DNA of 64,000 nucleotides from an uncultured Dehalococcoidales bacterium (GTDB taxonomy: Bacteria; Chloroflexota; Dehalococcoidia; GIF9; UBA5629): contig CAYNVO010000001.1 in assembly GCA_964400675.1 (NCBI GenBank), positions 139,919-203,918 of the forward strand, given 5' to 3'. A program made the position numbers and the translations under genes. The notes beneath the pieces are model-generated. The model searched no databases, was not told the origin of the DNA, and saw only the letters and a program-made list of their open reading frames with translations. Shown here piece by piece: positions 1 through 64,000 of this stretch. How positions within the stretch are numbered: the first letter of the stretch is position 1; every line of letters begins with the position of its first letter.

Positions 1-1838
1 TATACAGTCTTTGCGGTGCACAGTAATCCCCTGACTCCGGGTAATATAACCGATAATAGGGTCGCCAGGCAAGGGATTGCAACAGCGGCCTAATTGAGTA
101 AGCAAGTCACCAACGCCGAGAACCTGAATTCCTGCCGCAGTAGTCCTATCGCTGCGTACGGTTTTGGTTATAGAAGGGATTTCTTCCGGTTCGATGGCCA
201 ATTTGAGCGCCAACTGATGTGTGGTAATGCCGCCATAGCCAATAGCTGCCAGAAAATCATCAGAGCTTTCATAATTGAACAGGCGTGCCGTTTCCTCGAT
301 ATTGGTTATGGCAATGTCAAGCCGCTTGAGTTCTCTGTCCAGAATCTGTTTACCGCGTTCTATGTTCTGTGTTCGTTCCTGTTTCTTAAACCACTGGCGA
401 ATTTTTTCTCGGGCGTGGGAAGTCTTGACAAATCCCAGGTCGGGGTTGAGCCAGTCAAGGCTGGGACCCTTGCCGACCTTAGCGGTCATAATATCTATGA
501 TTTCGCTATTCTTGAGTTCGTAGTTCAGGGGCACGAGCCTGCCGTTTACCTTGGTGCCTATGCAGCGATGTCCTAACTCGGTATGGATGCGATATGCGAA
601 ATCCAGTGGAGTGGCGCCTTTGGGCAGAGCTTTTATTTCACCTTTGGGGGTATAAACAAAGACCTGGTCAATGAAGACATCAGTTTTTAACGATTCGAGG
701 AATTCCTCGCTGCCAAGCTCGCTTTGCCACTCAATTAGCTGACGTAGCCAGGCTATCTTGTTTTCGAAGTGTGTATCCTGTTTGGCACCCTCCTTATAAC
801 GCCAGTGGGCAGCCACACCGAAATCGGCAGTTCGGTGCATGCTATAGGTGCGGATTTGTATTTCCAGTGGAGTTGTTCCCTGGCATAGCACTGTGGTGTG
901 CAGTGACTGGTATCCGTTGTCTTTAGGATTGGCGATGAAGTCGTTAAACTCCTCGGGAATAGGATGCCACAGGTTGTGGATAGTACCCAGCGCTTTATAG
1001 CAGTCCGGGATTGTGTCTACCAGTACCCGGAAAGCGAAAAGGTCATGAATGTCGTCGAAGTCTCTGCCTTGAGTCGCATATCGGTTCATTTTATTACAGA
1101 TGCTGTAGATATGCTTTGGTCTGCCTATGATTTCTGCCTTTATATCGGCTTTGTCCAGTTCTTGTTTTAATATCTGTGTAATTTCATTAATAAAAGCCTC
1201 TCGTTGCGTTCTGCGGGTGGCCAGCAAGCGAGCCACTTTATGATATTGGCGTGGCTCAAGGTAGCGGAAAGATAAATCCTCCAGTTGCCACTTTATCTGC
1301 CAGATACCCAGGCGGTGGGCAAGAGGCGCATATATATCCAGTGTCTCTTGGGAAATGCTGCGCCGTTTCTCCGGTGACAGAGGTGCTAAAGTTTGCATGT
1401 TATGCAGCCTGTCGGCCAGTTTGATAAAAACTACCCTCAAGTCCTCTGCTGTAGCTATCAGCATCTTTCGCAGGTTCTGGGCTTGAGATTCTCGTTTCCT
1501 GGCTTCACCACGGCGCAAGGATAATTTGCCCAATTTGGTGGCGCCATCAACAAGCTTGCTTACCTCCGGACCGAATTTAGCCTCGATTTCGGACAGGGGC
1601 ACGTGGCAGTCTTCGGGCACATCATGGAGCAAGGCTGCGGCTAAAGTGGCGGCATCAAGCTGAAGGTTGGCTAGAGTGGTAGCTGTCTGTAACGGATGGT
1701 CTAGATACGGGTCGCCGGACTTCCGCACCTGTCCTTCATGAGCTTTTAGGGCAAATTCATATGCTGCCTCAACCAAAGCCACTTTGGCAGGAGGCAGGTA
1801 TTCGTTGGCTTTTTCCAGGAGGGCGACAGCATCCATCT
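1..1838 (-). CDS. relA: bifunctional (p)ppGpp synthetase/hydrolase, RelA/SpoT family; 3' (C-terminal) end runs off the window
   Basis: Reverse-strand translation from the ATG at 1838 gives MDAVALLEKANEYLPPAKVALVEAAYEFALKAHEGQVRKSGDPYLDHP...LLHDVPEDCHVPLSEIEAKFGPEV (HD hydrolase motif), then ...RVLVDTIPDCYKALGTIHNLWHPIPEEFNDFIANPKDNGYQSLHTTV (RelA/SpoT synthetase motif). Not in the ORF track because there is no stop inside the window. Confidence 0.85.
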
Positions 1839-2065
1839 CAATCCCACTCCGCCAGTATAATAATGCAAACGAAGCGGCATATGCAAATTCAGACTTACTC
1901 GAAAATTTTTGTCTTAATCTGAACAGCCAGAGTCTTACCCTGATTATAGTTACTCATAATCTGAAGCTGGCTAAAATAGCTCAAAGGTAATACAATTGAG
2001 AGATGGCGAAATGGCTCGCAAATATTCGAGCCATAATTCACCAGGAAAAGCAGGGAGTTAAGTTA

Positions 2066-2995
2066 ATGGCTAAAATGGCTAAAGATATTACAGAGCTTAT
2101 CGGAAATACTCCTCTGGTCAGGTTGAACAGGATAACAGCAGGCGCCAAAGCCGAAGTCGTAGCCAAGCTGGAGTTCTTCAACCCTTGCAGCAGCATTAAG
2201 GACCGCATTGCAGTGTCTATGATTAAAGCCGCTGAAGACCAGGGGTTAATAAACAAAGATACGGTGATTGTCGAGCCTACCAGCGGCAACACCGGTATCG
2301 CCCTGGCTTTTGTCTGTGCATCGCGCGGTTATCGCTTGATACTAACCATGCCGGAGACGATGTCAGTGGAGCGAAGGCATATTCTGTCTTTCCTGGGTGC
2401 CGAGCTGGTGCTAACGCCCGGTGGTGAGGGCATGTCCGGTGCAGTACGGAGGGCTGAACAACTGGTAGCCGGGAACAAGAATTACTTTATGCCACAGCAG
2501 TTCAAGAACCCGGCGAATCCTGAAATTCACCGCCAGACCACTGCTGAGGAAATCTGGAAGGACACAGATGGTAAGATAGACATTCTGGTAGCCGGTATTG
2601 GAACAGGCGGCACCATCACCGGTGTAGCTGAGGTGATTAAGAAGAGAAAACCTGGATTTAGGGCTGTTGCCGTCGAGCCGTCTGATTCGCCGGTTCTTTC
2701 CGGCGGCAAAGCTGGCCCGCATAAAATTCAGGGCATAGGCGCCGGTTTTATTCCCGATGTACTGAAGCTGGAGCTGGTCGACGAAATCATCAAGGTAACC
2801 AGCGATGATGCCGGTGCCACAGCCAGGAGGTTAGCCAAAGAGGAGGGGATACTGGCCGGCATATCTTCCGGTGCCGCAGCCTGGGCGGCTCTTGAGGTTG
2901 CCAAGAGAAACGAGAACAAGGGTAGGCTCATCGTGGTGATTTTACCCGATACCGCAGAGCGTTATATATCCACCTGGCTTTTTCAGGAGCTTTGA
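2066..2995 (+). CDS. cysK: cysteine synthase A (O-acetylserine sulfhydrylase)
   Basis: Translation [20 protein letters not shown]...SSIKDRIA...[11 protein letters not shown] is the PLP-dependent CysK/CysM signature. The internal ATG at 2066 is the likely start of the 2003..2995 ORF. Confidence 0.9.
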
Positions 2996-3165
2996 TTTTC
3001 CTGTGCCAGGCATTCGACCAACTGAGCCAATAGGACTATAATATAGCGAATACCCGCATTGCGGACAGAGTTAGCTATAATTTCAAACGGAGGCAAGAGT
3101 AAAAATCGTCACATTTCTCTATTTGCTATACTCGCAGCTCACCGAATTCAACGGAGGATAAGGGT

Positions 3166-3600
3166 ATGGGTAAAATTATTGCCGTCTGCAAAAGCGATGA
3201 AAGAGGAACCAAGAAGGAAGACGTAAAAGAAGGTATTCTGGAGGAAGACTTCGGCCTCGTCGGCGATGCCCATGCTGATTCCTGCACGCATCGGCAGGTG
3301 AGCCTGCTGGCCGTGGAGAGCATCGATAAGATGCGGGCGCTGGGACTGGAGTTAAAGCCGGGCGATTTCGCCGAGAATCTGACTACTGAGGGAATAGAGT
3401 TGATGTCTCTGCCTGTGGGCACGAGGATGTCAGTCGGCGAGCAGGTCGTACTGGAGGTCACTCAAATCGGCAAGGAGTGCCATGCCGGGTGCGCTATCTT
3501 CCAGCAGGTGGGCAAGTGCGTCATGCCTGAAGAGGGCGTGTTTACCAGGGTGATAAAAGGCGGCACTGTCAAATCTGGAGACCACATAAAGGTGGGGTGA
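3166..3600 (+). CDS. MOSC-domain protein (molybdenum cofactor sulfurase C-terminal domain, YiiM-like)
   Basis: 144 aa; the GDFAENLTTEGIEL...CHAGCAIFQQVG pattern is typical of the MOSC beta-barrel. RBS ggaggataagggtATG. Confidence 0.65.
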   Translation: MGKIIAVCKSDERGTKKEDVKEGILEEDFGLVGDAHADSCTHRQVSLLAVESIDKMRALGLELKPGDFAENLTTEGIELMSLPVGTRMSVGEQVVLEVTQIGKECHAGCAIFQQVGKCVMPEEGVFTRVIKGGTVKSGDHIKVG

Positions 3601-3601
3601 G

Positions 3602-4393
3602 ATGGCGGGCGAGGTAGAGAGGGTTCCCATATCGCGGCTTACCGAGGAGGGGAAGAGCCGCACCGATGATGTCGTTGTCAGGGAATTCCTCCTTACAATC
3701 GTATTTAATAACCAGGAGCTGGTAACTTTGCTGTGTTCTCCGGCAAATCTCGATTATCTGGCGGTCGGTTTCCTTTCCTCCGAGGGGCTACTGAAAAGCA
3801 AAGATGACATCAAAAAGATAACGGTTGACGAGCGGCGAGGCGTTGTCCGCGTAGAAACAGAAACGGAGAAAAAAGGGGCTGGCGAGCTGGTGTTTAAGCG
3901 GCTGATTACATCGGGCTGTGGCAGAGGCACTTCTCTTTACAGCGCCGCTGACGTCGGCGGAGGGATAAAAGTAGAATCTCAAACCAGAATATCGGCTATT
4001 GAGGTCTTCGAGCTGGTAGCCGAGTTTCAGCACCGGTCGCAGATTTTCAGGGCTACAGGCGGTGTCCACAGCGCGGCGTTATGCGATACCGGGGGCATAC
4101 TGATTTTCAGAGAAGACATAGGCAGGCATAACGCCATCGACAAGATTTTTGGAGAATGTATCTTGAAAGATATATCTACTGCTGACCGCATACTGGTTAC
4201 CAGCGGCAGAGTTTCATCGGAGATATTGTTTAAAGCGGCTAAAAAGAATATTCCCCTGCTTATCTCAAAATCAGCGCCCACCGACCTAGGTGTGAAGCTA
4301 GCCAGCGATTTGGGCGTCACACTTATCGGTTTTGTCAGGGGAAAGAGGATGAATGTTTACGCAAATGATTGGAGGTTAGCTGACCATGGATAG
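3602..4393 (+). CDS. fdhD: formate dehydrogenase accessory sulfurtransferase FdhD
   Basis: 263 aa; contains IFRATGGVHSAALCD and IGRHNAIDKIFGE, conserved FdhD motifs. Abuts the MOSC gene with a 1-nt gap. Confidence 0.8.
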   Translation: MAGEVERVPISRLTEEGKSRTDDVVVREFLLTIVFNNQELVTLLCSPANLDYLAVGFLSSEGLLKSKDDIKKITVDERRGVVRVETETEKKGAGELVFKRLITSGCGRGTSLYSAADVGGGIKVESQTRISAIEVFELVAEFQHRSQIFRATGGVHSAALCDTGGILIFREDIGRHNAIDKIFGECILKDISTADRILVTSGRVSSEILFKAAKKNIPLLISKSAPTDLGVKLASDLGVTLIGFVRGKRMNVYANDWRLADHG

Positions 4394-5306
4394 AGAGCCA
4401 GAGCTGGCTGAGAAAATCTTGAGGTTAAAGAAAAAGAGAAATGCCGTCATACTCGTCCACAATTATCAACTGGGCGAGGTGCAGGATATAGCCGACTTTG
4501 TTGGCGATTCGCTTGACCTCAGCCAGAGAGCCGCCAAGACCGGTGCCGACGTCATAGTTTTCTGCGGCGTCCATTTCATGGCGGAGACGGCGTCGATTCT
4601 GTGTCCAGATAAGACGGTCTTGCTGCCGGACCTGCACTCTGGCTGCCCCATGGCGGATATGATAACTGCCCCACAGCTTCGCGCCAAGAAGAAAGAGCAT
4701 CCACAGGCTACGGTGGTCTGCTATATCAACTCCTCTGCGGCGGTTAAGGCTGAATCCGATGTTTGCTGCACCTCTGCCAACGCGGTTGGTGTTATTGAGA
4801 GCCTGGATGCGGATGAGATACTTTTCGTCCCTGACCAGTACCTGGGGCATTATGTTTCCACCAGGACGGACAAAAAGATGGTTCTCTGGCCCGGCTTTTG
4901 TCCCACCCACGCCCGGATACTGCCTGAGCATATCATCCAGCTAAGGCAGGAATATCCCGAGGCTAAGGTGGTAGTTCACCCGGAATGCAAGCCCGGGGTG
5001 ATAGCCCTGGCTGACGAGGTATTGAGCACCAGCGGCATGATAAAGTTTGCCGGCAGGGAAGATGTTCAGCAGGTGATAGTGGGCACGGAGGTAGGCATAA
5101 TCTACAGGCTCAGAAAAGAGAATCCGGACAAGAAGTTCATACCTGTATCAGAGCAGGCTATATGCCCCAACATGAAGCTAATCACACTGGAGAAAGTCCT
5201 GTGGTCTCTTGAGGAGATGGCGCCTGAGGTCAAGGTTCCGGAGAAAATACGCCTCAAGGCAAAAAAGGCTGTGGACAGGATGCTGGCAGTGGGCAGGAGC
5301 GCATGA
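4386..5306 (+). CDS. nadA: quinolinate synthase A
   Basis: 306 aa; VILVHNYQLGEVQDIADFVGDSLDLS...VIVFCGVHFMAETASIL and three-domain repeats typical of NadA. Confidence 0.9.
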   Translation: MDREPELAEKILRLKKKRNAVILVHNYQLGEVQDIADFVGDSLDLSQRAAKTGADVIVFCGVHFMAETASILCPDKTVLLPDLHSGCPMADMITAPQLRAKKKEHPQATVVCYINSSAAVKAESDVCCTSANAVGVIESLDADEILFVPDQYLGHYVSTRTDKKMVLWPGFCPTHARILPEHIIQLRQEYPEAKVVVHPECKPGVIALADEVLSTSGMIKFAGREDVQQVIVGTEVGIIYRLRKENPDKKFIPVSEQAICPNMKLITLEKVLWSLEEMAPEVKVPEKIRLKAKKAVDRMLAVGRSA

Positions 5307-5632
5307 AAGATACCGGCAAGGTCGTCATCTTCGTTACCGCCAACTCTGAGGAAGAAGCCCGCAAGATAGCCGACCAATTGCTCACCAGTAGAAAAGCCGC
5401 CTGCGTAAACATCGTGCCAAAGGTAAACTCCTCTTTCTGGTGGCAGGGCAAGCTGGACTCGGCACAGGAAAGCCTGCTCATCATCAAGACCAGAGCCTCG
5501 CTGCTTCAAGAGGTCATTGACCTGGTCAAAGCAGCTCACAGCTACTCAGCCCCCGAGATAATCGCCCTGCCCATCATCGGCGGCAATGAGGATTACCTCA
5601 AGTGGATTGATGACGAGGTTAGGGAAGGCTGA
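5303..5632 (+). CDS. cutA: divalent-cation tolerance protein CutA
   Basis: 109 aa; VVIFVTANSEEEARKIADQLLTSRKAACVNI...WWQGKL matches the CutA1 family. Start overlaps the nadA stop. Confidence 0.85.
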   Translation: MKDTGKVVIFVTANSEEEARKIADQLLTSRKAACVNIVPKVNSSFWWQGKLDSAQESLLIIKTRASLLQEVIDLVKAAHSYSAPEIIALPIIGGNEDYLKWIDDEVREG

Positions 5633-5759
5633 ACAAAACGTCAAAAAGTGCATCTGGTGAGAATCTTGTAGAAGGGACTGGAGTTTAGTAAACTTACCCC
5701 AACTTTATAGTGATTCATGATTGGTTTCACGATTATCTAATGTTTGGAGGTGGGAGACA

Positions 5760-6209
5760 ATGATAGACCAGAAAAAGCAAGTCGCAAAAGAGGCCAAGCG
5801 TGAAGAGAAGCGCATTGCGGAAAAAGCTGCGCGACTAGCCAGAGAGCAGGCAAGAAGAAAAACTGATCTGGCCAGAGAGCAAGCGATTCAAAAAGAGCAA
5901 GCAGCAAGAGGGGCCAAGCGTGAAGAGAAGCGCATTGCGGAAGAACCTGCGCGACTAGCCAGAGAGCAGGCAAGAAGAAAAACTGATCTGGCCAGAGAGC
6001 AAGCGATTCAAAAAGAGCAAGCAGCAAGAGGGGCCAAGCGTGAAGAGAAGCGCATTGCGGAAGAACCTGCGCGACTAGCCAGAGAGCAGGCAAGAAGAAA
6101 AACTGGTCTGGCTAGAGAACAGGCAATAGCCGAAGATCAGGAGGCGAGAAGGCGAGAAATCGAAAAAGCGAAAATCAACCACCAGAATAAGCTAAAGAGG
6201 TATGGGTAG
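5760..6209 (+). CDS. hypothetical highly charged coiled-coil protein built from perfect 40-aa tandem repeats (KREEKRIAE.ARLAREQARRKTDLAREQAIQKEQAARGA)
   Basis: ORF 5721..6209; RBS ggaggtggga precedes the ATG at 5760. The DNA contains 2.6 copies of a 120-bp unit, each encoding 40 aa in frame. Confidence 0.5.
   Translation: MIDQKKQVAKEAKREEKRIAEKAARLAREQARRKTDLAREQAIQKEQAARGAKREEKRIAEEPARLAREQARRKTDLAREQAIQKEQAARGAKREEKRIAEEPARLAREQARRKTGLAREQAIAEDQEARRREIEKAKINHQNKLKRYG
5792..6110. repeat. tandem direct repeat, 120-bp unit x about 2.6 (copies 1 and 2 differ at about 3 positions; copy 3 diverges in its last third)
   Basis: The unit starting ggccaagcgtgaagagaagcgcattgcgg recurs at 5792, 5912 and 6032. 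Confidence 0.9.
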
Positions 6210-6227
6210 TAGGCAAGCCTGTGCATC

Positions 6228-6372
6228 GTTTGCAATTGCGCCTCATTTAGTATACACTAGAAGAGGTGGTTTTTAGTTTACGTTACTTCTTACTTGCCTA
6301 GATCCTCTTAGATTTTTCCAAGTTTCGGGTGACCATAACTCTAACCAACTATTTTAAAAGAGGAGGTCATCC
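6228..6372 (+). promoter_or_regulatory. putative promoter (TTGCAA-N15/17-TATACA/TACACT) plus a conserved long 5' leader of zinc-ribbon gene copy 1
   Basis: The segment aligns with 7588..7734 upstream of paralog 2: shared ttagtRtaYaStagaagWggtggtt...ggtgacc..aactc.aaccaacta...aagaggaggtcatccaATG. Confidence 0.4.
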
Positions 6373-6564
6373 ATGAGTTTCGAAGATAAATCGATTCAGT
6401 GTTCCGATTGTGGTACTACCTTTAGCTTCACTTCCGGGGAACAGGAATTCTTTGCATCTAAAGGTTTTACCAACGAACCTAAGCGTTGTGTTCAGTGCCG
6501 AAGAGCTAAGAAACAACAGAATAGTGGTTCAACCAACTATGCGTTCAGCGACAGTAGAAGATAA
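6373..6564 (+). CDS. small CxxC...CxxC zinc-ribbon protein (paralog 1 of 3)
   Basis: 63 aa; SIQCSDCGTTFSFTSGEQEFFASKGFTNEPKRCVQCRRAKK. Strong RBS aagaggaggtcatccATG. Paralogs at 7735 and 22549. Confidence 0.65.
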   Translation: MSFEDKSIQCSDCGTTFSFTSGEQEFFASKGFTNEPKRCVQCRRAKKQQNSGSTNYAFSDSRR

Positions 6565-6589
6565 GTCAAATAATAGTTGACTTGACCTT

Positions 6590-6634
6590 GAGGACATACA
6601 TAGGCCCGAAATTGTGTGGCTTATGTGTGTCCTC
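6590..6634 (+). terminator. conserved hairpin downstream of the zinc-ribbon gene (stem gaggacatacataggcc / ggcttatgtgtgtcctc); terminator or RNA-stability element, no U-tract
   Basis: An imperfect 17-bp inverted repeat sharing the ACATACATAGGCC core with the hairpin at 7955..7990. Confidence 0.4.
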
Positions 6635-6799
6635 ATACAAGCTGTTAACGAGGAGCTTTGATAAAATGATAGATACTCTTAACAGCGACCATGGTAATTT
6701 GGGAAACAGTGTACCTCTGGTAGAACTGCGTACATGTCATTCCGTACTTAGTTGATTACATATACTTTTTCATCTCGTTACACAAAAAGGAGCGGGAAA

Positions 6800-6991
6800 A
6801 TGAAGTTTGATAAAAGTAAGGGTTTTTGCAATGGGCTTTATGTTCACAATGGAGGATGTGAGGTTACCTTTCATTCATTGAAGCATACAAATAGTGAGGT
6901 TACTATAAGAAACTGTAAAAAGTGTACTTGTCCTTTAGCTAGAAGCCATAGGCAACAATATTCTGATGAAAAAAGAGGGATTATTAAATAA
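6800..6991 (+). CDS. hypothetical small Cys-rich protein (63 aa) in an AT-rich segment
   Basis: RBS aaaaaggagcgggaaaATG at 6800. MKFDKSKGFCNGLYVHNGGCEV...CKKCTCPLA has 6 Cys. Local GC is well below the window average. Could be spurious. Confidence 0.3.
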   Translation: MKFDKSKGFCNGLYVHNGGCEVTFHSLKHTNSEVTIRNCKKCTCPLARSHRQQYSDEKRGIIK

Positions 6992-7381
6992 GGATAAAAT
7001 GACATTTGGATGATTTAATGATGCGAAACAATTCAGTAAGACCTGATATTGACAAAAAGTATCGTGTACATATCATCGTGGAGGTCACTAGTTCTAGATC
7101 CATCCTTAACAACCAGCCAATTTGTGTATAAGAATGGAAGAGCTTAAATATACATTTTTTACCATACTAAATATTTCTATTACGAGAGGCCATTTGATCT
7201 TAAGAATTCAATGAGCTCCGAAGATGATATGGCCTCTCCAAGCATAACTTGAGTTAACTCACGAAAATAAAGGAGTATCTCTGCAACAACTTGTGCTTCA
7301 ACCATAGACCCTGTTTTCCCGTTTTGATCTGTGTAATTAAAGGCCACCCCAGACTTAGTATCAGAAAGCACTTTAATCGCT

Positions 7382-7451
7382 GCGGCAATGAGGATTACCT
7401 CAGGTGGATTGATGACGAGGTTAGGGAAGGCTGAACAAAACGTCAAAAAGT
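7382..7451. repeat. 70-bp direct duplication of the cutA 3' end (copy of 5580..5649; 1 mismatch), including the stop codon and 17 nt downstream
   Basis: ggcaatgaggattacctcaRgtggattgatgacgaggttagggaaggctgaacaaaacgtcaaaaagt is present at both sites. Confidence 0.9.
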
Positions 7452-7587
7452 TACTACTTAGGCAACAAAAAGACCCACCGTGCAGGAGTAAGCAATAATT
7501 CATGTCATTAGTGTTAAGCAAGCGAAGGCTCCTTGGATTTGACCATGGCAATCTTTCTTATTGGGAAGCTTGTCCAGGCTTTTGCAA

Positions 7588-7734
7588 AGCGGGGCGTTTT
7601 AGTGTATAGTAGAAGTGGTGGTTCCAGTTTAGGTTATCACGTACTTAGTTAAATTACTTTAGATTTACCCAACTTACCCAAGCTCCGGATGACCCCAACT
7701 CCAACCAACTACTCGTAAGAGAGGAGGTCATCCA
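7588..7734 (+). promoter_or_regulatory. putative promoter (TTGCAA-N17-TATAGT) plus a conserved long 5' leader of zinc-ribbon gene copy 2
   Basis: Aligns with 6228..6372; the same RBS context aagagaggaggtcatccaATG. Confidence 0.4.
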
Positions 7735-7941
7735 ATGAGTTTCACAGATAAATCGATTCTCTGTCCCGATTGCGGGACCACCTTCACCTTCACTGCTGGG
7801 GAACAAGAATTCTTCGCGTCTAAAGGCTTTACCAACGACCCTAAGCGTTGCCCTCAGTGCCGACAGGCTAAGAAACAACAGCGCGGCGATTCACAAGGTG
7901 GCTACAGCCACAGCAGCACCAGACTTAGTAGGGAATACTAG
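7735..7941 (+). CDS. small CxxC...CxxC zinc-ribbon protein (paralog 2 of 3)
   Basis: 68 aa; SILCPDCGTTFTFTAGEQEFFASKGFTNDPKRCPQCRQAKK. About 75% identical to paralog 1 over the N-terminal 45 aa. Confidence 0.65.
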   Translation: MSFTDKSILCPDCGTTFTFTAGEQEFFASKGFTNDPKRCPQCRQAKKQQRGDSQGGYSHSSTRLSREY

Positions 7942-7954
7942 TTTGGCTTTAAGC

Positions 7955-7990
7955 ACATACATAGGCCGGGGGTACGTGGCCTATGTATGT
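7955..7990 (+). terminator. perfect 13-bp stem hairpin (acatacataggcc / ggcctatgtatgt) between the zinc-ribbon gene and the RRM gene
   Basis: Inverted repeat read directly; the same core as the hairpin at 6590..6634. Confidence 0.45.
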
Positions 7991-8023
7991 TACACAGCGT
8001 GCTAATAGAAGGAGGAGCAAAAC

Positions 8024-8317
8024 ATGAATATCCACGTGGGCAACTTATCGGCTGATGTAACTGAAGAGGAACTGCGGGAGGAGTTCAAGGCTTTTGGAGG
8101 AGTCACTTCCGTAAACATCATAAAAGACAAGTACAGCGGGCAATCCAGGGGATTTGGCTTTGTTGAAATGCCATCTAAGCCTGAAGCCGAAGCTGCAATT
8201 GCCGGCCTCAAAGGAAAAACGCTGAAGGATAGGACGCTCGATGTTAATGAGGCTCGCCCTCGCTCCGACAGCAGAGGCGGAGGGTTTAGCGGAGGAGGCA
8301 GACAGAGAAGATACTAA
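8024..8317 (+). CDS. RRM-type RNA-binding protein with a Gly/Arg-rich tail
   Basis: 97 aa; MNIHVGNLSADVTEEELREEFKAFGGVTSVNIIKDKYSGQSRGFGFVEM carries RNP2 (IHVGNL) and RNP1 (RGFGFVEM). C-terminal RGGGFSGGGRQRR. RBS aggaggagcaaaacATG. Confidence 0.85.
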   Translation: MNIHVGNLSADVTEEELREEFKAFGGVTSVNIIKDKYSGQSRGFGFVEMPSKPEAEAAIAGLKGKTLKDRTLDVNEARPRSDSRGGGFSGGGRQRRY

Positions 8318-8687
8318 ATCGCGTCCTCATCTACAGGCTTAAGACATATAGTATTGATACTTAGCATACAACTGACCGAACAAGCGGGGGTTAGTACATT
8401 GTCGATGGTAATAGAATGATAATCGCGCCAGGATAGAGCGCTTTTATTCTCTTTTAATTATGAAAGACAACGGTGGTCTAAACTCTGAAGACATCCTAAG
8501 CATGAGGTCTGAGGTTGAGTCACTTACACTTCCCAAGACAGCTTGAGACACTTTTCACGACGAGGAGACAGAAGAAGATATTACCGAATCTGACTCTTCT
8601 TGGGAAGCTGAAGAATCTGCTGACCTTGAAGATGAGTGGAGAGATAAGGATGAGTGGAGAGATAAGACAGAAAGAGGAGCTAAGTCT

Positions 8688-10007
8688 GTGCCTGGGCCTA
8701 AAGTAGAGCCTTGGGAACAGCCGGTTGATGACCCGATTGTCATGTATCTCCACGAGATCGGCAAAGTCTCGCTTCTCACCGTAAACGATGAGAAGGTATT
8801 AGCCGGCAAATTAGAAGAAGCCAAGTATCTGGCAAAGATTGAAGGTCTTAGTCCTGAGCAACATGGCAGATATTCCCAAGCGGTTAGCACGACAATCTAT
8901 CTGCTTCGTCACTTACTTGCAGCCCGGCCCATGGTTGATATTCTTGTCAAGCGCTTTGAAATTGCCACGACAGATAGCCTCATCCAGACAATTCGCAATC
9001 CCAAACTGCGGGCGGCTATCAACGGTGTAATCGACCCGGAACTGGTGAAAGCTATTACCGAAGCCAATGGCAAAAGTATCTCAGAGGTTGGGCTAAGCTT
9101 GATATACCTTTCGATAGATAACCGGCTTTTGCCTTCGGAACTACTGGAGAGCATGGTAGACGGAACCTCCTGGAGCCAGATGGAGTCTTGGGTGGCCGAG
9201 CCCGTTAATCTTGAATTCCTTTCCCAGCTTCGTGCTAAGAGCCAGCAGCTTAAAGCCCACTTCAGTGAGGTTAAAAGAACGGCAAGTGAGGCAAAGAAAC
9301 AGCTTATTGAAGCAAATTTGCGCCTGGTTGTGAGTGTCGCCAAGAAATATACCAGACACGGAATACCATTTCTGGACCTTATTCAGGAAGGAAACATTGG
9401 CTTATTCCGGGCTGTGGACAAATTCCAATACAGGAAAGGTTATAAATTCAGCACTTACGCTCATTGGTGGATTAGACAAAGTATTACCCGCTCTATAGCT
9501 GATCAATCCCGTACTATTCGTATCCCAGTGCACATGGTAGAAATTATCAATAAGTTATATAAGACCATTCGTAGCCTGGTTCAAGAGTATGGGCGTGAAC
9601 CAAGCTGCGAGGAAATTGGCAGAGCCATGGACATCCCTTCAGAAAAAGTAAGGGAGGTCTTGAAATTATCTAGAATGCCGTTGTCTTTAGAGGCTCCTGT
9701 TGGCGAAGAGGGAGACAGCGAGCTCGGTGATTTTGTTGAAGATCGAACTACCCTGCCGCCAGCCGAGGCTGCCTCACGAGAATTACTTAAGGCGCAACTA
9801 ATCAAGGTACTTTCTGAACTCAGTGACCGGGAGAGAAGGGTTTTATTGCTCAGGTTTGGTTTAGAGGATGATAGACCCCGAACTTTAGAGGAGGTGGGGA
9901 AGGAGTTCAATCTGACCCGGGAGCGAATCCGCCAGATCGAGGCCAAGGCATTGCGCAAGTTGCGCCATCCCAGCCGCAGCCGGAAACTCAAAGACTACCT
10001 GGAGTAA
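8688..10007 (+). CDS. rpoD: RNA polymerase primary sigma factor (sigma-70 / RpoD family)
   Basis: Region 1.2 [17 protein letters not shown], region 2 ...[34 protein letters not shown], and a region 4 HTH. The ORF starts with GTG at 8688 (see the finding on the upstream in-frame acidic segment). Confidence 0.9.
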
Positions 10008-10225
10008 GCTCACAGGGCACTGCGGGCACAAGGAAAAATCAGAAGAAGTCACTAGGGCTATTCTGGATCTGTTGAGCATCTAAAAGCGCCATGTGAGAGT
10101 AAACATTTAGCCAGAGTGTTTAAAGCAGCGTCCGCATACACTCTAATCTAAGAGAGGACTTGACAAGCCGCATTGCAGCGAAATAAAACTGCCTCCACGA
10201 AAATCTCTTTATAACGATGATCTTC

Positions 10226-12100
10226 TTAGCCCCCCATTTCAGGCACACAGTTGTTCTTAAGCTCCTCTTCTAAATAGTTTGCCTCTTTGTAAACTCGTTC
10301 TACATCGTCTAACCTGAATCGTTCTTGGGGTATCTGTTCATAAATACTTTTCACACTGTCAGCCAGTTCCTTCGCTTCACCAATTAGCCCCTTTGTCATC
10401 TTTCTGTTGCATCCTCTGCGGGCAAGTATAGCCAATCCCAAATTACATTGAGCAATGCGAACTTTGCTTTGGGCAATCATCCTCGGATCGCGCAAGCGCT
10501 CTCTAATTCCCATCGCCTCGTGGTAGGTCTTAAGGGCGCTGCTAAATTCCTCTTCCGCTTTAACAAAGTTCTCTAAGCTCATGAGTTCCTCGGCTAGGAA
10601 TTGGTGCACAAACGCCATGTTGTGCAAAGTCTGACCATAATGAGCCGGTTCACTAGTTTGTCTGAATTGCTCAGCATATTTCCCCAGTTCCTTGATCAAC
10701 CAGCTTCTCCAGCCTGGAGGAGCGAAATCATCTACGTGGCTGCCCATAATATTTTTTGTAGCTCTTGTTGCGTTCATGAATTCCTGAAAAAGAGTGTAAG
10801 CCAGCTCTGGATCGTCGATCAAGGTTCGGAGTCTTGCTGATTCACCAAGAACTACTTTAGCCTTTACATGGTCACCAGCATTTTGCAATATAATACCGTA
10901 TTCATGGAGTGCCCAACCAAGAAGCTTTTGCAACCTCTTTCGAAGGTCCCTGTCTCTTGTCTGTGCTAATGTAGTTTCAATATCGTCTACTACTTTATAG
11001 GACTCTTGCGGTGAGCCCGTTGCAATTGTGCGCCTTATATAGGCCAAGCGTGCCTGGACCTCTAAGTTCATAATTACGTCAGAAGACTCACTCAAAAAAC
11101 GTTCGTAAGCATCCTTGGCTGGCTCGTGCCTGATGTCGCCCTCATAAACTTGGTAGATACGCAGATAGTCAAGAATACGAGCCCAGAGTAGCCTCACCTC
11201 CTTCTTGGATTGGTGCCATAAATCAATCCCCCAGCTTTTCAATTTCGCCTCCCACCAGTCTTTTGGATTACTTGGGCATTGTGTTTGCCAAATATCAAGT
11301 TCTGGATCTGATTCACCTTTGTTAACCTTCTGGTAAACTTTCTGGAAAAACTCATCAACGTCAACTTTGATGGACATATAATGTTTGTCATCTAGTCGTT
11401 TTTTGACATCCCGATCAATGTCACTTCGTACAAGCCATATAACGTTTCGAGGATTTGCTTCCTCGAATAGGACTGGGATAATATCAAACTCATCTGCACC
11501 ACGGTATCCTGCAACTACCACGATTCGGTTTTTCAACATGTCCACGGCTTTCTGCCTCAAATTAGCTTCCAGCGGGGCAAAGATTTGATTAATGGTAAAA
11601 CGTGCGTGTGTGATGTCAATTAAGGTTCCATGCAGCTTTAAGAGCAAGTCTCTATATGGCTCTTTTGAAGATATTCCAAGATTACTACGGTACTTCCAGC
11701 CAGCTGCTTCCTCGATGAGTTCATCATAATTCGTCGTTAGAACAACGTTCCTAAACTCCTTCATCACCCATGCGAGGAATTTATGGGTGGTGCTATAGGA
11801 ATTAGTAGCCATACAAATTTTGATTGCCTTCGTCGCGTTATCGAGCCCTATAACCTGCACCATCTGATAAAGAATAACCTCATTAAAGAGTAAACCCATA
11901 TGAGGCTTTACGTATTGCACCTCATCTTCGCCTTCTTCTCCGGCTATCGCCTCGAGAAGCGACAAAACGAGGTCTGACCATAATGGAACCCAAGATTGCC
12001 GTTCGGCACTAATTCCCGCTCCCACTAGAAACGCTACTTGGCCATCTTGCACTGCCTTGGTCACTTCTGAGACAATTGACTGTTCGTTTTTCACAGACAC
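10226..12100 (-). CDS. SIR2-like (SIR2_2/DSR-type) NADase-domain protein with a roughly 390-aa uncharacterised alpha-helical C-terminal domain
   Basis: 624 aa. The N-terminal 230 aa carry VAFLVGAGISAE...VVLTTNYDELIEEA...LLKLHGTL...RIVVVAGYRGADEFDI, i.e. the GAGxS, N-D and K-x-HG catalytic pattern of defence-associated SIR2 domains (ThsA/DSR-like). The C-terminal domain is Trp-rich and helical with no motif I recognise. Confidence 0.75.
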   Translation of the reverse strand: MSVKNEQSIVSEVTKAVQDGQVAFLVGAGISAERQSWVPLWSDLVLSLLEAIAGEEGEDEVQYVKPHMGLLFNEVILYQMVQVIGLDNATKAIKICMATNSYSTTHKFLAWVMKEFRNVVLTTNYDELIEEAAGWKYRSNLGISSKEPYRDLLLKLHGTLIDITHARFTINQIFAPLEANLRQKAVDMLKNRIVVVAGYRGADEFDIIPVLFEEANPRNVIWLVRSDIDRDVKKRLDDKHYMSIKVDVDEFFQKVYQKVNKGESDPELDIWQTQCPSNPKDWWEAKLKSWGIDLWHQSKKEVRLLWARILDYLRIYQVYEGDIRHEPAKDAYERFLSESSDVIMNLEVQARLAYIRRTIATGSPQESYKVVDDIETTLAQTRDRDLRKRLQKLLGWALHEYGIILQNAGDHVKAKVVLGESARLRTLIDDPELAYTLFQEFMNATRATKNIMGSHVDDFAPPGWRSWLIKELGKYAEQFRQTSEPAHYGQTLHNMAFVHQFLAEELMSLENFVKAEEEFSSALKTYHEAMGIRERLRDPRMIAQSKVRIAQCNLGLAILARRGCNRKMTKGLIGEAKELADSVKSIYEQIPQERFRLDDVERVYKEANYLEEELKNNCVPEMGG

Positions 12101-12226
12101 AATTCTACTGCTGAGACTAGGCTGAACACAACATCGGAAAGTGTACCCGACACCTGATCAAGTTCTGACTCAGGCTTCTTTGGGCGGTATTAGCGGTGGA
12201 GAGGGTAAAAAAGAAGGTTCGCTAAG

Positions 12227-12367
12227 CTAACTCTTGCCGATGCGGAACATCTTGGTGCCGCAGACCGGGCAGACACCCTGGGTTGCGGGTTTACCACTCT
12301 TCATCTTTACGCTTTTGGCGTCCTTCATTTCTCTCTTGGTGCGGCACTTCATACAGTAGGCTTGCAT
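12227..12367 (-). CDS. small CxxC...CxxC zinc-ribbon protein (46 aa), co-oriented 127 bp upstream of the SIR2 gene
   Basis: Reverse translation MQAYCMKCRTKREMKDAKSVKMKSGKPATQGVCPVCGTKMFRIGKS. Strong RBS GGGGAGGAACGAA before the ATG at 12367. Too short for the ORF track. Confidence 0.55.
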   Translation of the reverse strand: MQAYCMKCRTKREMKDAKSVKMKSGKPATQGVCPVCGTKMFRIGKS

Positions 12368-12483
12368 TTCGTTCCTCCCCTTCTGTCGATTTAGCGGGCA
12401 GAATACCAGAGAATGGCTGAAACGTCAACGACCACTTTATGCTCTCGGTTGTGGAGATTAAGTTTCTTCGATGTACCACACTG

Positions 12484-12507
12484 GGGTCACCCCGGGGAGT
12501 TTTTTAT
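12484..12507 (+). terminator. GC hairpin ggggtcaccccgggg followed by tttttta; intrinsic-terminator-like, plus-strand orientation
   Basis: Palindrome and T-tract read directly. There is no annotated plus-strand gene upstream, so it may terminate an unannotated transcript. Confidence 0.35.
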
Positions 12508-13003
12508 GTTTATTAGCGCCAGGATGCTTGTACAATGCCTGCAGAGGTACGTTCATAGATAGAATTTATAGTTTTTATAGTATAGATAGATTGTATTTAT
12601 CTTGGAGACCAGCAAGCGTTTCAGATCTCCAGTATCATAGGATAAAGCCCGCTCGATGACTTCGGTGGACAAAAGACACCGCTCTGGTTTTTATGGCGGC
12701 AGGTAGTGCAGAAAGATTAGGCAGTCCACAGGCAAAGCACGGGCAGTTAATTCGCCCTGAGAGGGGTGACCCCCTTCGGGAGAGCTATATAGGACATCTC
12801 TAAAAAGCTGCCTGCCAAGCTAGAGATGGCAGGAAACCGCCTAGCTAACTGACTAGTATCTGGCAGATCCACGCCATAAACTGCCTAGCTAAAAGGCAGC
12901 TAGTTGGCAGCTAACTGCCAAAAATTGCCTAAATCTGGCAGCTGACCTGCCACCAACAGGCAGGAATGACCCCTTGCAATTTTCCCTTACTATACAGAGG
13001 GAA

Positions 13004-13255
13004 GTTCGGAGTTCGTAGCTGGAGGTTCGTAGCTGGCCACCGAACTCACAACTCGCCAGCTACGAACTAGCTACGAACTTTAAGGAAATTAGTAACTTTT
13101 TGTATTTGGGTTTCTTACGCTGGCCACCGAACTTCCGGCTCATCAGCTACGAACTAGCTACGAACTTTAGGTGAAATTAAACACTTTTTGTATTTGGGTT
13201 TCTTAGTGGGACACCGAACTCCTGGACCACCAGCTACGAACTAGCTACGAACTAT
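13004..13255. repeat. complex repeat block: an inverted copy (agttcgtagctgg x2) at 13004-13036, then about 2.5 tandem copies of an 87-89-bp unit, each carrying cagctacgaactagctacgaact and ctttttgtatttgggtttctta
   Basis: Units start at 13033, 13120 and 13208. The 11-bp core AGCTACGAACT is itself doubled within each unit. Confidence 0.85.
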
Positions 13256-13625
13256 GAAAGCAACAAGGCAGTGGAGAGGAAAGGGTAACTCATTGCTGCG
13301 CTCCTTGCACTAGCGGTGCTTTGTTGCTAAAATCCAAGACTGGAGGGCTAAGTGGCAAGGCGGAAAGCCAGGGCAAAAGTTCTTCTTTCCGTCCAGTAAG
13401 CCCCACCGTGCTAGATTCGAACCATAGCGGTGACCAGCTTAACCACGACGCGGATTGCACAAGCCATCGTTTTGTGCAGGAGATAGAAGCTACTGAGCTG
13501 ATAGCGTGCCTGAGGCTTCACGCCACTCATCCTCTAATATTCTTTTGTTGCTCTTGCCCTAGATAGTCAATTACACTATATTAGCTATTTCATAAAGGGA
13601 TTTTTGCCGGGAAGGAGTTATTGAT

Positions 13626-14285
13626 ATGGATGTAATCGAAGCCATAAGCAAGCGTAAGAGCATAAGGGGATATAAGCCTGAGCCAGTTCCGATGGAAATA
13701 CTGAAAAAAGTCCTGGAGACTGCTGCGCATTCGCCGTCGGCGATGAACACACAGCCGTGGGAGGTCACTGTCGTCAGCGGCGAAACGCTTGATAAGGTGA
13801 GAAGCGCCAATATCGAGATGCTGAAGTCTGGAGCGGAAATCTGGCGCAGTTTTTCTTTTCAGGGCGCTTACAGGCAACGCCAGGTGGACCTGGCGGTTCA
13901 AATCTTTAAGCTCATGGGGATAGCCAGAGAGGACAGGGAGAAAAGAACACAATGGCTGGAAAGAGGCTTCCGCTTTTTCGATGCCCCGGCAGCTATAATT
14001 TTGTCGGTAGATAGCTCGGCACCGGAATCGCTGGCGTTGCTTGATATAGGGGCATTTTGCCAGAGCATCTGCCTGGCTGCACCGGAGTATGGCCTCGGCA
14101 CCTGCATTGAAGACCAGGGGACGGCGTTCCCGGAGGTGCTTAGAAGGTTCATGGGTATACCTGAGTCAAAGCAGATAGTGATAAGCATCGCCATCGGCTA
14201 TCCGGACTGGGATTTCCCGGCGAACAAGCTGGAGACCGACCGTGAGCATATCGATAGTTTCACAACCTGGTGCGGCTTCGATTGA
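13626..14285 (+). CDS. nitroreductase-family protein (FMN-dependent)
   Basis: 219 aa; KRKSIRGYKPEPVPMEILKKVLETAAHSPSAMNTQPWEVTVV is the nitroreductase fold signature. Confidence 0.85.
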   Translation: MDVIEAISKRKSIRGYKPEPVPMEILKKVLETAAHSPSAMNTQPWEVTVVSGETLDKVRSANIEMLKSGAEIWRSFSFQGAYRQRQVDLAVQIFKLMGIAREDREKRTQWLERGFRFFDAPAAIILSVDSSAPESLALLDIGAFCQSICLAAPEYGLGTCIEDQGTAFPEVLRRFMGIPESKQIVISIAIGYPDWDFPANKLETDREHIDSFTTWCGFD

Positions 14286-14318
14286 TAGGTGAAAATGTCG
14301 AGGTCTCAACATAACATC

Positions 14319-14897
14319 TTAGGGCGATGCCTCTTCGGCATAGACTATCTGGTTCTTATTAACAGCTACGAAGACAGCCGATTGTCGAATACCCGATTCT
14401 AGGACGATATCCACGTTTGTCATGGGTAGGAACGTGTCCTTTGTGTTTAGCAGGTCTGACAATCGCTGCCCTTTAGCACGGTGCATCTGTCCACTTAGCG
14501 TATAAGGTGGTATGTAGAACCTGGCGATGAGAAGGAATTTCTCTCTCGTTAGAGGTAGCTCATAACCTGTCTCTGCATCGGGCTCTTCCTGTGGCTCACT
14601 CTCACTTACGAAGAGGATGTTCGACTTGTTAATTAAGGTAAACTGAGTTGTCGTTTCCGTGCCATCCAGGGCGTGTCTGGTAGCTTCGGTGACAGGCAAA
14701 AAGTCGGCACCAAGGCGAAATGACCTCATCACTATGCTGTTGAGCAGGTCCAAAAGGCGTTGCCCCTGCAAGCAATGAGTATATCCGCTGAGCATGCAAG
14801 TGGGAGTGTACACACATACCTGCAATTGTTCCTTGGAAATGTGTCTCTCCGGACTACCGAATAGTAGCCCTGAATCCGATTCAGGTGATGTTGCCAT
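14319..14897 (-). CDS. hypothetical protein with an internally duplicated roughly 90-aa domain
   Basis: 192 aa; the two halves share Y.P....LSG..H...GQRL.DLLN...FLP.T. Confidence 0.45.
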   Translation of the reverse strand: MATSPESDSGLLFGSPERHISKEQLQVCVYTPTCMLSGYTHCLQGQRLLDLLNSIVMRSFRLGADFLPVTEATRHALDGTETTTQFTLINKSNILFVSESEPQEEPDAETGYELPLTREKFLLIARFYIPPYTLSGQMHRAKGQRLSDLLNTKDTFLPMTNVDIVLESGIRQSAVFVAVNKNQIVYAEEASP

Positions 14898-15147
14898 TTC
14901 CCACCTCTCTCACTATGGGCTTCCCGCTATCTAAATGGCCATTTACAGACCGGTAGCTTAACGGCTCCCATCTACATTGATACTTAAGTCTTTATTAGTG
15001 TATTTTTACCTGATAATACCGAAACTGTCAAGTGCCCGGATGGCGACGGGTTAAAGCCTTGCGGCTAATGCGTTCAGGGCACCCCTTTTGTGCTACAATT
15101 GTGCGGCGGCATGATAATTTGTGACATCTATTTCTAAGGAGGTAAAT

Positions 15148-15945
15148 ATGTCCCGGGATAATGTAATGTATGAGAAAAAAGACGGTGTCGGTATTATTAC
15201 CCTGAACCGACCGGAAAAGCTGAATGCCATAACGCACGCTATGCTGAGAAAATTAGTAGAGCTTATAGAAGAGATTAAGAAAGATGATGAAGTAAGGGTT
15301 ATGATTTTAACAGGAACGGGCAGGACTTTTTCGGCTGGCACGGATATATCAGGCGATGTGCCCGTAATGTCACAGCTAGAAATTGAGGTTATGAAGCAAA
15401 AGAATTCCACTGAATACCGACAGTCGATGTGGTATTTTAACAGCATACCGAAACCGACTATATGCGCTATCAATGGCGCCGCAGTAGGCATCGCCTCCGA
15501 GTTTGCCCTTCATTGCGATATCAGAATCGCTGCCGAGAGCGCCAGGTTCGGGCAGGTGTTTGTGTTAAGAGGCATGACTCCGGATACCGGCGCCGGGACC
15601 TATCTGCTGCCGAGAATAGTGGGACTTTCCAAGGCTTGCGAGCTGGTATTTTCCGGGGAGATTATAGATGCGCAGGAGATGCTGAGAATAGGGCTGGTAA
15701 GCCAGGTTGTTCCCGATGACCAGCTAATGCCGGCAGCCATGGCAATGGCAAAGAAGATGCAGCGAGGCGCGCCTCTGGCGGTGCAGATGACGAAGCAGCT
15801 CATGTACATGGGGCTGGAGCGTAGCATGGAAGCGCATTGGGAGGCGACACGCTATGCCTTCCAGCTTAGCTGCAAGACCGAGGATTTCACTGAAGGCATC
15901 AAGTCGTTCTTTGAGAAAAGAGAACCCCGCTGGAAAGGCAAGTAA
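15148..15945 (+). CDS. enoyl-CoA hydratase/isomerase (crotonase) family protein
   Basis: RBS aaggaggtaaatATG. VGIITLNRPEKLNAI...FSAGTDIS...AINGAAVGIASEFALHCDIRIAAE. Confidence 0.85.
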   Translation: MSRDNVMYEKKDGVGIITLNRPEKLNAITHAMLRKLVELIEEIKKDDEVRVMILTGTGRTFSAGTDISGDVPVMSQLEIEVMKQKNSTEYRQSMWYFNSIPKPTICAINGAAVGIASEFALHCDIRIAAESARFGQVFVLRGMTPDTGAGTYLLPRIVGLSKACELVFSGEIIDAQEMLRIGLVSQVVPDDQLMPAAMAMAKKMQRGAPLAVQMTKQLMYMGLERSMEAHWEATRYAFQLSCKTEDFTEGIKSFFEKREPRWKGK

Positions 15946-16062
15946 AAGGGGTCAAACTCCCAATACCAGTCGGCTTGCCTCGCATGTGAGTTGCTATTCT
16001 TAATCGGCATGCCTTTGCCGAATCTATCTGCTATAATGTAGCTTCTAAAGGGGAGACCTTTA

Positions 16063-17325
16063 TTGTATAAAGCGCCTCGAGGTACTGCGGATATTTTACC
16101 TGAAGAGCAGGGCTACTGGAGATTTGTTGAGAACAGTGCCCTTGCTCTTTGTCGGCTTTATGGATACCAGCGCCTCGATACCCCGGCTTTTGAGGACTGG
16201 CAGCTTTTTACCAGGAGCATAGGCGAAGGCACCGATATCGTTACCAAGGAGATGTATACCTTCGAGGACAGGAGCGGCAATATACTGGCACTCAGACCTG
16301 AAGGCACGGCACCGGTGTGCCGGGCTTATCTTGAGCATGGCATGGACAATTTGTCTCAGCCGGTGAAGCTGTATTACCTGTCTGCCATTTTCAGATATGA
16401 GCGGCCGCAGGCGGGGCGGTACCGGCAGCACTACCAGTTCGGCTTTGAGGCTATAGGTGATGCCGAACCGGCTCTGGATGCTGAGGTTATCGAGATGGCA
16501 TGGCGGTTTTTTGAGTCGCTGGGGCTGGGCGGTCTTTACCTGTATCTCAATAGCATCGGGTGCAAGCTATGCCGGCCTGCGTACCTGGAGAGCCTGAAGA
16601 GTTATTATTCCGCTCATCTGGGAGGCTTGTGTTCTGATTGTAAAGCCAGATTTGACAAGAACCCGTTGCGCCTGCTCGATTGTAAGAAACCTGCCTGCTA
16701 TGATGTGGCAGAGGCGGCGCCGAAAAGCACCGAATACCTGTGCCCTGAGTGTAAGGCGCATTTTGAAGCCGTTGTTGAATACCTGAGGGCAGTGAAACTT
16801 CCCTTCGACGTAAATCACAGGCTGGTGCGCGGTCTGGACTACTACACAAAGACTGTTTTTGAAATTCAGCCGCCCGGGGAGGGAGCTCAGATTGCACTTG
16901 GCGGTGGCGGGCGCTATGACGACCTTATCGAAGAGCTAGGCGGTAAGCCTACGCCGGCTATCGGCTTTGCTGCCGGCATGGAGCGCGTTGTGCTTAACCT
17001 CAAGGGTCAGAAAATCGCTGTGCCGGATTTGCCGGCGCCGCCGGTTTTTGTTGCCCATCTCGGCGATGAAGCCAAGCTTGAGGCGGTAAAACTTACCTCC
17101 ACGCTGCGTAAAGACGGCGTTGTTGCCATAATGGCTTCTGGCGACAGAAGTTTAAAAGGTCAATTGAGGCAGGCTAACAGCCTTGGCAGCAAATATGTGG
17201 TGATTATGGGCGAGGATGAGGTCAAAAGCGGCACGGTGACTTTGCGGGATATGATGAGTGGGGAGCAAAAGACCGTATCACCGGTGGAGCTCGGGGAGTT
17301 GCTCGCAAGAGTTACAAAGGAGTGA
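16063..17325 (+). CDS. hisS: histidine--tRNA ligase
   Basis: 420 aa; TTG start. RGTADILPEE...ALRPEGTAPVCRAY...FRYERPQAGRYRQHYQFG are class II HisRS motifs. Confidence 0.9.
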   Translation: MYKAPRGTADILPEEQGYWRFVENSALALCRLYGYQRLDTPAFEDWQLFTRSIGEGTDIVTKEMYTFEDRSGNILALRPEGTAPVCRAYLEHGMDNLSQPVKLYYLSAIFRYERPQAGRYRQHYQFGFEAIGDAEPALDAEVIEMAWRFFESLGLGGLYLYLNSIGCKLCRPAYLESLKSYYSAHLGGLCSDCKARFDKNPLRLLDCKKPACYDVAEAAPKSTEYLCPECKAHFEAVVEYLRAVKLPFDVNHRLVRGLDYYTKTVFEIQPPGEGAQIALGGGGRYDDLIEELGGKPTPAIGFAAGMERVVLNLKGQKIAVPDLPAPPVFVAHLGDEAKLEAVKLTSTLRKDGVVAIMASGDRSLKGQLRQANSLGSKYVVIMGEDEVKSGTVTLRDMMSGEQKTVSPVELGELLARVTKE

Positions 17326-17338
17326 TTTTCCCTCCATT

Positions 17339-17469
17339 GTCATTCTGAGGGAGCGAAACGACCGAAGAATCTCAGGTGTGGGACACCGTGAGATTGCAAT
17401 GTGGAGTTTACAATGAGTGGAGATTCTTCGCTGCGCTCAGAATGACACGAGATGAAGAGCTCGCAATGA
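17339..17469. repeat. REP/MITE-like palindromic element, copy A (arms gtcattctgagggagcgaaacgaccgaagaatctc / gagattcttcgctgcgctcagaatgac, plus gctcgcaatgac half-site)
   Basis: Inverted repeat read directly; immediately 3' of hisS. Confidence 0.8.
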
Positions 17470-17502
17470 CTTAAGAATGAATGGATAGCCAGGAGGCAAG
17501 CA

Positions 17503-18270
17503 ATGGATGAAGTAATTATATCTAAGGCGATAGTGGAAAGCTATTTGAAAGACCTGCTCGGGTTTCTGGAGATGGATGTGGCGGTGGTAGGGGCTGGGCC
17601 GTCAGGCATGGTTGCCGGCTACTATCTGGCGAAGAGTGGTGTTAAGGTGGCTATATTTGAAAAGAAACTGAGCGTTGGCGGCGGCATGTGGGGTGGCGGC
17701 ATGATGTTTAACCGCATCGTGGTTCAGAGCGAGGGGAAGGAGATTCTGGATGAGCTGGGTATCTCCGCTGAGGAGTATCAAGATGGATATTACATAGCTG
17801 ATGCTGTAGAAGCAGTGTCAACCCTTTGTTCCCGGGCGATAAAGGCCGGGTCTAAGATATTCAATTTGCTCGGCGTTGAGGATGTTATGATTCGTGAGGG
17901 TGACAGAGTAACTGGCCTGGTATTAAACTGGAGCGCTGTGTCTCTGGCGAACCTGCATGTTGACCCGCTGGCTATAAGAGCTAAGCTGGTAATAGATGCC
18001 ACAGGTCATGATGCCGAGGTTTGCCGCATAGTGGCTAGAAAAACTGGAGCCGGGGTAGAAGTTATCGGTGAGAAGTCGATGTGGGCTGAAGTTGGCGAAA
18101 AGGAAATCGTGGCAAACACCAAACAGGTTTGCCCCGGTCTACTGGTTACCGGCATGGCAGCCAACGCTGTCTTCGGTGCGCCTCGTATGGGACCTATATT
18201 TGGCGGCATGATTCTTTCAGGCAGGAAGGTTGCTGAACTGGCTATAAATTTGCTGAAGCGAAATAAATAG
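17503..18270 (+). CDS. thi4: thiazole biosynthesis enzyme, Thi4 family
   Basis: 255 aa; [44 protein letters not shown] is the Thi4 FAD/NAD-binding signature. Confidence 0.85.
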
Positions 18271-18286
18271 CGGGTCGAATTTTTAT

Positions 18287-18404
18287 GTCATTGCAGGGGC
18301 GAGATTGACACTTGGAGTTTATCCTGAGCCAGATCCTTCGGTCGTCCTTCCCATTTGGGAAGGACTCTCTCAGGATGACAGAGGCGAAGGACTCGCAATG
18401 ACAG
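18287..18404. repeat. REP/MITE-like palindromic element, copy B (variant: outer gtcattgcaggggcgag / ctcgcaatgacag; inner atcctgag...ctcaggat)
   Basis: Nested inverted repeats, immediately 3' of thi4. Confidence 0.75.
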
Positions 18405-18437
18405 ATTGGATTTCAAGTTTTGAAGAGGTGAGGTGAT

Positions 18438-19643
18438 ATGGCAAAGACAATTGCTGAGATTAACGGAAAAATCAAAAAAGGTCAGGCGGTGGTAGTTACT
18501 GCCGAGGAAATAATTGATATCGCCAGGAAAAAGGGTGTCAGCCAGGCGGCTAAAGAAGTTGACGTGGTGACCACCGGAACATTCGGGCCGATGTGCGGCT
18601 CAGGCGCTTACTTTAACGTCGGGCATACCAAGCCGAGAATTAAGCTTGGTGGAGGCAAGGTCTATCTGAATGATGTTCCCGCCTATACAGGGATAGCCGC
18701 TGTGGATTTCTTTCTGGGGGCAACGGCTTTACCTGATGATGACCCCAAGAACAGAATCTATCCCGGCGAGTTCAGATACGGCGGCGGGCATGTAATAGAA
18801 GAGCTTGTAGCCGGCAAGGATGTCAGACTGGAGGCTGTTGCTTATGGCACCGATTGCTATCCCAGGAAAAAGCTGGAAACCTTGATTAATATCAAGGATA
18901 TAAACGAGGCGGTTTTATTCAATATGAGGAACGCCTATCAAAATTACAATGTGGCGGTGAACCTGTCCGACCGGATTATATATACCTACATGGGGGTGCT
19001 AAAACCGAAGTTGGGAAATGCCAATTACTCGACTTCCGGTCAGCTTTCCCCGTTGTTCAATGACCCGCATTATAAGACCGTAGGCATCGGTACCAAGATA
19101 TTTCTCGGCGGCGGCATCGGCTATGTTGCCTGGCAGGGAACACAGCATAACCCGAATGTTTTGCGGGGCGACAATGGAGTGCCAAAGAGAGGTGCCGGCA
19201 CGCTTGCCGTTATCGGCGACCTGAAGCAAATGAAACCCAAATGGCTGGTGGGCACGAGTTTTCTCGGCTATGGCTGCACGATGACTGTAGGTATTGGAGT
19301 TCCTATACCTGTTCTATCTGAAGAGATGCTCCGCTATACACTGGTGACAGATGCTGAGATTTTTGCCCCCGTGGTCGATTATGCCGAAGCTTACCCCCAG
19401 AGAAAGCCGGACATTCTGACCGAGGTTAGCTATGCCGAGCTAAAGAGCGGTGAGATTAAAGTTAAGGGTCAGGAAGTCCCCACTGCTTCTCTGTCCAGCT
19501 ATTCGAGAGCGGTGGAGATTGCCGGTATCTTGAAGGAGTGGATAAAGAAGGGCGAGTTCTTGTTGACTGAGCCGGTGACGCCATTGCCCGGTGTGGAATC
19601 GGGAATAGTCTTCAAGCCGCTTGAGGAACGTCCGCTTCCGTAA
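18438..19643 (+). CDS. COG1900/DUF39 homocysteine-biosynthesis protein (L-aspartate-semialdehyde sulfurtransferase-like, methanogen MA1821-type)
   Basis: 401 aa; the N-terminus MAKTIAEINGKIKKGQAVVVTAEE...VDVVTTGTFGPMCGSGAYFN is typical of the family. Followed by a NIL-ferredoxin partner. Confidence 0.75.
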   Translation: MAKTIAEINGKIKKGQAVVVTAEEIIDIARKKGVSQAAKEVDVVTTGTFGPMCGSGAYFNVGHTKPRIKLGGGKVYLNDVPAYTGIAAVDFFLGATALPDDDPKNRIYPGEFRYGGGHVIEELVAGKDVRLEAVAYGTDCYPRKKLETLINIKDINEAVLFNMRNAYQNYNVAVNLSDRIIYTYMGVLKPKLGNANYSTSGQLSPLFNDPHYKTVGIGTKIFLGGGIGYVAWQGTQHNPNVLRGDNGVPKRGAGTLAVIGDLKQMKPKWLVGTSFLGYGCTMTVGIGVPIPVLSEEMLRYTLVTDAEIFAPVVDYAEAYPQRKPDILTEVSYAELKSGEIKVKGQEVPTASLSSYSRAVEIAGILKEWIKKGEFLLTEPVTPLPGVESGIVFKPLEERPLP

Positions 19644-19658
19644 AAAAGGAGGGAGAAG

Positions 19659-20072
19659 ATGGCTACTGTTTCGAAAAGATTGGTTTTGCACTTTCCTAAG
19701 CGTTTAACAAACGAGCCTATAGTTTACAAACTGGTGAAAGATTTTGACCTTGAGTTTAATATCCTAAAGGCTTCAGTTACCCCCGGGGAGGAGGGGCTTC
19801 TGGTCATGGAATTAACCGGAGAGCAGAGGGGCTATGATAAGGGGGTGAAATACCTTACTGAGACCGGGGTGAAGATTCAATCCCTGAGCCAGGATGTGGT
19901 CTGGAATGAATCGAGATGTACTCATTGTGGTGCCTGCATTACTCTGTGTCCTACCGGGGCATTTTCTGTCGACCCGAAGACTCGAAAGGTAATTTTCGAC
20001 AATAGCAAATGCGTTGTCTGCGAGATGTGCATCAAAGCCTGTCCGCCTCGAGCCATGGAGCTGTATTTTTAG
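19659..20072 (+). CDS. NIL-domain protein fused to a 2x[4Fe-4S] ferredoxin (MA1822-type partner of COG1900)
   Basis: 137 aa; CTHCGACITLCP and CVVCEMCIKACP cluster motifs after an N-terminal NIL-like domain. Confidence 0.75.
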   Translation: MATVSKRLVLHFPKRLTNEPIVYKLVKDFDLEFNILKASVTPGEEGLLVMELTGEQRGYDKGVKYLTETGVKIQSLSQDVVWNESRCTHCGACITLCPTGAFSVDPKTRKVIFDNSKCVVCEMCIKACPPRAMELYF

Positions 20073-20112
20073 GGATTTACATCTATTAGGCTGGCCACAT
20101 GGCAAATTAGGC

Positions 20113-20275
20113 TGCCATTCTGAGCGTAGCGAAGAATCTATAGCATTGTTCAAAGCAGACCTGGAGAGGAGTTTAAGTCCCACTACCTTTAGCGGGTTAT
20201 ACAGTGTGAGATTCTTCGGTCGCTCCGCTCCCTCAGAATGGCAAAGGGGTGATTGGCTCCCTCAGAATGACAAAG
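20113..20275. repeat. REP/MITE-like palindromic element, copy C (gccattctgagcgtagcgaagaatct ... agattcttcggtcgctccgctccctcagaatggc, plus ctccctcagaatgacaaag)
   Basis: Inverted repeat read directly. It explains the spurious N-terminal extension (CHSERSEESIALF) of ORF 20014. Confidence 0.8.
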
Positions 20276-20295
20276 GGCGAGAATGGTGTTCTAAC

Positions 20296-21018
20296 ATGTA
20301 CCAGCCGAGGACTTATCGTTGCTGGATTAAAGACGACGATTTAGTTTCCTTCGATGTTGCCGTTAAGGAGACCGACCTCTATATTCGAGCGGCAGGCAAG
20401 CTCGAAGCCGAAGCCATAGAAGCGGTCATAAGACACCGCACGCCGCTTGAAGAGTATATCAAAAATCACCCGCTTTTCCTCCATAGTTTGGAGCCTTGTT
20501 CTGTTGAGGAGGATGCTCCGGCTATTGTCAGAGATATGGCACAGGCTGCCCGGATAGCCGGCGTTGGTCCGATGGCAGCCGTGGCTGGAGCTATTGCTGA
20601 GGCTGTGGGCAAAGACCTGCTTGCCCATACGCCGGAGGTAATCGTCGAAAATGGCGGTGATATTTTTATCAGGGTTTTGCGACCCAGGCTGATTGGTGTT
20701 TATGCCGGTGAATCGCTCTTTACGGGCAAAATTGCCCTGGAGATAAATCCCGAGGAAACACCTCTGGGTGTCTGCACTTCTTCGGGAACTGTGGGACATT
20801 CGCTCAGCCTTGGCGCTGCTGATGCTGTGATTGCATTTTCACGTTCTACGGCGCTGGCTGATGCTGCGGCTACGGCAATCGGTAATAGAGTGGGTGATGC
20901 CGAGGATATCGATGTGGCCGTTGAGCAGGCTCAGGATATCAATGGACTGGCTGGCATACTCGTAATAAAAGGCGATAGGATGGGCATGTGGGGCAGCGTG
21001 AAGCTGGTGTCTCTATGA
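20296..21018 (+). CDS. UPF0280/COG2122-like protein (ApbE-superfamily, uncharacterised)
   Basis: Internal ATG start after the repeat element. VGPMAAVAGAIAEAVGKDLL...IVENGGDIF is typical of UPF0280. Confidence 0.55.
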   Translation: MYQPRTYRCWIKDDDLVSFDVAVKETDLYIRAAGKLEAEAIEAVIRHRTPLEEYIKNHPLFLHSLEPCSVEEDAPAIVRDMAQAARIAGVGPMAAVAGAIAEAVGKDLLAHTPEVIVENGGDIFIRVLRPRLIGVYAGESLFTGKIALEINPEETPLGVCTSSGTVGHSLSLGAADAVIAFSRSTALADAAATAIGNRVGDAEDIDVAVEQAQDINGLAGILVIKGDRMGMWGSVKLVSL

Positions 21019-21044
21019 GTGGGTACAACAGCATGTGAAGCTGT

Positions 21045-21722
21045 TTAGAATCCACCGCCGCAGCAAGCCACTGTAAACACAACGGATGCCTCAGCCTTAT
21101 CACCTCTACCATCAGTTACCAAGACAGTGACCGTGCAGTCGCCGGGAACACCGGGTGAAGTCCATCCAACCGTGCTTCCCTCTCCGTTAATTTTGCCACA
21201 CGTGGCTCTCCACAGATAATTTAGCTGGTCGCCATCCGGGTCCTCGGCTCTGCAATGAACGGTTATTGTTCTCCATTCCCTGACTCGATTCTGTTCGGTC
21301 ACCGGGGTTCCGTCTCTTGTTAGACCGATAATGACCGGAGGCTGGTTGGGCTTGTCTATAACAGTTATGGTCGTATACTTGCTGGTAGTACCACCCTTGT
21401 CATCTGTTACCGTGACCTCAACGTTGTAGTTGCCGGCAGTATCAGGCGTGACCCAGGTGATACTGCTGCCCTCTCCTTTGATAGTTCCGCTATCAGCCGA
21501 CCACTGATATGCCAGGCCGTCGCCATCGGCGTCGCTGGCTTCACAGGTTATCTGGGTTTCCGATAGAGTGGGAACCTCCTGTTCCGCTGTCAGGGAACTA
21601 ATGATGGGTGGTTCGTTTGGTGGTGGAGCTGGCGGAATCGGTGGAGCTGGTGGTAGAGTTGGTAAACAGGCGCTGTTTAATAGCAGCGCAGGGGTAAGCA
21701 ACAAAATGATTAACCCGGACAT
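21045..21722 (-). CDS. secreted protein with a signal peptide, a Pro-rich linker and two PKD/Ig-like repeats
   Basis: MSGLIILLLTPALLLNSACLP signal-like N-terminus; PPAPPIPPAPPPNEPP linker; two repeats with D.DGD..Y.W. Confidence 0.55.
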   Translation of the reverse strand: MSGLIILLLTPALLLNSACLPTLPPAPPIPPAPPPNEPPIISSLTAEQEVPTLSETQITCEASDADGDGLAYQWSADSGTIKGEGSSITWVTPDTAGNYNVEVTVTDDKGGTTSKYTTITVIDKPNQPPVIIGLTRDGTPVTEQNRVREWRTITVHCRAEDPDGDQLNYLWRATCGKINGEGSTVGWTSPGVPGDCTVTVLVTDGRGDKAEASVVFTVACCGGGF

Positions 21723-21763
21723 ATATTTTGCTGGCGATGTGTTCCATCTAATGTATATCATAT

Positions 21764-22324
21764 TTATTCCTTTTTGTCTTTATCCCCGGCTCCTTGTCCC
21801 AGTTTATTCAACCATGGCGGCGAAGACAGAAAGCCGCCGGGGTGCACAAATATTATAGTCATTGCCAGGGCAAAAAGCACAATATCGATAGCGAGAGATT
21901 GTACATGTGTGAGCGTGCCGAACATCTCTTCCCATATACCGAAGCATGCGCAGGAAGCGAATTTCATCCAACCATGGCTAATATACCATGAGTTATTGGC
22001 TATAAAGGCTATAATAAGCGGAAGTGATATAGCTGCCATGAGGCGAGGCCAGATGCTCAAAAGGAGAAGCATGCCCAGTGATAGTTCTACATAGGGGATA
22101 ATATAGGGGAACAAGATATCACCAAAAAAGAGTGCCACTTTAGGTGTTAGCCAGGCATTCGGCAGAATGGCACCGATGAACTGCATGGTCTGGCCGGGCA
22201 TCTCACCGAAACCGAACACCTTACCGCTACCTGCTATGAGCAGAGTAAGCCCCAGCAGTACGCCGGCTACCAGGCTTACCATTGACCTCACCCTATGGTG
22301 GCTTGCTTCAGTAGTATTTGACAT
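21764..22324 (-). CDS. DoxX/MauE-like integral membrane protein
   Basis: 186 aa with 4-5 hydrophobic helices. A 2-bp gap to the downstream secreted protein suggests an operon. Confidence 0.5.
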   Translation of the reverse strand: MSNTTEASHHRVRSMVSLVAGVLLGLTLLIAGSGKVFGFGEMPGQTMQFIGAILPNAWLTPKVALFFGDILFPYIIPYVELSLGMLLLLSIWPRLMAAISLPLIIAFIANNSWYISHGWMKFASCACFGIWEEMFGTLTHVQSLAIDIVLFALAMTIIFVHPGGFLSSPPWLNKLGQGAGDKDKKE

Positions 22325-22548
22325 AACATCGGTCCCCAGCTAGTTGTGCTGGACTTGACTAGTTCACTATTATAAATTACACTAGCTATTGTATGCAAAA
22401 ACCTGGCTGGTGCCGTTTCCTAGCTCGGCTTCCTCTTATAGTGGGGAGACCAGCTTGCCGGGGTATTCTTTGCGGCAACTTATATAGAGGTCTTGAGCCG
22501 TTAGAGACAGCAACAGAGACAGGGCATAACTTTCATAAGGAGGCATAG

Positions 22549-22842
22549 ATGGCTCTAGCGGACAAGACTTTGACTTGTAAAGACTGCGGTAGTAGCTTTA
22601 CTTTTACCGTAGGCGAGCAAGAGTTTTACAAGTCACGAGGGCTACAGAATGAGCCTGGTCGGTGCCCAGAGTGCCGAGCAGCTAAAAGACAGAGTCGCTA
22701 CCGGGGCTATGGTCAGCCCAGGGTTATGCATCAAGCAACATGTGCCAAATGTGGCGCTGATTGCGAGGTGCCTTTTGAGCCCAAAGATGACCGTCCCATT
22801 TATTGTAGCGCTTGCTACGCGGAAATGAAACAAAGTAGCTAA
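22549..22842 (+). CDS. CxxC zinc-ribbon protein (paralog 3; double zinc ribbon)
   Basis: 97 aa; LTCKDCGSSFTFTVGEQEFYKSRGLQNEPGRCPECRAAK plus a second ribbon CAKCG...CSAC. Confidence 0.6.
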   Translation: MALADKTLTCKDCGSSFTFTVGEQEFYKSRGLQNEPGRCPECRAAKRQSRYRGYGQPRVMHQATCAKCGADCEVPFEPKDDRPIYCSACYAEMKQSS

Positions 22843-22854
22843 AATAGCCCGATA

Positions 22855-22894
22855 CCCCTCTCAACAGTCTCCCCGCTGAGAGGGGTGTTTTTTT
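22855..22894 (+). terminator. rho-independent terminator (cccctctca...tgagagggg + tgttttttt)
   Basis: 9-bp GC-rich stem followed by a T7 tract immediately after the stop at 22842. Confidence 0.8.
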
Positions 22895-22929
22895 AATAGG
22901 CTGGTTTACCCGTAAGCTGTTCTGAAAAA

Positions 22930-23223
22930 ATGAATGCTGGTATTTGCAGGATAAAACTTCACCTTTCGGATAGTCAATCGCTCAAGGATAAAAGACGAGT
23001 AGTGAAATCTATTACCTCTAGGCTTCGGAGTCAGTATAATATCTCTGTAGCAGAGGTAGATGACCAGGATTTGTGGCAGCTGGTGACCCTGGGAATAGCT
23101 TGTGTTAGCAACCATAACCAGCATGTTGAGGAGATTTTATCCAAGGTGATGAATTTCATAGTCAATAATTACCCCGAGCTGGAAATTATAGACCACCAGA
23201 AAGAGATTTTTTCCGGTCCATAG
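22930..23223 (+). CDS. DUF503 (YlxP-like) protein
   Basis: 97 aa; GICRIKLHLSDSQSLKDKRRVVKSI matches the DUF503 N-terminal signature. Confidence 0.7.
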   Translation: MNAGICRIKLHLSDSQSLKDKRRVVKSITSRLRSQYNISVAEVDDQDLWQLVTLGIACVSNHNQHVEEILSKVMNFIVNNYPELEIIDHQKEIFSGP

Positions 23224-23247
23224 CCTGTAGCCGTTTAAACGATTTCA

Positions 23248-25530
23248 ATGTATGTTGAAGCTTTCCTGCACCACCTCTTGACTTCACCTGATTATAAGCA
23301 GCAGATTGCTCACACCCAGTTTATTCCGTCGCATAATGCCACTTTTGGAGAAATAGATAAGCCTCTCCATTCTGCTCTGCAAGCATGTCTAGAGTCTTCA
23401 GGTATATCGTCTTTGTATACTCATCAAGCCGGGGCTATTAACGCAGCTCGTCTTGGCAAGAATGTAATGGTGGCTACAGCCAGCGCCAGCGGCAAGACAC
23501 TGTGCTATAACCTGGCGGTCATGGAGGCTATACTAAAAGACTCAAGCAGTCGGGCTTTGTATCTTTTCCCGACCAAGGCTCTGGCACAAGACCAGCTGCG
23601 AAGCTTGAACGAGCTAGCTTGCCCTGAGCTTATTTCTTCCGGGAGCTGCGCTACGTTTGATGGTGATACGCCGCAATCTGAGCGGGCTGAGATAAAAAAG
23701 AAAGCCCGGGTCGTGCTCACCAATCCCGACATGCTTCATTTGGGCATTTTGCCTAATCATAAATCATGGTCGAGGTTATTTCGTAACTTGAAATATGTTG
23801 TAGTGGATGAAGCTCATGTCTATCGTGGAATTTTCGGTTCTCATGTAGCCAATGTTTTGCGTCGTCTGCGTCGCCTTTGCGCCTATTATGGCTCCAGGCC
23901 ACAGTTTATTTGTTGTTCGGCGACTATCGCCAACCCTGAAGAGCATGCTGAAAAGCTCGTTGGGCTACCTTTCGAGGTAATCACTGATGATGGTTCGCCT
24001 CACGGTGGCAAGTCCTTTGTCTTCTGGAATCCGCCGTTTATTAATGAGAAGGGGACGGGCAGGCGCAGCTCCAATAGCGAAGCTACCTTTCTTTTCACTG
24101 AACTAGTTCGAAATGGCATTCGTAGCCTGGTTTTTACCCGAACCCGAAAGCTGACCGAACTCATTTACATTTATACTCGGGAGCAACTGGGTTCTTCTCT
24201 TGGTCAGCTAATCAAGCCTTATCGGGCGGGTTATCTTCCCGAAGACAGGAGACAGATTGAGCGGGAGTTGTTCGATGGTCATCTACTGGGTGTTGTGGCT
24301 ACCACTGCCTTGGAACTGGGGGTTGATATCGGTGACCTGGAAGCTACCGTGCTTGTCGGTTACCCGGGAAGTATTGCCAGCACCTGGCAGCAGGCAGGTC
24401 GTAGCGGCAGAGGTGCTGGACAATCTTTGAGCTTTCTTATTGCTCAGGACAATCCGCTCGACCAGTATTTTATGCACCACCCGGATTACTTCTTCGGCAA
24501 AAACTTTGAGAATGCATTGATAAACCCGGAAAACCTTAATATTCTCAAGCCCCATCTTCTTTGCGGCGCCTGGGAGCAGCCCCTTACCGATGTTGATGGC
24601 GCGCTATTTGGTGCTGCCTTCGATTTAGCGCTCTCTGAACTGGAAGCGGAGGGCAAGGTTAGAAGAAGCGGTGGGCGGCGGTATCTTTCTCCCAGAATAT
24701 CGCATCCAGCCCAGGAGATTAATATCAGGTCTGCCTCCGGTAAGAATTACGCTGTTATCGATGCCTCTCGAGGCTACGAGTTAATAGAGACAGTAGAAGC
24801 CAGCGTTGCCTTTTTCCAGATACATCCCGGAGCTATTTATCTTCATCAAGGAGATTCTTATTTGGTGAAGGAGATGGACCGTGAGAATCACGTGGCTATA
24901 GTGGTACCGACCGATGTCACTTATTACACGCAGACCAAGGAAATAACTGACATCAAGATTTTAAGAACTGAGCAGGAGAGACAATGCTCGGGCGTAAAAG
25001 TCTGCTTTGGTGAAGTTGATGTAACCAATACAGTGGTCGGTTTCAAGAAGAAAATGCAGTTCACGGAAGAGGTCATTGGTGAGGAGTCTCTTGACCTGCC
25101 GCCACTGCGTTTTGTCACACAGGCTTTGTGGTTTGAATTGCCCGAGGCAGCCATTGAGCGAGTAGCTGGAGCCGGGTTTGATTTTGCTGGCGGCTTGCAT
25201 GCTGTTGAGCATGCGGCTATTGCCATGTTGCCTCTGTTTGCCCTGTGTGACCGCAATGATATCGGTGGTGTCTCTACTCCCTTCCATCCTGATACGGGGA
25301 AGGCACAAATCTTTATCTATGATGCTTATCCCGGAGGCATTGGTATTACGGCAAAGGGCTTTGAGATGATAAATGAACTATGGTCAGCTACGTTGCAGGC
25401 GATTGAGGAATGTCCCTGCCAGGATGGCTGTCCTAGCTGTATCCAATCGCCCAAGTGCGGCAACAACAACGAGCCACTGGATAAGCAAGCAGCTCTGGCG
25501 TTGCTGCAGGGACTGCTGGGCATCAAGTGA
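23248..25530 (+). CDS. DEAD/DEAH-box helicase with C-terminal DUF1998 (MrfA/YprA-like; related to the DISARM DrmA+DrmB domain pair)
   Basis: 760 aa; Walker A ATASASGKT, DEAH-like VVDEAH, and C-terminal Cys cluster CPCQDGCPSCIQSPKCGNNNE (DUF1998/MrfA zinc-binding domain). Confidence 0.85.
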   Translation: MYVEAFLHHLLTSPDYKQQIAHTQFIPSHNATFGEIDKPLHSALQACLESSGISSLYTHQAGAINAARLGKNVMVATASASGKTLCYNLAVMEAILKDSSSRALYLFPTKALAQDQLRSLNELACPELISSGSCATFDGDTPQSERAEIKKKARVVLTNPDMLHLGILPNHKSWSRLFRNLKYVVVDEAHVYRGIFGSHVANVLRRLRRLCAYYGSRPQFICCSATIANPEEHAEKLVGLPFEVITDDGSPHGGKSFVFWNPPFINEKGTGRRSSNSEATFLFTELVRNGIRSLVFTRTRKLTELIYIYTREQLGSSLGQLIKPYRAGYLPEDRRQIERELFDGHLLGVVATTALELGVDIGDLEATVLVGYPGSIASTWQQAGRSGRGAGQSLSFLIAQDNPLDQYFMHHPDYFFGKNFENALINPENLNILKPHLLCGAWEQPLTDVDGALFGAAFDLALSELEAEGKVRRSGGRRYLSPRISHPAQEINIRSASGKNYAVIDASRGYELIETVEASVAFFQIHPGAIYLHQGDSYLVKEMDRENHVAIVVPTDVTYYTQTKEITDIKILRTEQERQCSGVKVCFGEVDVTNTVVGFKKKMQFTEEVIGEESLDLPPLRFVTQALWFELPEAAIERVAGAGFDFAGGLHAVEHAAIAMLPLFALCDRNDIGGVSTPFHPDTGKAQIFIYDAYPGGIGITAKGFEMINELWSATLQAIEECPCQDGCPSCIQSPKCGNNNEPLDKQAALALLQGLLGIK

Positions 25531-25547
25531 CCTATTGATATTCTGCT

Positions 25548-25714
25548 GTCATTCTGAGCGAAGCGAAGAATCCCTACATTTGAAATTCTTCGGTCACTTC
25601 GCTCGCTCAGAATGACAAGAGAAGCTACTGAGATTGCCACGTCGCTGGCGCTCCTCGCAATGACAGGGAAAGAAGGCGAAGATTGTTTTGTTGGGGTGCT
25701 CCTCGAAACGACAG
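25548..25714. repeat. REP/MITE-like palindromic element, copy D (near-perfect hairpin gtcattctgagcgaagcgaagaat...attcttcggtcacttcgctcgctcagaatgac, plus two cgcaatgacag / cgaaacgacag half-sites)
   Basis: Inverted repeat read directly, 3' of the helicase gene. Confidence 0.85.
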
Positions 25715-25719
25715 ATATA

Positions 25720-25748
25720 TTGCTAATGCAACAATGTTGCATTAGCAA
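25720..25748. promoter_or_regulatory. perfect 14-1-14 palindrome ttgctaatgcaaca-a-tgttgcattagcaa; putative Zur/Fur-family operator upstream of zur-znuABC
   Basis: Palindrome read directly, 25 bp upstream of the Fur-family regulator gene. Confidence 0.55.
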
Positions 25749-25772
25749 TAGTGATATTATAAAATTGAGCCT

Positions 25773-26207
25773 ATGCTTCAGATTTATGATGAACTCAAGG
25801 TCTTACGCAGCAGGGGCTACAAGGTCACTGAGCCTCGAAAGCGTGTGCTCAGGGTTTTAGCAGAGGCACAGAGGCCTGTATCGCCTTATGACATACAAGA
25901 GATTCTAGAGGGAAATGGTAAGCACATACACCATGTCACCATTTACCGCATTCTCGATTTGTTTTGTTCGCTTAATCTGGCTCACAGGGTGTCGTCGCTA
26001 GGTGGCTTTGTGCGGTGTACGCTAGGTGCAAAAGCAGGCTGCCATCGCTTTTTGATGTGCCGGGAGTGCGGTGCTTTCCAGGAGTTTGCCGACGAGGCAC
26101 TGTGTGATGAGGAAAAAGAAATTGCCCGGGACCTAGGTTTCTATACTGAACAGCATTTAGCTGAATCGGTTGGTCTATGTTACGACTGCAAGAAGGACAA
26201 ACAATGA
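25773..26207 (+). CDS. zur: Fur-family transcriptional regulator (likely Zur)
   Basis: 144 aa; wHTH N-terminus and a C-terminal CxxC...CxxC (CRECG...CYDC). First gene of the znuABC cluster. Confidence 0.8.
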   Translation: MLQIYDELKVLRSRGYKVTEPRKRVLRVLAEAQRPVSPYDIQEILEGNGKHIHHVTIYRILDLFCSLNLAHRVSSLGGFVRCTLGAKAGCHRFLMCRECGAFQEFADEALCDEEKEIARDLGFYTEQHLAESVGLCYDCKKDKQ

Positions 26208-27109
26208 GAAAGTATTATGCAGTGTCGCTCTCACTTATTTCGTTGATATTGCTCGTGCTGGCATTTTTAGTTATCTCTTGCCATGAGACAAATCAACCAG
26301 ATGGCAAAATAGGGGTGGTTGTTAGCATAGCACCGCAGGCTGATTTTGTGGAGGCTGTTGGCGGAGAAAAAGTAATTGTTACTGTCATGGTGCCACCAGG
26401 GGCCGACCCTCATACCTACGAGCCGACTCCCAGTCAGATGGTAGGGGTCAGCAAGGCGAATATGTATGCTAAAGTGGGCTCTGGCATAGAATTCGAATTA
26501 GCCTGGATGGACAAGATTAGCCAGCAGAATAAGAAAATGCTGGTTGTTGACTGCTCGAAGAGCATACAGATGATGGAGATGGAGGAACATCACGCTGATG
26601 AACATGATGATAAGCAACATCAAGGCGAGGACCCTCATATCTGGCTTTCCCCCCAGAATGCCAAATTAATGGTGGGGGACATTTGTAGCGGCTTAATTAA
26701 AGTCGACCATCAAAATGAGTCATATTACACTCGAAATAGAGACGAGTATCTGGCGAAGCTAGATGCGCTGGATAAGGATATTAGGGAGGGGCTCTCTGGG
26801 GTTATAAATAGACGTTTTATTGTCTTTCATCCGGCTTGGGGGTATTTCGCCAGGGGCTATGGCTTGGAGCAGATATCGATAGAAATTGGTGGCAAGGAGC
26901 CGAGTGCGAAGGATATTGCCGATTTGATACAAAAAGCCAAGGAACTAGGTATCAAGATTATTTTTGCTGAGCCTCAATTTAATCCAAGAAGTGCCGAAAT
27001 CATTGCCAAGGAAATTGGTGGCAGAGTTGTATTTATAGATCCGTTGGCTGAAGATTATATCGGCAATATGCGTTTGGTTCTAGATGAGCTAGTTAAAGCA
27101 ATGGAGTAA
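26204..27109 (+). CDS. znuA: zinc ABC transporter substrate-binding lipoprotein ZnuA-like
   Basis: Lipoprotein-like N-terminus ...LVISC; His/Asp-rich loop HHADEHDDKQHQGEDPH typical of ZnuA. Confidence 0.8.
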   Translation: MRKYYAVSLSLISLILLVLAFLVISCHETNQPDGKIGVVVSIAPQADFVEAVGGEKVIVTVMVPPGADPHTYEPTPSQMVGVSKANMYAKVGSGIEFELAWMDKISQQNKKMLVVDCSKSIQMMEMEEHHADEHDDKQHQGEDPHIWLSPQNAKLMVGDICSGLIKVDHQNESYYTRNRDEYLAKLDALDKDIREGLSGVINRRFIVFHPAWGYFARGYGLEQISIEIGGKEPSAKDIADLIQKAKELGIKIIFAEPQFNPRSAEIIAKEIGGRVVFIDPLAEDYIGNMRLVLDELVKAME

Positions 27110-27111
27110 AA

Positions 27112-27867
27112 ATGACTAGCAAAGAGTTGGTCAAGTTGGAAAACATCTGGGTGCATTATGATAATGTAGCCATATTAGAGGATGTAAACTTATCTATAGA
27201 CCAGGATGACTTTCTGGGCATAATAGGACCTAACGGAGGAGGCAAAACAACCTTGCTTAAAGTCATTCTTGGGCTGGTGAAGCCAAGCCGAGGCGAAGTC
27301 ACCGTTCTCGGCAGCACTCCAGAGCGGAACAGGAAATTCATCGGCTATATTGCTCAGAGTAGTTTGTTTGACCATGACTTTCCCATAAGCGTCTTGGAGG
27401 TGGTGCTCATGGGGCGTTATGGGAAGGTGGGGTTAATAAAGCGGTTCAGCAACGAGGATAAAAATTTGGCTCTTAAAGCGCTGGAAACTGTCGAGATGCT
27501 TGATTACAAGGACAGGCAGATAGGTAGGCTCTCTGGAGGTGAGCAGCAGAGGGTTTTTATCGCCAGGGCTTTAGTAGCCGAGCCGAAGATGTTGCTTCTT
27601 GATGAGCCAACGACAGGCATTGATACGCCTATGCAGACTGAATTTTATGAATTATTAGCCGAGCTGAAGCACGCGATGGCAATAGTCTTGGTATCACATG
27701 ACATAAGTGCTGTTTCCATCTATGTTGACAAGATTGCTTGTCTAAATCACCAATTGTATTATCATGGGTCGAAAGAAGTTGGACCTGAGATACTGGAGGC
27801 TACCTATAAGTGTCCGGTGCAAATGATAGCCCACGGTGTGCCTCACCGGGTATTAAAGGAACATTGA
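27112..27867 (+). CDS. znuC: zinc ABC transporter ATP-binding protein
   Basis: Walker A GPNGGGKTT, signature LSGGEQQR, Walker B LLLDEP. Confidence 0.85.
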   Translation: MTSKELVKLENIWVHYDNVAILEDVNLSIDQDDFLGIIGPNGGGKTTLLKVILGLVKPSRGEVTVLGSTPERNRKFIGYIAQSSLFDHDFPISVLEVVLMGRYGKVGLIKRFSNEDKNLALKALETVEMLDYKDRQIGRLSGGEQQRVFIARALVAEPKMLLLDEPTTGIDTPMQTEFYELLAELKHAMAIVLVSHDISAVSIYVDKIACLNHQLYYHGSKEVGPEILEATYKCPVQMIAHGVPHRVLKEH

Positions 27868-27874
27868 GGGGTAA

Positions 27875-28705
27875 ATGCTAGAGGTATTACAGTATGATTT
27901 TATGAGAAATGCCTTGGCGGCTGGAGTGCTAGCGGCTGTTGCCTGCGGGATTGTCGGTGTTTATGTAGTGGTAAAGAAAATTGTCTTCATCAGTGGCGGC
28001 ATAGCCCATGCTTCGTTTGGTGGCGTAGGATTAGGTTTCTTGCTGGGCATAAACCCTGTCGTGGGGGCACTGTTCTTTACTCTTGCCTCTGCTTTAGGTA
28101 TTGGTACACTGAGCCGAAGAACAAGTTTACCCGAAGATACAGTCATAGGAGTTTTTTGGGCAGTAGGTATGGCTTTGGGTGTAATCTTCATCGGCTTAAG
28201 CCCCGGCTATGCTGTCGATTTATTTAGTTATCTCTTCGGGAATATTCTATTTGTGCCTACTTCAGACCTAGTCTTGATGCTGATATTAGATGCTGTTATA
28301 GCTTTGGTAGTTTTTCTGCTCTATAAAGAGTTCATGGCTATCTCCTTTGATGAAGAGTTTGGTATTGTAGTCGGAGTTCCTGTCGAACGTTTATATTTGA
28401 CTCTATTGTGCCTTATAGCACTAACGGTGGTGGTGTTAATAAGGGTGGTTGGCGTTATCCTAGTAATAGCTATGCTGACGATCCCGGCGGCAATGGCGAA
28501 ACAGTTTACATATAACCTCAAGAAAATGATGTTTTTTTCAGCCCTGTTAGGTATTATTTTTGTTCTTTGCGGACTATGGCTTTCTTATGAGCTTGACCTG
28601 GCATCGGGAGCTACGATTGTAATTGTCAGCGGAGTCTTTTTCTTGGTTTCCTTTGGATTTCGGAGATTAGTCAGCCGGAAACATCCCATTGCTCAACCAC
28701 CATAG
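27875..28705 (+). CDS. znuB: zinc ABC transporter permease
   Basis: 276 aa, 8-9 TM helices, ABC-3 family pattern. Confidence 0.85.
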   Translation: MLEVLQYDFMRNALAAGVLAAVACGIVGVYVVVKKIVFISGGIAHASFGGVGLGFLLGINPVVGALFFTLASALGIGTLSRRTSLPEDTVIGVFWAVGMALGVIFIGLSPGYAVDLFSYLFGNILFVPTSDLVLMLILDAVIALVVFLLYKEFMAISFDEEFGIVVGVPVERLYLTLLCLIALTVVVLIRVVGVILVIAMLTIPAAMAKQFTYNLKKMMFFSALLGIIFVLCGLWLSYELDLASGATIVIVSGVFFLVSFGFRRLVSRKHPIAQPP

Positions 28706-28774
28706 AAACTTATTTGCTTTGTTTTACTACCGAGTGGTGTGCTAACATTCTGAAATTTGTGAAATTGTATTGAT

Positions 28775-29683
28775 ATGCGTGATTTGGCGAATAAAACTGA
28801 ACAAGGCGTAAAGCGTAGCCGGGAGACTTGGTTTGGCAAAATGGCTCATCTTTTTGACCGAACCAGAGTCGGAGACGAGGTCTGGGATGAGTTAGAAGAG
28901 TTGCTCATTGCCGCGGATGTTGGGGTGGCTACCGTACAGAAGCTAATCGAAAAGGTGAAGCAACGAGTTAGAACAGAGAATCTGAGCGAAGGGATACAGG
29001 TGCGTGCAGCCTTAAAAGAGGAGATGGTGAACCTGCTGAAGGTTGCTGGTGGAGTGTCAAGTGTTTCCGGTCCGGCTGACATACAGGTCATTCTGGTAGT
29101 GGGGGTAAACGGTTCGGGCAAGACGACTAGCATTGCTAAGCTTGCCTATTGTTTCAAGAGTGAGGGTAAAAAGGTAATCCTGGCTGCTGCGGACACCTTC
29201 AGGGCTGCGGCTATCGACCAGCTTGAAAGCTGGGGTGAAAAGATTGGGGTGGAAGTTGTGGCTCATAAGCCTGGTGGCGACCCGGGTGCGGTGGTTTATG
29301 ATGCTCTTCAGGCAGCTCAAAACAGGCAGGCTCAGGTGGTCGTAATTGACACTGCCGGACGTCTTCATACCAAATTCAACCTTATGGAGGAGCTCAAGAA
29401 GATAAAGCGTGTGGCTGGTAAGTATGAGATGCCTCAGGAGGTGCTGCTGGTAATCGATGCCACTACCGGTCAGAATGGTCTGGCTCAAGCCAGGCATTTC
29501 ACTGAAGCTGTAGGGGTGAATGGAATTTTTTTGGCTAAGCTCGATGGGACTGCCAAAGGTGGGATAGTTCTGGCAGTCTGTGATGAGCTGAGGATTCCCA
29601 TCACATATATTGGGACCGGCGAGCAACTTGACGACATGGCCGCCTTCGATGCTAACATTTTTGTGGAGGCGATTTTTTCGTAA
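28775..29683 (+). CDS. ftsY: signal recognition particle receptor FtsY (short form without the acidic A domain)
   Basis: GVNGSGKTTSIAKLA, DTAGR and GDPGAVVYDA SRP-GTPase motifs. Confidence 0.9.
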   Translation: MRDLANKTEQGVKRSRETWFGKMAHLFDRTRVGDEVWDELEELLIAADVGVATVQKLIEKVKQRVRTENLSEGIQVRAALKEEMVNLLKVAGGVSSVSGPADIQVILVVGVNGSGKTTSIAKLAYCFKSEGKKVILAAADTFRAAAIDQLESWGEKIGVEVVAHKPGGDPGAVVYDALQAAQNRQAQVVVIDTAGRLHTKFNLMEELKKIKRVAGKYEMPQEVLLVIDATTGQNGLAQARHFTEAVGVNGIFLAKLDGTAKGGIVLAVCDELRIPITYIGTGEQLDDMAAFDANIFVEAIFS

Positions 29684-29703
29684 AGCGTCTAGAAGTCTTG
29701 CCT

Positions 29704-29787
29704 GTCATTCTGAGCGAAGCGAAGAATCTGGCTGAAGGCAAACTCTCTGAGAAATGCAGAGACCCTTCGCTGTCGCTCAGGGTGACA
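29704..29787. repeat. REP/MITE-like palindromic element, copy E
   Basis: gtcattctgagcgaagcgaagaatctgg ... ccttcgctgtcgctcagggtgaca, 3' of ftsY. Confidence 0.8.
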
Positions 29788-29829
29788 ATGTAAGTAAGCT
29801 ATTTTGGGACTTTAGGTAAAGGAGAAAGA

Positions 29830-30651
29830 ATGATTAATATAGACATAGCCCCGGTTGCTTTCAGTATTGGAATTTTTGAGGTGAGATGGTATGGGATTAT
29901 GGTTGTCCTGGCTATTGTGGCAGTCATTGCCATATCGTTGTTGGAAGCCAGACGCGTTGGTCTGGCTGAAGACCATATTTATAGTATGGGATTATGGGCT
30001 ATCATCGGTGGTGTTTTAGTTTCGCGATTGTTTCATGTTATTGACAAGTGGGATTATTATATGGCTAATCCCAGACAGATTATTGGTTTTGAAGGTTTGA
30101 CCGTTTACGGAGCGGTCTTGGGCGCCCTTTTGGCGGTTTTTATTTATTGCCGGGTTAAGAAGCTCTCCTTCTGGCAAGTAGGTGATGTCGTCGCTCCCGG
30201 GGCGATTCTGGGGCAGGCTATAGGCAGGATTGGCTGCACCATAAATGGTTGCTGCTATGGGTTACCTACGTCTTTGCCCTGGGGTGTGGTTTATACTAAT
30301 CCGGGCAGTTATGGGCCTGCCGAAGCTGTACAGCCTACACAGATTTATCACTTGCTCTGGAATCTCATAGGATTTGGCATACTCTGGTCGCTGCGCCGCA
30401 GGCTTAAGCCTCAGGGTTCGCTCTTTCTACTGTATCTGGCCGTTTACGCTGCTGGCGATTTGGGCATAAGATTTGTGCGAGCCGGAGACCCCTTCCTTTT
30501 CGGTATGCAGCAAGCTCAATTAATAGGGATAATAATATTGGTGGTGACAGTGCCCTGGCTTGTTATCAGGATGTGGCGTTATCGAACTAATCGACCGGTC
30601 TCATCAAATGTTGGCGAGGTCAGTGGGCCGGGTCAAAATCAAGGAGCTTGA
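29830..30651 (+). CDS. lgt: prolipoprotein diacylglyceryl transferase
   Basis: FSIGIFEVRWYGIMVVLAIVAV... and GRIGCTINGCCYG are Lgt signatures. Confidence 0.85.
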   Translation: MINIDIAPVAFSIGIFEVRWYGIMVVLAIVAVIAISLLEARRVGLAEDHIYSMGLWAIIGGVLVSRLFHVIDKWDYYMANPRQIIGFEGLTVYGAVLGALLAVFIYCRVKKLSFWQVGDVVAPGAILGQAIGRIGCTINGCCYGLPTSLPWGVVYTNPGSYGPAEAVQPTQIYHLLWNLIGFGILWSLRRRLKPQGSLFLLYLAVYAAGDLGIRFVRAGDPFLFGMQQAQLIGIIILVVTVPWLVIRMWRYRTNRPVSSNVGEVSGPGQNQGA

Positions 30652-32299
30652 GTCGGAGTCTTTGCCCACCGTTCCAGCGGTCTATATCCAGATTATAGGC
30701 TATATCCAGATAAGTTGTTATTTCTTGAGCACGGTTGCCAAAGCGGAAGCCGATGGCGTCCCAGGCTAGTCCACCCTGCTTTAGCTTCAACCCCAGATGC
30801 TCGCCCTGGCTGCCAATCGGGCGCCGGTCGACGATTTCGACATGGCGGCTGACAAAGGTGGGCAGCGGGTTGCCGGAGCCGAAGGGAGCCAGCTTTTGTA
30901 TCTCTTTGAAGGTCTCGCCGGCAAAGACCGATAAAGGCACTTCAGCATCGATGTCAATGTGAGGACGCAAATCCAGACCAGTCAGTTGAGCTTCAGCGAG
31001 GGCGAGTAAACGTTTTCGGAGCTCGGGGAGATTGTTGGTAGGCACGCTGAAGCCGGCCGCTTTGGTATGGCCACCGAAATTCGATAAAAGGTCGCGGCAG
31101 TCTTTGAAGGCAGCCATGAGGTCAAACTCGGGTATACTCCTTCCGCTGCCACGGCATAGCTCGGCACCGAATTTGAAAAGTATTACCGGGCGGTAGAACT
31201 CTTCTGAGAGCCGACCGGCAACGAGACCCATAACGCCAGCCGGGTAGTCTTCTTCGCCTGTCATCAGTAGTGGGAGGTCGGTTCCGGTGGCAATTATGCT
31301 TTTTCGGGCTCGTTCCATTAGTTCACTGGTTAGCCTTTGTCGTCTGGCGTTCTTTTCCTCAAGTTCTGAAGCCAGTGAGGCGGCCTCTTTTGGGTCTTGC
31401 GTGAGAAGCAACTGGTAACTTGTGGCAGCGTCATCAAGTCTACCGGCTGCATTGAGGCGAGGCCCCAGTATCCATGAAATACTTTCAGTATCGAGATTAC
31501 CTGGTTTTAGATTGGCACCGCGCATCATCTCTTTAAGCCCGATGCGCTCGGTGTTGTTAAGGAGTTCAAGCCCACGCTTCACCCAGTAGCGATTGTCGCC
31601 AGTCAGCGGAACCATATCGGTTACGGTGCCTAAAGCTACCAGGTCTAGCAATCCGTTCAGTAATTCTTCCCGCCCGCTGCCTTTCAGGAGCGCCTGGAGA
31701 AATTTGAAAGCGACACCTACTCCGGCAAATTCGGTGGTTTGGCAGGCGGAATCACTTCTTTTGTGGTTAACCACTGCCAGAGCTGGCGGCAGGGAGGCCA
31801 GAGGCAGATGGTGGTCTGTGACAATTACGTCCATTCCCATCTTTTGGGCTTTTTGAATTTCGGCAATGGCAGTGATGCCGGTGTCGACAGTTATGATAAG
31901 GCTGATGCCCTTTTTGCGGAGCTTTTCTATGGCAGCTACCTGCAAGCCGTAACCTTCACGGTAACGGTGTGGTATATATGGAATTACTTTGCCGCCAAGT
32001 GCTGAAAGTCCTTGAACCAGTACTGCCGTGGCGGTGATACCATCGGCGTCAAAGTCGCCGTAGATGGCGATTTCCTCGCCGGTAAGCAGAGCCTGATAAG
32101 TCCTGCTTATTGCTTGATTTATGTCAGGTAAAAGAAAGGGGTCGGCTTCCAATCGACTGTCGGCATTGAGGAAAAGCTCGACCTGGGAAAGCTCGGATAT
32201 TCCTCGATTGCAAAGCAGTTTAGCTAATAGCGGGTGAACCCCAGGTGTGTCAATTGGCGATGTGTCTGGGGTCAGTAATTTCCAGTGGGTGCGGCTCAA
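30620..32299 (-). CDS. recJ: single-stranded-DNA-specific exonuclease RecJ
   Basis: DHH motifs IYGDFDADGITATAVL, VIVTDHH and DHH-associated domain; 559 aa. Confidence 0.9.
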   Translation of the reverse strand: MSRTHWKLLTPDTSPIDTPGVHPLLAKLLCNRGISELSQVELFLNADSRLEADPFLLPDINQAISRTYQALLTGEEIAIYGDFDADGITATAVLVQGLSALGGKVIPYIPHRYREGYGLQVAAIEKLRKKGISLIITVDTGITAIAEIQKAQKMGMDVIVTDHHLPLASLPPALAVVNHKRSDSACQTTEFAGVGVAFKFLQALLKGSGREELLNGLLDLVALGTVTDMVPLTGDNRYWVKRGLELLNNTERIGLKEMMRGANLKPGNLDTESISWILGPRLNAAGRLDDAATSYQLLLTQDPKEAASLASELEEKNARRQRLTSELMERARKSIIATGTDLPLLMTGEEDYPAGVMGLVAGRLSEEFYRPVILFKFGAELCRGSGRSIPEFDLMAAFKDCRDLLSNFGGHTKAAGFSVPTNNLPELRKRLLALAEAQLTGLDLRPHIDIDAEVPLSVFAGETFKEIQKLAPFGSGNPLPTFVSRHVEIVDRRPIGSQGEHLGLKLKQGGLAWDAIGFRFGNRAQEITTYLDIAYNLDIDRWNGGQRLRLKLLDFDPAH

Positions 32300-32401
32300 G
32301 CCTTTGCCTCGGACATCCGATTGGCTGATTTATATCATAAGTTGTCACCTTCTGCAAGGTAAGCAGGCTGGTTTGACCGGGCAAGTATGCGGCAAATATA
32401 A

Positions 32402-33691
32402 TTGTCATTGAGCGTAGACATGGAAGTTAAGCTGAGAATTGCCTTTCATACCCTGGGCTGTAAGCTTAATCAAGCTGAGAGCGAATTGCTGGCTCGGCAA
32501 TTTGCCGACGCGGGTTATCAAATTGTTAGCGGTGACGGGGCTGATATTTATGCCTTAAACACCTGCACAGTTACTCACATTGCAGACCGCAAGTCACGGC
32601 ATTTGGTGAGGCTGTGGCGGAAAAGAAACCCACAAGCCTTAATTATCGCCACCGGCTGCTATGCGCAAAGAGCTCCTAAAGAGCTGGCTCAAGCCGGTGC
32701 TGGCCTTGTTGTGGGCAACGAGAGGAAGATGTGTCTTCTGGATGAGCTAAAAAATATGCTCGTCCCTGCGGCTCATTGCTTATCGGGACAGCTCGTGGCA
32801 GATGGTGTCACTCGGGTTCGCAGTTTTTTGAAGATTCAGGATGGCTGCAACGATTATTGTGCCTATTGCATTGTGCCTCATGTGCGCGGACGAGAGCATT
32901 CTTTGCCAATGGCGGAGGTGGTTAGCGAGGTGAAGACGAGAGTCGCTGCTGGTTATAAAGAGTTGGTGCTAACCGGGACTAAAATTGGCGACTATGAGCA
33001 TAACGGGGCAAATCTCAAGCGGCTGGTTGAGCAAGCTCTGGAGGTTACTAGTGTGGAACGGTTGCATCTTTCTTCTTTGCAGCCCCAGGATGTTTCTGCA
33101 GAGCTGCTCAGCTTGTGGCAAGACGCTCGCTTATGTCGGCACTTTCATCTGGCTTTGCAAAGCGGTAGTGATGCTGTGCTTCGACGGATGAAGCGACATT
33201 ATACCGTGGAGGATTATAAAAAGGCGGTGTCTTTGATTCGAAAGTCCGTGCCTGATGTAGCTATAACTACGGATATTATGGTAGGCTTTCCCGGTGAGAG
33301 CGCTGAAGAATTTGATGAGAGCTACCGCTTTTGCGAAGAAATCGATTTCGCCAATATTCATGTCTTCAGCTATTCCTCTAGACCGGGTACGCTGGCGGCG
33401 GGGATGTCAGGGCAGATTGATGATAGACTGAAGAAGGAGCGCAGTTTGCGAATGCTGGAGCTGGCTCAACTGAGTGTGCGCAAATTCTGTCAGAGGTTCC
33501 TAGGGCAGAAAATGACTGTCTTGTGGGAAAATGAGGTTAAGCCGGGCAGCGGGGTATATTCTGGGCTTAGCCATAACTATATTCGGGTTTTCACCCACAG
33601 CAATGAGCCGTTGACCAATAAGTTTTACTCGGTACGGCCGGTCCGGGTGTATGGTCAGGGGTTGTGGGGGGAGGTTACAGGTGAAGATTAG
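32402..33691 (+). CDS. mtaB: tRNA methylthiotransferase (MtaB/MiaB-like radical SAM)
   Basis: N-terminal MTTase domain FHTLGCKLNQAESE, radical SAM CNDYCAYC, and LALQSGSDAVLRRMKRHYT. Confidence 0.8.
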   Translation: MSLSVDMEVKLRIAFHTLGCKLNQAESELLARQFADAGYQIVSGDGADIYALNTCTVTHIADRKSRHLVRLWRKRNPQALIIATGCYAQRAPKELAQAGAGLVVGNERKMCLLDELKNMLVPAAHCLSGQLVADGVTRVRSFLKIQDGCNDYCAYCIVPHVRGREHSLPMAEVVSEVKTRVAAGYKELVLTGTKIGDYEHNGANLKRLVEQALEVTSVERLHLSSLQPQDVSAELLSLWQDARLCRHFHLALQSGSDAVLRRMKRHYTVEDYKKAVSLIRKSVPDVAITTDIMVGFPGESAEEFDESYRFCEEIDFANIHVFSYSSRPGTLAAGMSGQIDDRLKKERSLRMLELAQLSVRKFCQRFLGQKMTVLWENEVKPGSGVYSGLSHNYIRVFTHSNEPLTNKFYSVRPVRVYGQGLWGEVTGED

Positions 33692-33905
33692 CGTCAAGGT
33701 GGTTCCCAATTCGAAGACCGAGGAGGTTATCAAGGAAGGTGACAGGCTTCTGGTGAGGGTCAAAGAGCCTGCGAAAGAAGGCAAAGCTAATAAGGCGGTT
33801 ATCAAATTGCTGGCCGGGCATTTTGGAGTTCCTCAGAGGCAGGTAGTCATCTCAAGCGGTTTTGGAAGCAGAAACAAGGTTATCGAAGTTTTAGAAATAC
33901 GATAG
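33680..33905 (+). CDS. DUF167 (YggU-like) protein
   Basis: GTG start after ggaggttacag. ISVKVVPNSKTEEV...LLVRVKEPAKEGKANKAVIKLLA matches DUF167. Confidence 0.6.
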
Positions 33906-34011
33906 TGTGCGGGTCACTATAGTTGTGCTAGGCATTGACTGGCATGTTATACTCTTGTGGTAATGGTATTATACATAAATCTAATGCATGAGGAGAATGA
34001 ACGTGTCACGT

Positions 34012-34911
34012 ATGAGAGTTATAGTTAATCCGGCGGCTGGTGCGGGAAAAACTGCCAGGAAATGGCCGCAGATTATGGTGTTGATGAAGAGCCTGGGACT
34101 TGACTTTGAGCATGATGTTACGGAAGCTCCAGGTCATGCCATGGAGCTGGCTAAATTAGCGGTTGAGAAGGGCTATGAGATGGTGGTTTCTGTGGGTGGT
34201 GACGGGACCATACATGAGATTGTGAATGGCTTACATGAGGCTGGTGGTGGTGCTGATGTGGCAGTGGGCATCGTAAACACAGGGACGGGTGCCGATTACA
34301 TCCGTACCATCGGTGTACCTCGTCGCTATAAAGAGGCTTGCAAGTGTCTCTTAAGCAAGAACAGGCGTGTGGTGGACCTTGGCGTCGTTGAATATACAAA
34401 GGATGGGCAACGAATGAAACGGTTGTTTGTCAATTTTGCCGGTATTGGCTTCGATGCCGAAGTTGTCAAGGCAACTACCGAGAAGTTTAAGGCTCTGGGG
34501 GATATGCCTTCCTATCTGATGGGACTATTCTCTACCCTTATGTCCTACGAAAACAGAGATGTTTCTATTACAGTGGATGGCGAACATGGAGAGAGACGGA
34601 TTTGCACTGTCTTGTTGAATAACGGCAGGTATGGAGGTGGAGGCATGATGCCGGCACCTAATGCTGACCCGGGGGATGGTTTTTTTGACCTGGTGATAAT
34701 AGATGACATAACCAAACCAGACCTTATCATGTCGCTGCCGAGAATCTATAGGGGCACTCATCTGACCCACCCCAAAGTGACCTTGATGAGGGCGCGGGAG
34801 GTAGAGATAAAGCCGACACTGACATCGGCTGTTCAGGCTGATGGTGAACTGCTCGGAGAAGCACCGGCCCGTTTCAGCGTATTGCCCGGGGCACTTACCG
34901 TTATTGTCTAG
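34012..34911 (+). CDS. diacylglycerol-kinase-family lipid kinase (YegS/DagK-like)
   Basis: MRVIVNPAAGAGK...VVSVGGDGTIHEIVNGL are DAGK catalytic-domain motifs. Confidence 0.8.
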   Translation: MRVIVNPAAGAGKTARKWPQIMVLMKSLGLDFEHDVTEAPGHAMELAKLAVEKGYEMVVSVGGDGTIHEIVNGLHEAGGGADVAVGIVNTGTGADYIRTIGVPRRYKEACKCLLSKNRRVVDLGVVEYTKDGQRMKRLFVNFAGIGFDAEVVKATTEKFKALGDMPSYLMGLFSTLMSYENRDVSITVDGEHGERRICTVLLNNGRYGGGGMMPAPNADPGDGFFDLVIIDDITKPDLIMSLPRIYRGTHLTHPKVTLMRAREVEIKPTLTSAVQADGELLGEAPARFSVLPGALTVIV

Positions 34912-34972
34912 GCGGCTATTTGTGGTTTGACTTGAATCAGCAGCGCCTCTATAGCGCTAAATTTGGAGCGAG

Positions 34973-35227
34973 CTAAGCTTTTTCCAAAATCTCAGCCAGG
35001 CCGGGGGCTTCTTGAATAAGCTGGTCCAGTGAAATTTCCTCCCCTGTGATGTCGAAGGCTTTCTTTGTCGATAGCGAAGTCACTACTACGCTTACAGGTT
35101 TTTTGACGCCAGAGAAGAAGATACCACCACAGCTGGGCTGGCAGTTAAATGATAATTTAACCACCGGCATTACAGTTGTTCCGGCTATTGCAACAGGGTC
35201 GCCGACTATTACTCTTTCCGTTTCCAT
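34973..35227 (-). CDS. GerW/YtfJ-family protein (paralog)
   Basis: 84 aa; VGDPVAIAGTTVMPVVKLSFNCQPSCGG resembles the YtfJ core. Confidence 0.55.
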   Translation of the reverse strand: METERVIVGDPVAIAGTTVMPVVKLSFNCQPSCGGIFFSGVKKPVSVVVTSLSTKKAFDITGEEISLDQLIQEAPGLAEILEKA

Positions 35228-35814
35228 TTAGAAAAAACCAATTTTTTAATAGCTCGCAATGTGGGCAATGAGAAGGCGAATCCAATCAGAGGTGCAGCCA
35301 GTTGGATAGGCCTGACCCTTACCGTTCCGTGAAGATATCCTTCGATGATAGCCTCGCCGGTAAATGAAGGCTCCAGTCTTATGCGGTGAGGTGAGAAGTA
35401 GCTCAGAAGTAGATTAAGTGGTGCTAAAAAGGCAAAGAGCAGACCTATATCAGCCGGATTTTCAAGTCCTATTTTGAAGTCTGCTGTGAGTTCCTTGACC
35501 TTAATGCGCCTGAGAGTTCTTTTCGTAAAGCTGATGAGTTGTCTTAAGAAGCCTTTGATTCGCAGGGTTTCTGATGTAGCTCTTATACCCCGTATCCAAT
35601 CCTGACGCTTCTGTTTATGTTCAATCGCCGTCTTTTCTTCAGGCTCTTTTTTTGTTTGTCTCAGTTCCTTACTAACTAACCCGAAAAGCCACACTAATCT
35701 GATGCTGAATTTGGGCTTTCCATATACGCTTGTACGGAAAACCAGGTCAAGCGACACACAGAGGAGAAGAGTGATGAGTATCGCCAGGCTAGCTAGAACA
35801 GCGATGGCCCACAA
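35209..35814 (-). CDS. DUF2953 (YtfI-like) membrane protein
   Basis: 201 aa; N-terminal TM helix; sits between two YtfJ-like genes, as in the Bacillus ytfI-ytfJ arrangement. Confidence 0.5.
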   Translation of the reverse strand: MWAIAVLASLAILITLLLCVSLDLVFRTSVYGKPKFSIRLVWLFGLVSKELRQTKKEPEEKTAIEHKQKRQDWIRGIRATSETLRIKGFLRQLISFTKRTLRRIKVKELTADFKIGLENPADIGLLFAFLAPLNLLLSYFSPHRIRLEPSFTGEAIIEGYLHGTVRVRPIQLAAPLIGFAFSLPTLRAIKKLVFSKWKRKE

Positions 35815-36198
35815 CTATTTTCCCCCGTCCTTTTTGCGTTCTCCCCATCTCTCGGTGAGTTTTGCTGCGATGTCGGGTATGGTTTCGCTCAGTTTCTCTA
35901 TGGCTGTTGCCATACCTCCCTTGATTGGCTCTATGCGGACGCCGTCCTTATCGATGACTATGATAGCTATAGGTCTTACCCCGGCACCGCCGCCGCTGCC
36001 ACTGCCTCCACCTTCAGTTGCCTCTTTGGACTCTCCTTTACCTGAGCCACCCCCGGCGGCAAAACCGAAGCCAACGCTCATCAAGGGAATTAAGGTTGTG
36101 CCTGCGACAGTTATGGGTTCACCGACAACGGTCTTAGCGTCGAGAACTTTCTCGATTTCTCCGAGTGTTGTCTTGACCAGTTTCTCAATATCGTCCAT
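35815..36198 (-). CDS. GerW/YtfJ-family protein
   Basis: 127 aa; VVGEPITVAGTTLIPLMSVGFGFAAGGGSG...GAGVRPIAIIVIDKDGVR is the GerW/YtfJ signature. Confidence 0.7.
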   Translation of the reverse strand: MDDIEKLVKTTLGEIEKVLDAKTVVGEPITVAGTTLIPLMSVGFGFAAGGGSGKGESKEATEGGGSGSGGGAGVRPIAIIVIDKDGVRIEPIKGGMATAIEKLSETIPDIAAKLTERWGERKKDGGK

Positions 36199-36302
36199 AA
36201 TTCAAAGCTCCTCCCAAGCTTGTTCTCTCTGCAGTACAAGACATTATATCATGGTCTGGAGATATGCCTGAAAGTGCAGATTATCGACATGTTAGAATAG
36301 AT

Positions 36303-36947
36303 TCAGGCCTCCGGTTGGCTATCGGCCTCCGATTCTTTTGCTGCGGTGTGGTCGCGAAGCCAGCGGCGAATTTCATCGAGTGCCGGTGGTGCCACGCTGA
36401 ATACCTCGATGTCCTGGGGGAATTGCACCGCATGCCCTTCCCTGATGAACAGTATAGCCGTTTCATCAGCTTTGAGCATTTCGTCTATCTTTTTGCTGAT
36501 CTGTTCGTATCTTCTCCTGGAGGCTTCGATGTAAAATTCAGACACTTTCCTGGCCACTTTATCGCTCAGAAATCCGATGAATAAGCACCTCTCCCAGTCG
36601 ATGGTTTCCTCAGCTAGCTCTTTGTCTTCTATTACCTCAAGTTTAGCGCCGCCCTGGCACTTTTGCCTGGCGATCTGGCAGCTCTCCGGATTCAGCTTCT
36701 CCATAATCTTAAGTCCGTCATCGCCACCCAAGCTGATTGATTCATGGTATACCTGGCTAATAGTGCCTATTTTGGCTTCTAGGTTAGCTAAATGCTCTGC
36801 CACCTGCTTCCAGTAGAGTTCGTATTTCTCTGTGTAATCAGGAGGCGCGTCTTTGTATGAGTATATCAATGGAACGAGGAGAAGTTTCCTCCCGCTTTTA
36901 AAGCTATTTGCCTCTGGTTTGTTTATTTTGCCTAGCTCCTGTGCCAT
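36303..36947 (-). CDS. hypothetical protein
   Basis: 214-aa ORF with a plausible RBS; no recognisable motif. Confidence 0.4.
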   Translation of the reverse strand: MAQELGKINKPEANSFKSGRKLLLVPLIYSYKDAPPDYTEKYELYWKQVAEHLANLEAKIGTISQVYHESISLGGDDGLKIMEKLNPESCQIARQKCQGGAKLEVIEDKELAEETIDWERCLFIGFLSDKVARKVSEFYIEASRRRYEQISKKIDEMLKADETAILFIREGHAVQFPQDIEVFSVAPPALDEIRRWLRDHTAAKESEADSQPEA

Positions 36948-37060
36948 GATTACTTTCCTCTCTTCTAGTTTACCACAAGGTTACCTTTCTAAGAAATGCA
37001 GGCAAGTCAGGGGTGTATAATCGGGTGGTGTGAAAGATGCCGGTATGAATAGATAGATAG

Positions 37061-37134
37061 CGCGCCTAGAGGGATTCGAACCCACGACCCCCGGTTCCGA
37101 AGACCGGTGCTCTTGTCCGCTGAGCTATAGGCGC
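37061..37134 (-). tRNA. tRNA-Arg (anticodon TCG)
   Basis: Reverse complement GCGCCTATAGCTCAGCGGACAAGAGCACCGGTCTTCGGAACCGGGGGTCGTGGGTTCGAATCCCTCTAGGCGCG folds as a cloverleaf: 7-bp acceptor, T-loop GGTTCGAATCC, anticodon loop CTTCGGA. Confidence 0.8.
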
Positions 37135-37175
37135 AATTAGAGCCGCAAGGGCACGGTTTTTAAAGCTCTTAGTTT

Positions 37176-37253
37176 TGGGGTGAGCGGAGGGATTCGAACC
37201 CTCGTTCTTCAGGGCCACAACCTGACGCCTTAAACCACTCGGCTACGCTCACC
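37176..37253 (-). tRNA. tRNA-His (anticodon GTG) with encoded G-1 and CCA
   Basis: Reverse complement G-GTGAGCGTAGCCGAGTGGTTTAAGGCGTCAGGTTGTGGCCCTGAAGAACGAGGGTTCGAATCCCTCCGCTCACCCCA; anticodon loop TTGTGGC. Confidence 0.8.
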
Positions 37254-37408
37254 ATGGGTCACAGTTAATCATTATAACTGAGCAGGTATTTCTATTCAAT
37301 TAAGTTTTAAATTTAGCTTAAAAGGTGGATAGAAGGCTGAATTTCTATTGACAATAGGCGATAACAGGGTTAAAATTCGCCACCAACGGGAGCAAGAAAC
37401 GATTATCT

Positions 37409-38953
37409 GTGCGTAACGATTGGCAGCCCAAACTAGGCGATAAGGTTATCCGTCGTCCTCGAATCAAAGCATATCCTTTAAGGCGTGTACTAGGCATTCC
37501 CGGTCTATTTAGTGTTGGCTATGGTAATGTCGGCTCCTCCATTTACTATGCTCTGGGTATTGTCGTCTTGGTGGCGATGGGGGCAGCACCGGTAGTATTG
37601 GCTATAGCCGGCATTTTATTTATTTTCACTGCTCTCACCTATGCTGAAGGCACAGCTATGTATCCTGAAGCTGGCGGCTCATCCAGCTTTGCTCGACATG
37701 GATTTAATGATTCAGTCGGCTTTATCTCCGGTTGGGCGCTGATGTTGAGTTACATCGTGACTATAGCTATCTCTGCCTTTGTTATCCCGCCTTACCTGGG
37801 CTACTTTTGGCCACCGCTAAAGGAATCTGCTGTTATTGGCACGGCTGTATCGATGGGCATCATATTCTTCCTCATGGTAATTAATGTCATCGGTGTCAGA
37901 GAAACTTCAGTTGTTAATGTTTTTGCGTCAGTGTTTGATGTACTGGTTCAGCTACTGATAATATCTTTAGGCTTTTTGGTTGTATTTAATTTTGATGTCT
38001 TTGTAAATAACATCACATTTTATTGGCCGAGCTGGGAAAACCTGATTTTCGGTGTAGCCTTAGCTGCTATAGCCTATACTGGAGTTGAAACTATGTCTCA
38101 GATGGCTGAAGAGACTAAGCAACCAGCGAAGAGAGTGCCCAGAGCGCTTATTTTGATGATAATCACCGTGCTGGTTCTATTCACTGGCGTGTCTACTGTA
38201 GGTCTTTCAGCCATGACGCCTCAAGAGCTCGCCAATTCCTGGGCGACTGACCCTATAGCCGGAATCGCTCATAGTATATCCATGGCTATAACGCCACAGG
38301 AAATGGCAGCTACGCTTTCTACAGGAACTGAGATTATTATTGTTCTTACCTGGATATTCACCGGTCTTCGTGATGTGTTGCCAGTTCTAGTAGCTGTGCT
38401 CGCAGCCAGCATCCTTTTCATAGCCACTAATGCCGGACTTATGGGCATATCACGCCTTGCCTTCTCTCTAGGGAGGTATCAGTTGATACCCCCGGTTCTA
38501 GGGCGTGTTCATCAACGATTTAAAACCCCTTACATTGCCATCATTCTTTTTTCGGTGGTAGCTCTTGCTATTCTGGTCCCCGGTTTTTTCGCACCGGGCA
38601 TGTTCGTTGAGCTTGGAGCTTTATATGCTTTTGGCTCCTTGCTTTCATTTGTCCTGGCTCATGCTTCTATTATGAGTTTGCGCATTAAAAATCCTGACTT
38701 TCCTCGTCCTTTTAGGTTGGGTTGGAACATCAGGTTCAGACAACGGGAGTTACCTGTTACTGCCGTTTTAGGATTATTAGGCACAGCCGTTGTATGGCTG
38801 GTCGTGATATTTACTCAACCTTATAGCCGTGTGGTTGGCTTTGCCTGGATGGCTGTGGGGCTTGTTATCTATGTTATCTACCGCTGGCGACGGAAATCGT
38901 CCTTGCATAAAGCAGACAGTTCGTTGGCTGGCATTACGGGAAGCCAGAAATGA
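37409..38953 (+). CDS. APC-family amino-acid permease
   Basis: 514 aa, 12 or more TM helices; the FSVGYGNVGSSIYYALG...AEGTAMYPEAGGSSSFA pattern matches amino-acid/polyamine transporters. Confidence 0.85.
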   Translation: MRNDWQPKLGDKVIRRPRIKAYPLRRVLGIPGLFSVGYGNVGSSIYYALGIVVLVAMGAAPVVLAIAGILFIFTALTYAEGTAMYPEAGGSSSFARHGFNDSVGFISGWALMLSYIVTIAISAFVIPPYLGYFWPPLKESAVIGTAVSMGIIFFLMVINVIGVRETSVVNVFASVFDVLVQLLIISLGFLVVFNFDVFVNNITFYWPSWENLIFGVALAAIAYTGVETMSQMAEETKQPAKRVPRALILMIITVLVLFTGVSTVGLSAMTPQELANSWATDPIAGIAHSISMAITPQEMAATLSTGTEIIIVLTWIFTGLRDVLPVLVAVLAASILFIATNAGLMGISRLAFSLGRYQLIPPVLGRVHQRFKTPYIAIILFSVVALAILVPGFFAPGMFVELGALYAFGSLLSFVLAHASIMSLRIKNPDFPRPFRLGWNIRFRQRELPVTAVLGLLGTAVVWLVVIFTQPYSRVVGFAWMAVGLVIYVIYRWRRKSSLHKADSSLAGITGSQK

Positions 38954-38997
38954 TTGCACAACTTGGCGGGCGAAACTATAATGGATAACACAGTCTG

Positions 38998-39423
38998 ATG
39001 AGACTTGAGAGAATACTGGTAGCGGTAAGTGGTAAAGACGCTGATGTTGAAGCGGTGAAGCTAGCCTGTGATTTGGCTAAGAAATCGAAGGCAAAGGTTT
39101 ACGTTGTGTACGTTATCGAAGTCAAGCGCAGCTTGCCGTTGGACGCGGTGATAGATTCCGAGATAGCAAAGGCAGAAAAAGCACTGACTCGTGCCGAGGA
39201 GGTTGCTGCCGATAGGGATTATGAGGTAGAAACCGACTTGGTTCAGGCGCGGGAAGTAGGTCCGGCTATCGTGGACGAGGCAATGGAAAGAGAAGTCGAC
39301 TTGATTTTGATGGGCGTTACTTATAAGAAAAGTTTTGGTGTTTTTAGTTTGGGCAGGATCATACCTTATGTTTTAGAAGGAGCTCCCTGTCGTGTCCTGC
39401 TGTGCCGCGAACCAATGTCTTGA
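38998..39423 (+). CDS. uspA: universal stress protein (UspA family)
   Basis: 141 aa; ILVAVSG...VDLILMG...PCRVLLC pattern. Confidence 0.8.
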   Translation: MRLERILVAVSGKDADVEAVKLACDLAKKSKAKVYVVYVIEVKRSLPLDAVIDSEIAKAEKALTRAEEVAADRDYEVETDLVQAREVGPAIVDEAMEREVDLILMGVTYKKSFGVFSLGRIIPYVLEGAPCRVLLCREPMS

Positions 39424-39433
39424 GGTAAGAATT

Positions 39434-39835
39434 ATGAAAATCGTTATTATGGGGTGTGGGCGGGTTGGAGCCCAATTAGCCAGCTTACTCGATGCTGATG
39501 GGCACAAGATAATTGTTCTGGATGTGGATGCCCATAGTTTTAGAAGGTTGCCGCCAAGCTTCGGCGGTACGGCGCTGGTCGGTGATGGGACTGACGAGGA
39601 GGTGCTAAGGAAGTCTGGCATTGGGGAAGCGGATGCCTTTGTGGCAGTGACTCAAGGTGATAATCGCAATGTTATGGCAGCTCAAATAGCAAAACATGTT
39701 TTTAGCGTCCCGAAGGTGCTATGCCGCATATATGACCCGTTACGTAAAGATGTCTATGAGACACTTGGACTTGAGGCTGTAAGCCCGACAACTGTTTTTG
39801 CTCAGTTGTTGAAGGATAAACTGCTGGCTGAGTGA
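39434..39835 (+). CDS. trkA: TrkA-N (NAD-binding) potassium-transport regulatory protein
   Basis: MKIVIMGCGRVGAQLASLL Rossmann motif; 133 aa. Confidence 0.75.
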   Translation: MKIVIMGCGRVGAQLASLLDADGHKIIVLDVDAHSFRRLPPSFGGTALVGDGTDEEVLRKSGIGEADAFVAVTQGDNRNVMAAQIAKHVFSVPKVLCRIYDPLRKDVYETLGLEAVSPTTVFAQLLKDKLLAE

Positions 39836-39854
39836 AAGAGGTGAAACTGCATAA

Positions 39855-40517
39855 ATGTATATAATTATCGTCGGTGGCGGCAGTGTTGGCTATCATCTGT
39901 GTAAAGCGCTGCTTAAGGAGGAGCACGAGGTATTGGTGCTGGACAAGGATGCTACTAAGTGTGAGAATTTTGAGGATGATATGGGGAGCGTTTGTGTGAG
40001 AGGTGACGGTTGTGAAGTGGCTACTCTGGCTGAGGCAGGTGTATCCAGGGCTGAGGTTTTTATAGCAGCTACCGATGAGGATGAGGATAACCTGGTAGCC
40101 TGCCAGATAGCCAAGCATAAATTTGGTGTGCCGCGAACTATCGCTCGAGTTAATGACCCTAAAAACGAAGAAATCTTCAGGAAGTTGGGTGTTGACTGTC
40201 CCATCAGTGTTACTAATCTCATTCTGGAACATATTGAAGAGAAAATACCCACACATCCGCTAATTCACCTTTTGACTATGGGGGAGGAGAAGATAGAGAT
40301 TGTTGAGGTTAAAATACTGGATGGGTCAAAAGCAGCAGGTAAGTCGGTTAAGGAGCTGTCATTGCCTCCCGATTCTCTTTTAGCCCTGCTAATACGAAAT
40401 GGGCACAAGCCTCAGGTGCCCACAGCCGATACTGTTCTGGAGGTTAATGACCGCATCATCGCCTTGACAACTACTGGTAGTGAAGAGGCTTTGGAAGAGG
40501 AATTGGCTAGTGATTAG
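39855..40517 (+). CDS. trkA: TrkA-family protein (TrkA-N + TrkA-C domains)
   Basis: MYIIIVGGGSVGYHLCKAL Rossmann motif plus a C-terminal TrkA-C domain. Confidence 0.8.
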   Translation: MYIIIVGGGSVGYHLCKALLKEEHEVLVLDKDATKCENFEDDMGSVCVRGDGCEVATLAEAGVSRAEVFIAATDEDEDNLVACQIAKHKFGVPRTIARVNDPKNEEIFRKLGVDCPISVTNLILEHIEEKIPTHPLIHLLTMGEEKIEIVEVKILDGSKAAGKSVKELSLPPDSLLALLIRNGHKPQVPTADTVLEVNDRIIALTTTGSEEALEEELASD

Positions 40518-40537
40518 CCCTCGTATTGGGTGGAGTG

Positions 40538-41359
40538 ATGGCTAAGGTTGCTTTTCAGGGGGAGAGGGGAGCGTTCAGTGAAGATGCCGTAATCACCTTT
40601 TTTGGTGATGCCGAGCTTTTCCCCAGCCGTTATATAGGCGACGTTTTCGAAGCTGTGCTTAAGGGTAAGGTCGATTTCGGTGTAGTGCCGGTAGAGAATT
40701 CTCAAGCCGGTAGTATTAATGATACATATGACCTGTTGCTAAGCTATCCTCTGAATATCTTTGGTGAGATTCATCTCAGGATAAGCCATTGCTTAATGGC
40801 TTTGCCCGGAGAAAGTCTGGAGGGAATAAAGGTTATCTATTCACATCCTCAGGCGTTAGCCCAGTGCGAGGAGTTTTTGGGGAAGCTCAAGGCTGAGATT
40901 ATACCCACCTACGATACTGCTGGTAGCGCCAAAAAGATAAAGGAAGCTGGTCTTAAGGGGTATGCTGCTGTGGCAAGCAAGCGGGCGGCTCAAATTTATT
41001 GTCTGGAGATACTGGCGGAGAAGATTGAAACCAATGTCAATAACTATACCAGGTTTTTTGTTATTTCCAAGATAAAGGCTGAGCCCACGCCGAAAAGCAA
41101 AACGTCTCTGGTCTTTAGCACCAAGAATATTCCGGGGGCGTTATATGATTGTCTGGGGGCTTTTGCCATGAGGGATGTAAACCTGACGAAACTGGAATCT
41201 AGGCCAAGCAGAGATAAACCCTGGGAATATGTATTTTATGTTGATTTTGAGGGATATATAGATGATAAGGTCTGCCAGGAAGTCCTGGCAGACCTTAATA
41301 GAAGAACCAATTTCATAAAGATACTCGGCTCTTATCCCCGTGCCGCGCTTGATAGCTAG
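40538..41359 (+). CDS. pheA: prephenate dehydratase
   Basis: VAFQGERGAFSEDA...TRF..I PDT motifs and a C-terminal ACT domain (ESRPS). Confidence 0.85.
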   Translation: MAKVAFQGERGAFSEDAVITFFGDAELFPSRYIGDVFEAVLKGKVDFGVVPVENSQAGSINDTYDLLLSYPLNIFGEIHLRISHCLMALPGESLEGIKVIYSHPQALAQCEEFLGKLKAEIIPTYDTAGSAKKIKEAGLKGYAAVASKRAAQIYCLEILAEKIETNVNNYTRFFVISKIKAEPTPKSKTSLVFSTKNIPGALYDCLGAFAMRDVNLTKLESRPSRDKPWEYVFYVDFEGYIDDKVCQEVLADLNRRTNFIKILGSYPRAALDS

Positions 41360-41842
41360 GTCATATTCGGCAAACTGTCCTTTAACTTCTTGTAAGTTTT
41401 TGCTAGTGCTTCTGGCAGGACTTTGGTATCTGCAATAACCGGCATGAAGTTGGTATCACCCTGCCAACGAGGCACTATGTGAGTGTGAATGTGGTCATCT
41501 ACCCCTGCACCAGCCGCCTTTCCTAGATTCATGCCGATGTTGAAACCGGCTGGTTTTACTACCTCGATTAGCAATTTGAGGCCAAGCTTAACCAGATTAA
41601 AGTGTTCCTTCGCCTCTTCATCGGTGAGCCCATCGAGGTTGCCTATATGGCGATAGGGTGCTACCATCAGATGCCCTGTGTTATAGGGGAATGAGTTTAG
41701 AATTATGAAATTGCCTTTGCCCCGGTAGAGTATCAGGTTGGACTCATCTTTGGATTCCTTGGGTTTCTCGCAGAGAAAGCAGCCGTCTTTTTCAGCTTGA
41801 AGTATATATTCTATTCGCCATGGTGCCCAGAGCTGTTCCATT
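41356..41842 (-). CDS. HIT-family nucleotide hydrolase/transferase
   Basis: Histidine triad DDHIHTHIVPRW. Confidence 0.75.
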
Positions 41843-41940
41843 TTTGTCTTTTGTTCTTGCCTTATCTTACATGGCTTAACAGCTAATTGCAATGGTATTG
41901 ACTTTACTGACTAACATTGTTATCTTTGTTATTAACAAGC

Positions 41941-42795
41941 ATGGCTACCGTTGAGCTGAACGTCATTACCAGCGGCAATATCCCTTGGGGGTTAAAGAGG
42001 GACATTGAAAATATATTCCGCGATTGCTATCGGCGGTTCGGGTCTAGAGTTCCTTACAAAGTTGAAATTCATGTGGTTGATAGGGAAGGTAACATGCGAG
42101 CCCTGCTTAAAGAGGATAAGCTCAGGCTCGGTATAGCTACAAGCGGCGATGAGGAATTTATCTGTTCACATGATGCCTGGCGCGGCTACCCACGGGTGAT
42201 TTGCTGCGTGGAGAAGCTAGCTAAACTTAACAGGTTAGCCAGGCCTGGGGCAATAAGGCATGAGGCAGCTCACAGCGCAATTCACGGTTCGCTGGAGTAT
42301 TATATTTTCAGGATTCCCGATGATTGCCGTCATACGGCCACGATTAAGGCGCTTGATTCGACTGTACTGGACCAGGCTCTTTACTATGTGTCTGTGGCGG
42401 TTAAAGATTTCGAAGCCACCAAATTTTTGATTCAGCATGACTTCATTAGCTGCCAGCTTGCTTTTGCGCTAGATTTTTTGCAACCCTCGGAGCGGGATAA
42501 ATCTGACTGGAAATTGGTCCAGACAAATCGCCAGACTAAATTTATCTATCTGACAACTTTGCTTAAGCCGATACTTTTCGCTCATCCCTTGTTGGCGTTG
42601 CCACGGTCGTCAAAGGGTGTTTCTTTGGAGCACCAGGTGCAACTGGCAAGAAGAGTGGAAGAGTTGCTGGAACACCTGGGGAGCGCAGAGCAGAATAAAT
42701 TGTTGCAGGTGGCAAATATGATAGCCGAAGACGCCACAGAAGATACGCATAAAAATGTTGATTCTGCTATGCGCCACGCTATGAACCTGGCTTAA
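41941..42795 (+). CDS. hypothetical protein with an HExxH motif (possible metallopeptidase-like)
   Basis: AIRHEAAHSAIHGS contains HEAAH; no other recognisable domain. Confidence 0.4.
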   Translation: MATVELNVITSGNIPWGLKRDIENIFRDCYRRFGSRVPYKVEIHVVDREGNMRALLKEDKLRLGIATSGDEEFICSHDAWRGYPRVICCVEKLAKLNRLARPGAIRHEAAHSAIHGSLEYYIFRIPDDCRHTATIKALDSTVLDQALYYVSVAVKDFEATKFLIQHDFISCQLAFALDFLQPSERDKSDWKLVQTNRQTKFIYLTTLLKPILFAHPLLALPRSSKGVSLEHQVQLARRVEELLEHLGSAEQNKLLQVANMIAEDATEDTHKNVDSAMRHAMNLA

Positions 42796-42845
42796 ACTGC
42801 TGCTTCGCGGTTATCTAGCACTGGTGCGATTTCTTTCAGACCAAT

Positions 42846-43409
42846 TTAAGCGTGTGCATTGCTTAAGAGTTCGTGTTTGAGGTAGTTCAATCTGTCTTCA
42901 AAGGGATGAGCCAATTGGCTCAGCTTTTTCTGCCATTCATCTCTGGCTCGAGTATTAATCTGGCTGATGGCTGTGCCGGAGATTCTCAACTGCTGGAGCA
43001 TCTCCCTGCCAGCCTTTTCTATCTCTTGTCTTTCTCTGCTTTCAGCCTCCTCGTATTCCTGGAAAAGCTCCTTTATTTTGCCTAGAGTTGTTGTAGCCGT
43101 TATATTGTCGGTTAAAGTTAGAATGCCTTGACTTATTTTGTCTAACGTTGGGATGTATCTCAGGTCAATCCCTTCAATGAGTCGGTGGATGGCTGCTTCG
43201 CTTATTGAGCTTTTATCCTGAGTGCTATGTTTGCCGAGCTCGGCTCCGAGGGAGCTGATGTCATATTGACTGAGGTATTTCTCAGCCAGCGATTTCCCGA
43301 TCAGGCGGCATCGGCTTTGTCTTTGTTTCTCTCGTTCTTCGATAGATAGCTCGCCTAACTTACTGGCCTTTGCCTGAGCGATTTCCCAGGCGCTCTTAAT
43401 TTCTCCCAT
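42846..43409 (-). CDS. hypothetical coiled-coil protein
   Basis: 187-aa ORF, Glu/Lys/Gln-rich; no recognisable motif. Confidence 0.4.
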   Translation of the reverse strand: MGEIKSAWEIAQAKASKLGELSIEEREKQRQSRCRLIGKSLAEKYLSQYDISSLGAELGKHSTQDKSSISEAAIHRLIEGIDLRYIPTLDKISQGILTLTDNITATTTLGKIKELFQEYEEAESRERQEIEKAGREMLQQLRISGTAISQINTRARDEWQKKLSQLAHPFEDRLNYLKHELLSNAHA

Positions 43410-43492
43410 ATAGCTTATACCTGACGCCCGAATTGGTTTTCGCTGGAATTTTACCTTATAATTTTAAGGTATTCAAAGTTATTTTTTGAGCT

Positions 43493-44248
43493 ATGGTGGT
43501 AAAGGATATGGTTTATCGGTCGTCTAGCCCTTTTAAGTCTGTGCAGCTTGCCGACGACTTTTACTGTTACATCTGGCAGGGAAGCGGTAATAATTGCAAT
43601 ACTTGTTTGTTTGCTAATGTGCTTAGGGGCGAACGACCTCACGCTATCGTTGACCCGGGGCACGTGACTAATGAATTCGGCGAGACATGTTTTGATTACC
43701 TGACTGACGCTATGGAGCAGGATGGTTTTAAGGTTGATGACTTAGGATTGATAATCAATACTCATAGTCATCCTGACCACTGCCAGGCAAATGAGCTGGT
43801 GGTCAAAAAAAGCGGAGCCTGGGTTACTTTGTCCGAGGAGGAAGACGAATTTCGAAACACGTTGGGGGAGAAAATGTACTCGATGCTGGGGGCAAAAGTG
43901 CCCAATTTCACGCCTCTGTTTTATCTTAAAGAAGGAAACCTGAGTATGGGCACTAAAAGCAAGGTTGAACTTCAGGTTTTTCATACTCCTGGTCACTCGC
44001 CGGGCTCGATTTGCCTTTACTGGCCGGATAATAAGATTCTGATAACGGGAGATGTGGTTTTCTATGGCAGTATTGGCAGGACTGATTTCCCCAGCGGCAG
44101 CCTTTCATTGCTTAAGAGGAGCATTGATAGATTATCGAAGCTCGATGTGGAGTGCTTGGTTCCCGGTCACAGCACCGAGTATGGAAGCATTGTTAAAGGT
44201 AAAGCGAATGTGGAGCGTAATTTTCAGGCGGTTAAGCTGTTTCTTTAG
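43493..44248 (+). CDS. MBL-fold metallo-hydrolase
   Basis: INTHSHPDHCQANE (HxHxDH) and HTPGHSPGS motifs. Confidence 0.8.
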   Translation: MVVKDMVYRSSSPFKSVQLADDFYCYIWQGSGNNCNTCLFANVLRGERPHAIVDPGHVTNEFGETCFDYLTDAMEQDGFKVDDLGLIINTHSHPDHCQANELVVKKSGAWVTLSEEEDEFRNTLGEKMYSMLGAKVPNFTPLFYLKEGNLSMGTKSKVELQVFHTPGHSPGSICLYWPDNKILITGDVVFYGSIGRTDFPSGSLSLLKRSIDRLSKLDVECLVPGHSTEYGSIVKGKANVERNFQAVKLFL

Positions 44249-44322
44249 ATATTTACCTGTCGCCCTGAGCAATAGCGGATGGTCTCGGGATTTTTCGCGG
44301 CGGTTGTCCTGATAATTGTTGT

Positions 44323-44482
44323 GAGATTCTTCGCTCCGCTCAGAATGACAGGTTGGAGGGTTCAGAATGACAGGTTGGAGGGTTCAGAATGACAGGTTGG
44401 AGGGCTCAGAGTGACAGATGGGAAGGGCTCGGAATGACAGACGGGAGAGGGTGCAGAGAGGCAGACGGGAGGGGCTTAGAAT
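44323..44482. repeat. REP-like right arm (gagattcttcgctccgctcagaatgacag) followed by about 7 degenerate tandem copies of its 22-bp half-site (gttcagaatgacaggttggagg)
   Basis: Tandem array read directly, 3' of the MBL gene. Confidence 0.85.
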
Positions 44483-44491
44483 GACGGGCAG

Positions 44492-45175
44492 GTGATTTTT
44501 ATGGAAGCTGATGAAAGAATTCAATACGCTATTGAACGTACTGAAGTATTGAGAACGCCTTCGCAGAGTCTGGCTACCTTCGGTACCACCAATGTCTACT
44601 ACTATTTAGTTACCGAGTTGGCTGCATGGGTTAATGTGGTCAGGGAGGGGAGAGTGATTGCCGCACAGCCGAAGATTGTTACCCCGTCTTATCTCATCAA
44701 TCTGGAAGGTTTTAGCCTGCATGCCAAAAGGTTTATAGAGATGATGGCGGAGAAGCACCCTCACGAGCCTGGCATTTTCTATACCTACAAAAATGAGCCC
44801 GGAGAGATGAACATTGTTTCTGAGCCTGTGGAGATAATAGTGGACAAAATCAATCGGCGCATAGATAACCAGCATGACCCGTTGACTGCCATTGTTAAAG
44901 GGATTGAAGAGCTGTGGGATGTATCGTTGCTCAAGTTCACTTACGAACTGACCAGAAGCTCGATGCAAAGCAATGTGGCTGAATTGGAAAGACATGGGCT
45001 TTTGCGTGTGGATTCAGCAGGCGTGCCCCGAGACGCCAGAAACCATATCGAAGAGCTTTTTGAAAAGACCAGCCGAGATCCATCCTGGGCATCCGAGCTG
45101 ATAGCTGAATTAAGGCGATGGAATTTGTTTTACGAGTACCAGGACAGGTTTCTCAGCCTGTTTAAGAAGAGATGA
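44492..45175 (+). CDS. hypothetical protein
   Basis: 227-aa ORF; no recognisable motif. Confidence 0.4.
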   Translation: MIFMEADERIQYAIERTEVLRTPSQSLATFGTTNVYYYLVTELAAWVNVVREGRVIAAQPKIVTPSYLINLEGFSLHAKRFIEMMAEKHPHEPGIFYTYKNEPGEMNIVSEPVEIIVDKINRRIDNQHDPLTAIVKGIEELWDVSLLKFTYELTRSSMQSNVAELERHGLLRVDSAGVPRDARNHIEELFEKTSRDPSWASELIAELRRWNLFYEYQDRFLSLFKKR

Positions 45176-45374
45176 GACTGTCTGAATCTTCTTCTCAAGC
45201 TGCTTCCCTGCCCATCTGCAATTTCGAGGAAGTCCTCAGTCTGAGCAGCTAAATTCTAGGCAAAATTTTTTTACTGACGACGACTGGGAGCCTATTGACA
45301 GCGGCTCTTTGGGGGGTGGTATAGTACTGTTGTCCCTGCCAAGTGGTTCCAACTCATTTTTTGGGGGTAGTGTT

Positions 45375-45647
45375 ATGCACCGGAGGAGATCTAACATCGA
45401 AATAATAGGCGATATGTTGAGGGTGGGTACAAATGGGGCCGGCAAGACAGAGATAATGTACAGCGCAAACATGAGCTATAGTCAACTGCAGAAATACCTG
45501 AGCTTACTTATTAGCCAGGGTTTTATCGATAGGTTGGAGGTGGGGAATCCGGTAGTTACCTACCTGGTAACGCCAAGGGGCTCAGCGCTATTGAAAAGCA
45601 TAGACACCATACTGGATGTGCTTGAATTCAGAAATAATGGTTATTAA
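45375..45647 (+). CDS. small winged-helix (HTH_45-like) putative transcriptional regulator
   Basis: SNIEIIGDMLRVGTNGAGKTEIMYSANMSYSQLQKYLSLLISQGFI resembles archaeal-type wHTH regulators. Promoter TTGACA-N18-TATAGT upstream. Confidence 0.5.
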   Translation: MHRRRSNIEIIGDMLRVGTNGAGKTEIMYSANMSYSQLQKYLSLLISQGFIDRLEVGNPVVTYLVTPRGSALLKSIDTILDVLEFRNNGY

Positions 45648-45673
45648 ATCGCTAATTTTCAATAGAAAGGAGA

Positions 45674-46006
45674 TTGCCTATGCCCGAGAAAAAGATGCTT
45701 ATAGTAGATTCAGATGTAGCCAGAAAGATAGATGAAAACCGTGGTGATATGAGCATTTCACATTTTCTCAGTTTTCTTGTTGACAGCCAATTGAAACAGG
45801 ATGTCGTAGGACAAAGTGATGGACATGTGACTAAAGAAGAATTCCGTCAGTTCGAGCAGGGGATACGGGAGCTTTTGCGCAACTTCCTCGAGTTCTTCCT
45901 TAGCTATGGACTGGAGCTGGGCAAACAGCCGACGGATAGCGAGCTTGACAAGCTGAGTCAAAAGCTACGTGTCCTGAACATCTCTGCTAAGAGTAAAGGC
46001 TCTTAA
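45674..46006 (+). CDS. hypothetical small protein
   Basis: 110-aa ORF, 26 bp after the wHTH gene; RBS aaaggagattgcctATG. Confidence 0.4.
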   Translation: MPMPEKKMLIVDSDVARKIDENRGDMSISHFLSFLVDSQLKQDVVGQSDGHVTKEEFRQFEQGIRELLRNFLEFFLSYGLELGKQPTDSELDKLSQKLRVLNISAKSKGS

Positions 46007-46152
46007 AAATCCGCAGATTTCCTCATCTTATCCCACCCTACTAACCTTCCCAGTCCCATAAGATAGAACTATTTTCTAGAACACAATCACTTCCCAAGTC
46101 AGCCAAACCGTGTCATATTGGGTGTAGACCATTTTGGTCTAGGAGGTGCGCT

Positions 46153-47835
46153 GTGTCTAAAGTTCTGGAGCTTTTGCGTCAGGGGAGACGTGAGGAGTTG
46201 TGGCAGATGTGCTGTGGTTTTATTGACCTCAGCCTGGAGCAGTTTATGTCTATCCAGAAACGTCTGTTGCTGGAGCAGATCGAGCTGCTGAGAAACTGTG
46301 AGCTGGGCAGGAAGGTGATGCGCGGCGCCATGCCCGAGACCGTGGAGGAATTCAGAGAGCAAGTGCCTTTGACCACCTATCATGACTATTGCCCTGAGCT
46401 TTTGGAGAAGATGGAAGATGTGCTGCCGGCAAAACCGGCTAGATGGCTGCGCACGTCTGGCAGGTCGGGCGAATATTCGGCTAAGTGGGTGCCGATGTCT
46501 GAGGATTTCTGGCGTGAATATTTAACCGTAGGTGGCGCCATTGTCCTGCTTGCCTTTTGCAATGGTCGGGGCGATATTTCTCGGGTTAAAGAGCACATGA
46601 AAATATTGTTCACGCTGGGGCCGCCGGACTATGGCTCAGGGGCTATGGGTGACGTAGTTCAGAAAGCGGTTGGTTTTGATTTTTTGCCTTCAAATATGAC
46701 TGAAGACATGTCTTTTCAAGAGAAGATAAAGGCGGGTTTTGCAGAAGCCTTATATAAAGGAATTGACGGCTTTGGTGGTTTACCCTCTGTCCTGGTTACT
46801 GTGGGTGAACAATTCAAGCAACGGTCAGGTAAAATGAATATGCGCTTCTTATTGTCTCATCCCACGGCGCTTTTCCGTCTGGTAAAAGGATTGGTTAAAA
46901 GCAAAATAGCCCGCCGTCCTATGTTGCCCAAAGACCTCTGGTCGGTAAAAGGAGTTGTAGGTGGCGGCACTGATACCGGAATTTTCAAGGCGAAGGTAAG
47001 GGATTTATGGGGCAAGTATCCACTTGAGGTATATGCTGGCACCGAAGGTGCTCTTTATGCTATCGAGACATGGGACTATGAAGGTATGGTCTTTGTTCCG
47101 ACCCTCAATTTCTTTGAGTTTATCCCTGAGGATGAGCATTTCAAATGGCAGCTTGACCATTCGTATCAGCCGAAGACCCTTTTACTGGACGAGGTAAGGG
47201 ATGGTGAGGTTTATGAGGTGGTAATCACCAATCTTCACGGTGGCATCATGACCAGATACCGCCTTGGTGACTTGGTTAAGATAATCTCGCTGCGTAATGA
47301 GACGTCGAATATTGATATTCCGCAGATTGCATTTGAGCGACGTGGTGATGAGCTTATTGACATCACCGGTTTTGGGAGGCTAACAGAGAGGATAATCTGG
47401 CAGGCTATTGAAAATACTAATATTCCCTATGCAGACTGGACAGCGCGCAAGGAGTCAATTGGAGATAATCCAATGTTGCATCTCTACATTGAGCTAAAGA
47501 ATGACTATGTTGCCAGTGAAAAGGGTGTGGCCACCGCTGTCTATAATGAGCTGCTGAAGCTGGATGATGAATATGATTACAATTGTTACAAGATGTTCGG
47601 TAGTCTGGAAGCTGTACTAGATATAAAACCAGTGAGGGTTACATTACTACCTCATGGTGCTTTTATGAGATATATTGCCCAACGTCAAGCCGAAGGTGCT
47701 CCGTTGGGCCACCTTAAGGTAGTACACGTCAATCCTTCAGATAAGGCACTTGCGTTGTTGGGTGCAAAACCAGAACAAATGCCAGAAGTAGAGGTTGCTG
47801 TTGAATCTCAGACTGAGGCTGTAGTCAGGCAATAA
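46153..47835 (+). CDS. GH3-family (acyl-acid amido synthetase / adenylate-forming) protein
   Basis: 560 aa; the N-terminal architecture (…FREQVPLTTYHDY...) and overall length match the GH3 auxin-responsive-promoter family. Confidence 0.7.
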   Translation: MSKVLELLRQGRREELWQMCCGFIDLSLEQFMSIQKRLLLEQIELLRNCELGRKVMRGAMPETVEEFREQVPLTTYHDYCPELLEKMEDVLPAKPARWLRTSGRSGEYSAKWVPMSEDFWREYLTVGGAIVLLAFCNGRGDISRVKEHMKILFTLGPPDYGSGAMGDVVQKAVGFDFLPSNMTEDMSFQEKIKAGFAEALYKGIDGFGGLPSVLVTVGEQFKQRSGKMNMRFLLSHPTALFRLVKGLVKSKIARRPMLPKDLWSVKGVVGGGTDTGIFKAKVRDLWGKYPLEVYAGTEGALYAIETWDYEGMVFVPTLNFFEFIPEDEHFKWQLDHSYQPKTLLLDEVRDGEVYEVVITNLHGGIMTRYRLGDLVKIISLRNETSNIDIPQIAFERRGDELIDITGFGRLTERIIWQAIENTNIPYADWTARKESIGDNPMLHLYIELKNDYVASEKGVATAVYNELLKLDDEYDYNCYKMFGSLEAVLDIKPVRVTLLPHGAFMRYIAQRQAEGAPLGHLKVVHVNPSDKALALLGAKPEQMPEVEVAVESQTEAVVRQ

Positions 47836-47862
47836 GTCTGTTCGTAGCTTTTAAATCGAGGT

Positions 47863-47898
47863 AAAGCGGTGGCTCCATGAGCCACCGCTTTATTTTTG
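47863..47898 (+). terminator. rho-independent terminator (aaagcggtggctc...gagccaccgcttt + atttttg)
   Basis: 12-bp stem plus T-tract after the GH3 stop. Confidence 0.8.
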
Positions 47899-48019
47899 CT
47901 TATGGATACGTTAGTTCAATGATATTCGTTATCGTTGGTTAAATTATGTATCTTGACAACCTGCATAGCTAGAGACATAATAAGACAATTCTTAAATATG
48001 GTGAAGTAGAAGATTCTAA

Positions 48020-51000
48020 ATGAACACATACTCTTTAATCCCCTTGGCTGCCGCGATTGCATTCATACCGTTACTCGTTATTTTAATTTTTAACCGCCCC
48101 TGGCAAAAACAGCATAAGCTTCTGTTCTGGTATCTGTTAGCGACCATTCTGTGGAGTATGACAGATTTCTTCTTCCGCGGTGATTTTCTCTTAGAATACA
48201 AGCTTTTGTTGGCTAAGGTGGGTCTATGGTTTGGGCTCCTGAGCGCAATCCAATATCTTTATATTGTCCGGTATTTTTCTAAGGTTCAATGGTTTAGGAT
48301 TCATTTTATTTACTTTCTGCTGTTGGTGCTTACTGTTCTAGAAGTGCTTGACTATGTCCCTAGAGGGATTGCTGTTACTGCTAGCGGCGTTCATGTTCAG
48401 TACGGTATCTGGTTTATACTTGTAGCTCTGGCCTTATTCATTGCGGTTAGTGCAGACTTGTATTTTTTAGTGAGTAGACTCGTTCGTTCAAAAAATCCAG
48501 AAGAACGCAATCAAACTAGCTATTTATTAGCGGGTGTCTCGGTTCTCTCTATATGTGTTTTCGCCTCTTTCATACCTGATGTGGGGAAATTCCCGCTAGC
48601 CCTTGTTGGCAATTTATCCAATGCTGCCATTTTGACTTATGCTGTTTTGAGGCATCGCTTATTGGATATCAATATCGTTTTCCGCCGAGTGCTAGCCTGG
48701 GCAGGTCTGATTGCTGCTGGCATCGGTATCTATGTGCTTTTGTTGTTCTTGATACACTGGATTACTGGTGTCAAATTGGATGGGCGTATTTTAGCCCTGA
48801 GCACACTGGCGGCAGCAGCTGTCGGTATCAGTGTTTATCTGTTGCAAAAGTTCTTTCTACGGAGTGCAGACCGATTTTTCTATAGAGCGCGGTATGATTA
48901 CCGTCAGAGGCTGCATGACTTTGTGAATCGGGAATTAAGCGGTGTTTTTAGCCTGAGGGAGTTGAGTGAAAGATTGCTGCCGTTGCTTTCCGGGGCATTG
49001 GATTGCAAGCAGACAATTTTATTACTTCCGGACCCGGGAAGTGGCGATTTTATTGCTGAGTTTAGCCTGTCTCAATCCGAAGATGTTTCACCGCTGATAA
49101 TAAAAAAAGATAATCCAGTTATGGAGTGGCTGAAGCGAGAGAATAGATACCTGAGCAAAGAAAATCTGGATATACTGCCTGAATTTCGCGGTATTTGGGC
49201 TGAGGAAAAAGAGGGGCTGGAAGCTCTGGACATGGAATTGCTGTTTCCTCTGATAAACCGCGGCAATTTGATTGCTGTGTTGGCTTTAGCCAAAAATAAA
49301 TCTGGCAGATATTCGCTCGAGGACGTCAATCTGGTTGATACTGTCACCTCTCAGGTGGCAGCAAGTCTGGAGAAAGAATATCTCCAGGAACAGCTAAGGA
49401 AGCGGGAGCAGGAGCTGGCTTTGATTAACCGGCTGACCGCAGTCATTATTTCCAGTTTGAATATACGAGAGGTATATGATGCCTTTATCACAGGGTTGAG
49501 GGAGGTGGTTAACATTGATTGGGCGACGATTGCCCTGATAGAAGGTGACGAGCTTAGTTTAGAGGTTTTGTCCACGGAGGTGGGCTCGGCGTGGGGAGCG
49601 GGGGAAAAGATGCCACTTAAGGGTACAGGCACCGAGTGGGTAGTCAAACATAAAAAGGCTTTGTTCGAGCCTGACCTAAAGAAAAAGAAGAGGTTCTGGA
49701 CAGGTGAGGAACACTTAAAGCGGGGAATCAGGTCAGTAGTTTACCTTCCATTACTGGTAAGGGGACAGGCGATAGGCAGTTTGATTATAGCCAGCCGTAA
49801 ACCGAATGCTTACACTCCCGGTCAGGTACACCTTCTGGAGCGTCTGGCTTCTCAGATTGCCATGCCGGTGGAGAACAGTCGGCTTTATGCCAGAGCCGAG
49901 CAGAGGGCTCGGATCGACGAGCTTACGAACTTGTTCAACCGCCGTCACTTCGATGAACGTATAAAACAGGAGATTGAGCGTCATGCTCGTTACAGGGGGA
50001 TGCTGTCTTTGGTTCTTCTCGACCTTGATTTCTTCAAGGCCTACAATGACACACAGGGGCATACGGCTGGTGACAAGATTCTGGAATTGATAGGCAAGTT
50101 GATTAACAAGACTATAAGGAATACCGACCTGGCTTTTCGTTATGGTGGTGATGAGTTTGCTATCATACTACCGCAATCGGCGACTAATGATGCTCTTGTG
50201 GTAGCCGAGAGGGTTCGGGGTAGGATTGCATCCGAGATGAGCAAGAGGGATATCAGGATAAGTGCCAGTCTTGGCTTAGCATCGTGGCCCAACGATGGAG
50301 TTACAACTGAAGAGCTTGTAAATGCGGCTGACAGGGCGTTGTATTATGCTAAGGAGACGGGAGGCAATATGACTTGCATTGCCTCCAAGATGCTGCCTTC
50401 TCTAACTGAGATGTCTAATAATAGAGTAACAACTGAAAGAGAGGTGCTGAGCATCATCTATAACTTAGCGGCAACTATCGAAGCCAGGCACCCGTATATT
50501 TATGGTCATTCACGTAAGGTTAGCGGCTATGCTGTAGCACTGGCTGAAGCTGTTGGTTTACCCGCGGAGAAAGTGGCTTTAATCGGCACGGCGGCTTTGC
50601 TTCATGACATTGGCAAAGTAGGCATTCCCGACGAGGTGCTTAATAAGGCTGGTAAACTTGAGGCTGAAGCATGGGAATTGATTAAATCGCATCCTAAATT
50701 GTCAGCAACTATAGCCGGTCACGTGGTCAGTTTAATTGCTTGTCTTCCAGCTATCCTCCATCATCATGAGCGATGGGATGGTGGCGGCTACCCGGACAGG
50801 TTAGAGGGTGATGCTATCCCCATCGAGGCTCGTATTTTGTCTTTGGCTGATGCCTTTGATGCCATGACGTCTTCCCGACCATATCGTGGTAAGATGTCCT
50901 ATAAGAAAGTACTGCAAGAACTCAAGCATTGTGCTGGCACTCAATTTGACCCGAAGCTGGTTGAGGCGTTCTTGCCCATTGCTTTATCTACGGCTCCGGA

Positions 51001-51049
51001 GGAAGCGGGAGTAGGGGAAGACAGCGGCAGCACAAAAACAGATTCATAG
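48020..51049 (+). CDS. membrane sensor protein: N-terminal multi-pass (7TM-like) domain - GAF - GGDEF diguanylate cyclase - HD-GYP phosphodiesterase
   Basis: 1009 aa; RYGGDEFAIIL (GGDEF); C-terminal HDIGK...HHHERWDGGGYP (HD-GYP); about 7 N-terminal TM helices. Confidence 0.85.
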   Translation: MNTYSLIPLAAAIAFIPLLVILIFNRPWQKQHKLLFWYLLATILWSMTDFFFRGDFLLEYKLLLAKVGLWFGLLSAIQYLYIVRYFSKVQWFRIHFIYFLLLVLTVLEVLDYVPRGIAVTASGVHVQYGIWFILVALALFIAVSADLYFLVSRLVRSKNPEERNQTSYLLAGVSVLSICVFASFIPDVGKFPLALVGNLSNAAILTYAVLRHRLLDINIVFRRVLAWAGLIAAGIGIYVLLLFLIHWITGVKLDGRILALSTLAAAAVGISVYLLQKFFLRSADRFFYRARYDYRQRLHDFVNRELSGVFSLRELSERLLPLLSGALDCKQTILLLPDPGSGDFIAEFSLSQSEDVSPLIIKKDNPVMEWLKRENRYLSKENLDILPEFRGIWAEEKEGLEALDMELLFPLINRGNLIAVLALAKNKSGRYSLEDVNLVDTVTSQVAASLEKEYLQEQLRKREQELALINRLTAVIISSLNIREVYDAFITGLREVVNIDWATIALIEGDELSLEVLSTEVGSAWGAGEKMPLKGTGTEWVVKHKKALFEPDLKKKKRFWTGEEHLKRGIRSVVYLPLLVRGQAIGSLIIASRKPNAYTPGQVHLLERLASQIAMPVENSRLYARAEQRARIDELTNLFNRRHFDERIKQEIERHARYRGMLSLVLLDLDFFKAYNDTQGHTAGDKILELIGKLINKTIRNTDLAFRYGGDEFAIILPQSATNDALVVAERVRGRIASEMSKRDIRISASLGLASWPNDGVTTEELVNAADRALYYAKETGGNMTCIASKMLPSLTEMSNNRVTTEREVLSIIYNLAATIEARHPYIYGHSRKVSGYAVALAEAVGLPAEKVALIGTAALLHDIGKVGIPDEVLNKAGKLEAEAWELIKSHPKLSATIAGHVVSLIACLPAILHHHERWDGGGYPDRLEGDAIPIEARILSLADAFDAMTSSRPYRGKMSYKKVLQELKHCAGTQFDPKLVEAFLPIALSTAPEEAGVGEDSGSTKTDS

Positions 51050-51218
51050 CATTTATCTTACTTTAGCCAGTGCCTGCTCCTGCGGATAAATTCTAAATCC
51101 GAATGATTTTTTTGTTGCCACGCATTTCCGCAATTATGGGCGAATAACCCGTTTTTACCCTCTTGACAACCTTCAGGGCTGAGTACATAATTAGTCAAAC
51201 GTAGTAAAGCTGAGGCTG

Positions 51219-53687
51219 ATGAATATCTACGCTATACCTCCTCTATTGGCAGCCATTGCCTATATCCCATTGCTTGCTATCCTGCTGGCTAATCGACCCT
51301 GTAACAGACAGCAGAGGCTTTTTGCCTGGTTTCTAATCGCTGCCGTACTCTGGAGTGGCAGTGACATCCTCTTCCGCGGCGATTTCTTTATGCAAGATAA
51401 GTTTCTCCTGGCTAAAGTTGTTGCCTGCACTTTCACCTTAGCAGCGGCGCAGTTACACTGCTTTATATCCTCCTACTATCCTCCAAATAAGGGCCGTTGG
51501 CTGCCCCTAGCCTATGCTTCGTTAGCCATCATGATATTCTTGGTAGCGATGGGCTATGTTCCTAAAGACGTTATTGTTACCGGTAACAAAATGTACCTCG
51601 TGTATGGCAATGGTGTTTTCTTAATGGGGTTGCCTCTGGCTATCCTGACGGTCAGAAGTGTACACATTTTATGGCAGCAGTTTCGAACTTCAGACGACCC
51701 GGTACTGCGTAACCAGATGGTTTATCTATTATTGAGTATTGGCATTTTGGTTGCCGCCGTGTTTACAGTTTTCATTCCCTGGGGAAATGAAGTTCCGATT
51801 AGCCACATTGGAAATTTAATCAACGCTGTTATTCTGAACTATGCTGTACTCAGACATCGTTTATTAGATATCAAGGTTGTTTTCCGCCGTGGGCTAGTCT
51901 GGGTAGGTTTAATCGCTGTCAGTATAGGTCTCTATCTGGCTTTGTTTCTATTAATCCACTCTTTTACTGGCATCGAGTTAGATATAATCACCTTAGCTCT
52001 GGCTACACTGGCAGCAATTGCTATAGGTGGTGGTGTTTATCTGTCGCAGAGTTTCTTTTCCAGAGGTGCAGACCGGCTTTACTATAGAGCGCGGTATGAT
52101 TACATTCAGAGACTGCGCATTTTCCTGAGGAATGAATTAAGCGGCGTTCTTAGCCTGAGGGAGTTGATTAAGGAATTGCTGCCATTGCTTACCGGGGCTT
52201 TGGATTGCAGGCAGGTATACTTATTGTTGCCAGACTCAGGGGGTGGCGACCTCGTTGTACAGTTTTCTGAACCAAAAAGGGATGATGTTCCGCAAGTGAG
52301 ATTGATGTGGGACAATCAAGTTTTGGGATGGTTGCGCCGAGAAAATAGATACCTGCTTAAGGAAAGCCTGGATATCAACCCTGAATTTAGCGGTATGCGG
52401 GGTGAGGAAAAAGATTGGCTAAAAGACCTGGATGTGGAATTACTATTTCCTGTGGTAAGCCGTGGCAGCCTTATTGGCGTATTGGCGCTAGGCGAAAAGG
52501 AATCCGGCAAGTACTCGCTTGAAGATGTCAATCTAGTCGAGACTGTCATAACTAAGGTAGCCGTAAGTGTAGAGAAGGAATATCTTCAGGAGGGACTCAG
52601 AAAGCGGGAGCAAGAATATCTTCAGGGAGAACTTAGAAAGCGGGAGCAAGAGCTAGACCTGATTAACCGGCTGGCTATAGTTATTACCTCCAGTTTAAAT
52701 ATACGAGAGGTATATGATGCCTTTATCACAGGGTTGAGGGAGGTGGTTAACATTGATTGGGCGACGATTGCCCTGATAGAAGGTGACGAGCTTAGTTTAG
52801 AGGTTTTGTCCACGGAGGTGGGCTCGGCGTGGGGAGCGGGGGAAAAGATGCCACTTAAGGGTACAGGCACCGAGTGGGTAGTCAAACATAAAAAGGCTTT
52901 GTTCGAGCCTGACCTAAAGAAAAAGAAGAGGTTCTGGACAGGTGAGGAACACTTAAAGCGGGGAATCAGGTCAGTAGTTTACCTTCCATTACTGGTAAGG
53001 GGACAGGCGATAGGCAGTTTGATTATAGCCAGCCGTAAACCGAATGCTTACACTCCCGGTCAGGTACACCTTCTGGAGCGTCTGGCTTCTCAGATTGCCA
53101 TGCCGGTGGAGAACAGTCGGCTTTATGCCAGAGCCGAGCAGAGGGCTCGGATCGACGAGCTTACGAACTTGTTCAACCGCCGTCACTTCGATGAACGTAT
53201 AAAACAGGAGATTGAGCGTCATGCTCGTTACAGGGGGATGCTGTCTTTGGTTCTTCTCGACCTTGATTTCTTCAAGGCCTACAATGACACACAGGGGCAT
53301 ACGGCTGGTGACAAGATTCTGGAATTGATAGGCAAGTTGATTAACAAGACTATAAGGAATACCGACCTGGCTTTTCGTTATGGTGGTGATGAGTTTGCTA
53401 TCATACTACCGCAATCGGCGACTAATGATGCTCTTGTGGTAGCCGAGAGGGTTCGGGGTAGGATTGCATCCGAGATGAGCAAGAGGGATATCAGGATAAG
53501 TGCCAGTCTTGGCTTAGCATCGTGGCCTAGCGATGGTGTGGCAACTAACGAACTTATCAATGCGGCTGACAGGGCGTTGTATTATGCTAAGGAGACGGGA
53601 GGTAATCGGACCTGTATTGCCTCCAAGATGTTGCCTTCTCCGACCGGGAAGGCTACTACGAGAGCTAAATCGAAAGACAAAATTTGA
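51219..53687 (+). CDS. membrane sensor diguanylate cyclase: 7TM-like domain - GAF - GGDEF (paralog lacking HD-GYP)
   Basis: 822 aa; identical GAF-GGDEF block to the upstream paralog; internal 11-aa duplication EKEYLQEGLRKREQEYLQGELRKREQE. Confidence 0.85.
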   Translation: MNIYAIPPLLAAIAYIPLLAILLANRPCNRQQRLFAWFLIAAVLWSGSDILFRGDFFMQDKFLLAKVVACTFTLAAAQLHCFISSYYPPNKGRWLPLAYASLAIMIFLVAMGYVPKDVIVTGNKMYLVYGNGVFLMGLPLAILTVRSVHILWQQFRTSDDPVLRNQMVYLLLSIGILVAAVFTVFIPWGNEVPISHIGNLINAVILNYAVLRHRLLDIKVVFRRGLVWVGLIAVSIGLYLALFLLIHSFTGIELDIITLALATLAAIAIGGGVYLSQSFFSRGADRLYYRARYDYIQRLRIFLRNELSGVLSLRELIKELLPLLTGALDCRQVYLLLPDSGGGDLVVQFSEPKRDDVPQVRLMWDNQVLGWLRRENRYLLKESLDINPEFSGMRGEEKDWLKDLDVELLFPVVSRGSLIGVLALGEKESGKYSLEDVNLVETVITKVAVSVEKEYLQEGLRKREQEYLQGELRKREQELDLINRLAIVITSSLNIREVYDAFITGLREVVNIDWATIALIEGDELSLEVLSTEVGSAWGAGEKMPLKGTGTEWVVKHKKALFEPDLKKKKRFWTGEEHLKRGIRSVVYLPLLVRGQAIGSLIIASRKPNAYTPGQVHLLERLASQIAMPVENSRLYARAEQRARIDELTNLFNRRHFDERIKQEIERHARYRGMLSLVLLDLDFFKAYNDTQGHTAGDKILELIGKLINKTIRNTDLAFRYGGDEFAIILPQSATNDALVVAERVRGRIASEMSKRDIRISASLGLASWPSDGVATNELINAADRALYYAKETGGNRTCIASKMLPSPTGKATTRAKSKDKI

Positions 53688-53707
53688 GCATAATCCATGC
53701 TCAGGAG

Positions 53708-54358
53708 TTACCGTTTTTTGGCCAGGACGCATATATTCCGAGAGAAGAACTTGAATGGGAAGCGGTAAGATTTCTCCGGGAAGATGCTGATAATCTCAAA
53801 GCCAACCTCGTTTAATAAGCTGCGGAGTTCCGGATAGGAAAAGAGGTAGTAATAGCGGTAAAAGACTTTCCTCCTCGATTTCCAGGGTATATTGACCTCT
53901 TTGCTTTTTAGCCAGAAGCCTGGTTGCCATTTGTTCCAAACGGTGATAAAGGCTTCACCTCCTGGCTTCAGAACACGCCTAAGTTCCTGGAAAGCCTTTT
54001 GTCTTTGCTTTTCTCCCTTGATGTGGTGGTAGGCGGCTACTGCTATTGCCTTGTCGAAGTTGTTATCGGGGTAGGGCAAAGATATAGCATCGGCTACCAT
54101 CAGATTTACTTTAAAGTCGAACTTGTCGGCATATTTCTGTGCCAGTCTGACCATTTGTGCAGAAAAGTCCACTCCCCACAGCTCAAACCGGTCTTTGAAA
54201 GGCAGGAAGTCCGGTCCGTGAGCACAACCGATGTTCAAGAGCTTGCCCGTGTGCCATCTGCGTGCCATCTCCTCAAGCTCTTTGGTGAAGCGAGACCAGT
54301 GCCTGAATCGGTACCAGCTCCCGGCTATTTCGTCGAATATTTCTCTGTTTGTTGACAT
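53708..54358 (-). CDS. class I SAM-dependent methyltransferase
   Basis: LLNIGCAHGPD (motif I) ... VLKPGGEAFI. Confidence 0.8.
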   Translation of the reverse strand: MSTNREIFDEIAGSWYRFRHWSRFTKELEEMARRWHTGKLLNIGCAHGPDFLPFKDRFELWGVDFSAQMVRLAQKYADKFDFKVNLMVADAISLPYPDNNFDKAIAVAAYHHIKGEKQRQKAFQELRRVLKPGGEAFITVWNKWQPGFWLKSKEVNIPWKSRRKVFYRYYYLFSYPELRSLLNEVGFEIISIFPEKSYRFPFKFFSRNICVLAKKR

Positions 54359-54436
54359 AGTTATAATTTGCTAAACTCTGATGGGGTGAGTTCAGTAATT
54401 ATAAATTATACTTGTAATTAAAGGCTCTTCACACTC

Positions 54437-54492
54437 TGCCATTCTGAGCGAAGCGAAGAATCTGGAGACCTTTCGCTACCACTCAGGGTGAC
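54437..54492. repeat. REP/MITE-like palindromic element, copy G
   Basis: gccattctgagcgaagcgaagaatctgg ... cctttcgctaccactcagggtgaca. Confidence 0.8.
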
Positions 54493-54522
54493 AGGAGAGG
54501 GTATATTTAAGGAAAGCATAAA

Positions 54523-55932
54523 GTGAGGAAAATTTCAAGGACTATATCCGGGGTGACGCCGGTGGCTGTTATGGGCAAGCCGATAGGTTGTCCAGGAGAA
54601 TGCATTTATTGCCCCGCTTTTCCTGATGCACCGAAGAGCTATACGCCGGAATCACCAGCGGTGCTCAGGGCTAAGCTGTGTAATTATGAGCCCAGAAGAC
54701 AGGTTGAGGAGAGGGTGAGGATTCTTTTGGACATGGGGCATCCGGCTGATAAGGTCGAGCTCATTATCATGGGGGGCACTTTCCTGGCTTATCCTGAGGA
54801 GTATCAATACCATTTTATAAAGGATTGCTATGATGGCTTGAATGGCATTGAGTCTCTAAGTTTGGAGGCAGCCAAGCAGATAAATGAAACTGCTGAACAC
54901 AGGTGTGTGGGGCTATGCATTGAGACCAGACCTGATTGGTGTCGGGAGGAGGAAGTCAAGAGAATGCTGGAATTCGGTACCACCCGGGTTGAGCTAGGGG
55001 TGCAGACACTGGACGATGACATATACCGGGTGGTTAAGCGAGGGCATAATGTAGCCGAGGTGGTGAGGGCTACAAAGCTACTGAAGGACTACGGCTTCAA
55101 GGTCTATTATCACTGGATGCCGGGATTGCCCGGTTCAACTTCAGAGCATGACCTGGAGTTGTCTAAGGAGCTTTTCACCAATGAGGATTTTAGACCTGAC
55201 GGACTAAAGCTTTACCCGACACTGGTTATTGCTGGCACCGAGCTCGAGACATGGTACAGAGATGACCGCTATCAACCTTATCCTATGGACGAGATGGTAG
55301 ATTTGATGATAAACATCAAGACTCATGTTCCCGGCTATATCAGGATTCCACGCGTGATGCGTGATATTCCCAGCAAATTCATAGTGGCTGGCTGTAAAGA
55401 TTTAGCATTGAGGAGTTCGATTAAGAAGCGGATGGAAGAGATTGGCGTTCGGTGTAGCTGCATCCGCTGTCGTGAGTACGGGCATCGTATGAGAGATGGC
55501 TGGAAAATCGGCGCGCCAAATTTGATGAGGCAGGATTATGGGGCATCAGGGGGAAAGGAAGTGTTTCTTTCTTTCGAAGACGAGGACGAAACCTTATTTG
55601 GTCTGCTTCGGATGCGGGTAGATTATTCGGCATCTGGTATCGGTGGTTTGGCTATGGTCAGGGAACTACACGTATTCGGTTCAGAGGTTCCTCTGGGGGA
55701 GCAGTTGGCTGAGGCGGCTCAGCATAGAGGTCTTGGGGGGGAGTTGCTCAAAGAAGCTGAAAGAATTGCTCGTGATGAATTTCAAGCTCGCAGGATTGCT
55801 ATTATCAGTGGCGTCGGTGCCAGGGGATATTTCCGCTCCGAATGCGGCTATGAGTTAGATGGCGCCTATATGGTTAAAGAGTTGGTTGGGGCAGCTTCAC
55901 CTAACATTCATGGAGATGCGTTTCAACATTAA
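54523..55932 (+). CDS. elp3: Elp3-like tRNA uridine(34) modification enzyme (radical SAM + GNAT acetyltransferase)
   Basis: CPGECIYCP radical SAM cluster; C-terminal GNAT domain; 469 aa, typical of bacterial/archaeal Elp3. Confidence 0.85.
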   Translation: MRKISRTISGVTPVAVMGKPIGCPGECIYCPAFPDAPKSYTPESPAVLRAKLCNYEPRRQVEERVRILLDMGHPADKVELIIMGGTFLAYPEEYQYHFIKDCYDGLNGIESLSLEAAKQINETAEHRCVGLCIETRPDWCREEEVKRMLEFGTTRVELGVQTLDDDIYRVVKRGHNVAEVVRATKLLKDYGFKVYYHWMPGLPGSTSEHDLELSKELFTNEDFRPDGLKLYPTLVIAGTELETWYRDDRYQPYPMDEMVDLMINIKTHVPGYIRIPRVMRDIPSKFIVAGCKDLALRSSIKKRMEEIGVRCSCIRCREYGHRMRDGWKIGAPNLMRQDYGASGGKEVFLSFEDEDETLFGLLRMRVDYSASGIGGLAMVRELHVFGSEVPLGEQLAEAAQHRGLGGELLKEAERIARDEFQARRIAIISGVGARGYFRSECGYELDGAYMVKELVGAASPNIHGDAFQH

Positions 55933-55996
55933 GAAAGAATGAAAGTTTGATACGGAGAAGTAAATTTCTGGCAGCAAGACTTGAAAGTTAGCTAAG

Positions 55997-57229
55997 TTAT
56001 TTTTGTTTCAGCCGTTTTGCAGGATATTCAGTTTCATAAGTATGTTGTACAATAGGGCTGTCAAGAATTTTAGTCTTTTTTTGCAATTCTTCCATAGCTC
56101 TTTGGTTTTTCTCTGTCCAATCAGGGATGTCAAATAAACAAAAATCATATGAAAATAAGGGCTGGTACTTTTTTTCGGTCGCAATACCAAGAACCTTTTT
56201 ATTTTCTTGGTACTTACCTCGTGCAATAAAGCACATATTGGTAAGCATTACCTTGCGGTGATTTCTTGGGATTGAATCATCTTGGAATAAAAAACAATAG
56301 GTGACACCCTTGCTCTCAAATGTACGCCGAAATATGTTATGTATATCATCTCTGTCTGCCTTAATAGATGCATCAAAATAGTGTTTGCTTAAAACACGTC
56401 TTTCGAAACGATTTGGACGTGCAAGTTCCCTAGCTATTGTTTCGTAAATAGATCGGGGTGAAGCCTTATGGCATTCGTTGATAAGACTATCCCAAAGGTA
56501 ACTTATCTCATCTGCTTTCTTCTTTGCCTTATATTCCGCCTTGTTCTGAAGCTGTTCCCAAGAGCCGTCCATGATTGTTATCATTGTTGCCTCTTGTAAT
56601 TCTTTAAAACTCCGGTTGTTTCCCAAATATTCAGCCAATAGCTCTTCTTCTCCGCCAATAATTAGTATATGTACATCCTTGGAGAATAGCTCTTCTTTTG
56701 CTCGGATGTAGCTAATGAAATCGCTAATCGTATTAAGCTCGTTCAAAATAATTTGTGTGAAATTTTTAGTAAAGACATGGGCAATATGGTTTTTGATGCT
56801 TTCTGTGGGAGAAAAGAAATCTTCACCGGCTCCAAGAAGTACAGATATAAGATGAATTTCCCTTATTATTATCGGGTCAAATTGTTCTTTATCCCTTCGC
56901 GGATTCTCAAGCTCTATGGCTTTTTGTAGGTTGAAAAGTTGCCTGCGAGCGCCAGCAAGTTGTCGCAGATTCTTTTCAACCTCTGTTTTTTTGTATTTGC
57001 CGTGTTTGTTAAGTTTCAAGTCTTTGATCTGCCAAATGATTGCGATATCATCAAAGATAACTAACAAGTCGCATAGTTCTTTGCCGTCAGGTAATCGTGG
57101 ATTCAGATAGCACCAGTCTCTAAAGAAAGTCTTTAAAGCTAAATCCTGAACAAAACTCTCTGCGTTCTTCCCTTTGATAAAGAAATAATCCCCCCCAATA
57201 TTCATTTTTAGTATGCTTTCTTTTCGCAA
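55997..57229 (-). CDS. hypothetical AT-rich protein with an N-terminal NERD-like / PD-(D/E)xK nuclease-like motif
   Basis: 410 aa; GKNAESFVQDLALKTFFRDWCYLNPRLPDGKELCDLLVIFDDIAIIWQIKDLK fits the NERD pattern (G..aE..V...L...y.....l...E.D.lvi....i.iiE/QvK). GC about 35% against about 49% for the window. Confidence 0.55.
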   Translation of the reverse strand: MRKESILKMNIGGDYFFIKGKNAESFVQDLALKTFFRDWCYLNPRLPDGKELCDLLVIFDDIAIIWQIKDLKLNKHGKYKKTEVEKNLRQLAGARRQLFNLQKAIELENPRRDKEQFDPIIIREIHLISVLLGAGEDFFSPTESIKNHIAHVFTKNFTQIILNELNTISDFISYIRAKEELFSKDVHILIIGGEEELLAEYLGNNRSFKELQEATMITIMDGSWEQLQNKAEYKAKKKADEISYLWDSLINECHKASPRSIYETIARELARPNRFERRVLSKHYFDASIKADRDDIHNIFRRTFESKGVTYCFLFQDDSIPRNHRKVMLTNMCFIARGKYQENKKVLGIATEKKYQPLFSYDFCLFDIPDWTEKNQRAMEELQKKTKILDSPIVQHTYETEYPAKRLKQK

Positions 57230-57249
57230 TTTAATTTTGGGCTTGTTTC

Positions 57250-58236
57250 TTATTCAGATTGGTTTGTTTGATTATACAGGTGACAGGCGACGAAATGACC
57301 TTCTGCTATTTCAGCTAATTCGGGTTCCTCTTGTTTACAGATTGGTATTACCCGATGACATCTGGGGTGGAAGTGGCAGCCGGGTGGGGGGTTGAGAGGA
57401 GAAGGCACATCTCCATGCAAGAGTATTCTGGCTTTATCTTTTTGCTTAAAGCTGGGTACCGCTGAAAGTAAAGCTTCAGTATAAGGATGTAGAGGATTTT
57501 CGAAGAGGTCCTTATTATTTGCCAGCTCCACGATTTTCCCCAAATACATTATGGTTACCCTTTGTGCCATATGCCTTATCACCGATAAATCGTGGGCGAT
57601 GAGCAAATAAGCCAGGCCGAACCTTTCCTGAATGTCCATCATCAGATTCAGAATCTGAGCCTGTATGGATACATCCAGTGCACTCACTGGTTCGTCAGCG
57701 ATGATAAGCTTCGGGTTCATAGCTAAGGCACGAGCGATGCCGATGCGCTGTTTCTGGCCGCCGCTGAACTCATGTGGATATAGATTAGCTTGCCCGGATT
57801 CCAAGCCGACTTGTTCCATTAACTCAGCTATCCTATCTATTCGTTCCCTTTCGGTGCCAATCTTATGGATAATCAGGGGTTCGCATATGGAATCACCGGC
57901 GGTCATTCTCGGGTCGAGAGAGGCGTCGGGGTCCTGGAATATTATTTGGATTTCCCTTCTTAATTCCCTGAGCTCCTTGTTGTCCAGCCTGGTAACATCG
58001 GTTCCTTTGTATAGAATTTCTCCGCTGGTTGGTTCCTCCAGCCTGGGGATTGTTCTGCCCAGTGTTGATTTGCCGCATCCTGATTCGCCAACTAAACCTA
58101 TGATTTCTCTTTCGCTTATGTCGAAGGTCACCCCATCTACGGCTTTTATATCTCCGATATGACGTGAGAAGAATCCGGCGGTCACCGGATAGTACTTTTT
58201 GAGGTTTTTTATTTGTAATAAATTGTGATTCAGCAT
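57250..58236 (-). CDS. oppF: oligopeptide ABC transporter ATP-binding protein
   Basis: Walker A GESGCGKST, LSGGQKQR, C-terminal oligopeptide/dipeptide ABC domain. Confidence 0.85.
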   Translation of the reverse strand: MLNHNLLQIKNLKKYYPVTAGFFSRHIGDIKAVDGVTFDISEREIIGLVGESGCGKSTLGRTIPRLEEPTSGEILYKGTDVTRLDNKELRELRREIQIIFQDPDASLDPRMTAGDSICEPLIIHKIGTERERIDRIAELMEQVGLESGQANLYPHEFSGGQKQRIGIARALAMNPKLIIADEPVSALDVSIQAQILNLMMDIQERFGLAYLLIAHDLSVIRHMAQRVTIMYLGKIVELANNKDLFENPLHPYTEALLSAVPSFKQKDKARILLHGDVPSPLNPPPGCHFHPRCHRVIPICKQEEPELAEIAEGHFVACHLYNQTNQSE

Positions 58237-59201
58237 GGGTATAAATGGCAGCTTACCTTGTGCTCCTTTGAAATCGTTGTTTCCGGCGGCTCTTTTTGGC
58301 TACAGATTTTCATCGCCTTGGGACATCTGGGGTGGAAAGCACAACCTTGAGGCATTTCGGTAGGATTGGGTGTTGTCCCGGGAATCGATACCAGCCTGCC
58401 TGTGGAGTTGGAGGCGCCAGGCAGGCATTCGATTAAGCCGGAAGTGTAGGGATGCTTCGGGTTGCCAATTATTTCAGAGACTGATGCCGTCTCGACATCC
58501 TTTCCGCCGTACATGACAACGGCTCGGTCTCCTATTTCAGCTACTACTGCCAGGTCGTGTGTTATGAAGATGGTGGACATCTGTCTACTTGCCTTTAACT
58601 CGCGAAAGATGTCCAGAATTTGAGCCTTTATAGTAACATCTACGGCAGTTGTTGGTTCGTCAGCGATGAGGATTTGTGGGTCGCAGGATAGGCTTATGGC
58701 TATTAATACTCTTTGTTTCATGCCACCTGATAGCTGGTGTGGGTAGTAACTCATCACTCTTTCTGCTGATGGTATGCCCATTTCGCTGAGCAAGGTTATA
58801 GCTCTGTGTCTAGCCTTGCTGTCATCCAATGGCAGATGGTTCTTTATTTGTTCGATTATCTGGTCACCTATAGTCAATACAGGATTCAGTGCAGATTGCG
58901 CCTCTTGAAAGACTATAGCGATATCTTTACCTCTAATTTGCCTTAGTTGTTTTGAGGAGCATTTGGTCAGGTTCAAGCCGTCATAGCTTATTTGACCGTC
59001 GACTATCTTCCCCGGGGGGCTATCAAATAGGCGCAAAATGGATAGTGCTGTAACTGTCTTGCCGCAGCCGGATTCGCCGACGAGGCAGAGACATTCACCG
59101 CGCCTGAGTTCGAAGTCAACACCGTCTACAGCTTTGACTATGCCGCGACCGGTGAAGAAGTATGTCTTAAGATTGCTGACCTTCAAAATGATATTGTCCA
59201 T
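58230..59201 (-). CDS. oppD: oligopeptide ABC transporter ATP-binding protein
   Basis: [16 protein letters not shown]. Confidence 0.85.
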
Positions 59202-59206
59202 GGCGT

Positions 59207-60169
59207 CTATATGTTGCTCTTGGGGTCGAAGGCGTCTCTGAGTCCATCGCCCAAAAAATTAAAAGCAAGAACTGTCAGGAAAAGCATGACTCCTGGTTCC
59301 ACAGCTACCCACCAGGCAGTGTTGAGGCTATGTTGGCCGGCTTCCAGGATTATTCCCCAGCTAGGTACTGTGGGGTCACCCAAACCGATAAAACTCAAAG
59401 CAGCTTCGGCTAGGATTACCCCCGGGATAGATAGGGTGGCCATGACAATAATCAGGCTCATGACGTTGGGTATGAGGTGGCGGAAGATGACTCTGTTATC
59501 GCTGGCGCCCAAAGCTTTTGCAGCGACTATGAACTCTCTTGTTCTGAGCGACAGAGACTCGCTTCTAATTAACCTGGCAGTGCCTGTCCAGCCGGTCAGC
59601 CCTATTGCCAGCACTATGAAAGCCAGACTTGGGCCAAAAATGAAAATTATGAGCACCAGTAACAGGAAGAAGGGAAAGGTCATCATAATGTCGGTGAATC
59701 TCATCAGAGCGTTGTCGACCCATCCGCCCAGATAAGCTGATAAGACGCCGATGATCGTTCCCAGGATTATGGCTATGCCGGTGGCAATCAAGCCAACCAG
59801 CAAGGAGACCCTGGCTCCAGAGACTATCATTGCCAGCATGTCGCGCCCTTTGCTATCTGTGCCCAGCGGATGTTCCCATGTTCCGGAGATTTCTTTCGTG
59901 GTGGATTCATCGGTCTCTATGCTGTATAGGGATTGTTCGATGGTAAAGCCCACGGGCGGCATGTTTTTTTTCTCGAAATTGACTGCTGTTGGGTCTAATG
60001 TAAAGGATGGTCCAATTATGGCCAGTACGACCAAGAAGATTATGAAAGCCAGGCCAGATACGGCTAATTTGTTTCTTCGCGTCCTTTGCCAGTAGTAATT
60101 GACCAGTCGTGTGTTGGGGCGTAAATGCTGGCTAATTTTTCTGACTTTATCTCGTAGCATTTCAGTCAT
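59207..60169 (-). CDS. oppC: oligopeptide ABC transporter permease
   Basis: BPD-transport permease with 6 TM helices; EAA-like loop. Confidence 0.85.
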   Translation of the reverse strand: MTEMLRDKVRKISQHLRPNTRLVNYYWQRTRRNKLAVSGLAFIIFLVVLAIIGPSFTLDPTAVNFEKKNMPPVGFTIEQSLYSIETDESTTKEISGTWEHPLGTDSKGRDMLAMIVSGARVSLLVGLIATGIAIILGTIIGVLSAYLGGWVDNALMRFTDIMMTFPFFLLLVLIIFIFGPSLAFIVLAIGLTGWTGTARLIRSESLSLRTREFIVAAKALGASDNRVIFRHLIPNVMSLIIVMATLSIPGVILAEAALSFIGLGDPTVPSWGIILEAGQHSLNTAWWVAVEPGVMLFLTVLAFNFLGDGLRDAFDPKSNI

Positions 60170-61139
60170 ATCTTATCCTTGGGTCAAGATAAGTATAGGT
60201 AACGTCGGTTACCAAGTTGACCAGCAGCACTATGGATGTCCCGATGAGGGTCACAGCTACTACCACGGGATAATCATTAGCAAAGATGGCGTTGAAGGAT
60301 ATTTGCCCTAGTCCTGGTATACCGAAGATGATTTCGGTGAGATAGGCTCCGCCGAAAACGATGCTGCCTAAATCGAACATTATTATGGTGATGAGGGGCA
60401 GCATAGCATTTCTGAAGACATGTTTGCCGATTACAGTTCGTTCGGGCAAGCCTTTAGCTCGAGCGGTGGTGACGAATGCCTTCCTCAGATTATCGAGCAT
60501 AGCCGACCTGGTATACCTGACATAGCCAGCTAGCATCCCTGTGCCCAAGGTTATAACGGGCAGCACCAACGCTTTTAGATTATCAATAGAGAACAGGGGC
60601 AAAGTGGTGTCGTAGTAGGTCTTGAATATCCCCAGTTGTACCGAGAAAACCAGAATAAGCATGATGCCGAGCCAGAAGTTTGGTATCGATATTCCGATAA
60701 ATGAGAGGAAGGTAAAAGCATAATCTGTCTTGGTATATTGCTTAACCGCTGAGTAAATGCCGATTAAGATGCCGAGGAAAGCAGCAAACAGGCTACTTAA
60801 TAGTATGAGTTGAAATGAGTAAATCCAGTGGGTCTTGATTAGTTCGGTTACCGGCATAGAGGTACTGAAAGACCATCCCCAATTCCCCTGGAATAGGTTG
60901 CCCACATAGTCTATATATTGCTCGTAGATAGGCTTGTCCAGGCCGTACCGCGCCTCAATGGCAGCCTTTACCTGTGCCACATCCTGTCCTCTGACAGCGA
61001 GGTTTGCCAGATACTTATCAGCTGGCGAACTGGGGCCCACTCTGACCAAAATGAAGGTGATGGTCAGTATGCCAAATGCGATGATGACCGTGTAGATGAG
61101 CCTCTTGATAATGTAATCCCTGAGCCAGCTTTTCCCCAT
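60162..61139 (-). CDS. oppB: oligopeptide ABC transporter permease
   Basis: 325 aa permease, overlaps oppC by 8 nt. Confidence 0.85.
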   Translation of the reverse strand: MGKSWLRDYIIKRLIYTVIIAFGILTITFILVRVGPSSPADKYLANLAVRGQDVAQVKAAIEARYGLDKPIYEQYIDYVGNLFQGNWGWSFSTSMPVTELIKTHWIYSFQLILLSSLFAAFLGILIGIYSAVKQYTKTDYAFTFLSFIGISIPNFWLGIMLILVFSVQLGIFKTYYDTTLPLFSIDNLKALVLPVITLGTGMLAGYVRYTRSAMLDNLRKAFVTTARAKGLPERTVIGKHVFRNAMLPLITIIMFDLGSIVFGGAYLTEIIFGIPGLGQISFNAIFANDYPVVVAVTLIGTSIVLLVNLVTDVTYTYLDPRIRYD

Positions 61140-61245
61140 GAAGGATGCTTACCTCGTCACTATGAAACTGAGTCAAGAGGGCTGGATTCTTAGACCGCTC
61201 TGCTCGAGGTTCTTCGTTTCGTCTAGTATGACAGGAAATGAAGCT

Positions 61246-62982
61246 TTATTCAAAATACCACAGATAGTAGTTATAGCCTATGCTGGGGCCAGGTTCTATC
61301 CCCATGACGTTCTTCTGGAAGCCTAGATTGACTCTGTGATAGAGGAGGAAATCCGCAGGCAAGTCCTCAGAAAGCAGAAGAGATAGCTCGGCGTATATTT
61401 GTTTACGGGCCTCTATGTCTAGCGCCTCTTTTGTTTTAATTTGTTTGAATAAATTGTCCACTTCGGGGTTAGAATAGCCCATAAAATTGAGGCCTCCGTC
61501 GGTGGCGTAGAAAACTTGGCTTCCGGATGGTGCCAGCACATCGCTGCCAAAGCCCAACAAAAGCATGTCCCACGCCTGCTCGCTCACCGCTTCAGCACCA
61601 TTGTTGTCTCGGGGTTCCTGGTCACTACCGGGGACTTTGTTCTCCATGAATTGCCTTAGTAGCGTAGCCCATGGTACCAGCTTTATCTCTGTTTCTATCC
61701 CTAAAGTAAGGAGTTCCCGTCTTACCTGGAAAGCTATGTCCTCGGCAACTTTGCTACCCTGATTGGTTACCAGGACTAGATTAAGAAGACTGCCGTCTTT
61801 CTTGGTGACACTTATGGTGCCATCTTCTTTTTTGACTCCATAGCCTTCCTGGTAAAAAATCTCGGCGGCTTTCTCCTTATCATAAAGCTCTCCCACTCCG
61901 TATCTGGCTATACTCTCATTGTCATACCATGGGGATATTGAAGGGATAAAGCTGAAGGCAGGCTCGGCGAATCCGAGGAGTATAGACTGCGTAATGGTAT
62001 CTTTGCTTATTGACATGGCTATGGCTTGTCTGATGGACTTGTTTTTCAATCCATCCCAGCCGTTAGCTCGCTGATTAAAAGCTAAGACGGTACAACCCCC
62101 GCTTGGTAGGGTGTACACTTTGATATTCTCCATATTTCTGAATCTGTTGGCTTGTTCCGGTTCTATTCCAGAGTAGGTTATGTCACCGGCTTCTAGAGCT
62201 GCCTGCCTGGTGGCTGGGGTGCCGAAGAGTTTTACTATGTATTGGTCAAAGTAGGGAGCTCCGGCATCTTTCCCCAGATAATATTCGGGATTACGCTCAA
62301 CCAGGAACTTATCATTCCTGTTCCACTCCTTGAATCGGTATGGCCCTAGGTTTCCCGTGTAGGTCAGGTTGTTGAACTCAGGTGCTTCGGTAAAGGCTTT
62401 GACATCACCCTCGTATATAGTGGCGATATACTTGGGGTAGGGGAACAGGTCGTAAATGATGTAGACGAACTCAGGGTCAACGGTTCTGCGGGTTATCTTG
62501 AATGTGGTGGCATCGATTACTTCAGGTGTGACAAAGACCTTCTCGCCGTTCAACTCTTCTTGCCAGTCTCCTTTGTATGGATAGTTCAGCCAGTCTGAGA
62601 ACATGAGGTTCTTCAGTGTGTAGACATAGTCTTCCGCAGTGACTTGTGAGCCACTGCTCCATTTGAGGTCATCTCTGATGGTTACAGTATAAACCAAACC
62701 GTCTGTTGATACCTCTACATCCTTAGCCAGACAACGCAACTGGATGTTGAAGTTGTTGTCGTACGTGGCTAGCGAGTCTACTGTGTGGTCGTAATAACTC
62801 GAAGAAGTGGCATCACTGATCAGTATCCGGTTTAGGCTCTCGGCATCACCGCCTGAAACTCCTTCTATAAAGTTGCCTCTAGTTGAGATGCCTTCGTCTT
62901 CTTTAATCTCGCCTTTGGTGCACCCTGCGGTCAATATAATCAGTACAATTGATATGGCTATGAGAATTCTTAATTTCTTCAT
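61246..62982 (-). CDS. oppA: oligopeptide ABC transporter substrate-binding lipoprotein (solute-binding protein family 5)
   Basis: Lipobox LTAGC; 578 aa. Confidence 0.85.
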   Translation of the reverse strand: MKKLRILIAISIVLIILTAGCTKGEIKEDEGISTRGNFIEGVSGGDAESLNRILISDATSSSYYDHTVDSLATYDNNFNIQLRCLAKDVEVSTDGLVYTVTIRDDLKWSSGSQVTAEDYVYTLKNLMFSDWLNYPYKGDWQEELNGEKVFVTPEVIDATTFKITRRTVDPEFVYIIYDLFPYPKYIATIYEGDVKAFTEAPEFNNLTYTGNLGPYRFKEWNRNDKFLVERNPEYYLGKDAGAPYFDQYIVKLFGTPATRQAALEAGDITYSGIEPEQANRFRNMENIKVYTLPSGGCTVLAFNQRANGWDGLKNKSIRQAIAMSISKDTITQSILLGFAEPAFSFIPSISPWYDNESIARYGVGELYDKEKAAEIFYQEGYGVKKEDGTISVTKKDGSLLNLVLVTNQGSKVAEDIAFQVRRELLTLGIETEIKLVPWATLLRQFMENKVPGSDQEPRDNNGAEAVSEQAWDMLLLGFGSDVLAPSGSQVFYATDGGLNFMGYSNPEVDNLFKQIKTKEALDIEARKQIYAELSLLLSEDLPADFLLYHRVNLGFQKNVMGIEPGPSIGYNYYLWYFE

Positions 62983-63153
62983 CTGTCAACCTTCCTAGAT
63001 TTTGTATTTGTGTCGCTTTGACCGTAGCTATCTTTTTTTATTGGCTCGTTTCGATTGTTGCCTACCCTTAGTTTCGTTTGTTGCTTTATTGCCTTGCCTG
63101 ACTTGAAACGATTCAAATTAAGAAAACCTTTGCTTGACATAAAACAAATAATC

Positions 63154-64000
63154 CTAAATGAAGCTTTCCTTTATCTGAAGAATTACCTCGTCAACGCTGT
63201 CAGGGGTTTCTGAGATAATACGCTTGATGGCTTCTTCGACTTTCTGATATTTATGCGTATCGTAAAGGTCATCCAGTTTCTCATAATAGCCGGCCCTTCT
63301 TCCCAGCCTGAAATTGAGTTTTTCCCGGGGTGGTAGTGTTAGATATCTGTTTATTGTAGCCAGACAGGCTGATTTTGCCTCTGGGAATTTACCTTCTAAT
63401 TCGGGCAGGAGATTCAATATATGGTCGCTCTTAAATTCACTGGTTACCTCGAGCTTTTCAATGAGTTTACCGATTTCTTCAACCACCTCGTCTTCTTTCT
63501 GGAGTTCAAAATCGCCAGCTTCTACTTTTGACCACAAGAGTATATTCTCACGGACATGAAGGGTGCGTAATCTGATGTAATCGGGGTCGATTTCATTAAG
63601 AACTCTGGCTGTGCCGGTGATGTGGTCCGATGACATTTTTCTGCCGCCGAGTCCGGGCATAATATATTCACATAATGAAATGCCAGCCTCTTTTATGTTT
63701 TTGCCACCTGCGATGTGTTCTTCCGCTGTAACCCCTTTCTCCATATAGCTGAGCACAAGGTTGGAGCCGCTTTCCATTCCGATGTGTAATCGGGAAAGTC
63801 CGGCATCTTTTAGCTCTTTCAATTCGTCTAATGACTTTTTGGCGGCAGTCTTTGAACGGGCATACGAGGTTATCCTGTTGAGTTCTGGAAAAGCTTGTTT
63901 CAGAAAAGAGACTACTTTTACCAGATCAGGCGTCCTCATTATAAGGGTATTAGCATCTTGAAGAAATGCGGAATTGCCACCTGCCCATAGCCAGAGAGCC
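63154..64000 (-). CDS. radical SAM-domain protein, 5' (N-terminal) end beyond the window
   Basis: The reading frame stays open upstream of the annotated Met to the window edge. LHIGMESGSNLVLSYMEKGVTAEE resembles the MiaB/HemN-type [LH].[VM][EQ]SGS..VL..M.RG.T motif. Confidence 0.55.
   Translation of the reverse strand, partial: ALWLWAGGNSAFLQDANTLIMRTPDLVKVVSFLKQAFPELNRITSYARSKTAAKKSLDELKELKDAGLSRLHIGMESGSNLVLSYMEKGVTAEEHIAGGKNIKEAGISLCEYIMPGLGGRKMSSDHITGTARVLNEIDPDYIRLRTLHVRENILLWSKVEAGDFELQKEDEVVEEIGKLIEKLEVTSEFKSDHILNLLPELEGKFPEAKSACLATINRYLTLPPREKLNFRLGRRAGYYEKLDDLYDTHKYQKVEEAIKRIISETPDSVDEVILQIKESFI

Follow-up and report, generated by a model that had tools for sequence, protein, structure and literature searches.

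Solitary (type IV-like) restriction endonucleases and single-gene defence effectors with a PD-(D/E)xK nuclease include Mrr and Shedu SduA. A stand-alone NERD-domain RNA endonuclease, ZwsA (Zowangsin), protects Pseudomonas from RNA phages, with experimental support (bioRxiv 10.64898/2026.04.06.716636), and thus a lone NERD-type protein can be a defence effector and its substrate can be RNA. Rugutis is a single-gene, Abi-like system of lactococcal plasmids whose protein of 359 amino acids carries an N-terminal SEC-C motif (PMC11381338, PMC13064643). Here we compare with these systems a gene lying between an oppF-like gene and elp3 in a 64-kb stretch of DNA (the window, taken as a whole).

The open reading frame with a TTG start spans positions 55997 to 57229 of the reverse strand and encodes 410 amino acids. 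A database protein of 402 amino acids (P0001), 100% identical to the window protein and found on the 24 contigs read, starts at the ATG at 57205 (MNIGGDYFF...), as do all homologues once their N-termini are aligned; the real coding sequence is therefore most likely 55997 to 57205, stop codon included, on the reverse strand. The eight extra codons that a TTG start would add (57206 to 57229, reverse strand), lacking in P0001 and in all aligned homologues, are probably 5' untranslated sequence. The neighbouring genes are context and lie outside the element. The oppF-like ABC ATPase gene (57250 to 58236), on the same strand, has its stop at 57250, leaving 20 bp to the TTG and 44 bp to the ATG. On the forward strand, elp3 (54571 to 55932), which encodes a radical SAM/GNAT tRNA-modification enzyme, converges on the gene, with its stop at 55932, 64 bp from that of the gene. 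An earlier, sequence-only reading had placed the gene about 20 bp after oppF, in the same orientation and convergent with elp3, which agrees with the ORF coordinates, and the N-terminal peptide that it quoted is correct.

The G+C content of the gene is 0.372-0.374, compared with 0.475 in the 5 kb on either side and 46-50% in neighbouring genes, so that the contrast first described is real, although the value is higher than the 0.35 given then. No other 1.2-kb stretch of the window (mean 0.477, standard deviation 0.029) has so low a GC. The GC3 of the gene, at 0.36, is likewise below that of seven neighbouring genes (0.49-0.59). The contrast affects both synonymous sites and amino-acid content. 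Of 55 loci, drawn from all phyla, 50 have a gene GC below that of the flanks (5 kb on each side).

Comparison with related genomes places the gene in a block of about 1.39 kb (55885 to 57272), inserted exactly where the 3' ends of oppF and elp3 converge and absent from three of these genomes. Blastn homology to these empty sites (loci L055-L057) ends at about 55881-55884 and restarts at about 57273-57275; the gap between elp3 and oppF at these sites is 127, 23 and 12 bp, with nothing between, and Elp3 of these relatives is 86-89% identical to that of the window. The insertion rewrote the ends of both neighbours, giving elp3 its last ~15 codons, oppF its last ~7 codons (NQTNQSE), and each a new stop codon. 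The description of the gene as compositionally foreign is supported, and the gene sits in an insertion, the oppF-elp3 interval being empty in three relatives; nevertheless, the interval is occupied in three other lineages (L058-L061, 72-81% amino-acid identity), and the acquisition is neither recent nor unique. The dN/dS against these syntenic orthologues is 0.13-0.16, that is, purifying selection, and since three other lineages share the site under such selection the insertion is old. No terminal inverted or direct repeats bracketing the block were found, and the block, being a single ORF without repeats, does not have the make-up of a transposon, insertion sequence or integron cassette.

About 100 nucleotides of 3' flank (55885 to 55996, reverse strand) travel with the gene; they overlap the extended C-terminus of elp3 on the opposite strand, and in L058 and L059 a recognisable counterpart follows the orthologue. 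A scan for promoters and terminators found no terminator-like hairpin in this flank and no promoter-like site in the 44-bp spacer from the oppF stop to the ATG (57206 to 57249, reverse strand). The orthologous spacers in L058 and L059 are about 150 bp long and contain a TTGACA element missing from the window spacer, suggesting that the window copy may have lost its promoter-like upstream element. Transcription of the gene probably starts in the opp operon and reads through. A complementarity of 20 nucleotides between the 3' flank and the K-D-L-K-L-N-K codons was set aside as probable chance, because the pairing is not the best in orthologues. Taken for this one genome, the finding is a modest one: the opp operon has gained at its end a foreign gene that selection maintains.

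The N-terminal domain (residues 1-146; 56768 to 57205, reverse strand) has a predicted PD-(D/E)xK or NERD-like nuclease fold, suggested by AlphaFold2 (AF2), Foldseek and weak NERD matches. The model was built from an alignment of 87 sequences (pLDDT 95, pTM 0.92) and replaced an earlier one from 30 close sequences, in which the pLDDT of this domain was 40-55. Its predicted elements follow the order alpha-beta-beta-beta-alpha-beta (helix 6-25, strands 32-34, 47-51 and 54-62, helix 73-92, strand 97-101). In the same alignment, with relatives down to 27% identity, E16 in the first helix (codon 57158-57160, reverse strand), E43 and K61 never vary, while D46 is at least 90% conserved; the putative catalytic core, E43-L-C-D46...Q59-I-K61, occupies 57023 to 57079 of the reverse strand. 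Strand 2 begins at D46 and strand 3 carries K61, so the acidic residues and lysine expected of a PD-(D/E)xK site, which the sequence-only reading had recognised in the N-terminus, are there in a variant form of the motif, not the canonical one. The middle position of (D/E)-x-K is Q, or S in distant relatives (S-x-K), and catalysis therefore depends on an assumed substitute. The candidates are the invariant E16, from helix 1, and E43, either of which could supply the missing acid.

Foldseek top lists are dominated by PD-(D/E)xK nucleases, among them the R2 restriction-like endonuclease (probability 0.97), RecE and RecB/Cas4-like viral proteins. But neither AF2 model has a match in the PDB at E<=1e-3 (best E 0.03), and the sole match at that threshold is one unnamed BFVD protein (6.8e-4). 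From sequence and model we infer that this domain acts as a nuclease of the restriction-endonuclease or NERD type and needs a metal ion. The statement that it matches the NERD consensus fails at the database level: Pfam NERD (PF08378) does not match the window protein even at E<=10, and profile-profile comparisons (E 0.03-0.17) are not significant. The same Pfam model matches 18 of 69 distant relatives weakly (best E 1.8e-4). With hhalign, the family profile aligned to the pXO1 NERD protein WP_000453400.1 with E 0.087, and to a profile of 34 NERD sequences with E 0.17 at full length and 0.033 for the N-domain only, each with a probability below 2% and with the motifs in register.

The likeness to NERD proteins resides in motifs that follow one order on the same elements: helix 1 has K-G-x-x-x-E, strand 2 begins with D, strand 3 has (E/Q)-x-K, and the helix after it contains a conserved Q. 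The family motifs fall in register with the G-E, D and E-x-K of WP_000453400.1, the founder "nuclease-related domain" protein. In contrast, where NERD proteins have the hallmarks I-D-H and E-T-K-N-Y, the window family has C-D-L-L and Q/S-x-K; it also has an extra invariant E43, and none of the domains that usually accompany NERD (topoisomerase zinc finger, helicase, kinase) is related to its C-terminal 255 residues.

This C-terminal region (residues 147-402; 56000 to 56767, reverse strand) consists of a helical middle, a beta-beta-alpha-beta-beta-alpha module and a conserved E-x-E-Y-P tail. It is confidently modelled (pLDDT above 90 throughout) and has no match in Pfam, NCBIfam or the PDB. Positions at least 90% conserved are L157, T159, D162, Y166, L167, E171, E186, L190, S235, D239, I242, R266, R269, R270, L272, L321, G340 and E393, along with H143 just upstream, in the N-terminal part. 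Scans of the whole protein against Pfam and NCBIfam at E<=10 gave no domain, P-loop or other, in agreement with the earlier statement that the remainder has no recognisable motif, and sequence searches of the PDB with the single protein and three profiles found nothing. A protein family of unknown function, PHROG 18195, matches residues 140-369 (E 3.5e-14). In PADLOC-DB v2.0.0 no system model was matched, the window protein giving only HEC-01B (E 0.012, 74 residues); no model recurs across 69 relatives, and none of ten further family members matched. PDC-S12 and E2 matches, in two members each, probably reflect SEC-C motifs, because two members match SEC-C families in NCBIfam. The missing defence-model and significant structural matches, the sub-threshold NERD similarity and the Q/S motif were counted against the explanation favoured below.

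The family comprises 2,511 clusters at 50% identity, from many bacterial and several archaeal phyla and from IncN conjugative plasmids. A 90%-identity collection gave 924 matches, and the 120 matches listed are full-length with 58-81% identity. Among these, the close subfamily holds that identity across phyla (mean column identity 59%), which is unusually conserved for a defence gene and was likewise counted against the favoured explanation. A scan of 185,579 species-representative genomes with close-subfamily patterns yielded 49 loci, including Woesearchaeota, Micrarchaeota, Bathyarchaeota, Altiarchaeota, Patescibacteria, Acidobacteriota and Planctomycetota, and most genomes had no match. The family is common in small-genome CPR and DPANN organisms, and one metagenome-assembled genome has two divergent copies (L035/L036). 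About 95 IncN plasmids carry a member, adjoining a resolvase and annotated only as a "SEC-C" protein. An N-terminal SEC-C motif is found in about 17% of close homologues, the members bearing it having 425-445 amino acids; the window protein lacks it.

Clustering of the four ORFs on either side in the 49 loci revealed no conserved partner gene, no neighbour family extending beyond three loci, and the neighbours belong to 151 different Pfam families, none of them in more than two of 150 neighbours. The gene had been called a lone one, and this holds across the 49 loci from other genomes. Most neighbours are ordinary housekeeping genes, for example a ribosomal-protein operon upstream or RNase Y and RF-1 nearby, and only a minority of homologues adjoin defence or mobile-element genes. 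One homologue is found in the setting of a conjugative element, with HsdS, HEPN, relaxase, type IV coupling protein and AbiEi genes; others lie beside a large serine recombinase, with methylases, and serine recombinases adjoin three homologues in all; scattered neighbours include type I/II restriction-modification, Dsr1, Fic and AbiU2 genes; and one member carries a fused HsdS target-recognition domain. No serine recombinase was found near any of the 49 genome loci. In viruses, a scan with the close alignment identified one locus in 2.9 million viral contigs, and no member was found in the phage collection scanned. The mostly housekeeping neighbours and the near-absence from viral contigs (one locus) and the phage collection (none) were also entered against the explanation that we favour.

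That explanation, which we consider to have about an even chance of being correct, is that the 402-residue, two-part protein is a member of a large family without a name, spread horizontally, of putative self-contained nucleases carried as mobile or defence cargo. As conflict cargo the whole protein would need no partner and would serve as a defence nuclease, or one resembling restriction enzymes, encoded by a single gene and directed at invading nucleic acid, DNA being the more likely target and RNA a possible one, and its C-terminal ~255 residues would recognise a target or trigger and control the nuclease. The candidacy as a defence or toxin element put forward by the sequence-only reading is weaker than it was stated there, with no PADLOC match and only a minority of homologues beside defence or mobile genes, and it is something that we continue to infer. 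The protein might instead serve the mobile elements that carry it and not the defence of the host, as a nuclease for the maintenance of plasmids or integrative elements, recombination, entry exclusion or competition with rival elements, chromosomal copies such as the window gene being remnants of cargo. The ~95 IncN conjugative plasmids with their adjoining resolvase, the member with a relaxase and coupling protein, the two beside large serine recombinases and a GC below that of the host nearly everywhere all agree with such a role. It is nonetheless unlikely, while keeping an appreciable share of the probability, given that the window copy and its orthologues have remained at one chromosomal site under purifying selection and with no mobility genes, that the 49 genome loci have no serine recombinase nearby, and that neighbours are mostly housekeeping genes.

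The housekeeping surroundings of many copies, the strong full-length conservation, the low dN/dS and the frequency in small-genome CPR and DPANN organisms would also fit an ordinary cellular nuclease of nucleic-acid repair or processing, patchily distributed. We regard this as improbable, as the gene is absent at the same locus in close relatives, has no conserved synteny, shows a consistent GC deficit, occurs on plasmids and in two divergent copies in one genome (L035/L036), and the close-subfamily patterns found no match in most of the species-representative genomes. That the PD-(D/E)xK-like N-terminal domain has no catalytic activity and is only a scaffold, making the protein a binding or regulatory factor or placing activity in the C-terminal region, is suggested by the Q/S-x-K strand motif, by the lack of a significant match to any active nuclease and by the conserved polar residues D162, E171, E186, D239, R266, R269 and R270, which could form a site of their own. 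The strict conservation of E16, E43 and K61, and the near conservation of D46, at 27-81% identity are hard to explain without catalysis, and the restriction enzymes Cfr10I and NgoMIV function with S-x-K and a recruited glutamate, which makes a dead domain improbable. A nuclease-like fold in a foreign gene, and methyltransferases next to some homologues, might recall one half of a two-gene system, either a toxin partnered by an antitoxin or a type II restriction endonuclease partnered by a modification methyltransferase. The window gene is flanked by oppF and elp3 only, however, and neither a small ORF nor a methyltransferase recurs in the 49 loci; in the absence of a conserved neighbour this possibility is largely refuted, and its probability is very small.

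Extending the favoured explanation of a self-contained conflict nuclease to the whole family, we tentatively propose, at rather less than even confidence, that bacteria, CPR bacteria, archaea (DPANN among them) and clinical IncN plasmids share a family of single-gene immune or conflict nucleases that had not been recognised before. In it, a new sensor fold of ~255 residues would control a degenerate NERD-type nuclease, and the unusual conservation across domains of life (about 45-65% identity) would stem from recognising a highly conserved invader or cellular feature. If this is right, a family of thousands, with members both on the widespread IncN resistance plasmids and in the poorly understood CPR and DPANN, has been missed by every curated protein-family and defence catalogue searched, and stand-alone nuclease effectors gain a new sensor or regulatory fold.

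In relation to the described systems, ZwsA is alike in being a single-protein system, and its activity needs an E...D...E-x-K NERD site (bioRxiv 10.64898/2026.04.06.716636). It differs in having VHS, DUF647 and S4 domains and an internal NERD domain; the window family has no sequence link to it, and the function of ZwsA is demonstrated while that of the family is putative. Rugutis is similar by description only, as a single plasmid-borne gene with a SEC-C motif, such as is present in ~17% of close homologues, and its AlphaFold model, like that of the window protein, is confident and has no PDB match. Unlike the SEC-C-bearing members, of 425-445 amino acids, Rugutis (pUCCL633_059) has 359, and the window protein is without SEC-C. 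Lactococcus plasmids gave no match to family members, and an Enterococcus plasmid "SEC-C" protein considered as a bridge to Rugutis is unrelated to the family. Like Mrr and Shedu SduA, the protein would combine a PD-(D/E)xK nuclease with a domain for recognition or regulation, and it shares with them the lack of a methyltransferase partner and horizontal spread; it is distinguished from them by its nuclease-first order, a different C-terminal domain and no PADLOC model match. The IncN protein WP_020324153.1 (491 amino acids) is a true family member (hhalign probability 100%, E 2.9e-44, residues 16-386) that keeps the E, E-x-x-D and S-D-K motifs. Uncharacterised and annotated for SEC-C alone, it differs from the window protein in being only ~25% identical and in having insertions and a SEC-C motif, and as a homologue in E. 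coli and Klebsiella it offers an easy experimental entry point to the family.

The interval between oppF and elp3 holds a minus-strand ORF at 55997..57229 (410 aa with TTG as start) that converges on elp3, an arrangement proposed in the sequence-only reading and confirmed from the ORF listing of the window. Its start, however, is probably the ATG at 57205, 24 nt inside the TTG-started ORF. Because the identical public-data copy (P0001, 402 aa, 100% identity) begins there and all aligned homologues fit this start, the gene is taken as 55997-57205. The oppF stop lies 44 bp upstream of the ATG on the same strand, and the stop codons of elp3 and the gene are 64 bp apart. The G+C content is 0.37, against 0.475 in the surrounding 10 kb, so the gene is AT-rich as first described, at 37% rather than about 35%; it forms the lowest-GC 1.2 kb of the window, 3.6 sd under the window mean. 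GC3 is 0.36 compared with 0.49-0.59 for seven neighbouring genes, and the contrast therefore extends to synonymous sites, beyond the K/I/L/E-rich composition of the protein. The second lowest-GC stretch of the window (6200-7180, about 1 kb, GC 0.38) has no ORF of at least 100 aa and follows an ORF of three tandem K/E/R/A-rich repeats of about 37 aa (AKREEKRIAEEPARLAREQARRKTDLAREQAIQKEQAARG; 5721-6209, plus strand).

Using the neighbouring Elp3 as query, relatives 86-89% identical were searched for an empty site. On three long contigs (L055, L056 and L057) elp3 and oppF converge 127, 23 and 12 bp apart, with no gene between them. At the nucleotide level the window matches these loci up to ~55884 and again from ~57273, and a foreign block of ~1.39 kb is therefore inserted at the oppF-elp3 junction. 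The last codons of both neighbours were replaced by the block, which gives Elp3 a C-terminal extension (final residues ...VGAASPNIHGDAFQH) and OppF a new C-terminal end (...NQTNQSE). A repeat search showed the block to have neither inverted nor direct repeats at its termini, and the ORF listing shows no mobility gene in it.

The acquisition is neither recent nor private to the window genome. The genes of the two closest homologues, P0002 (81% aa identity) and P0003 (72%), also lie directly downstream of the oppF orthologue, with the junction after ...HFVACHLY as in the window, and approximately 100 nt of 3' flank are conserved together with the gene in the orthologue loci. Among the gene and its syntenic orthologues dN/dS is 0.13-0.16, indicating that it is kept by selection. 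Foreign origin thus stands, but same-site copies at 72-81% identity under selection make the acquisition ancient. Conservation at this position with normal GC had been named as the observation that would argue against it; copies at the same site do exist, but each is 10-12 GC points under its own flanks. Between the window and the occupied site L058, dS is 0.79 for the gene, below the 1.42 of the adjacent oppF, a hint that the block may have moved between related lineages via recombination in the flanks. At L059 and L060, in the P0003 lineage, the orthologue is followed by a truncated elp3, a 115-aa remnant (L059 1776-2123, L060 1816-2163) whose 3' end adjoins, nearly directly, sequence originating upstream of elp3; between the orthologue and this remnant are palindromic REP-like repeats. 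In the window, 20 nt of the 3' flank (55976-55995) are 85% complementary to 57005-57024, the codons for K-D-L-K-L-N-K at the predicted catalytic strand; in the orthologues other pairings are better, and this one is probably due to chance.

A scan of the 44-bp spacer between oppF and the gene found no promoter-like site and no terminator, and the window copy lacks the upstream TTGACA element that its orthologues have. Read-through from the opp operon is consequently the likely expression route. Regarding that operon, a basic 53-aa ORF (62979-63140, minus strand) lies between a radical-SAM gene and an oppA-like gene and overlaps the oppA start (flanking genes 63154-63939 and 61246-62982, both minus strand); the same 53-aa gene is called at the corresponding position in the relatives L001 and L056. 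The combination of a radical SAM protein, a small peptide and a peptide ABC transporter suggests that this may be a peptide-modification/transport cluster and not simply an opp operon. Elsewhere in the window, 51219-53687 (plus strand) and the gene upstream (L001 16157-19186) encode adjacent large 7TM-GAF-GGDEF signalling proteins, one also with an HD domain; both are conserved in relatives.

AlphaFold modelling from 30 close sequences left the N-terminus at pLDDT 40-55, whereas 87 sequences (down to 27% identity) gave pLDDT 95 and pTM 0.92. Residues 1-146, the N-domain, are modelled as helix 6-25, strands 32-34, 47-51 and 54-62, helix 73-92 and strand 97-101, and this predicted order is that of the PD-(D/E)xK core. 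In the 87-sequence alignment, E16 (first helix), E43 (immediately before strand 2) and K61 (strand 3) are invariant, and D46, at the start of strand 2, is conserved in at least 90%; position 59 in strand 3 is Q in the close subfamily and S in the distant majority. The predicted site is a Q/S-x-K variant, in which the second acid would have to come from E16 or E43. Cfr10I/NgoMIV-type restriction enzymes likewise combine S-x-K with a recruited glutamate. These conserved residues on elements in PD-(D/E)xK order bear out the nuclease-type site proposed at the outset.

Structural comparison agrees in ranking, if not in significance. Foldseek found no match to the model in the PDB at E<=1e-3, and in BFVD only one unnamed protein (6.8e-4). 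The best-ranked matches, although sub-threshold, are overwhelmingly PD-(D/E)xK enzymes. One is the restriction-like endonuclease of the R2 retrotransposon (probability 0.97; 122 columns superposed with rmsd 3.9 Å); others are RecE, CidB/CinB, the putative exonuclease 3l0a, viral nucleases of RecB-family and Cas4-like type, and one 'nuclease-related domain' protein. The claim of an N-terminal NERD match holds for the motif pattern and is sub-threshold for the family. The Pfam NERD model does not match the protein and gives weak matches in 18 of 69 distant relatives. Against a genuine NERD profile, built from the pXO1 founder protein and 33 relatives all carrying PF08378, hhalign gave E 0.17 for the family and 0.033 for the N-domain alone (probability <2%), with the K-G-x-x-x-E, D, (E/Q)-x-K and helix-Q motifs all in register. 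'NERD-like' is a fair description of this pattern, while the NERD family match stays below threshold.

Residues 147-402 are modelled with pLDDT >90 as a helical part, a beta-beta-alpha-beta-beta-alpha module and a conserved E-x-E-Y-P tail; conserved polar residues include D162, E171, E186, D239, R266, R269, R270 and E393. As anticipated for a region without recognisable motif, no match was found in Pfam, PDB sequences or PDB structures. GNAT matches (E 0.1-0.7, poor TM-scores) were dismissed as evidence.

The family is large, coherent and unnamed. A word-indexed protein search returned 924 relatives, the best 120 of which are all full-length and 58-81% identical, and 2,511 clusters at 50% identity came out of an exhaustive profile search (E<=1e-3; 772 with E<=1e-30), the best 150 being mostly ~400 aa with the same architecture. 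No model in Pfam, NCBIfam or PADLOC covers the protein or its family; a PHROG of unknown function matches residues 140-369. A scan of one genome per species yielded 49 loci (44-65% identity), in bacteria including Chloroflexota, Patescibacteria, Thermodesulfovibrionia, Acidobacteriota, Planctomycetota, Actinomycetes and Gammaproteobacteria, and in archaea including Woesearchaeota, Micrarchaeota, Bathyarchaeota, Altiarchaeota and Methanomicrobiales. The family gene is below its flanks in GC in 50 of 55 loci. That scan returned no locus at the window's own oppF-elp3 site, although the focal protein satisfies both search patterns; the gene may be missing from this lineage's species representative, or that representative may be outside the scanned collection. 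One Terriglobales MAG (SMAG_U7692) has two copies on separate contigs (L035, DATCCF010000382; L036, DATCCF010000264). A short SEC-C zinc motif, absent from the focal protein, occurs in ~17% of close homologues, usually N-terminal and sometimes C-terminal. An IncN plasmid protein belongs to the family with certainty, though distantly (hhalign probability 100%, E 2.9e-44); it is present on ~95 conjugative plasmids of Klebsiella, Citrobacter and E. coli and annotated solely as 'SEC-C metal-binding domain-containing protein'; further members are on Diaphorobacter, Rhizobium, Agrobacterium and Providencia plasmids. On the IncN plasmid pECSIC9 (L064, NZ_MG886286.1, 1998-3473) a resolvase and a cytosine methyltransferase/restriction endonuclease pair are close to the member, and ~90 Enterobacteriaceae plasmids, clinical and environmental, carry it in identical form (>=99%). 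The main value of the finding is this very large uncatalogued family in bacteria and archaea, with a tractable homologue on IncN plasmids.

Clustering four ORFs either side of the gene across the 49 loci found no neighbour common to more than three, and Pfam analysis of 150 immediate neighbours found no family more than twice. Because no neighbour is conserved, the protein acts with no partner of its own, and a classical toxin-antitoxin or type II restriction-modification pair is thereby ruled out; with the empty sites and the low GC and GC3, the lack of a conserved neighbour also upholds the description of the gene as foreign and solitary. The contexts are of two kinds: solitary among housekeeping genes (the window, L072), and mobile or defence neighbourhoods. 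Among the latter, L069 has HsdS, HEPN and AbiEi together with a relaxase and a type IV coupling protein; L071 combines Dcm and Vsr with a large serine recombinase; L062 has a LexA-methyltransferase fusion of the Eco57I type; and L073, the only IMG/VR locus, has a large serine recombinase and two DNA methylases. Type I and II RM, Dsr1, Fic and AbiU2 genes are scattered among other loci. In P0149 (603 aa) the C-terminus is fused to an HsdS target-recognition domain (residues 401-571, Methylase_S, E 2.3e-39), which could be genuine or a gene-calling merger. The family thus shows some association with conflict loci, as individual cases rather than a rate against background.

Insertion, selective maintenance, family breadth and solitary organisation are directly supported, as are conserved nuclease-type residues on a nuclease-type secondary-structure frame. 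On this basis the N-domain would cut nucleic acid, the C-terminal region may recognise a target or trigger and gate the nuclease, and the protein might act alone as conflict cargo. A DNA substrate is suggested by the HsdS fusion and the restriction-modification neighbours; RNA is also considered, since the stand-alone NERD-domain protein ZwsA acts in defence by cleaving phage RNA (bioRxiv 10.64898/2026.04.06.716636). The initial proposal of a single-gene defence or toxin element is partly right: the gene is foreign and solitary with a putative nuclease-type site, and defence is a candidate role. By description only, the closest system to the family is Rugutis, a lactococcal single-gene Abi-like system of 359 aa with an N-terminal SEC-C motif, a confident AlphaFold model without PDB match, and the terminase large subunit as trigger (PMC11381338, PMC13064643). 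It is shorter than the SEC-C-bearing family members, and no lactococcal plasmid matched family members in the plasmid search, so this link is a lead and not a finding. We rate the protein, from its model, as a putative stand-alone restriction-endonuclease-like effector with an uncharacterised C-terminal module, closest in kind to the stand-alone PD-(D/E)xK effectors: NERD proteins, ZwsA, type IV-like solitary restriction enzymes and Shedu.
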